A stretch of DNA of 24,000 nt from Bacteroidales bacterium (GTDB lineage: Bacteria; Bacteroidota; Bacteroidia; Bacteroidales; UBA5342): the NCBI GenBank assembly GCA_963664145.1, contig OY760906.1, forward strand, positions 881,725 through 905,724, written 5' to 3'. Both the position numbers and the translations under genes were made by a program. The notes beneath the pieces were generated by a model, which was not told the origin of the DNA, ran no database searches, and saw only the letters and a program-made list of their open reading frames with translations. Numbering within the stretch: position 1 is the first letter of the stretch; each line of letters begins with the position of its first letter. Of this stretch, positions 1-24,000 are shown one piece after another.

Positions 1-1
1 A

Positions 2-2137
2 GGGTGGTATAGAACGCATTTTGATGCTTCGGCTGATAGAAAAGTGACTTTGGTCTTTGATGGAGCTATGAGTGAGGCTCGTGTGTTTGTTAATGGTAAG
101 GAGGCTTGTTTTTGGCCTTATGGCTATAATTCTTTTTTCTGTGATGTTACAGGCTTATTGAATCAGAGTGGAAAGAATAATGTTCTTTCGGTTCGTCTTG
201 AAAATAAGCCACAATCTTCTCGTTGGTATCCCGGTGCCGGTTTGTATCGTAATGTGCATGTTGTACAGACCGATATAGTTCATATTCCGGTGTGGGGGAC
301 ACAGGTTATAACGCCTTTTGTTTCAGATTCTTTGGCTTCTGTTCAATTGTTGTCTACTATAGAAGGTGTTGGAGAGAATGATATACGTGTATTAACAGAG
401 ATTTATTCTTCGGAAGGGAAAAAGGTTAGTCAAAGTGATGACACGCGTAAGGTAAATCATGAGCGCGTTTTTGAACAGAATTTTGTAGTAGAACAGCCGA
501 TATTATGGTCTCCGGAACACCCTTATTTGTATAAAGCAGTCTCACGTATTTATAAGGAAGGTAAGAAAGTTGATGAATACACAACTTCCTTTGGTATACG
601 TAGTATTCAAATTGTTCCCGATAAAGGTTTTTATTTGAATGGGAAAAGACGTAAATTCCAAGGGGTTTGTCTTCATCACGATTTAGGTCCGTTAGGTGCT
701 GCAATAAATGAATCGGCTATACGTCATCAACTGGTGATGTTAAAAGATATGGGGTGTGATGCAATACGTACAGCGCACAATATGCCAACTCCGGAATTGG
801 TAAAGCTTTGCGATGAAATGGGATTTATGATGATGTTAGAGCCTTTTGATGAGTGGGATATTGCCAAATGTAAGAACGGGTATCATCGTTTTTTTGATGA
901 ATGGGCTGAAAAGGATATGATTAATATGTTACATCAGTATCGTAATCATCCTTCTGTAGTGATGTGGAGTATTGGGAACGAAGTCCCTACGCAGTGTAAT
1001 AATAAGGGCTACGAAGTGGCTACATTTTTACAAGATATTTGTCATCGCGAAGATCCCGGTCGTCCTGTTACTTGCGGAATGGATCAGATTAGTTGTGTGC
1101 TTGACAATGGTTTTGCAGCTTTGCTTGATGTGCCGGGGTTTAATTATCGTGTGCATCGTTACGAGGAGGCATATAAACGTTTGCCACAGAAGGTAATACT
1201 GGGAAGCGAAACGTCATCTACTGTAAGTTCTCGCGGTGTATATAAAATACCGGTGGAAATAAAAGCAGATGCCAAATATGCTGATCATCAGTCTTCTTCT
1301 TATGATATGGAATATTGTTCATGGTCTAATCTGCCTGATGCCGATCTGGCGTTATCTGACGACAAAGAGTGGACAATGGGGCAATTTGTTTGGACCGGAT
1401 TTGATTATTTGGGCGAACCTTCTCCATATGATACCGATGCTTGGCCTAATCATAGTTCTTTGTTTGGTATCATTGATTTAGCAAGTATTCCTAAAGATCG
1501 CTATTATTTGTATAAAAGTATTTGGAATAAAACCGAGAATACTTTGCACATATTGCCACATTGGACGTGGAATGGAAAAGAAGGTGAGAAAATCCCGGTT
1601 TATGTTTACACCAATTATTATTGTGCTGAAATATTTGTAAACGGAAAGAGTTATGGAAAACAGTACCGAAGCAATGAGAGTTTACAGCATCGTTATCGTT
1701 TGATGTGGAATGATGTGGTTTATGACCCCGGTGAACTAAAAGTAGTTGCTTATGACAAAAATGGAAATGCTGTTGATGAAGCAGCTGTACATACTGCCGG
1801 AAAACCGCATCATCTTGAATTATCGGTTGACCATGATACATTGATGTCTAACGGGAAGGATTTGGCTTATGTTACTGTAAATGTAGTGGATAAAGATGGA
1901 AAACTGTGTCCGCATGATGGGCGACTTATACATTTTACTGTAAGTGGCGCTGCTAATTATCGCGCAGCAGCCAATGGAGATCCTACCTGTCTTGATTTAT
2001 TTCATTTACCTCATATGCATGCTTTTAGTGGGCAATTAACCGCTATTGTAGAATCCACGGAACAACCCGGGAATGCGATTTTTCAGGCAAAAGCTAAAGG
2101 GCTGAAAGGCGCAAAAATAATGATTAAGATAAAATAG
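2..2137 (+). CDS. Glycoside hydrolase family 2 (beta-galactosidase-like), 5' end cut by window edge
   Basis: The frame is open from base 2 (GWYRTHFDASADRKVTLVFDGAM...), so tracked ORF 44..2137 is only the part after the first in-window Met. GH2 hallmarks: SSRWYPGAGLYRNVHV, a TIM-barrel segment with WSIGNE (acid/base Glu) and ILGSETSS (nucleophile Glu), and C-terminal Ig-like domains. Confidence 0.85.
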   Translation, partial: GWYRTHFDASADRKVTLVFDGAMSEARVFVNGKEACFWPYGYNSFFCDVTGLLNQSGKNNVLSVRLENKPQSSRWYPGAGLYRNVHVVQTDIVHIPVWGTQVITPFVSDSLASVQLLSTIEGVGENDIRVLTEIYSSEGKKVSQSDDTRKVNHERVFEQNFVVEQPILWSPEHPYLYKAVSRIYKEGKKVDEYTTSFGIRSIQIVPDKGFYLNGKRRKFQGVCLHHDLGPLGAAINESAIRHQLVMLKDMGCDAIRTAHNMPTPELVKLCDEMGFMMMLEPFDEWDIAKCKNGYHRFFDEWAEKDMINMLHQYRNHPSVVMWSIGNEVPTQCNNKGYEVATFLQDICHREDPGRPVTCGMDQISCVLDNGFAALLDVPGFNYRVHRYEEAYKRLPQKVILGSETSSTVSSRGVYKIPVEIKADAKYADHQSSSYDMEYCSWSNLPDADLALSDDKEWTMGQFVWTGFDYLGEPSPYDTDAWPNHSSLFGIIDLASIPKDRYYLYKSIWNKTENTLHILPHWTWNGKEGEKIPVYVYTNYYCAEIFVNGKSYGKQYRSNESLQHRYRLMWNDVVYDPGELKVVAYDKNGNAVDEAAVHTAGKPHHLELSVDHDTLMSNGKDLAYVTVNVVDKDGKLCPHDGRLIHFTVSGAANYRAAANGDPTCLDLFHLPHMHAFSGQLTAIVESTEQPGNAIFQAKAKGLKGAKIMIKIK

Positions 2138-2158
2138 ATTTGGGGTTTTCAGGAAAGT

Positions 2159-2214
2159 AGAGCTCTGGATATTTGTGTTTTTTTATACATCTATCTGAGA
2201 GCTCTGTTTTTTTT
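2159..2214 (+). terminator. Putative rho-independent terminator after the GH2 gene
   Basis: Two copies of the self-complementary octamer AGAGCTCT (2159-2166 and 2198-2205) can pair as an 8-bp stem. A T8 run (2207-2214) follows directly. The structure starts 22 nt after the stop codon. The loop is large (~31 nt), so confidence is moderate. Confidence 0.45.
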
Positions 2215-2458
2215 GAGAAAAACAGTTTGATAAGAGGTTTTATTATCCTTATGTCTTATTTTTGTTAAGACAACCGTTCGTTATTGAGGAATGAATTAGG
2301 CGTATTTATGATAACTGTTGAAAGTGAAGTGAGTGCAAGTGCATAAAAAACGGTTTTATTGGCCATTATGCCCGATTTGTAGGTTGTATTTGTAAAGTGC
2401 CTGATCTTTAGAAGTCTAGCTGGCTGTAGTTTTTTCCCGATTTCGTTAACCATTTTTT

Positions 2459-5400
2459 ATGTCTAAAAAACTCGTTTCGTTATTTATTCTGTTTCTTTCT
2501 TTTCTTTTAGTGGTAAAAGGACAGAAATCGCAATACCGAACTTTTGATAATATTTATCCTGAGGTCGGGGCTTCTGTTGTCTCTTTTTTTGTTCAAGATA
2601 ATCAGGGAGTTATTTGGATAGGTTCCAACAAAGGACTTTTTAGTTATGATGGTTATGTCGTGCAATCTCATTTTTCATCCGGTAATGCAACAAATACGCA
2701 GATTTATTGTGGTGTAATTGTAGATACTACATTATTGTATCTCGGATCGGATAATGGGTTGCTGATTTATAATGTTAAAACAGATAAGTATGAAGATGTT
2801 GCGGTTGATTTTCCTTCCGATATTAGAACGATGGCATTGCAGGGGGATACCGTGTGGTTGGGGACATTAAATGGTCTTTATTGCTATTCTATTAGTTCTG
2901 AAAACCTGAAATATTTTGATGTTAAGACTTATAAGAATATGCCACATAAAACGGTTTATTCTATTGCTGTTACTAAGGATAGGAGCGTTTATGTGGGGAC
3001 TTATGATGGTTTTTGTCGTTTTCTGCTCGAAAGCAACGAGTTTTCTAACATAGAGTTACCGGTCAATCCGCAAAAGAATAATCAATTCATTAATGTTTTA
3101 TTGGAAGATACTATTCGTAAGTGTCTGTGGTTGGGCATGGAAGGAAATCTGTTAAAATATGATTTAACATCAAAGGTTGTGTCCAGTATTGAAGGATTTA
3201 AAGATAATTCAGTAAAATCTCTAGCTTTAGATGTCGGGGCTAATCTTCTTATTGGCACTGATAATGGATTGTACATTTATGCTGAAAACCGAACGTTGCA
3301 GCATGTGCTTCATGATTCCAGAAATTCTAATTCGCTTTGTAATAATATTATTTGGAATATTTATAAAGACAGAAATCGTAATATCTGGTTGGGGACTAAT
3401 TATGGTATTTCGTTATCGCGTAATAGCAGATTGTTGGAGTATGTTCCTATTTATGAAATATCACATACAGGTGATGGAAATCAATTTTACAATATTTATA
3501 AAGATTCAAGAAATAACTTTTGGTTTGGTGGAAGCAATGGCATTATTCGGGTTAATAAACGAAATGGCGAATGGGTGAATCCTATTTGGTACAATATGGA
3601 CGACAAAAGAAATCCTTTACCACATGGGCGAATAAGAAATATATACGAAGATAGGGACAATGACTTGTGGATTGCAACAGATGGAAGTATCTGTAAGTAC
3701 GATTATGTGAAAGAGCAATTTATTCCTTACAATATTGTAGATAGTAGTGCTGCTCTCAATACTAATTGGGCGTATAATATTTTTGAAGATGAAAGTGGAA
3801 AATTGTGGATAGCTACGTGTCTAGGAGGAATTTTTGTGGTTGATAAGGCAAATCTGTTAGAGCATAATGGGGAACCCTATGTGGCTGATTATAATTACAC
3901 TAAACAAAATGGTTTGTCGGGAATGTTTATCAATCAGATAGTTGCGGACAAAGAAGGTTATGTATGGGTGCTTTTGTATAACAATGGAATTGATAAAATA
4001 ACAACAAAGAGTAAAGCGGTAGAAAAATTTCCATTACAACAATATATTGGGACGGCACAACCATCTTATATACTTTGTGGCAAAACAGGTTATGTTTGGG
4101 TAGGATATAATAAAGGAGTCGTACGTATTAAGCCAGAAAATAATTGTGCTGATGTTATTCCGTTTCAGGAAATCACAGAAAACAGTGAAGTGCTGTCGAT
4201 GATTGAGATTTCGGGAAAGCTTTGGGTCTCGACTACTGATGGTTTTTGGATTGTGGATGAAATAAGGCTGAAAGCTCAGAACTCAAATTTGTCTGAGCGT
4301 CGATTCTTGTCTATGTATTATGATGATATTGAGGAGCAGATATATCTCGGAGATGTTGATGGTTTTGCTGTTACTTCACCTCAGGTCATTCAAAAAACGG
4401 TTGAAAGACGGTCAATTGTGGCAACAGCTTTGTTTGTCAATAATGATTTGTATAAATCAACTGAAAAGAGTATTCGTTATCTTAAACAGGTTGATTTGAA
4501 TTATCGCCAAAATTCTATTGCGTTGGAAGTTTCTGATTTCCCTTTTTTTCAAGAGGGGAAGAGCACTTTTATGTATAGATTAAGAGAGGTAGAATCTAAT
4601 TGGAATCTTTTATCGGGTAATAGTAATCGCATAGCGTATAATAATCTAAAAAGTGGAACGTATTGCCTAGAAGTGTGCCGGCTAGATTTGTCTGATAAGT
4701 CATTGAAATCACCTTATACCATTAGCTTTATTATTCATCCGCCTTGGTATTATACTTTATGTGCTAAGAGTGTTTATCTTATATTGTTACTAAGTTTTAT
4801 AGTGTGGATTGTCAATTTTTTCAGAGTAAAAAACCGTTTGAAATATGAGCGACTGGAGAAAGAGAAAATAATGGAACAGTCGCGTATGAAAATGGATTTT
4901 TTGGCTAATTTATCGCACGAGTTAAAGACGCCATTAAGCATGGTTATTGCACCTATTAGTCGTATTTTACCAAAAATAAAAGATCAAACACAGAAACAGC
5001 AATTAAAATTAGTACAACATAATGCAATAAAGATTAATTCTTTAACACATAGGATGTTGGATTTTAATAGGATGGAGGAGCGCTCTGATTCAATGTTGAT
5101 TCTTTCTCATATTGAATTGGTCTCTTTTGTTAAAAAACTATTTACCATTTTTCGTGAAGCAGAAGATGAAGACAGAGTGGGGTTCAAATTTGTTTCAAAC
5201 AGAGACCAAATTTATCTTGATTTGGATGAAGTAAAATGGGAATCTATATTGACCAATTTGTTGTCCAATGCTGTAAAATATACTCCTGATGGTGGCGAAA
5301 TTGTATTATCTATAAGTTTTTACGAAGATACAGGCGAATTGGAAATAAGTGTGACTGATACCGGTATAGGCATTCCGGAGAAGGATATTCCATATATTTT

Positions 5401-6382
5401 TCAGCGTTTTTTTCAATCTTCTAAAACGGTAGATAAAAAGGAAGGAACAGGAATTGGACTGTATCTGGTCAAAAATTATGCTGAACTTCATGGAGGGAAA
5501 ATAAGCGTAACATCTCAGGAAGATAAAGGTTCTACTTTTACCATAACATTGCCACTTTATGAAGATGTGGATGCCAGTAAGGTGGTGGCAACAAAGAAGG
5601 AAGTGATCTCTAATAGTGAAAATGATAAGAATAAACCTTTGATTTTAGTTGTTGATGATGATATGGAGATGGCTTCTCTTATGCGTGATATCTTACAGTA
5701 TAATTACAGATGCTTGTTTGCTAAGGATGGAAAAAATGGCATTGATATTTGTTATAAAGAAATGCCAGATCTGATAATTTCGGATGTCATGATGCCTCAA
5801 ATGAATGGATTAGAGATGTGCCACAAAATAAAATCACATCAACCTACATCTACAATACCCATCATAATACTAACAGGCAAGGATGATAGAACTACTGAGT
5901 TAGAGAGTATAAAAGAGAATATTGATGCTTTTATAGCCAAACCTTTTGAGCCGGACATCTTGCTTTCCAGGATTGAACAATTGCTCAGAAAAAAACAACG
6001 GATGGAGAAGAAAATCAGAATGGAAATGATTAGTGCTCCAAAAGAGTCTCAAACAGTGTCACTTGACGAGAGATTTCTACTAAATATTACTGAAATAATA
6101 GAAGATCATCTTGCGGATTATAAACTAAATGTTGCAGCATTGTCAGAGATTTCCGGTATTAATAATAAACAGATTTATCGTAAAATAAAACAGCTGACCG
6201 GTATGTCGCCGGTTGAGTACATTAAGTCTGTCAGAATGAAAAAAGCAGCAATGCTGTTGCGTCAACAAAAATTCTCTGTTGCTGAAGTTATGTACCTTGT
6301 GGGCTTCTCAAACCATTCTTATTTCTCAAAGTGTTTTAAAGCTGAATTTAATATGACGCCTTGGCAGTATAAGGAGGTTTAG
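2459..6382 (+). CDS. Hybrid two-component system sensor histidine kinase/response regulator with AraC-type HTH (HTCS)
   Basis: 1307 aa. N-terminal signal/anchor. Long periplasmic beta-propeller repeat region (VIWIGSNKGLFSY, TVWLGTLNGLYCY, NIWLGTNYGISLS, KLWIATCLGGIFV). Y_Y_Y-like segment (FMYRLREVESNWNLL...GTYCLEV). TM helix VYLILLLSFIVWIVNFF. H-box FLANLSHELKTPL. HATPase boxes (VTDTGIGIP, GTGIGLYLVK). Receiver domain (LVVDDD...ISDVMMPQMNG...KPF). C-terminal AraC HTH (GFSNHSYFSKCFKAEFNMTPWQY). Confidence 0.92.
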   Translation: MSKKLVSLFILFLSFLLVVKGQKSQYRTFDNIYPEVGASVVSFFVQDNQGVIWIGSNKGLFSYDGYVVQSHFSSGNATNTQIYCGVIVDTTLLYLGSDNGLLIYNVKTDKYEDVAVDFPSDIRTMALQGDTVWLGTLNGLYCYSISSENLKYFDVKTYKNMPHKTVYSIAVTKDRSVYVGTYDGFCRFLLESNEFSNIELPVNPQKNNQFINVLLEDTIRKCLWLGMEGNLLKYDLTSKVVSSIEGFKDNSVKSLALDVGANLLIGTDNGLYIYAENRTLQHVLHDSRNSNSLCNNIIWNIYKDRNRNIWLGTNYGISLSRNSRLLEYVPIYEISHTGDGNQFYNIYKDSRNNFWFGGSNGIIRVNKRNGEWVNPIWYNMDDKRNPLPHGRIRNIYEDRDNDLWIATDGSICKYDYVKEQFIPYNIVDSSAALNTNWAYNIFEDESGKLWIATCLGGIFVVDKANLLEHNGEPYVADYNYTKQNGLSGMFINQIVADKEGYVWVLLYNNGIDKITTKSKAVEKFPLQQYIGTAQPSYILCGKTGYVWVGYNKGVVRIKPENNCADVIPFQEITENSEVLSMIEISGKLWVSTTDGFWIVDEIRLKAQNSNLSERRFLSMYYDDIEEQIYLGDVDGFAVTSPQVIQKTVERRSIVATALFVNNDLYKSTEKSIRYLKQVDLNYRQNSIALEVSDFPFFQEGKSTFMYRLREVESNWNLLSGNSNRIAYNNLKSGTYCLEVCRLDLSDKSLKSPYTISFIIHPPWYYTLCAKSVYLILLLSFIVWIVNFFRVKNRLKYERLEKEKIMEQSRMKMDFLANLSHELKTPLSMVIAPISRILPKIKDQTQKQQLKLVQHNAIKINSLTHRMLDFNRMEERSDSMLILSHIELVSFVKKLFTIFREAEDEDRVGFKFVSNRDQIYLDLDEVKWESILTNLLSNAVKYTPDGGEIVLSISFYEDTGELEISVTDTGIGIPEKDIPYIFQRFFQSSKTVDKKEGTGIGLYLVKNYAELHGGKISVTSQEDKGSTFTITLPLYEDVDASKVVATKKEVISNSENDKNKPLILVVDDDMEMASLMRDILQYNYRCLFAKDGKNGIDICYKEMPDLIISDVMMPQMNGLEMCHKIKSHQPTSTIPIIILTGKDDRTTELESIKENIDAFIAKPFEPDILLSRIEQLLRKKQRMEKKIRMEMISAPKESQTVSLDERFLLNITEIIEDHLADYKLNVAALSEISGINNKQIYRKIKQLTGMSPVEYIKSVRMKKAAMLLRQQKFSVAEVMYLVGFSNHSYFSKCFKAEFNMTPWQYKEV

Positions 6383-6468
6383 GTGTGGCAATAAGTTTAT
6401 TGAATTACCAACAATAGCATTTCATATTAAAAAGTCGTAACAAAGGAGGTATTGTTTTATTATAACGC

Positions 6469-6476
6469 TATCTTTG
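6469..6476 (+). promoter_or_regulatory. Bacteroides-type -7 promoter box (TAtcTTTG)
   Basis: Exact match to the TAnnTTTG -7 consensus of Bacteroidetes sigma-A promoters, 13 nt upstream of ATG 6489. The upstream -33 TTTG element is poor. Confidence 0.4.
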
Positions 6477-6488
6477 CGCCCGATTTTT

Positions 6489-6836
6489 ATGAAAAAGCAG
6501 AGAGACATATTAAAGGTAAGTGTTGCATTGTCACTATTACTGTTTTCTGTCGCAGTTCGTGGACATATGTTTATGTGGTGTGGCTGCTCTGAAAATCATG
6601 AGTTATATTCCTCAATAAAGCATTTGTTTGGGGATATTCTTATACAGGATAATGTCCATCATGCCGATTTCTGCTATGCTGATGATACATCTCACGATGA
6701 TGATGTTAAGTACCTTGCTCATACCGATGAGAGAGGGTTGATATCTCTTGAAAGTAGTATTTCATGGGGCTTTTTATCTGATGACATTTTTCTGGTTTTC
6801 TTTTATTCCTCTGATACTTCACCTCCTGTTGCATAA
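6489..6836 (+). CDS. Hypothetical small secreted/anchored protein, His/Asp/Cys-rich
   Basis: The ATG at 6489 (the track uses TTG 6474) gives MKKQRDILKVSVALSLLLFSVAVRG, a signal-like N-terminus. This is followed by HMFMWCGCSENHE and HHADFCYADDTSHDDD. The ORF is flanked by a -7 box upstream and a perfect 8-bp hairpin 12 nt after the stop. I recognise no family, and it may not be coding. Confidence 0.3.
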   Translation: MKKQRDILKVSVALSLLLFSVAVRGHMFMWCGCSENHELYSSIKHLFGDILIQDNVHHADFCYADDTSHDDDVKYLAHTDERGLISLESSISWGFLSDDIFLVFFYSSDTSPPVA

Positions 6837-6848
6837 TCTTGCTAAGTT

Positions 6849-6868
6849 GTCTTTTTCTTGAAAAAGAC
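6849..6868 (+). terminator. Perfect 8-bp hairpin (GTCTTTTT-CTTG-AAAAAGAC) after the small ORF
   Basis: Stem 6849-6856 / 6861-6868, loop CTTG, followed by TTAATATTT. The stem is AT-rich, so it would be a weak terminator or a processing site. Confidence 0.35.
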
Positions 6869-6948
6869 TTAATATTTGCAGCATAGTTATGTGACTGTCT
6901 GCCTTTTTTAAACCCGTTGCCGAGATAAGGTGACAAAAAAAAATTCAA

Positions 6949-8337
6949 ATGTTTATATTAATGTTAATTGTATTCATCGTTGGATACGTATTTATTGCGC
7001 TTGAGCATGTTGTGAAAATTAATAAAGCAGCTATTGCATTGTTAATTGGGGTATTGTGTTGGACTATTTATGCTCTTGGTGGAGAGCATATCTTATCATT
7101 AGGTTATAGTGCTGCATGGGTAGAGTATTTAGCAAAGAATCCGAGTTTGACAATGACGGCGGAATCGGTTAGACACTTTATCACAAATCATGAATTGATA
7201 GAGCATTTGGGAGAAACATCTTCTACATTGTTTTTCTTGTTAGGTGCCATGACTATCGTTGAGTTGATTGATAAATATCAAGGATTTAGAATTATCACCT
7301 CAAAGATTGAAAGTACAAGTATTGTTCGGCTGTTGTGGATTGTGTCATTATTGACTTTCTTTATGTCTGCGTTGTTAGATAACCTGACTACAACAATTAT
7401 TATTCTTACATTATTAAATAAATTAATTTCCAAGAAGAATTTCCGTTTGGTTTTTGCCGGTGTTGTGGTGATGGCTGCTAATGCCGGAGGGGCATGGTCT
7501 CCTATTGGTGATGTTACCACTATTATGTTGTGGATTGGAGGTCAGGTAACAGCCGGTTCTATTGTAACGTCATTGTTTTTACCAAGTTTGGTTAATGTCG
7601 TTGTGGTAACGTTGATAACGTCTATGTTTGTAAAAGGACATCGTATTCCTCCTAAGTTGCCACAATCTGAAACCGAATCATTTACTTCAGAGAGGGTTCA
7701 AAAATCAATGTTGATTATTGGCGTATTGGCATTAGTTTCTGTTCCAATTTTTAAAGGCTATACACATCTTCCTCCTTTTATGGGAATGTTGTTAGGTTTG
7801 GCGGTGCTATGGGCTATCACTGATCTTTTGATTGAACATGTTGATGCTTTAGATGAGCGTAAGTTTACAGTTACGGCAGCGTTGAGATCGGTAGATATTT
7901 CTACTATTTTATTTTTTTTAGGGATCTTGACTGCTGTTGCAGCATTGCAGTCTGCCGGTCACTTGCTGGAGTTGTCTGAATGGTTAAGTGCACACGTGCC
8001 TAATATCTATGTGACCAATATTATTATTGGAATTGTTTCTTCAATTGTTGATAATGTGCCATTGGTAGCGGCATCTATGGGGATGTACGATATTCAGCCA
8101 AATATGGCAATGGGAGCAATGCAAAGCTTTGTTCAAAACGGAGATTTCTGGAATTTGTTAGCTTATTGTGCAGGTACAGGAGGTAGTTTATTGATCATAG
8201 GTTCTGCTGCCGGAGTTGCTGCAATGGGGATTGAAAAGATAAATTTCATTTGGTACGCTAAACGTATTGGTGGAGTTGCCTTTGTCGGTTATCTTGCTGG
8301 TGTAGGAGTGTATTTCTTGCAAACACTCATTTTTTAA
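6949..8337 (+). CDS. nhaD: NhaD-type Na+/H+ antiporter (ArsB/NhaD permease superfamily)
   Basis: 462 aa, hydrophobic along its whole length (about a dozen TM segments). Family-typical segments: GYVFIALEHVVKINKAAIALL, SALLDNLTTT, ANAGGAWSPIGDVTT, VDNVPLVAA. Confidence 0.75.
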   Translation: MFILMLIVFIVGYVFIALEHVVKINKAAIALLIGVLCWTIYALGGEHILSLGYSAAWVEYLAKNPSLTMTAESVRHFITNHELIEHLGETSSTLFFLLGAMTIVELIDKYQGFRIITSKIESTSIVRLLWIVSLLTFFMSALLDNLTTTIIILTLLNKLISKKNFRLVFAGVVVMAANAGGAWSPIGDVTTIMLWIGGQVTAGSIVTSLFLPSLVNVVVVTLITSMFVKGHRIPPKLPQSETESFTSERVQKSMLIIGVLALVSVPIFKGYTHLPPFMGMLLGLAVLWAITDLLIEHVDALDERKFTVTAALRSVDISTILFFLGILTAVAALQSAGHLLELSEWLSAHVPNIYVTNIIIGIVSSIVDNVPLVAASMGMYDIQPNMAMGAMQSFVQNGDFWNLLAYCAGTGGSLLIIGSAAGVAAMGIEKINFIWYAKRIGGVAFVGYLAGVGVYFLQTLIF

Positions 8338-8375
8338 TAGACTGAGATAGGTTAGTAATAGGTTAATAGAGAGGG

Positions 8376-8419
8376 AAGTCTCGGTGTTCTTTTATTGAAT
8401 ATCGGGACTTTTTGTTTTG
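8376..8419 (+). terminator. Putative terminator after nhaD
   Basis: AAGTCTCG (8376-8383) pairs with CGGGACTT (8403-8410), 8 bp including one G-U pair. It runs into TTTTTGTTTT (to 8419). The loop is 19 nt. Confidence 0.4.
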
Positions 8420-8443
8420 GGAAATACTTCACATCATTTTTAT

Positions 8444-8451
8444 TACATTTG
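8444..8451 (+). promoter_or_regulatory. Candidate men-operon promoter -7 box (TAcaTTTG)
   Basis: Exact TAnnTTTG match 20 nt upstream of the thioesterase ATG. TTTG motifs at 8411-8419 lie 24-29 nt upstream, slightly beyond the canonical spacing. Confidence 0.4.
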
Positions 8452-8471
8452 TAAGTCAATAATTTTAGGAG

Positions 8472-8903
8472 ATGAAAAAACTATTAAATATAGAGAAAAA
8501 CGCCTCGTTAGAAGAATTAAATGCTGTAAGTAAGGGGACACTGATGGAGAGCCTTGGTATAGTTTATACGGTTGTAAATGAGGGATATGTAGAGGGTGAA
8601 ATGATGGTGAATGAACGTACCATACAGCCTTGGAAAATTTTGCATGGCGGGGCTGCGTTAGCGCTTGCTGAGACGCTTGGTGGTCTTGGTTCTCAATTGA
8701 TTATTGATTCGGAAAAATATGTTGCTGTAGGGAGTCAGGTATCCGCAAATCACGTTGGAATGTCGAAGGGTGAAAAAGTGATTGGAGAGGCCAAAATTAT
8801 TCATAAAGGAAGAAGAACGCACGTTTGGAATATTGATGTGAAGAATGAAGATGGCAGCTTGGTTTCTACTGTTCGTTTGACCAATCAAATTATTGAAAAT
8901 TGA
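8472..8903 (+). CDS. Hotdog-fold PaaI/YdiI-type thioesterase, probable 1,4-dihydroxy-2-naphthoyl-CoA hydrolase
   Basis: 143 aa. Has the ILHGGAALALAETLGG and GRRTHVWNIDV segments typical of PaaI-family thioesterases. It is the first gene of the men cluster and ends 2 nt before the menF ATG. Confidence 0.7.
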   Translation: MKKLLNIEKNASLEELNAVSKGTLMESLGIVYTVVNEGYVEGEMMVNERTIQPWKILHGGAALALAETLGGLGSQLIIDSEKYVAVGSQVSANHVGMSKGEKVIGEAKIIHKGRRTHVWNIDVKNEDGSLVSTVRLTNQIIEN

Positions 8904-8905
8904 GG

Positions 8906-10000
8906 ATGAATGCAGAGTTGAACCAATGGATAAATTCACTCTTGGGAGGAGATATGTCGTTTGCTCTTTATTTTTTGCCTGATGAATCGGAGATTGATTT
9001 TGTAGCAGGAAATTTAGAGGCTTTTGATTATGATAAAATAGATAATCTGCCGACTAATGGGTTTGTTTTTGCGCCGTATAAAGGAAGTGATAAGCAACTT
9101 TATTTTTTGATTAAAGAAGATTATTATGCTCATGGTATTGATGCTGTATTAAAGCTGAGGAGTCAAATTAATACAACGGTTAGTCTGTCTGTTAGTCAAC
9201 AAGAATCGCCAACAGAAGATGTTTCGAAAGAGCAATTTGAAACGATAGTAAAGAAGGCTGTAGAGATTATAAAATCAGATAATGTTTTGCTGAAAGTGGT
9301 GTTGTCAAGGAGTAAGACGGTGACATTGCCTGATGATTTTGATGCTGTGGCTATGTTGTACCGAATGAAAAAACGGATGCCACGTGCATTTTGTTATATG
9401 ATTTATACACCACAACAAGGATTGTGGATGGGAGCGACTCCTGAGCGTTTATTGCTGATTGAAAAGGGAAAAGCTCAGACGTATGCTTTGGCAGGGACGT
9501 TGCCGGCTAATTCCGATGATGCCTGGACGGAAAAAGAAAAGGATGAGCAGCAAATAGTGACGGATTATATTGCGGAGCGGTTAACTTCTATTGGAGTAAC
9601 GGATTATGAAGTCGATGGACAAAAAGAAGTAGTAAGTGGATCGGTAAGGCATTTGCGGTCTGTTTTTAATTTTTCTTTGTCGGAAAATAATGTTTTTACT
9701 GTGATAAAGATATTGCACCCGACTCCTGCAATTTGTGGGATGCCGCAGCAATTGGCAAATGAGTTTATTGCCGAAAATGAAAACTATTCACGAGATTATT
9801 ATTCTGGTTTTCTCGGGTCTTTGGGGGTGAACGGACAAACGTCTGTTTTTGTGAATCTGAGATGTATGAAGGTAAAAGACGAAAAGGCTGTCTTATATGT
9901 GGGAGCCGGTATTACCGAAGGGTCAATCCCCGAAAAAGAATGGCAGGAAACTGAAACCAAAGCGTTAACTTTGTTGAAGCCTTTATATGAAGTGTCTTAA
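8906..10000 (+). CDS. menF: Isochorismate synthase
   Basis: Chorismate-binding enzyme C-terminal motifs: LHPTPAICGMP, YYSGFLGS, NLRCM, VGAGITEGSIPEKEWQETE. The start is placed at ATG 8906; the track's TTG 8900 overlaps the preceding stop codon. Confidence 0.85.
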   Translation: MNAELNQWINSLLGGDMSFALYFLPDESEIDFVAGNLEAFDYDKIDNLPTNGFVFAPYKGSDKQLYFLIKEDYYAHGIDAVLKLRSQINTTVSLSVSQQESPTEDVSKEQFETIVKKAVEIIKSDNVLLKVVLSRSKTVTLPDDFDAVAMLYRMKKRMPRAFCYMIYTPQQGLWMGATPERLLLIEKGKAQTYALAGTLPANSDDAWTEKEKDEQQIVTDYIAERLTSIGVTDYEVDGQKEVVSGSVRHLRSVFNFSLSENNVFTVIKILHPTPAICGMPQQLANEFIAENENYSRDYYSGFLGSLGVNGQTSVFVNLRCMKVKDEKAVLYVGAGITEGSIPEKEWQETETKALTLLKPLYEVS

Positions 10001-10018
10001 GTATCTAAAGGTATGATA

Positions 10019-10048
10019 ATTCCCCTTCTCGGGAGGGGCTAAGGGAGG
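10019..10048 (+). repeat. Solo relic of the hairpin-repeat right end in the menF-menD gap
   Basis: AATTCCCCTTCTCGGGAGGGGCTAAGGGAGG resembles the right end of the full copies (AATTCCCCTCTTGAGAGGGGTAAGGGGTG). It is closest to the copy-B variant GGGGCTAGG. It fills 30 of the 53 intergenic nt. Confidence 0.55.
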
Positions 10049-10053
10049 CTCTT

Positions 10054-11709
10054 ATGATATCAAATAAACAAGAAGTACAAATATTAGCGGCGTTAATGCT
10101 GAAAAAGGGCATTACAGATGTGGTGATTTCTCCCGGATCGCGCAATGCACCTTTGATAAACACCTTTGATGCATTGCAGGAATTTCGTTGTTTTAATATT
10201 GTGGATGAACGTTCTGCTGCCTTTTTTGCTATGGGGATGGCGTTGCGTTTGGGGCGTCCTGTTGCGATTACTTGTACTTCTGGTTCGGCATTACTTAATT
10301 ACGCACCTGCTGTGGCAGAGGCTTTTTATCAAAAAATTCCTTTGGTGGTATTGTCGGCAGACAGACCGCGTGAATGGATAGATCAGGGAGCCGGGCAGAC
10401 CATCCGGCAAGATAATGCTTTGGCTAATGTGGTCAAAAAAAGTATAGGCCTGACAGGTGGAATGCGCGATGAAGCGGAAGCTTGGTATAATACGCGTTTA
10501 ATCAATGAAACCCTAAATGAAGCAACGCATGTAGAATGTGGTCCGGTACATATTAATCTTCCTTTTGCAGAACCATTGTATGATACAGTAGATCAGGCAT
10601 TACCTTCGGTGAAAACTATAGATATTAGTCGTGGGCGTACGGTGTGTGATGGACAAGAGTTGGCTGTTTTGAAAGCAGAATGGAAAGCGGCACATCGAAA
10701 AATGATTCTTGTTGGTCAAATGCAGCCTAATGCAGAATTAGAAATGCTGTTAAACCGTTTATCGCAAGATGGTTCAATTGTTGTTTTGTCGGAAAAAACA
10801 TCGAATATTAAAGGAGAACGCATTTTGGATGCGATTGACAATCTGCTATTTGCCGGAGATGATTTGTTTGCTCCTGATTTGTTGATTACCGTGGGTGAAC
10901 AAATTGTTTCTAAGAAAATAAAGGCCTGGTTAAGGCAAAATAAACCCCAGTATCACTGGCATTTTTCCCCATCAGGAGAAAGTCGGGATACCTTTATGGC
11001 ATTATCGAGGGTGATAGTGGCATTTCTGCCCGAGGTGTTGTCTAAGATACCGTTGAAATCAGGTATTAACTATGCTGATGTGTGGTTGAAATTAGAAAAG
11101 GACACCAAACTTGCTCTACGTGAATATGTCAAGAAACTTGATTTTTGTGATTTTACCGTTTTTAATACCATAATGCATCAGATTCCTGACAAGTCGGTTT
11201 TGCATTTATCTAACAGTACGCCTGTGCGTTATGCACAATTGTTTCCTATGAAGGATGTTGTTTATCAGTCCAACCGTGGAACAAGTGGTATCGATGGAGT
11301 GATGTCAACAGCGGCAGGGTATGCTCATGATGATAAACGCCTTAATGTCGTGGTGATTGGTGATTTGTCATTTTTCTATGATAGTAATGCGTTGTGGAAC
11401 AGGCATCTTCCAAATAATCTGAAAGTGATTCTTATTAATAACGAAGGTGGTGGAATTTTCCGTTTTATCGATGGACCGAGTCGTATGAAAGCATCAGAAG
11501 AGCATTTTGTGTCAGTTCACCAAACAGATGCGCGCGGCATTGTTGAAGGGTTTGGATTGGCGTATCAATGTGCTACAAATCAGCAGGAATTTGAACAGGA
11601 ATTATTGCAATTGTTTAAAAGTAAAAAGGCAAGTGTTCTGGAAGTTAAAACCCCTGAGAAGAAGAATGCCGAAGTACTAAGAGGATATTTTGAGTATTTG
11701 AGCAAATAG
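10054..11709 (+). CDS. menD: 2-succinyl-5-enolpyruvyl-6-hydroxy-3-cyclohexene-1-carboxylate (SEPHCHC) synthase
   Basis: 551 aa ThDP enzyme. N-terminal VISPGSRNAPL, SNRGTSGIDG, and the ThDP-binding motif GDLSFFYDSNAL...NNEGGGIF. Operon context supports the call. Confidence 0.9.
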   Translation: MISNKQEVQILAALMLKKGITDVVISPGSRNAPLINTFDALQEFRCFNIVDERSAAFFAMGMALRLGRPVAITCTSGSALLNYAPAVAEAFYQKIPLVVLSADRPREWIDQGAGQTIRQDNALANVVKKSIGLTGGMRDEAEAWYNTRLINETLNEATHVECGPVHINLPFAEPLYDTVDQALPSVKTIDISRGRTVCDGQELAVLKAEWKAAHRKMILVGQMQPNAELEMLLNRLSQDGSIVVLSEKTSNIKGERILDAIDNLLFAGDDLFAPDLLITVGEQIVSKKIKAWLRQNKPQYHWHFSPSGESRDTFMALSRVIVAFLPEVLSKIPLKSGINYADVWLKLEKDTKLALREYVKKLDFCDFTVFNTIMHQIPDKSVLHLSNSTPVRYAQLFPMKDVVYQSNRGTSGIDGVMSTAAGYAHDDKRLNVVVIGDLSFFYDSNALWNRHLPNNLKVILINNEGGGIFRFIDGPSRMKASEEHFVSVHQTDARGIVEGFGLAYQCATNQQEFEQELLQLFKSKKASVLEVKTPEKKNAEVLRGYFEYLSK

Positions 11710-11731
11710 AATAAATAAATATCGGAAGAAC

Positions 11732-12085
11732 ATGACAAAAATTAAAGTATTTGATGCCGATGTAACTGTTGTGTCAATAAATGAAAATGATTTTATCTCA
11801 TTGACTGATATTGCTAAGTTTAAAACGGATGATGCTAGTGGCGTTATTACCAATTGGATGCGTAATCGCAATACGATTGAGTTTTTGGGGACATGCGAGG
11901 TTTTGTATAATCCGAATTTTAAACCCCTCGAATTCGAGGGGTTTAGAAAAGAAGCTGGTTTAAATGCTTTTACGTTATCTCCTCGAAAGTGGATTTCAAC
12001 TACAAATGCAATTGGATTTGTCGTAAAGTCAGGACGATTTGGAGGAACATATGCTCATAAAGAGCGTTTAATAAAGTTGAACTAG
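11732..12085 (+). pseudogene. KilA-N domain gene, 3'-truncated fragment
   Basis: The N-terminal 108 aa match the KilA-N family pattern as I recall it from Bacteroides proteins (ISLTDIAKFK...NWMRNRNTIEFLG...NPNFKP.EF..F..EAGLNAFTLSP.KWI..TNAIG...GR.GGTYAHK). Homology stops at AHK and the ORF ends 9 codons later, whereas full-length relatives are roughly 250-280 aa. Confidence 0.65.
11920..11945. repeat. 26-bp perfect palindrome TAAACCCCTCGAATTCGAGGGGTTTA
   Basis: Read directly from the sequence. It is self-complementary over 26 nt, and over 32 nt with one mismatch (11917-11950). It has the same CCCCTC...GAGGGG arm type as the operon hairpin repeats. It lies inside the KilA-N fragment and encodes KPLEFEGF. 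Confidence 0.95.
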
Positions 12086-12155
12086 ATTGCTATTTAGCAA
12101 ATGAAAGTTCTTCAGGATGTTAAAAGTCGTAAATTATTGAAATAAAATTAAAATA

Positions 12156-12980
12156 ATGGAACAAAAAAGAAATTGGAAACCCATTAAAGAATATTCCGAT
12201 ATTCTATTTGAATATTGGGAAGGGATTGGAAAAATAACGATTAATCGAGAACAGGTACGCAATGCATTTCGTCCTCAGACGGTAAATCAGATTAGTGAAG
12301 CATTTCGTTTGTGTCGTGAAATGAATGAGATAAACGTTGTTGTGTTGACCGGAGCAGGCGATAAAGCGTTTTGTGCCGGAGGTGACCAAAATGTCAAAGG
12401 ACATGGTGGTTACATTGGAGATGATGGAGTGCCACGTCTTAATATTCTTGAGGTGCAGCAACAAATTCGTTCTTTGCCCAAACCCGTGATTGCTATGGTC
12501 AATGGTTTTGCGATTGGTGGAGGACATGTGTTGCACGTGGTGTGTGATATTTCTATTGCTTCAGAAAATGCGATTTTCGGACAAACCGGCCCTAAAGTAG
12601 GTAGTTTCGATGCCGGATTTGGTTCTTCGTATCTTGCTGCTGTGGTTGGACAGAAGAAAGCCCGTGAAATTTGGTTTATGTGTCGTCAGTATTCAGCTAC
12701 TGAGGCTTTGGAAATGGGATTGGTCAATAAAGTTGTGCCGTTTGATGAGCTTGAAAATGAAACTGTTGCATGGGCAAAACAAATGATGATGCACAGTCCT
12801 ATGGCGTTGCGTATGATAAAATTAGGGATGAATGCTACGCTTGACGGACAAGCTGGCATGCAGGAATTTGCAGGCAATGCCACATTATTATATTATTTGA
12901 CAGAAGAAGCACAGGAAGGGAAAAATGCCTTCTTGGAAAAACGAAAACCTGACTTTTCAAAATACCCAAAATATCCGTAG
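12156..12980 (+). CDS. menB: 1,4-dihydroxy-2-naphthoyl-CoA synthase
   Basis: 274 aa crotonase-fold protein. Segments: [43 protein letters not shown], and C-terminal [14 protein letters not shown]. Confidence 0.95.
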
Positions 12981-12981
12981 G

Positions 12982-13021
12982 GAGTTGTGAGTTGTGAATG
13001 GTGAATTGTGAATGATGAATT
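12982..13021 (+). repeat. Heptamer tandem tract (G/A)TGA(A/G)T(T/G), about 5.5 units
   Basis: GAGTT GTGAGTT GTGAATG GTGAATT GTGAATG ATGAATT, starting 2 nt after the menB stop codon. Confidence 0.8.
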
Positions 13022-13347
13022 GACTTTTAGCCCGAAGTAGTAGTAATACGTAGGGCGTTAAGAAAGTCAATGGAGCGAAGGAAGCATTCTTTTCAGATAG
13101 ACAGTTATTTCAATTATCAATTGAAATAATGATTCGTTTTTTATCATGAATTAAGCGGAGCGTATCACGAACGCCAGAAATAAACAATTGTGAGTAAAAA
13201 TGAATGACAGGGGTATGGGGGTGTCAACCCCCTAAACAGATATCTGATTAAATGATTGGGGAAGTATTATTAATACTGAATAGTTACAATAATAGTTTTT
13301 TGAATTTTTGCAATCGTTTAATTGCTAGTTGTTTAGAAGATTTTTTT

Positions 13348-13410
13348 GTAAATTGTTGATACATAACATCTAAATTTAGTCTGATGTCTAAAAGTCTAAA
13401 GAACTATCGT
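13348..13410 (+). repeat. Dispersed repeat family 2, copy 1
   Basis: GTAAATTGTTGATACATAACATCTAAATTTAGTCTGATGTCTAAAAGTCTAAAGAAC aligns with 21649-21718. They share an identical 13-mer (TAGTCTGATGTCT), a 13/16 match at the left end, and GTCTAAA-type sub-repeats. Confidence 0.4.
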
Positions 13411-13440
13411 TAAATGTAAATTATCAAATATTTAATTATA

Positions 13441-13534
13441 TTAAAACAGGCTTAGTGCGAGCATTGGCTCGTGCTTAAAATTTACAGGAGCATAGGCTCC
13501 GGTTAATAAACAGGTACGAGTCAATGCTTGTACC
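13441..13534 (+). repeat. Three tandem ~30-nt units, each TTAAWA..ACAGG linker + hairpin, in the menA leader
   Basis: Units: 13441-13474, 13475-13502, 13503-13534. Hairpins: 13454-13475 (9 bp, 2 G-U pairs), 13487-13500 (GGAGC-ATAG-GCTCC), 13513-13534 (GGTACGAG-TCAATG-CTTGTACC, 1 G-U pair). The array ends 16 nt before the menA ATG. Confidence 0.7.
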
Positions 13535-13550
13535 AAAGGTTGAGAATAAA

Positions 13551-14480
13551 ATGAAATATAATTCACCATTCAAAATCTGGATAAGAGCAGCTCGATTGCG
13601 GACGCTGCCTTTGGCGGCATCGGGAATATTGTGTGGCGTAACGTTGGCGTGGTTTCAGGGGATGTGGAGTTTGGCGTTAAGTGCTTTGGCGTTGCTTACG
13701 GCATTGTTGTTACAGATTTTGTCCAACTTTTCCAATGATTATGGAGATGCTCAAAAAGGGACAGATAATGAACATCGTGTTGGACCTCAGCGTACAGTGC
13801 AATCGGGGGCATTGAGCTTATCGCAAATGAAGCGTGGTATGGTGGTGATGGCAGTTGCTTCAATGGTTAGTGGCTTGTTGCTGATAGTGTTAGCGTTGAG
13901 GAGTTTTCCTCAAGGTGCCTGGCTGTTCTTTGCCCTATTGGGGCTTTTGTCAGTTGCAGCCGCCATTCTTTATACCGTAGGAAAGCGTGCCTATGGCTAT
14001 CATGGTTTGGGCGATGTGATGGTTTTTATTTTTTTCGGGTTGGTTAGCGTATTGGGTGCATATTACCTAAATGCGGCTTGCATAAGTATAGAAGCTGTTT
14101 TTGTTGCTATTGGGATAGGCTTGTTGAGTTCGGGAGTGCTGAATCTGAACAATATGCGCGATATTGATAATGATTTGACTTCCGGCAAAAAAACCTTAGC
14201 TGCTAAGATGGGATTCAAAAGAGCAAAAATTTACCATTCTGTCATTGTTCTTGGTGGAATCATCTGTTTTTATCCTGCCATTATGGGACTTCATCAAAAA
14301 GTATGGTTTTTTGCTATAATGCTATTGCCTATCGCCTTTTTGTCAGCAGATGTTGACCGTATTTTGAAAACAAAAAATAAAGCAACTCTTGATCCGTATT
14401 TGAAAAAATTATCAATAGGAACATTTTTTTTGTCGATAACTTTTGTGGTTGCATTGGTTATTACGCACTTGGTGTGGTGA
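13551..14480 (+). CDS. menA: 1,4-dihydroxy-2-naphthoate polyprenyltransferase
   Basis: UbiA-family membrane prenyltransferase. N-terminal WIRAARLRTLPLA. Asp-rich motifs NFSNDYGDAQKGTD and NNMRDIDNDLTSGKKTLA. Multiple TM helices. The start is moved to ATG 13551, because tracked ATG 13524 lies in the loop of hairpin 3. Confidence 0.85.
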   Translation: MKYNSPFKIWIRAARLRTLPLAASGILCGVTLAWFQGMWSLALSALALLTALLLQILSNFSNDYGDAQKGTDNEHRVGPQRTVQSGALSLSQMKRGMVVMAVASMVSGLLLIVLALRSFPQGAWLFFALLGLLSVAAAILYTVGKRAYGYHGLGDVMVFIFFGLVSVLGAYYLNAACISIEAVFVAIGIGLLSSGVLNLNNMRDIDNDLTSGKKTLAAKMGFKRAKIYHSVIVLGGIICFYPAIMGLHQKVWFFAIMLLPIAFLSADVDRILKTKNKATLDPYLKKLSIGTFFLSITFVVALVITHLVW

Positions 14481-14491
14481 TAATTGTGAAA

Positions 14492-14670
14492 GAACACACC
14501 CTCTGCCCCTCTCGAGACTTCGGCGTGAGCTCAGTCGAACGAGGGAGTCTTGAGAGGGGAGTCTGTTTGGTGCAAAATAAAATTTTGGGCGAATTTTGAA
14601 AATATGTTTAAATGCCCCCAAAGAAGCATGACGAGTCCAATTCCCCTCTTGAGAGGGGTAAGGGGTGTGT
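14492..14670 (+). repeat. Hairpin-ended inverted-repeat element, copy A (with 31-nt nested insert)
   Basis: The left end GAACACACCCTCTGCCCCTCTCGAGA is separated from its matching arm CTTGAGAGGGGAGT by the 31-nt insert. The right end is ATTCCCCTCTTGAGAGGGGTAAGGGGTGTGT. The two ends are inverse complements of each other. The insert occupies 14518-14548, within the left hairpin. Confidence 0.9.
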
Positions 14671-14717
14671 ATTAAGACGAAGCAAATCACTTTTTTAAGG
14701 AAAAGTAATACAAAATA

Positions 14718-15086
14718 ATGCGAAAAATTATTCCATATAAACCATATTTGAAGGCTTATGCCCGCAAATTAAGGAATAATAGTACGTTGAGTGAGATTGT
14801 TTTATGGAGGGAGTTGGGCAGTAAAAAATTCTATGGATATCGGTTTATTAGGCAAAAACCGTTGTTAGATTATATAGTTGATTTCTATTGTTATGAATTG
14901 GAATTAGTTATAGAGTTAGATGGATATTCGCATGAGTTAATAGAGATTCAAGATAAGGATAAAAACAAAGAAGAAAGTTTGAAGGAAGCAGGCTTGCATA
15001 TTTTAAGATTTACGGATGAAGAAGTTTTTAAAGATATGGCTAATGTGTTGTTGGTGATTAAGGATTATATTGATAATTATGAATGA
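14718..15086 (+). CDS. DUF559 endonuclease-domain protein (Vsr-like PD-(D/E)xK fold)
   Basis: 122 aa matching the DUF559 pattern: ARKLRNNSTLSE..LW..L....F.G..F.RQ.P...YIVDFYC.E..LVIELDG..H...........LKEAGLHILRF...EV. The acidic core residues (D of VDF; E and D of IELDG) are present. The stop TGA (15084-15086) overlaps the first bases of repeat copy B. Confidence 0.8.
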   Translation: MRKIIPYKPYLKAYARKLRNNSTLSEIVLWRELGSKKFYGYRFIRQKPLLDYIVDFYCYELELVIELDGYSHELIEIQDKDKNKEESLKEAGLHILRFTDEEVFKDMANVLLVIKDYIDNYE

Positions 15087-15253
15087 ACACACCCCCTGCC
15101 CCTCTCGAGACTTCGGCGTGAGCTCAGTCGAACGAGGGAGTTTGTAAAGAGCAAAATAGAGTATTGAGGGAATTTTGAATATAGGTTTTGAAAGAACTCA
15201 AAGAAATATGATGAGTCCAGCATTCCCCTCTCGAGAGGGGCTAGGTGATGTGT
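15085..15253 (+). repeat. Hairpin-ended inverted-repeat element, copy B (31-nt insert, degenerate right end)
   Basis: Shares the left end and the same insert (15111-15141) with copy A. Right hairpin CCCCTCTCGAGAGGGG at 15225-15240. The terminal GGGGCTAGGTGATGTGT is more diverged than in the other copies. Confidence 0.9.
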
Positions 15254-15323
15254 CTTAACAAGTAACAGTATCCTTCAAAATACAATAGAGAGAAATAGTG
15301 TGTTATATTGTTTTAATTAAAAA

Positions 15324-16352
15324 ATGTTAAAAGCAAGCGTAAACAAATATCAACTCAAATTTAAACGACCTGCGGGAACGTCGCGAGGTGTGTATCGTAC
15401 CCGTGACAGTTGGATTGTGACTCTTTGGGATACAAAACAGCCCAATGTGAAGGGAGTAGGAGAATGTGCTCCATTACCTGATTTGAGTTGTGATTTTGAT
15501 GCTAATTATGAAGATAAAATAAAAGAAGTTTGTGCTTCTGTTTCAGATATAGAATACTGGTTGGATGACGGTTTGATGGATTATCCGTCTATTCGTTTTG
15601 GGTTTGAAACCGCTTTTTTAGACTTCAAAAACGGTGGGAATGGGCTTCTTTTTGACACCCCATTTGTACACGAGAAGGAAGGGATATTAATCAACGGCTT
15701 GATATGGATGGGGAATCCCAACTATATGCGAGAACAAATTCAACAAAAATTAGAGCAAGGATTTCATTGTATTAAATTGAAGATTGGTGCCAATGATATT
15801 GAAGATGAAATGCAGATTTTGCAGTCGTTGAGAAAGGAATTTCCTTCTGATCGTCTTGAATTACGAGTGGATGCTAATGGAGCATTTTCTGTGGATGACG
15901 CTCCCAAGGTATTAGAGTATCTTGCAGCTATGCAGGTGCATTCCATAGAGCAACCCATACGGCAGAAACAACAGGATGAAATGGCAGCTTTGTGTAAGCA
16001 GACTCCTATTCCTATTGCGTTGGATGAGGAACTAATAGGGGTAAATGCAAAAGAAGAAAAGACTGCTCTTTTGGATAATATAAAACCTCAATATATTATT
16101 CTGAAACCATCGTTACATGGAGGGATTGCCGGATGCTTGGAGTGGATTGATATTGCAAAAGAAAGGCAAATAGGTTGGTGGATAACATCTGCTTTGGAAT
16201 CAAATATAGGATTGAATGCCATAGCGCAGTGGACGGCATCATTAGGAGTGACTATTCCTCAGGGCTTAGGAACAGGACTACTTTTTACTAATAATTTTGA
16301 ATCGCCGTTGTACATTGAAGGGGATAGATTGTATCATCGTGAGAGTTTTTAA
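15324..16352 (+). CDS. menC: o-succinylbenzoate synthase (enolase superfamily)
   Basis: 342 aa MR/MLE-type protein. Segments: CIKLKIG, ELRVDANGAF, SIEQP, ALDEEL, IILKPSLHGG. Operon context supports the call. Confidence 0.85.
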   Translation: MLKASVNKYQLKFKRPAGTSRGVYRTRDSWIVTLWDTKQPNVKGVGECAPLPDLSCDFDANYEDKIKEVCASVSDIEYWLDDGLMDYPSIRFGFETAFLDFKNGGNGLLFDTPFVHEKEGILINGLIWMGNPNYMREQIQQKLEQGFHCIKLKIGANDIEDEMQILQSLRKEFPSDRLELRVDANGAFSVDDAPKVLEYLAAMQVHSIEQPIRQKQQDEMAALCKQTPIPIALDEELIGVNAKEEKTALLDNIKPQYIILKPSLHGGIAGCLEWIDIAKERQIGWWITSALESNIGLNAIAQWTASLGVTIPQGLGTGLLFTNNFESPLYIEGDRLYHRESF

Positions 16353-16353
16353 T

Positions 16354-16494
16354 GAACACACCCCAGCCCCTCTCAAGAGGGGAGTTTGTTTAGAGCAAAA
16401 TAAAGTTCTGAGGGAATTTTGATAACAGGTTTTGAAAGAACCCAAAGAAGCCTGACGAGTCCAATTCCCCTCTAGAGAGGGGTAAGGGGTGTGT
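16354..16494 (+). repeat. Hairpin-ended inverted-repeat element, copy C (141 bp, no insert)
   Basis: Starts 1 nt after the menC TAA stop. Hairpins CCCCTCTCAAGAGGGG (16367-16382) and CCCCTCTAGAGAGGGG (16467-16482). By manual alignment it differs from copy D at about a dozen positions. Confidence 0.95.
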
Positions 16495-16511
16495 TTTGAG
16501 ACGAAGCAAAA

Positions 16512-16606
16512 TTTGAAGGAAGCAGGCTTGCATAATTAAAAAGAAGTATTGAAAGATATGGATGGTGTGTTGTAAGTGGTTTAGGACTAGGTTGATAACT
16601 GTGGGT
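16512..16606 (+). pseudogene. DUF559 gene remnant (3' ~100 nt only)
   Basis: TTTGAAGGAAGCAGGCTTGCATA (16512-16534) is identical to 14978-15000 of the intact gene. The rest aligns with the gene's 3' end, with substitutions and a 12-nt gap, up to the junction ..TGATAACTGTGGGT|GAACAC (intact gene: TGATAATTATGAAT|GAACAC). There is no start codon and no ORF. Confidence 0.8.
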
Positions 16607-16748
16607 GAACACACCCCCAGCCCCTCTCGAGAGGGGAGTCTGTTTGGTGCAAAATAAAGTTTTGAGGGAATATTGATAACAGGTTTTGAAAAAAACCAAA
16701 GAAGCATGACGAGTCCAATTCCCCTCTTGAGAGGGGTTAGGGGTGTGT
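16607..16748 (+). repeat. Hairpin-ended inverted-repeat element, copy D (142 bp, no insert)
   Basis: Hairpins CCCCTCTCGAGAGGGG (16621-16636) and CCCCTCTTGAGAGGGG (16721-16736). Ends 38 nt before the menE ATG. Confidence 0.95.
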
Positions 16749-16786
16749 CTTAATCAAAGCAAATTTATTCTATAGAAAAAAGTAAA

Positions 16787-17827
16787 ATGTCATATACCAT
16801 TAATCACATAAGTTATGCGCAGAACGAATTATTAGACGAAGCGCAACGCATCTTACAATCAGGTGCTCCCAAGTGGGAAAAAGACGTATGGACATTTATT
16901 GCCGTGTGGTTTGATGACAAGGAGACTGTTCAACTTAAAACATCGGGCAGTACAGGTGAGCCAAAGGTTATTGATGTAGAGAAAAAATATTTGCGTAATA
17001 GTGCACGTATGACTTTGGATTTTCTGAATCTGAAAAAAGGCAATACAGCATTATTGTGCTTGTCGGCGCAGTATATTGCAGGGAAAATGATGATTGTGAG
17101 AGCTTTTGAAGGTGATTTGGATTTGCTTATTCAAGAGCCGTCAGGAAATCCGTTGAAGTCCTGTAACGAAAAGCTTAAATTCGTGGCGTTAGTACCTCTG
17201 CAAGTGGAGAGAATGCTGAATGAGAACGGAGTAGAAGCGGTAGAACGAATTGATCAGATTATTATTGGTGGTGCGGCTGTTGGTGGACAATTGTTGCAGC
17301 AGATTAAAGGATTAGAAAACATGGTTTGGGCAACATACGGCATGACAGAAACGGTTTCGCACGTCGCGATGAAGCGGCTATCGGGAGAATGTGTTTCAGA
17401 TTATTTTTATCCTATGACCGGTGTGACTTTTAGTGCAGATGAGCGGGGATGTTTGCAAATTGATGCACCACATTTGTGTGCAGATAGGGTGGTGACCAAT
17501 GACATTGTGGAATTTGACAAAAACAACGGATTTCGTTTTATTGGGCGTTATGATAATGTGATAAATTCCGGAGGGGTAAAAATATCACCCGAATCTGTTG
17601 AACAAAAGATAACTCATTTTATTAAAGAACGTTTTATTATTTCATCGGTAGAAGATGAGCATTTAGGGCAAAAAGTAGTCTTGATAATAGAAGGGAAAAG
17701 TGAATGTTTTGATAAAAACGAATTATTATCGATAATAAAAACAGTATTACTCCCTTATGAGTGCCCAAAAGATGTTTACTTTGTCGGAGCGTTTGAAGAA
17801 ACGGGGAGTGGAAAGGTGAGGAGGTAA
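16787..17827 (+). CDS. menE: o-succinylbenzoate-CoA ligase (short ANL-family adenylating enzyme)
   Basis: AMP-binding P-loop TSGSTGEPKVI, YGMTET, and GRYDNVINSGGVKISPESVE. The P-loop sits at residue ~52, giving a short N-terminal domain. I recall this as common in Bacteroidota MenE proteins but have not verified it. Last gene of the men cluster. Confidence 0.8.
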   Translation: MSYTINHISYAQNELLDEAQRILQSGAPKWEKDVWTFIAVWFDDKETVQLKTSGSTGEPKVIDVEKKYLRNSARMTLDFLNLKKGNTALLCLSAQYIAGKMMIVRAFEGDLDLLIQEPSGNPLKSCNEKLKFVALVPLQVERMLNENGVEAVERIDQIIIGGAAVGGQLLQQIKGLENMVWATYGMTETVSHVAMKRLSGECVSDYFYPMTGVTFSADERGCLQIDAPHLCADRVVTNDIVEFDKNNGFRFIGRYDNVINSGGVKISPESVEQKITHFIKERFIISSVEDEHLGQKVVLIIEGKSECFDKNELLSIIKTVLLPYECPKDVYFVGAFEETGSGKVRR

Positions 17828-17860
17828 TAGGAGAAAGGAAAAAGGGGAAAGTTGCCGATA

Positions 17861-17892
17861 TTTGTTCTTGTAGGATGTTAACTGTATCTTTG
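17861..17892 (+). promoter_or_regulatory. Bacteroides-type promoter (-33 TTTG / -7 TAtcTTTG) for the MNT-HEPN pair
   Basis: TTTG at 17861-17864 and TAtcTTTG at 17885-17892, separated by 20 nt, which is the canonical spacing. The ATG at 17897 follows 4 nt later, so the leader is very short. Confidence 0.5.
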
Positions 17893-17896
17893 TCTT

Positions 17897-18205
17897 ATGG
17901 AAAAAATACCGATTATATCCCTGATTAAAGAAAAGATACACTCTATTCAGCCTGATGCAGAGGTAGTTCTTTATGGCTCTTATGCAAGGGGAGATTATCG
18001 TGTGGATTCAGATATTGATGTTTTGATCTTGTTGAAACAAACAAAAATTAAACGTGAATTAGAAAAGCAGTTGACCTATTCGCTTTATGATTTAGAATTG
18101 GAATACGGAAAGATTATTAGTCCGATAGTTTATCCAAAAAGCAAATGGGGGAAAATGGTGACACCTTTTTATGAAAATGTTCAAAAAGAGGGGGTTCGAT
18201 TATGA
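17897..18205 (+). CDS. Minimal nucleotidyltransferase (MNT) antitoxin-type protein
   Basis: 102 aa with the GSYARGDYRVDSDIDVLIL motif (GSxxRG...DxD) of pol-beta-superfamily minimal NTases. Confidence 0.85.
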   Translation: MEKIPIISLIKEKIHSIQPDAEVVLYGSYARGDYRVDSDIDVLILLKQTKIKRELEKQLTYSLYDLELEYGKIISPIVYPKSKWGKMVTPFYENVQKEGVRL

Positions 18206-18588
18206 CTAACGAGGAGCGTAAGGTTTGGGTTGACTATAGATTGGAACGGGCGTTGTCGACTCTGAAAGAAGTTGACCTGTTGGTTGAAAATCAGATGTAT
18301 AATGCTGCTGTAAACCGTATGTATTATGCCTGTTATTATGCTGTTACGGCATTATTACTTGCAAATAAAATTGAAATAAAAACCCACGCAGGTGCTAGAC
18401 AGCGTTTTGGTCAGCATTTTGTAAAGAATAGAAAAATTGAAGTAGAATTGGGTAAGTTTTATTCTGAGATTTTTACCAAAAGACAATCAGGAGATTATGA
18501 GGATATGATAGTTTTCTCCGAAGATGATGTAAAAGGTTTATTACCCAATGCGATAAAATTAATAAATGCGATAGAAAAACTTTTATAG
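18202..18588 (+). CDS. HEPN domain protein (toxin-type RNase partner of the MNT)
   Basis: 128 aa, all-helical. The segment HAGARQRFGQHF contains an R-x(4-6)-H type HEPN motif. It overlaps the NTase gene by 4 nt (ATGA). Confidence 0.85.
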   Translation: MTNEERKVWVDYRLERALSTLKEVDLLVENQMYNAAVNRMYYACYYAVTALLLANKIEIKTHAGARQRFGQHFVKNRKIEVELGKFYSEIFTKRQSGDYEDMIVFSEDDVKGLLPNAIKLINAIEKLL

Positions 18589-18612
18589 TATTTCTATTTC
18601 CCATCTTTATTT

Positions 18613-20565
18613 ATGACACACTCCGAATTATTATTACCCGCAGGCAATGTAGAGGCATTTTATGCTGCTGTAGAGGCAGGTGCGGATGCTATTTATCTTG
18701 GAATTAAGAAATTTAATGCGCGTGGTCGTGCCGGTAATTTTACCAATCAGCAGCTCGTGAGTATTCTGGAGATTGCACACAAGAAAAACATCCGCATTTA
18801 TATCACACTCAATACGGTGATTAAGAATGAAGAATTGCAAGATTTATTTATGACACTCAATGTGTTGAATATGTTGCAAGTAGATGGTGTGATTTTTCAG
18901 GATTGGGGGGTGTTATATTTAGCTAAAAAGCATTTCCCTAAATTGGAGATGCACGCTAGTACGCAGTTGGGATTGCACAATTCCATTGGGGTTAAACATT
19001 GTGAAAGCAAGCAGGTGGAACGCTCGGTAATGGCGCGTGAGTTGACGTTGAAAGAACTGGAAATGATACGTCAGCGTACGCAATCGGAGTTGGAAGTGTT
19101 TGTACACGGTGCTTTGTGTTATTCTTTTTCTGGAATGTGCTTGTTTAGTTCTTATCTGGGAGGAAAAGGCGCTAACCGTGGTTTGTGTACGCAACCTTGT
19201 CGTCGTGTATTTGATGATGGTAAGGAAGAACGTTTCCTTTTTAGTCTCAAGGATAATGAGCAGATTGACTTAGTGCCCGAATTGCAAAAGATGGGTGTTG
19301 ACTCGCTGAAAATAGAAGGTCGTATGAAGGCGGCTGAATACGTATATAGGGTTGGAAAAGCCTACCGTAAAGCTTTGGATGGTGCTAATAATGTTAGGAT
19401 TGCTGCTGAAGAACTACAATTTGATTTTGCCAGAGCTAAGACATCCTATTTTCTAGGAGGAAATGGGACAAAGGCTTTCACTGAAACAGCTAATACCGGG
19501 CGTTATATTGGAAAAGTGGGCGATATTACATCTGATGGTTTTGTCATCAAAACGGATGAAGATTTAAAGCCGGGTTATCGTTTGCGAGTGGTATCCTCCA
19601 ATGGCGATCAGCAAAATTTAAAAATTAGTGCCTTGGAAAGGACGCATAAGGGGTATCTCATTTCTGCGTTTGATAAAAAAGTGGGACAGCGTGATGAGGT
19701 GTATCTGGCTGGTATTCCGGAACGAAAATTTGCCTCTAAACTCCCGGAACGTAAAATGCCTTTTGCGAAGATAATGCGTCTTCAGTCGTTCCGGTTTAAC
19801 GAAAAAACATTGCGTCGTAGTGAGCTTTATTTAAGGGTAGATAGTATGGCGTGGTTACGAAAGATAAGGGTAGAAGATTATGATCGAGTCATTTTAAATT
19901 TGACAAAAAAGGAATGGAATGTGTTCAATTTTGATGCTCCTTTTGTACAGAAAAACCGTCCTAAGTTTATTTTTGAATTGCCTAAGTTTATTCCAGAAGG
20001 TAGCTTGAATGATTATAAGGAATTATTGCAAAAAACAAATAAAAAGGGATTTACGCAGTTTTCGTTGAGCCATTTATCTCAAAAGTTATTATTACCCAAA
20101 GGTAGTCGTTTCATTTGTAATGAAAATGCGTATGCTTTTAATGATGCTGCGGTGACATTTATACAGAATGATGGAGCACAGTTGTTTACGTATCCGGTTG
20201 AGAATGATTTTGACAATTTGGCAAAGATGAGGAGCAAATCGGGAATTTTGCCGTTGTATTTTTTTCCTCCTGTTTTTGTGTCACGCATGCCGGTTAAGCC
20301 TGATGGCGGCGAGTTTTCGGATGACAGAAATCGTAGATTTAGTCGTTTGGTACGGGATGGCATCACCTTTATCTATCCTGATATGCCGGTGACTTGGTTA
20401 CACAACAGAGAACGTTTTGAAAAAATGGGCATATGCCGTTTTATGATTGATTTTTCTGGAGTTGCGCCGTCTAAGCATTTGCCTAAACGTGTGTTGCAAC
20501 ATTATATAGAAAGCAAAACTTTGCAACCAGGGACATCTTTTAATATGAAGATGGGACTTAAATAA
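18613..20565 (+). CDS. U32-family protein (peptidase U32 / Fe-S hydroxylase-like), long form
   Basis: N-terminal ELLLPAGNVEAFYAAVEAGADAIYLG, MARELTLKE, EVFVHGALCYSFSGMCLFSSYLGGKGANRGLCTQPCRR (C-x6-C-x15-C-x3-C), and SLKIEGRMK. The 650-aa length is similar to the E. coli long U32 member YdcP/RlhA. Confidence 0.85.
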   Translation: MTHSELLLPAGNVEAFYAAVEAGADAIYLGIKKFNARGRAGNFTNQQLVSILEIAHKKNIRIYITLNTVIKNEELQDLFMTLNVLNMLQVDGVIFQDWGVLYLAKKHFPKLEMHASTQLGLHNSIGVKHCESKQVERSVMARELTLKELEMIRQRTQSELEVFVHGALCYSFSGMCLFSSYLGGKGANRGLCTQPCRRVFDDGKEERFLFSLKDNEQIDLVPELQKMGVDSLKIEGRMKAAEYVYRVGKAYRKALDGANNVRIAAEELQFDFARAKTSYFLGGNGTKAFTETANTGRYIGKVGDITSDGFVIKTDEDLKPGYRLRVVSSNGDQQNLKISALERTHKGYLISAFDKKVGQRDEVYLAGIPERKFASKLPERKMPFAKIMRLQSFRFNEKTLRRSELYLRVDSMAWLRKIRVEDYDRVILNLTKKEWNVFNFDAPFVQKNRPKFIFELPKFIPEGSLNDYKELLQKTNKKGFTQFSLSHLSQKLLLPKGSRFICNENAYAFNDAAVTFIQNDGAQLFTYPVENDFDNLAKMRSKSGILPLYFFPPVFVSRMPVKPDGGEFSDDRNRRFSRLVRDGITFIYPDMPVTWLHNRERFEKMGICRFMIDFSGVAPSKHLPKRVLQHYIESKTLQPGTSFNMKMGLK

Positions 20566-20567
20566 AT

Positions 20568-20581
20568 GGTGAGTGGTGAGT
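20568..20581 (+). repeat. Two GGTGAGT heptamers directly after the U32 stop
   Basis: TAA-AT-GGTGAGT-GGTGAGT-TGG. Same motif class as the tract after menB. Confidence 0.5.
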
Positions 20582-20597
20582 TGGTTTTATCGAAAGA

Positions 20598-21611
20598 ATG
20601 ACAAAGCACTCGGATAGCACAAAAATGGCACTATACCTAATTCGAAATAGAAAGAAAAACCGAAATCTGTTTTTCGTCCCTAACATAAAACAGTTTACAA
20701 CAAGTCTGTTACTATGCCCTATTCTGATGGCGGGAGCCTCTGCGCAGACCGATACGTCATATATTGGTCAATATGAAAAGAATTTTGCCATTAGTGGTTA
20801 TGTTTATCATAATTTTTATCAGTTGGCAAGAGTCACCGATGATTCCGAAGTTGATTATTTGCCCAATAAACCGCTTGGAGGAGGTATTGGATTTTCTCAC
20901 AAAAAGTTGCCTTTTGATATCAATTTAGGTTATTATTTGGGTGTTAAGGAGGATGATAATTATCTAAGAACCAAAGGTGTTGATTTTCAAATACGGCATT
21001 ATGCTCGTATGTATGTTACTGATCTTGTGGTGCAGCGATATAAGGGGCTTTATATTGATGATAATGATTTGCCGATAAATGAAGCCAATTGTCCTGATAT
21101 TAGTGTCTTTCAAACCAGTCTTGCCGGACAGTATGTTTTTAACGGGAGGAAATTCTCGTATAAAGCAGCTTTTAACCAAACCGAAAAGCAACTAAAATCA
21201 GTTGGGAGTTTACTTATTGGTGCAGATATTTATTATTGTGCAATAGAATCGGATAGTTCGTTTACTTATCGTGAAAAAAACAATCTTAAAAGCTATCAAT
21301 TGGGGTTAAATGTTGGATATGCCTATAATTGGGTTCCTCGCAAGCATTGGCTTATCAGTGGCTCAATATCGGTAGGAGCCGGTTTTGGTAATGAATGTTT
21401 ATCGTCTTTTTTTGATAAGAATTTTTCGCTAACGCCCACAACGCTTTGCCGTTCATCCATTTTTTATAATAAAGAGAATTGGTCACTTGGGATGTTTTTT
21501 GTCTTTAATACAAGAGCATTAAAGTACTCTGAAAATTCTGAAATTGATATTAATAGCGGACGTGTTTATATTAAGTATATTCATAGGCTTGATTTAAAGA
21601 AAAATAAATAA
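20598..21611 (+). CDS. Putative outer-membrane beta-barrel protein (DUF4421-like, assignment from memory)
   Basis: Signal-like segment LLLCPILMAGASAQ. The remainder is rich in alternating aromatic/polar beta-strand patterns (FAISGYVYHNF, INLGYYLGV, LGLNVGYAYNW, WSLGMFFVFN). The true start may be a downstream Met. Confidence 0.45.
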   Translation: MTKHSDSTKMALYLIRNRKKNRNLFFVPNIKQFTTSLLLCPILMAGASAQTDTSYIGQYEKNFAISGYVYHNFYQLARVTDDSEVDYLPNKPLGGGIGFSHKKLPFDINLGYYLGVKEDDNYLRTKGVDFQIRHYARMYVTDLVVQRYKGLYIDDNDLPINEANCPDISVFQTSLAGQYVFNGRKFSYKAAFNQTEKQLKSVGSLLIGADIYYCAIESDSSFTYREKNNLKSYQLGLNVGYAYNWVPRKHWLISGSISVGAGFGNECLSSFFDKNFSLTPTTLCRSSIFYNKENWSLGMFFVFNTRALKYSENSEIDINSGRVYIKYIHRLDLKKNK

Positions 21612-21648
21612 CAATAGTTAGTTATTTAGTGAAATGGTGTTTGTTTCT

Positions 21649-21718
21649 GTAAGTTGCTGATATATAGTCGACTAAAAATAGTCTGATGTCTGTTGTCTAA
21701 AAATCTAACGAACAATTG
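21649..21718 (+). repeat. Dispersed repeat family 2, copy 2
   Basis: GTAAGTTGCTGATATATAGTCGACTAAAAATAGTCTGATGTCTGTTGTCTAAAAATCTAACGAAC aligns with 13348-13410. Confidence 0.4.
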
Positions 21719-22109
21719 TATTAGTCATGTGAATAATTAAATGTCGTATTAGGAGGTCTTAAGTAACATAAAAATTTATTTTATCCATGTATTTAGGCAT
21801 TTGAGAAAGGTCGGTTTTGGAGATCTAACGGTTTTGCCTTTTTTCGATATTTTTGTTATAGAAAATAGCCTTTTTAGGGCAACCGCATTTAATATTTGTC
21901 ATTATTTTTATCCACGAATTTCACGGATTTTTTTGAGACGAATAACTAAAATTCGTGAATTGAAAATCAGCGAAGCTAAATTGGGGCAATTTGTGGATTG
22001 TTTTAGATAGAAGAAGAAAATTTAATTATTTAAAATGCGGTTGTTTTGTAGTCTTTTTGAGATGAATCCGTGTTAGAAAAATCCTTTAATAAAAGAATAC
22101 AGCTACATA

Positions 22110-24000
22110 ATGAAAGATCAGAAGTTTATCATAGCAACTATATTCTTGTTTATAATGATGCTTGTTCAGCCTTGTTATTCGCAGCAGGATACCTCCGATT
22201 TTCATCGTCCTAAGGTGGGATTGGTATTGAGTGGAGGAGGGGCAAAAGGTTTAGCTCATATTGGGGTGTTAAAGGTATTGGAAGAGGCAGGCATTACTCC
22301 CGACATTATTACCGGAACCAGTATGGGAAGTATAATGGGAGCGATGTATGCTGCCGGTTATACTGCTGATGAATTAACCGAAGTTAACAAAAATGCTAAT
22401 TGGGATGTATTGTTAGCCGATAGAATAAAATATTCAACGGTGGCGATATATGAAAAATCAGAAACTCAAAAATATTTGGTGCAAATCCCCATTATCGGGA
22501 CTAAGATAGGATTACCCGAAGGATTAATAGAAGGGCAAAATTTGGAAGCGCATTTCTCTGATTTATTATGGCCTCTGACCTCGGAACAGAATTTTGACAG
22601 TTTGGCAGTTCCGTTTCATTGTGTTGCGGTAGATCTAATATCCGGTGAACCTGTAGAGTTGACATCGGGTGATTTGGTAAAATCGATACGTTCCAGTATG
22701 TCTATTCCAACGGTTTTTGCGCCTATTCATATGGACTCTATGCTTCTCGTGGATGGTGGTGTGATGTGTAATTTTCCGGTGCAGCAGGCAATTGATATGG
22801 GAGCTGATATCATTATAGGGGTGTATTTGGGGTACGATGAAAATGCTAAGATCGAGGATATATCTTCAATGACTGACGTTATTCAGCGCACTTCGGTGCT
22901 TAGTGGTATTGTAAATGCACGAGAGCAATTTCCGAAATGTGATGTTCTGATCGTGCCTGATTTGGAGGGTTATACGGCTGCTGATTTTAATAAAGGAGCT
23001 ATAATACAGCAGATTGGCGAAGAAAGTGCGCGCATGCAAATGGATGAATTAAAAGCATTAGCAGAAAAATATCATCTTAGTTATCATCCATTAAAGAAAA
23101 TAGAACGACCGGAGAAAATTCGGATTACTAAAATTGAGGTTGATGGGTTGAAATATTTGAGTGATAATTTTGTTATTATGAAATCTGCCATAAAACACAA
23201 CCAAATGGTGAATTATCAAGAGATTGATGAAGCTGTTAATTTTCTGTATGGCAGTTCGTATTTTACTAAGTTAACCTATTCATTAAAGTATGACAGTGAA
23301 AGTAACAATGACGGATATGTCTTAACATTTCACGCTAAAGAAAGCCCACGAGCCCTTTATAAACTGGCTCCCTATTATGATATGCAAGAGGGTGTTGGCA
23401 TTGTGAATAATTTCACGTTACGTAATGTTCTTTTCCCATCATCACGATTATTGATTTCATTGAACATTGCAGAAAATCCGGGGGCAGAAGTTTCTTTAAC
23501 TGCTTTTTTGGGTAAAAGGCAACGTCTTTTTTACACTTATTATACTAATACGTATCTAGACGAAGTGCCATATTTTGAAGAAGGGGATAAAATGGGAAGT
23601 TATAAAAATATATACCATGATGAAGTATTTGGATTGAGGTATCTTTTGGGATTAAATCATGAGATTGGAGGTAATATGTTTTTTAAATTTAATAAGCTAA
23701 CTCCTAATTCGGATATGGATAAGATTTTTGAAAAAAATTCTTTCAACTATTTTAAATCAGGAGAAAATGGGATTGATTTCTTTTATAAAATAAATACAAC
23801 CGATGATTTGTACTTTCCTAAAAAAGGGATAAAATTTGAGGCTGATTATGCGTATTATTACAACATAGAAGCAAAACTTAAATCGGATACAGTCAAAGAA
23901 GAATACTTTTTAGAGATTTATGATAAGCCTTATTCTACTTTAAGTGCTTCTTATGATATGTACCGAACTTTTGCTAAAAGAATTACATTCAATTTTGGGG
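22110..24000 (+). CDS. Patatin-like phospholipase with POTRA and Omp85/BamA-like C-terminal barrel (PlpD-like), 3' end cut by window edge
   Basis: Not in the supplied ORF track because it has no in-window stop. I translated it by hand: MKDQKFIIATIFLFIMMLVQPCYSQ (signal), VGLVLSGGGAKGLAHIGV (oxyanion GGGxxG), GTSMG (GxSxG lipase serine), LLVDGGV (catalytic Asp), then the POTRA-like ITKIEVDGLKYLSDNFV...YVLTFHAKE and beta-strand-rich sequence. The frame is open to base 24000. Confidence 0.9.
   Translation, partial: MKDQKFIIATIFLFIMMLVQPCYSQQDTSDFHRPKVGLVLSGGGAKGLAHIGVLKVLEEAGITPDIITGTSMGSIMGAMYAAGYTADELTEVNKNANWDVLLADRIKYSTVAIYEKSETQKYLVQIPIIGTKIGLPEGLIEGQNLEAHFSDLLWPLTSEQNFDSLAVPFHCVAVDLISGEPVELTSGDLVKSIRSSMSIPTVFAPIHMDSMLLVDGGVMCNFPVQQAIDMGADIIIGVYLGYDENAKIEDISSMTDVIQRTSVLSGIVNAREQFPKCDVLIVPDLEGYTAADFNKGAIIQQIGEESARMQMDELKALAEKYHLSYHPLKKIERPEKIRITKIEVDGLKYLSDNFVIMKSAIKHNQMVNYQEIDEAVNFLYGSSYFTKLTYSLKYDSESNNDGYVLTFHAKESPRALYKLAPYYDMQEGVGIVNNFTLRNVLFPSSRLLISLNIAENPGAEVSLTAFLGKRQRLFYTYYTNTYLDEVPYFEEGDKMGSYKNIYHDEVFGLRYLLGLNHEIGGNMFFKFNKLTPNSDMDKIFEKNSFNYFKSGENGIDFFYKINTTDDLYFPKKGIKFEADYAYYYNIEAKLKSDTVKEEYFLEIYDKPYSTLSASYDMYRTFAKRITFNFG

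Follow-up and report, generated by a model that had tools for sequence, protein, structure and literature searches.

DUF559 genes and triplex-type inverted repeats: a candidate enzyme partner for BoxC-like elements

The BoxC, PIT and TMECO repeats have been recognised in E. coli from the 1990s onward and occur in hundreds of genomes; to our knowledge, neither an origin nor a function nor an associated gene has so far been established for them. DUF559 is a very large protein family for which we know of no assigned role. Two proteins, YcjD of E. coli and NGO0050 (PDB 3hrl), belong to the same PF04480 family as the DUF559 protein studied here; their annotations say only that the function is unknown, and the papers searched record no repeat association for them. 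BoxC/PIT/TMECO were described as a class by Holder et al. (2015; PMC4666352), with earlier work by Bachellier, Hoyne and Maher cited therein, and the 2015 survey reported no associated gene and no mobility function or mobility-related gene near the repeats. We found no description in the literature searched of a link between DUF559 and triplex repeats. Here we describe such a link in a 24-kb stretch of Bacteroidales DNA (the window) and in other genomes, and propose DUF559 as the first candidate partner enzyme for BoxC/triplex repeats.

Repeat copies and DUF559 genes in the men operon

The initial annotation had placed four same-orientation repeat copies in the window, and we found all four as direct copies of about 141–179 nt with inverted ends of about 30 nt, in two spacers of the men operon (Table 1). 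The ends of the copies are inverse complements, as had been reported, and terminal inverted repeats of the type seen in IS-derived MITEs are likewise present. Invariant columns make up 85–88% of the ends as compared to 64% of the core, and the stems are fixed while the loops vary (loop centre CG, TG, CA or AG). The palindrome CCCCTCTnnAGAGGGG occurs six times exactly and once as a variant in the 24 kb, as compared to 0.02 times in shuffled sequence. Copies C and D, which are 90% identical, fold into long hairpins (–32.7 kcal/mol, z = –7.1 for copy C; –32.1 kcal/mol, z = –6.3 for copy D), and the cores between the two motifs of each copy are conserved. Copies A and B are longer than C and D because an insertion common to both splits the left hairpin loop. 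The first ~16 nt of the leader between copy A and the DUF559 start codon (TTAAGACGAAGCAAAT) are found again 3' of copies C and D.

Table 1. Positions of repeat copies, motifs and DUF559 sequences in the window
Feature	Position	Strand	Description
Solo variant motif	10020..10051	+	TTCCCCTTCTCGGGAGGGGCTAAGGGAGGCTC; menF-menD spacer
Copy A	14492..14670	+	two inverted triplex-type motifs with ~84-nt core between
Copy A left motif	14494-14517		followed by 38-nt insertion (14518-14555), then its 3' arm (14556-14562)
Copy A right motif	14641-14670		TTCCCCTCTTGAGAGGGGTAAGGGGTGTGT
Leader	14671..14717	+	from copy A right motif to DUF559 start codon
DUF559 gene	14718..15086	+	122 aa, Vsr-like PD-(D/E)xK; stop codon overlaps first bases of copy B
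Copy B	15085..15253	+
Copy B left motif	15087-15110		same loop insertion as copy A at 15111-15134 (24 nt)
Copy B right motif	15223-15253		outer box degenerate (GGTGATGTGT)
Copy C	16354..16494	+	uninterrupted doublet
Copy C left motif	16356-16384
Copy C right motif	16465-16494
DUF559 3'-end remnant	16508..16606	+	homologous to 14974-15086, ~79% identical, 12-nt deletion, in-frame stops
Copy D	16607..16748	+	uninterrupted doublet
Copy D left motif	16609-16638
Copy D right motif	16719-16748

The close contacts with stop codons that had been pointed out are also present: besides the DUF559 TGA, which runs into copy B, the sequence TGAACAC directly follows the menC TAA, and copy A begins 11 nt 3' of the menA TGA. 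Two statements about the genes needed correction. DUF559 had been called the only intact gene bracketed by copies; menC likewise lies between two copies, B and C. The locus had been read as holding a single nuclease gene; there are two DUF559 copies within 2 kb, one intact and one decayed. The decayed 3' end, overlooked at first reading, fills the spacer between copies C and D, and therefore two repeat-DUF559-repeat units were once present.

The identity of the intact gene was upheld by a match to PF04480 (E = 2e-30, 105.3 bits; cutoff 20.6), and the protein also matches NF007294 at E = 1e-18, under the equivalog cutoff, and 3hrl at E = 2.6e-12. The catalytic-type residues D55, E66, D68 and H72 are invariant in homologue sets of 30 and 35. 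When we compared an AF2 model of the protein (pLDDT 89.7) with the PDB, the best matches were 3hrl (DUF559), 3r3p (the I-Bth0305I catalytic domain; Foldseek E = 3e-4, TM 0.66/0.80) and, more weakly, 1cw0 and 1vsr. The model indicates a Vsr-type fold, and the protein looks like an active nuclease by prediction; in Caulobacter, a DUF559 protein causes DNA damage (PMC12907096). The nearest characterised fold is that of a homing endonuclease catalytic domain, and DUF559 could be a free-standing homing-type selfish gene that invades pre-existing doublets by cutting the gene-less (–,+) spacer, with the repeats arising and spreading by other means (replication slippage or another enzyme) and the gene-less copies deriving nothing from DUF559. 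The DUF559 protein is, however, without the extra DNA-binding domain of I-Bth0305I, and we consider this account unlikely on the evidence from other genomes given below.

The initial annotation had called for comparison with related men operons: five syntenic relatives (65–80% nucleotide identity) have compact operons, and neither DUF559 nor the motif occurs in 77 kb. The window units are probably lineage-specific insertions in an essential operon. KilA-N and MNT/HEPN genes are also inserted in the same operon, and small accessory genes do accumulate there.

Triplex-type motifs and their linkage to DUF559

The hairpin originally noted at each end is present; the end is, however, more than a hairpin, combining a C-box and a C-rich hairpin with a 3-nt loop between them. 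Read on the G-rich strand, the motif runs from a C-rich arm through a loop to a purine arm, and then through a 3-nt loop to a G/T box, the mirror image of that purine arm. In the window it is CCCCTCT nn AGAGGGG nnn GGGGTGTGT, with stems of 7 nt, and it does not match the TMECO consensus CCCTCNCCC N3-6 GGGNGAGGG N3 GGGNGAGGG. Judged from the sequence, the window ends share the architecture of the BoxC/PIT/TMECO potential intrastrand-triplex repeats. When we scored the triads (G.G-C, T.A-T or A.A-T), 47 of 52 DUF559-flanking motifs reached 7/7, as did the window motifs, and the mean was 6.79 triads as compared to 5.26 after shuffling of the third strand and 6.18 when the third strand came from a locus whose arm differed. 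Box and hairpin arm covary under purine-motif triplex rules. Both in the window and at motif loci, the motifs are intergenic and multi-copy, often form inverted pairs, and have loops more variable than their stems; they can also stand singly and in either polarity, and identical motifs are found across phyla and in viral contigs.

To quantify the linkage from the gene side, we surveyed 80 metagenomic DUF559 loci (45–62% identity) for a box plus hairpin in the expected orientation. The motif lies no more than 150 nt upstream of DUF559 in 52/78 loci and no more than 100 nt downstream in 44/74, as compared to a background rate of 0.011 per 150 nt (about 1%). The initial annotation had named in advance, as evidence against itself, DUF559 homologues that never adjoin such repeats; at least one flank carries the motif in 63 of 72 related loci. 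From the motif side, DUF559 is present in 13 of 120 motif-bearing genome loci (about 10 of them abutting, in one consistent orientation) and no other ORF family recurs next to the motif at these loci. Many DUF559 homologues terminate in ...EKHTPNPSQEG, which is the motif translated. End identity is 88% within a locus as compared to 73% between loci, and motif type correlates with DUF559 clade (Mantel r = 0.49, a value reached by 0 of 2000 permutations), a correlation that is partly plain co-inheritance, since linked DNA co-diverges with its gene. The two flanks appear to evolve jointly and to track the protein, and these surveys support the gene-repeat layout as general in the DUF559 clade of the window rather than an accident of one locus, the pairing being repeated across Bacteroidota.

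That the hairpins are expression or cassette boundaries, that is, terminators or insulators travelling with an accessory or defence-type gene to which they have no enzymatic relation, seems very improbable. Some motifs do look terminator-like in a simple scan, and the KilA-N and MNT/HEPN genes show that other cargo invades the operon; these neighbouring insertions, however, have no such motifs beside them, and PMC4666352 cites earlier tests in which PIT and BoxC acted neither as promoters nor as terminators. A terminator moreover needs no upstream inverted twin, no mirror box that covaries as in a triplex and no ORF reading into it, as is seen in two phyla.

At nine loci we found gene-less (–,+) doublets with spacers of 13–37 nt, none of them orthologous to a gene-filled site, and 3' remnants of DUF559 lie beside intact genes in the window, at two further loci (L094 and L121) and in E. 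coli. No consistent direct repeat marks a target-site duplication at 30 gene-bearing units, no Y1/HUH transposase (PF01797) was matched across 1.2 Mb covering motif or DUF559 loci, and no transposase, DDE or other, lies beside the motif in the motif loci searched. In 263 kb of motif-rich viral and prophage contigs there was no DUF559, which counts against the explanation we prefer. Several of these findings fit invasion by a homing-type gene: the gene always sits within a (–)...(+) bracket, gene-less brackets with short spacers exist, the remnants suggest repeated invasion or co-conversion tracts, the target-site duplication is absent and the viral contigs carry motifs without the gene.

Enterobacteriaceae provide an independent replicate of the gene-motif pairing, between YcjD and BoxC/TMECO. 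In K-12, the ycjD ORF terminates in a degenerate BoxC, which is followed by a ycjD 3' remnant and then by TMECO no. 9, and more than 80 of 120 YcjD homologues have the C-terminus LPSPRPSP, which is TMECO read in frame. The locus of the gene is not the same in Enterobacter as in E. coli, and in E. asburiae its stop codon is within loop 1 of a TMECO pair. When we took a census of E. coli, BoxC was present in 5426/5426 genomes and ycjD in 3378; the 38% without ycjD are genomes in which the gene is dispensable. There are about 20 BoxC per ycjD. The initial annotation had asked whether the repeat is absent or decayed where DUF559 is absent, and in an evenly spaced sample counts did differ: 37 ycjD-positive genomes hold 15–32 further BoxC copies, while 13 of 22 ycjD-less genomes hold 12 or fewer (Fisher p = 2e-8, a statistic that ignores kinship among strains). 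Low counts in this sample are confined to ycjD-less genomes, which is not predicted by the homing model. The association may rest on perhaps one or two events; B2 strains are BoxC-low, and O157:H7 has no ycjD yet keeps about 15 copies. The position of ycjD also argues against homing: in the 5426 genomes it occupies a median of one place and a maximum of two, stays at one fixed locus and is never found at the other ~17 BoxC sites, and in ycjD-less strains another island, not an empty doublet, occupies its site. Most E. coli motif copies are at fixed loci and mostly decaying (Holder et al., 2015; PMC4666352), which argues against current activity. Taken together with the surveys above, sequence comparisons show the DUF559-motif linkage to be specific and ancient.

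These data also bear on a host function, in which the motifs would serve genome structure or organisation, being able to fold into hairpins or triplexes and to stall replication; DUF559 would be a structure-specific repair nuclease that processes them, its gene retained beside a single motif for co-inheritance or cis-regulation, without any mobility. The Vsr family has a repair ancestry, the Caulobacter DUF559 protein VsrA is SOS-induced (PMC12907096), TMECO causes polymerase to stall in vitro and is a marker of unstable loci (PMC4666352), and the gene is single-copy in Enterobacteriaceae. We nevertheless regard this reading as improbable: the window units are lineage-specific in an essential operon, with two present and one decaying, the gene differs in locus between E. 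coli and Enterobacter and can be lost from E. coli, and the same motifs recur across phyla and in viral contigs.

Proposed mechanism and relation to known systems

Anatomy, linkage, covariation, gene-less copies and absence in relatives were all observed, and on this basis we give somewhat better than even credence to the view that the copies are non-autonomous, REPIN/MITE-like motif doublets and that DUF559 is the coding core of the family, a putative motif nuclease that spreads the repeats via repair. We infer that DUF559 binds and cleaves the motif and that repair then copies it, an action that would mobilise or maintain the repeats. The conserved unit is motif(–), short leader, DUF559 and motif(+), about 410–520 nt, with the 3' end of the gene entering the downstream motif. 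Two such units would have inserted in this lineage, in the menA-menC and menC-menE spacers, and the second would since have been stripped of most of its DUF559 gene. The protein, as an Mg-dependent nuclease, would recognise its own motif type and nick or cut there, and the break would be repaired from another motif-bearing copy as template. Such copying would spread and homogenise motifs in trans, and at times the gene, or no more than its 3' end, would be copied with them. A 122-aa PD-(D/E)xK nuclease is incapable of strand transfer, and mobility would therefore be borrowed from host repair.

More tentatively, and with rather less confidence, DUF559 proteins may be the missing cognate enzymes of the BoxC/PIT/TM repeats in Bacteroidota and Proteobacteria: Vsr-fold, clade-matched nucleases that read a hairpin plus third strand and drive spread, homogenisation and local instability via break-induced copying. 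A specific, ancient pairing makes both the origin of the repeats and the role of DUF559 testable in E. coli K-12. For annotation, the pairing accounts for the P/S/Q/E/G-rich tails on DUF559 proteins, for HTPxPSQEG-type peptides inserted in other ORFs and for the swollen spacers of the men operon in the window.

Among known systems, I-Bth0305I and E. coli Vsr share with DUF559 a common catalytic fold and are likewise small selfish or repair nucleases with a specific DNA site. DUF559 has, in contrast, no intron or intein host and no linked cytosine methyltransferase, in addition to missing the extra domain, and it presumably targets a structured motif that is repeated, rather than a T:G mismatch or a single site in a gene. 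IS-derived MITEs are similar in that they too are small and intergenic, have terminal inverted repeats, fold into a long hairpin and include gene-less forms derived from a unit with a gene; the window family differs in that its ends are self-structured and also occur solo, and we rejected membership by the absent target-site duplication (30 units) and the absent cognate transposase. BoxC/PIT/TMECO are alike in being intergenic, multi-copy, often inverted pairs with loops less conserved than stems, and the E. coli gene ycjD is directly attached to motifs of this class. The window differs in its 7-nt stems, CCCCTCT/AGAGGGG, with the box GGGGTGTGT, as compared to the 9-nt TMECO consensus CCCTCNCCC...GGGNGAGGG, and in the conserved core of ~84 nt in its doublets.

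The REPIN/RAYT-like reading of the initial annotation holds for the layout (a gene flanked by inverted repeats, with gene-less copies dispersed) and for the specific partnership, but not for family membership, as there is neither a HUH transposase nor a target-site duplication. The likeness to REP/REPIN-RAYT is as follows: the palindrome is short and has a conserved 'head' next to it, the unit that is dispersed is an inverted doublet, the gene for a small enzyme lies between inverted copies, the repeat type matches the enzyme clade and there are many gene-less copies per gene, as for BoxC and ycjD in E. coli. In contrast to REP, where a simple hairpin bears a GTAG or CGTC head, the motif here is mirror-symmetric and triplex-type, and the DUF559 gene is duplicated and decayed in the window. 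The enzyme also differs, as first proposed: RAYT is a Y1 HUH transposase, and DUF559 is a PD-(D/E)xK Vsr-like nuclease. If confirmed, the pairing would join RAYT/REP as a second type of partnership between enzyme and repeat, perhaps with recognition of non-B DNA. On the more tentative reading above, it would amount to a symbiosis of gene and repeat like that of REP and RAYT, with another enzyme fold and another DNA structure at its base.

Repeat copies and inserted genes in the men operon

In spacers of the men operon, we found four direct repeats (copies A to D) in one orientation and at the positions that the initial annotation had assigned to them. Each copy has inverted ends of ~30 nt at both termini, and these ends are better conserved than the core, as had been claimed (85-88% invariant columns in the ends, 64% in the core). 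Copies C and D fold into long hairpins of -32.7 kcal/mol (z = -7.1) and -32.1 kcal/mol (z = -6.3), respectively. In the window there are six exact matches to the 16-nt palindrome CCCCTCTnnAGAGGGG and one variant, where 0.02 occurrences are expected from shuffles; comparison of the window with Rfam gave no matching family. The identification of the ORF between copies A and B as DUF559 (PF04480, a Vsr-like PD-(D/E)xK nuclease family) also holds, as do the described contacts with stop codons: the DUF559 TGA overlaps copy B, the menC TAA is followed by TGAACAC and copy A begins 11 nt past the menA stop. However, DUF559 is not the sole intact gene bracketed by copies, as had been stated, because menC also lies between copies.

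Features of the men operon and its repeats
Feature	Position in window (nt)	Remark
menF	8900-10000	
menD	10054-11709	
menB	12156-12980	
menA	13524-14480	
copy A	14492-14670	
loop insertion, left hairpin of copy A	14518-14555	
DUF559 ORF	14718-15086	E = 2e-30
copy B	15085-15253	
loop insertion, left hairpin of copy B	15111-15134	
menC	15324-16352	
copy C	16354-16494	
decayed 3' end of second DUF559 gene	16508-16606	constitutes the C-D spacer
copy D	16607-16748	
menE	16787-17827	

Since the C-D spacer is the decayed 3' end of a second DUF559 gene, both spacers share one plan, in which a repeat is followed by a leader, by DUF559 (intact or as a remnant) and by a second repeat. Copies A and B have in common an insertion (CTTCGGCGTGAGCTCAGTCGAACG...) in loop 1 of the left motif, and nested small hairpins are also present in loop 1 or loop 2 at other loci (L146, L157 and L183); the loops thus tolerate or attract insertions. 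The right outer box of copy B is degenerate. A solo variant motif (TTCCCCTTCTCGGGAGGGGCTAAGGGAGGCTC) occupies 10020-10051, between menF and menD and shortly before the start of menD.

In five syntenic relatives (65-80% nucleotide identity), a comparison that the initial annotation had suggested for sister strains, the repeats are absent and the men operons are compact, with menA-menC spacers of 22-43 nt and with menC and menE overlapping or up to ~58 nt apart. Neither DUF559 nor the motif was found in the 77 kb from these relatives, and we therefore regard the window units as lineage-specific insertions. At this level of identity, the operon spacers of the relatives do not align with the window, and at 30 gene-bearing units elsewhere we found no consistent target-site duplication.

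The operon also carries a KilA-N ORF between menD and menB (11732-12085; Pfam E = 1.4e-11, PADLOC candidate PDC-S22 E = 3.8e-47) and, between menE and a U32 peptidase gene, an MNT-like nucleotidyltransferase and HEPN pair of toxin-antitoxin or defence type (17897-18588); both are missing from the five relatives. The menB-menA spacer (12981-13523) is 544 nt long and gene-less; it contains short repeats of GTGAAT type as well as small hairpins. One relative (L201, 8822-9873) has, at its menB-menA junction, a Y1_Tnp (RAYT/IS200-like) gene between AAGCCCnnnGGGCTT hairpins of its own, and an element of this kind may have left the window spacer behind as a scar.

Motif architecture and linkage to DUF559 genes

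On the G-rich strand, each end consists of CCCCTCT, 2 nt, AGAGGGG, 3 nt (TAA, TTA or CTA) and GGGGTGTGT. The GGGGTGTGT block mirrors the purine arm with T answering A, which fits the rule for purine-motif intrastrand triplexes. E. coli and numerous other bacteria contain elements of this architecture, which have been named BoxC, PIT or TMECO (Holder et al., 2015, PMC4666352). In E. coli MG1655 there are 23 TMECO copies; their loops vary more than their stems, loop 2 is frequently TTA and inverted pairs are common (PMC4666352). The window motif lies outside the TMECO consensus and, judged by its sequence, is a different family within the same architectural class.

Starting from the motif, we scanned one genome per species for exact matches, which gave at least 120 motif loci with per-genome counts that are lower bounds. 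Among the loci listed, most are from Bacteroidota and some from metagenome-assembled genomes of other phyla. DUF559 is encoded at 13 of them, and at ~10 of these the gene abuts the motif in the fixed order motif(-), short leader, gene, motif(+). When a (-,+) pair is spaced 390-480 nt apart, it encloses DUF559 in 5 of 6 cases, and no ORF family other than DUF559 recurs beside the motif at the listed loci. Starting instead from the gene, at 80 metagenomic loci with DUF559 of 45-62% identity, we found a box and hairpin within 150 nt upstream at 52/78 loci, within 100 nt downstream at 44/74 and on at least one side at 63/72, as compared to a background rate of about 0.011 per 150 nt; the association of gene and motif is general. 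Many homologues end in tails like EKHTPNPSQEG, which are the motif translated in frame. Y1/RAYT-type genes, sought in 1.2 Mb of motif and DUF559 loci, were not found; RAYT as the source of the repeats was rejected because the Y1_Tnp gene in L201 has different hairpins of its own and none is near the motif elsewhere.

Several other settings of the motif were seen. Near-identical doublets are present in metagenome-assembled genomes assigned to Patescibacteria, Planctomycetota, Nitrospirota and Desulfobacterota (e.g. L005, L112), by either horizontal transfer or bin contamination. Single in-frame motifs lie inside large restriction-modification or methylase-like ORFs (L077 5815-5842, L062, L081, L115), where they add peptides such as LHTPGPSQEGRYA; in L077 the same gene region also holds a DUF559 unit. 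Tandem arrays occur in L102 (7481-7708; 100-nt period), and arrays of (+,-) doublets in an IMG/VR contig (L219 1929-6054; ~230-nt period). The motif is present in 31 viral or prophage stretches, and in these (263 kb) no DUF559 was found.

Covariation of motif and protein, and the ycjD genes of Enterobacteriaceae

Other DUF559 clades carry other motif variants, among them CCCCTCC/GGAGGGG with GGGGTGGGT, CCCCCTT/AAGGGGG with GGGGGTTGT or GGGGGATGT, and GTCCCCT/AGGGGAC with GGGGTGT. The motifs flanking one gene are 88% identical, as compared to 73% between loci, and motif similarity tracks DUF559 protein similarity (Mantel r = 0.49; 0 of 2000 permutations as high), a correlation that is in part plain linkage. 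The box obeys triplex pairing with the hairpin arm at 7/7 triads in 47 of 52 dereplicated motifs (mean 6.79 triads, versus 5.26 with a shuffled third strand and 6.18 with a third strand from a different-arm locus). At such protein divergence unconstrained flanks would be randomised. That both ends and the box change in concert speaks for a structure that is constrained and recognised. That the motifs are a mere cassette boundary around DUF559 is a less likely explanation.

The pairing is replicated independently in Enterobacteriaceae. In E. coli K-12, the ORF of ycjD (a DUF559 gene) terminates within a degenerate BoxC and is followed by a duplicated ycjD 3'-end remnant and then, ~170 nt downstream, by TMECO no. 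9 (Holder Table 1). In more than 80 of the best 120 YcjD homologues the C-terminus is LPSPRPSP, the in-frame translation of a type-B TMECO whose loop 1 supplies the stop codon. In Enterobacter asburiae, which has the highest TMECO count (143; Holder et al., PMC4666352), a YcjD homologue lies between hemN-like and DUF2884 genes (L212 3001-3430) and not at the sapF-fabI site as in E. coli; its ORF stops within loop 1 of a type-B TMECO, and 10 nt further on lies an inverted type-A TMECO. Genera represented among the named YcjD matches are Escherichia, Shigella, Enterobacter, Klebsiella, Kluyvera and relatives. The best 120 include no Salmonella sequence, and TMECO is likewise reported to be missing from Salmonella; this joint absence is suggestive only.

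All 5426 complete E. coli genomes in a census have BoxC (2-35 places each), and 3378 of them have ycjD. In a sample drawn at even intervals, 15-32 further BoxC places were counted in each of the 37 genomes with ycjD, and no more than 12 in 13 of the 22 without it (Fisher p = 2e-8, ignoring kinship of strains). ST131 and O157:H7 (L210, L211) have a TetR regulator and RND efflux island upstream of fabI instead of ycjD, and O157:H7 retains about 15 BoxC copies. One ETEC strain (H193) has IS1 within ycjD.

A proposed gene-repeat partnership and known systems

Taken together, the best-supported reading is a partnership of DUF559 and triplex-type motifs in three parts. DUF559 would be the coding part at the centre of a unit of ~410-520 nt with inverted motifs at its ends; the 141-179-nt copies would be gene-less doublets of the same motifs; and the nuclease would recognise its own motif type, with nick- or break-induced copying spreading and homogenising the motifs. 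We infer all catalysis by DUF559 on the motifs. Remnants of DUF559 3' ends joined to a (+) motif recur in the window, at three other loci (L094, L121, L024) and in E. coli, and fit conversion tracts that begin at the motif. A systematic search for such remnants beside gene-less motifs gave few further cases, so a 14-16-nt similarity upstream of copies A and C is only suggestive.

D55, E66, D68 and H72 are invariant among the DUF559 homologues. The best structural match to the AF2 model (pLDDT 89.7) is DUF559 3hrl; I-Bth0305I, a homing endonuclease, ranks second by its catalytic domain, and Vsr third. In the main rival to the partnership, a homing-type gene serves only itself and exploits repeats that arose independently of it. 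That gene and motif have a role in host repair is less likely. A repair role of Vsr type, coupled to a linked cytosine methylase, was rejected, as there is no methylase gene in the window and no CCWGG-type site common to the motifs; a defence-system identity was also set aside, as PADLOC matches were weak (DpdF 2e-4, mREase 6e-3). In vivo, one DUF559 protein, Caulobacter VsrA, triggers the SOS response (PMC12907096).

Both the motif class and the DUF559 family were known before. The main survey of triplex motifs found no mobility-related gene nearby (PMC4666352), and our literature searches on the motifs, read-through peptides, DUF559/COG2852/PF04480 and BoxC/PIT/TMECO yielded no DUF559-repeat link. 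The pairing is of high interest, since E. coli K-12 allows a direct test of it. The REPIN/RAYT-like system proposed in the initial annotation is borne out in its layout, with DUF559 between inverted motifs and copies that lack the gene. Membership does not follow: REPIN/RAYT systems are defined by an enzyme of Y1/RAYT type, whereas the enzyme in the window is a DUF559 nuclease.

Follow-up and report, generated by a model that had tools for sequence, protein, structure and literature searches.

What lies between menC and menE in the men (menaquinone, vitamin K2) operon of this Bacteroidales bacterium, and how did it come to lie there? The window, by which we mean the whole 24,000-nt stretch of DNA that was analysed, covers positions 881725-905724 of a single 4.08-Mb contig (36.6% G+C), and its men genes are interspersed with four copies (A to D) of a palindromic repeat, R, and with a gene for a DUF559 protein (Table 1). 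A sequence-only reading of this DNA had taken the spacer at 16512-16606 for a truncated second DUF559 gene, which would place menC between two same-orientation units of the form repeat-DUF559-repeat and give the region a history of duplication and recombination instead of four independent insertions. The observation on the spacer is confirmed, and comparison with relatives shows that two R-DUF559-R units occupy both junctions of a formerly compact menA-menC-menE operon. We put the probability at roughly three in four that the spacer is what remains, at the 3' end, of a second and now dead copy of a selfish cassette encoding DUF559, a Vsr-like nuclease.

The upstream edge of the operon has peculiarities of its own. 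The KilA-N ORF in front of menB is another likely mobile or phage-derived gene, and the 543-nt spacer between menB and menA (12981-13523) contains a run of GTGAAT-like heptamers at 12982-13021 and a G-rich hairpin near 13211-13233.

Table 1. Features of the men region, in window coordinates
Feature	Position	Strand	Remarks
KilA-N domain ORF, 117 aa	11732-12085		Directly upstream of menB; Pfam scan and ORF list
menB	12156-12980		Pfam scan and ORF list
menA, UbiA-family prenyltransferase	13524-14480	+	Pfam UbiA, E=1.7e-30
Repeat copy A, palindromic element	14492-14670	+	
Upstream end of intact DUF559 cassette (right end of repeat A), triplex-type module	14643-14670	+	
Intact DUF559 (Vsr-like PD-(D/E)XK) predicted nuclease gene, 122 aa	14718-15086	+	PF04480, E=2e-30
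Repeat copy B	15085-15253	+	Right end degenerate
menC, o-succinylbenzoate synthase	15324-16352	+	Pfam MR_MLE_C and MenC_N
Repeat copy C	16354-16494	+	Tail at 16495-16511, the "leader" of the sequence-only reading
Upstream cassette end of dead unit, triplex-type module	16467-16494	+	Intact, 7/7 allowed triplets
DUF559 pseudogene remnant, about the last 36 codons	16512-16606	+	12-nt internal deletion, 4 in-frame stops
Repeat copy D	16607-16748	+	
Downstream cassette end of dead unit (left end of copy D)	16609-16636		
menE, o-succinylbenzoate-CoA ligase	16787-17827	+	Pfam AMP-binding
Nucleotidyltransferase/HEPN pair, toxin-antitoxin-like module	17897-18588		Between menE and U32 peptidase gene
U32 peptidase gene	After nucleotidyltransferase/HEPN pair		Last in the region's gene order

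The spacer in front of menE

We know of no nuclease activity, cut site or target established for the DUF559 family. The intact gene of the men operon scores 105.3 bits (cut-off 20.6) over profile positions 3-106 of 109, its product matches PDB 3HRL with E=2.6e-12, and the conserved D...E-x-D-G...H block of the predicted nuclease is present. Exact-protein look-ups of MenC and of this DUF559 protein returned no other record.

In a MAFFT alignment the spacer pairs with 14978-15084, the last 107 nt of the intact gene, with a single 12-nt gap that corresponds to 15007-15018, absent from the remnant. The alignment opens with an identical 23-mer (16512-16534 and 14978-15000) and then diverges, such that outside the gap 76 of 92 positions agree (83%). 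A repeat search recovers the same relationship as two blocks, 14974-15006 against 16508-16540 at 91% and 15019-15110 against 16541-16632 at 82%, whose offsets differ by 12 nt. The Smith-Waterman score of the remnant against the intact gene is 46, while 2000 dinucleotide shuffles give a mean of 11.1 (SD 1.6, maximum 19), which corresponds to z=21.6, and the reverse-strand control scores 9. Blastn of the remnant against the 4.08-Mb genome yields the intact DUF559 gene as the sole other match (E=1e-13). Against 80 DUF559 genes from other genomes and the two paralogues in this genome the score is 20 at most. Given that the remnant has four stops in the DUF559 frame, a protein-level match is impossible; it is at the level of nucleotides that the remnant is seen to descend from a DUF559 gene.

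Upstream of the remnant, the stretches 16495-16511 and 14671-14687 agree at 14 of 17 positions. Thus what unit 2 (copies C and D around the remnant) lacks in comparison with unit 1 (copies A and B around the intact gene) is 14688-14977, about 290 nt, comprising the rest of the leader and codons 1-87. Read from the sequence, the edges of this deletion bear GAAGCAAAT and GAAGAAAGT, and the joint in unit 2 reads GAAGCAAAA; slippage between these imperfect 9-mers is a possible route to the loss, the microhomology being only 7/9 and possibly due to chance. Unit 2 keeps both end modules, intact, around its dead gene, and its core folds as a long stem (z=-4.5). An assembly artefact as the source of unit 2 was set aside, since unit 1 and unit 2 resemble each other at only about 83-92% and the genome forms one closed contig. 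A search for further remnants (profile of the 80 relatives, six-frame translation, E up to 50) found only the three intact DUF559 genes of the genome, so that the linkers of its other hairpin pairs give no evidence of being decayed DUF559 genes.

Synteny was compared with relatives. In two genomes of the same genus, G001 and G002, about 41 nt separate menA from menC, after which come menE and, directly behind it, a U32 peptidase gene; in G036 menA, menC and menE are adjacent, and in G008 menB, menC and menE. A repeat or a DUF559 gene is absent from these men junctions in all four genomes. Because the men genes abut in relatives, the insertions are specific to this lineage, from the four repeats and the DUF559 gene to the remnant and the nucleotidyltransferase/HEPN pair, and presence or absence of DUF559 at the men locus differs among relatives as it does for homing endonuclease genes. 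The ends of the neighbouring proteins differ as well: MenC is about 10 residues shorter at its C-terminus than MenC of G002, and MenA is about 2-3 residues longer than in same-genus relatives, ending in the 14-mer that precedes repeat A. The menC DNA of relatives is 65-69% identical, too diverged to place exact insertion boundaries, and no empty site was found in a close strain.

Most of what had been proposed for the spacer from sequence alone is borne out. It is a truncated DUF559 gene, the 23-mer, the subsequent divergence and the 12-nt gap lie where they were said to lie, unit 2 equals unit 1 minus about 290 bp, and menC stands between two units of the same orientation. Formal alignment finds the similarity significant, and relatives, far from holding the spacer within an unrelated conserved sequence, have no spacer at the menC-menE junction.

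Architecture and copy relationships of the repeats

Repeats A to D are palindromic and measure about 140-180 nt each. R consists of a left end, ACACACCCC followed by the palindrome CCCCTCT..AGAGGGG, a linker of about 85 nt, and a mirror-image right end, in which the hairpin is followed by GGGGTGTGT; copy A, for example, runs from a C-rich 9-mer and hairpin through the linker to a hairpin and a G/T-rich 9-mer, its left hairpin carrying a 38-nt insert. The inverted ends measure about 29 nt and are 84-90% complementary. This build is that of the intrastrand-triplex motif, in which a C-rich arm, a loop, a G-rich arm, a short loop and a third G/T arm mirroring the G-rich arm follow one another, the allowed triplets being G on G and T or A on A (PMC4666352). 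In the right end of A, CCCCTCT, a 2-nt loop, AGAGGGG and TAA precede GGGGTGTGT, and the third arm, GGGGTGT, is a mirror image of AGAGGGG in which T stands for A, giving 7/7 allowed triplets. The same full score is reached by four of the eight modules (A-right, C-right, D-right and C-left); D-left fits the pattern with a one-base register shift, and B-right, A-left and B-left are degenerate or interrupted. Copy D folds as single-stranded DNA with z=-6.0, and hence both ways of dividing the region, into repeats or into gene-bearing cores, give well-folding single strands (z=-6.0 and z=-4.5).

How are the four copies related? Over the core, that is the two ends plus the linker between them, identities are 92% for C-D, 89% for A-D, 86% for A-C and B-C, 83% for B-D and 82% for A-B, so that C and D are the closest pair overall. 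The longest identical runs rank differently: 46 nt for A-B, 42 for A-D, 21 for A-C and C-D, 16 for B-D and 15 for B-C. A and B have the left-hairpin insert in common (24 aligned nt, 100% identical), and the left 71 nt of copy B (from 15071, including the preceding 14-mer) are 96% identical to 14478-14548. The pairing of outer with outer and inner with inner copies that had been read from the sequence is partly right: the strings shared by A and D and by B and C exist, but they amount to three neighbouring columns, whereas the other columns and the left-hairpin insert support A+B against C+D. As the columns conflict between pairings, the copies are mosaics. Such mosaics would fit short conversion tracts, no simple tree describing A to D, and the copies within a unit appear to have been reshuffled or to have decayed unevenly since, the core identity of A-B being the lowest of all.

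The borders of the repeats can be drawn more closely. A 3' tail resembling TTAAGACGAAGCAAAT follows the right end of A (14671-14687), C and D; it is part of the repeat and not of the DUF559 leader alone. The earlier match between 16495-16511 and the "leader" after copy A accordingly holds, but the matching sequence is the 3' tail of the repeat itself; the resemblance between the DUF559 leader and the sequence separating copy D from menE was also correctly seen, in that the tail of D (16749-16786) resembles that leader and now stands in front of menE. At the left border, the 14 nt before copy A match the 3' end of DUF559 at 12 of 14 positions, as had been noted, and the menA stop codon lies inside this 14-mer. 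Its interpretation as a trace of a third DUF559 copy was set aside, given that the same type of 14-mer precedes copy C at the end of menC (10/14), where the menC stop codon abuts the repeat. It probably forms the repeat's left edge or reflects conversion from B to A.

Elsewhere in the genome, R is sparse. Full copies occupy the four men-operon places only, without an evident target-site duplication at any of them. A fifth, diverged copy of about 106 nt lies alone in intergenic DNA at genome position 4040368-4040473, 3.16 Mb away, and about six solo end modules are scattered through the genome; R does not, therefore, depend on the nuclease for its presence, and the latter may be a passenger. 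At 3560389-3560440 lies a degenerate sequence related to the insert-bearing left end of A and B (81% over 52 nt), and the insert-bearing variant is therefore not private to the men operon. Sister families contribute at least 70 perfect hairpins, many as inverted pairs, one of their triplex-type modules lying within the window at 10023-10050 (CCCTTCTC..GGGAGGGG, then a G-rich arm). Gene-less hairpin pairs with the end arrangement of the men cassette were not found in this genome. Scans of metagenomes for the right end of R and for a 22-mer shared by the gene gave no matches, and Rfam models over 13000-18000 returned two chance-level matches only, neither in the repeats.

DUF559 cassettes and the origin of the second unit

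The gene-bearing core of each unit can be described as a cassette, in which a DUF559 gene is bordered by a pair of inverted hairpin modules of intrastrand-triplex type. Upstream of the gene a hairpin precedes GGGGTGTGT, and downstream of it ACACACCCC precedes a hairpin; each cassette is flanked in this genome by two direct copies of R, whose ends are the cassette modules. The arrangement is realised twice, once by A-right with B-left and once by C-right with D-left. We compared 80 DUF559 loci from other genomes. Both modules, in the same arrangement, accompany five of the six closest relatives of the men DUF559 (50-64% amino acid identity), which are labelled Vicingus, Mucilaginibacter, a Chitinophaga MAG, a Bacteroidota MAG and a Saccharospirillaceae MAG, and 13 of the 80 loci overall. 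The hairpin sequences of more distant DUF559 clades are different ones. Over all 80 loci, GC-rich hairpins are present within 100 nt upstream at 41, downstream at 52 and on both sides at 31, against a rate of 1.2% in control windows from the same loci. Within this genome the men DUF559 is 38% identical to the copies at ileS and trpF, which are 70% identical to each other and belong with a different hairpin family, and all three genes lie 31-105 nt from a C-rich hairpin. Since the modules track the DUF559 relatives and clades, the gene and the module at each of its ends behave as a single unit of inheritance; and since the modules beside the remnant are those found around the closest DUF559 relatives, unit 2 is best seen as a degenerating hairpin-wrapped DUF559 cassette. 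In full-text searches of the literature we found no title or abstract describing a hairpin-flanked DUF559 cassette.

The larger composite, too, recurs. At 27 of the 80 loci, against about one expected, the direct repeats on the two flanks score above the 99th percentile of controls drawn across loci, and G033, a genome of another family, has the R-DUF559-R layout, its DUF559 gene being bordered left and right by a whole repeat of about 125-160 nt. G033 also holds at least 10 gene-less elements in which two end modules face each other about 22 nt apart, the form that unit 2 would reach after further deletion. The DUF559 cassette L057 has two in-frame stops; decay of such cassettes is therefore not rare.

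Related cassettes are also found inside host genes. The only ileS of this genome (insert at about 1171490-1171950) contains a complete DUF559 domain with hairpin-encoded linkers, in frame and without a stop, between the conserved HFPFE and FPxxADFIAEGVDQTRGWF motifs; ileS of G036 has an insert at the same site, and ValRS, LeuRS and restriction-methylase genes of other genomes have similar in-frame inserts. The third cassette (1850850-1851380, minus strand) separates trpC from trpF. Its left hairpin takes in the end of trpC, and its DUF559 ORF continues in frame and without a stop into trpF, which seemingly lacks a start codon of its own. In the related genome G039 (L005:1-2807) a large methylase-like ORF includes, in frame, a bare hairpin-DUF559-hairpin unit of the same hairpin family and at least five other short palindromic inserts.

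Could the spacer have a history that involves no copying within the operon? That its resemblance to DUF559 is chance or low complexity, or that it is a conserved functional leader or small RNA for menE, might be suggested by the AT-richness of the region and by its position in front of menE. We give this practically no credence, as it is refuted by the alignment statistics and by synteny: z and E lie far beyond chance, no Rfam match exceeds chance level in the interval searched, relatives have no spacer at the junction, and in G002 the menE open frame even overlaps the end of menC (menC stop at ATGAGTAA). Two independent horizontal acquisitions of related R-DUF559-R composites are a more serious alternative. 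The 17% by which remnant and intact gene differ and the 8-18% among the repeats would suit it, as would the patchy scatter of DUF559 cassettes across phyla; these divergences mean that the events are old. Two separate acquisitions are nonetheless unlikely in our judgement. The linker of R was found in this genome only (blastn of 40 relatives, exact-pattern scan of metagenomes, reading of other DUF559 loci), which favours local copying; the best match of the remnant, by far, is the copy 1.5 kb away; and two imports of one private repeat into adjacent junctions would be less economical.

The repeats might instead have been inserted four separate times, with a preference for sites just after stop codons, around two pre-existing DUF559 genes, in which case no real unit would exist. 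Every copy of R does start 0-11 nt from a stop codon (of menA, DUF559, menC and the remnant), a similar 14-mer stands before all four, and the genome offers precedents in its solo R and in its many other inverted pairs of hairpin modules. This history would, however, require six events against two for composite units, and it leaves aside that the gene-adjacent modules travel with this DUF559 clade across bacterial orders, that direct-repeat flanks recur in G033 and at about a third of the loci compared, and that no bare DUF559 gene occurs in the men operon of relatives; we consider it quite improbable. The claim of a duplication and recombination history is thus supported, two composite units being the more economical account and their layout recurring elsewhere.

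No sequence anywhere is closer to the remnant than the intact copy 1.5 kb upstream, and both units therefore go back to a common origin. We infer that the second unit was most likely copied into the neighbouring junction, by recombination or repair using repeat homology. A single deletion of about 290 nt would then have removed its leader and codons 1-87. The unit would further have lost 12 nt and gained stops, and would now represent the degeneration stage in the life cycle of a selfish nuclease, on the way to a gene-less hairpin pair. Two routes are conceivable. The unit could loop out between its repeats as a circle with one repeat and the gene and reintegrate at a different repeat copy. 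Alternatively, a solo repeat could be broken and then repaired from a gene-bearing unit; either route would leave direct repeats around the gene without a transposase.

What would the repeats mean for menC? The gene would be lost if copy A recombined with D or with C, and the sequence-only reading had predicted such a loss from the direct repeats that flank menC. Judged by the identical runs, the prediction seems overstated: the pair that immediately brackets menC, B and C, has at most 15 identical nt in a row, which makes loss through it unlikely, and loss by recombination between A and D would be the more plausible event. As the men operon shows, such cassettes can split translationally coupled operon genes but need not destroy them: at one end the repeat provides a stop, and at the other a leader.

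As a pseudogene the remnant is ordinary. Its value is that of an intermediate stage, in which the gene is lost and both ends are kept, in a dead cassette that adjoins an intact sister copy inside an otherwise conserved operon. Together with the gene-less pairs of G033 and with the change of hairpin from one nuclease clade to another, it supports a single element family of hairpin repeats and DUF559. A bolder reading, which we advance tentatively and regard as doubtful, makes the DUF559 nuclease the mobility enzyme of triplex-type hairpin repeats of the BoxC/PIT/TMECO design. The nuclease would cut gene-less hairpin pairs or solo repeats, repair from the gene-bearing copy would spread the gene, and internal deletions like that of unit 2 would regenerate gene-less repeats. 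If so, a long-unexplained class of bacterial repeats would gain its missing enzyme, and a homing-like element that needs neither intron, intein nor transposase would come into view. The solo repeats leave room for the nuclease gene being a passenger.

Comparison with known systems

Several classes of repeats resemble the men elements in part. REP/REPIN elements are associated with a RAYT transposase. Like them, the men elements combine a short conserved tag with a hairpin, form inverted doublets and comprise few gene-bearing and many gene-less copies, yet the gene associated here is a nuclease of the PD-(D/E)XK type and not a Y1 transposase (REP elements are surveyed in PMC3733652). A RAYT or IS200 partner was rejected: the genome has 37 Y1_Tnp (IS200/IS605-like) matches, several with internal stops, and none of them lies within 1.2 kb of a C-rich hairpin, the nearest to any perfect one being 1235 nt away and the next more than 11 kb. 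R also has traits of MITEs, which include Rickettsia palindromic elements read in frame (review: PMC10969869): it is small, has terminal inverted repeats and no ORF, its gene-less forms apparently derive from gene-bearing ones, and relatives of the men cassette are, like the Rickettsia elements, read in frame inside host genes. Neither a transposase nor a target-site duplication was seen with R, DUF559, not a known transposase, being the sole gene associated with it, and R reaches only four full copies and one short copy in the genome.

The end modules share their design with BoxC/PIT/TMECO, which are intrastrand-triplex repeats known from E. coli and from further bacteria (Holder et al. 2015, PMC4666352, citing Hoyne et al. 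2000). They have the same build, with a second loop of 2-3 nt (TTA or TAA), often occur as inverted pairs and are linked to local rearrangement. The arms differ, measuring 7 nt here (CCCCTCT / AGAGGGG / GGGGTGT) against 9 nt in TMECO (GGGNGAGGG), so that the design is the same and the sequence family another; the host, moreover, belongs to the Bacteroidota, and the modules flank a nuclease gene, the word "endonuclease" being absent from the text of PMC4666352.

In behaviour the cassette resembles homing endonuclease genes. Their life cycle is said, after Goddard and Burt 1999, to lead through invasion, fixation, degeneration and loss. Vsr-like EDxHD homing endonucleases such as I-Bth0305I (PMC3239194 and PMC2677866) offer a parallel: a small gene for a Vsr-fold nuclease sits in conserved host loci, present in some relatives and absent from others. 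The DUF559 cassette differs in that no intron or intein surrounds it, in that it is wrapped in hairpin repeats of the triplex type instead of target-site halves, and in that its flanks here are whole direct repeats. The present analysis adds a decayed copy at an operon junction beside its intact sister, a composite with whole direct repeats and, in G033, the gene-less forms. As in the homing life cycle, DUF559 is intact in one place and decayed in another, and the dead copy keeps its flanks.
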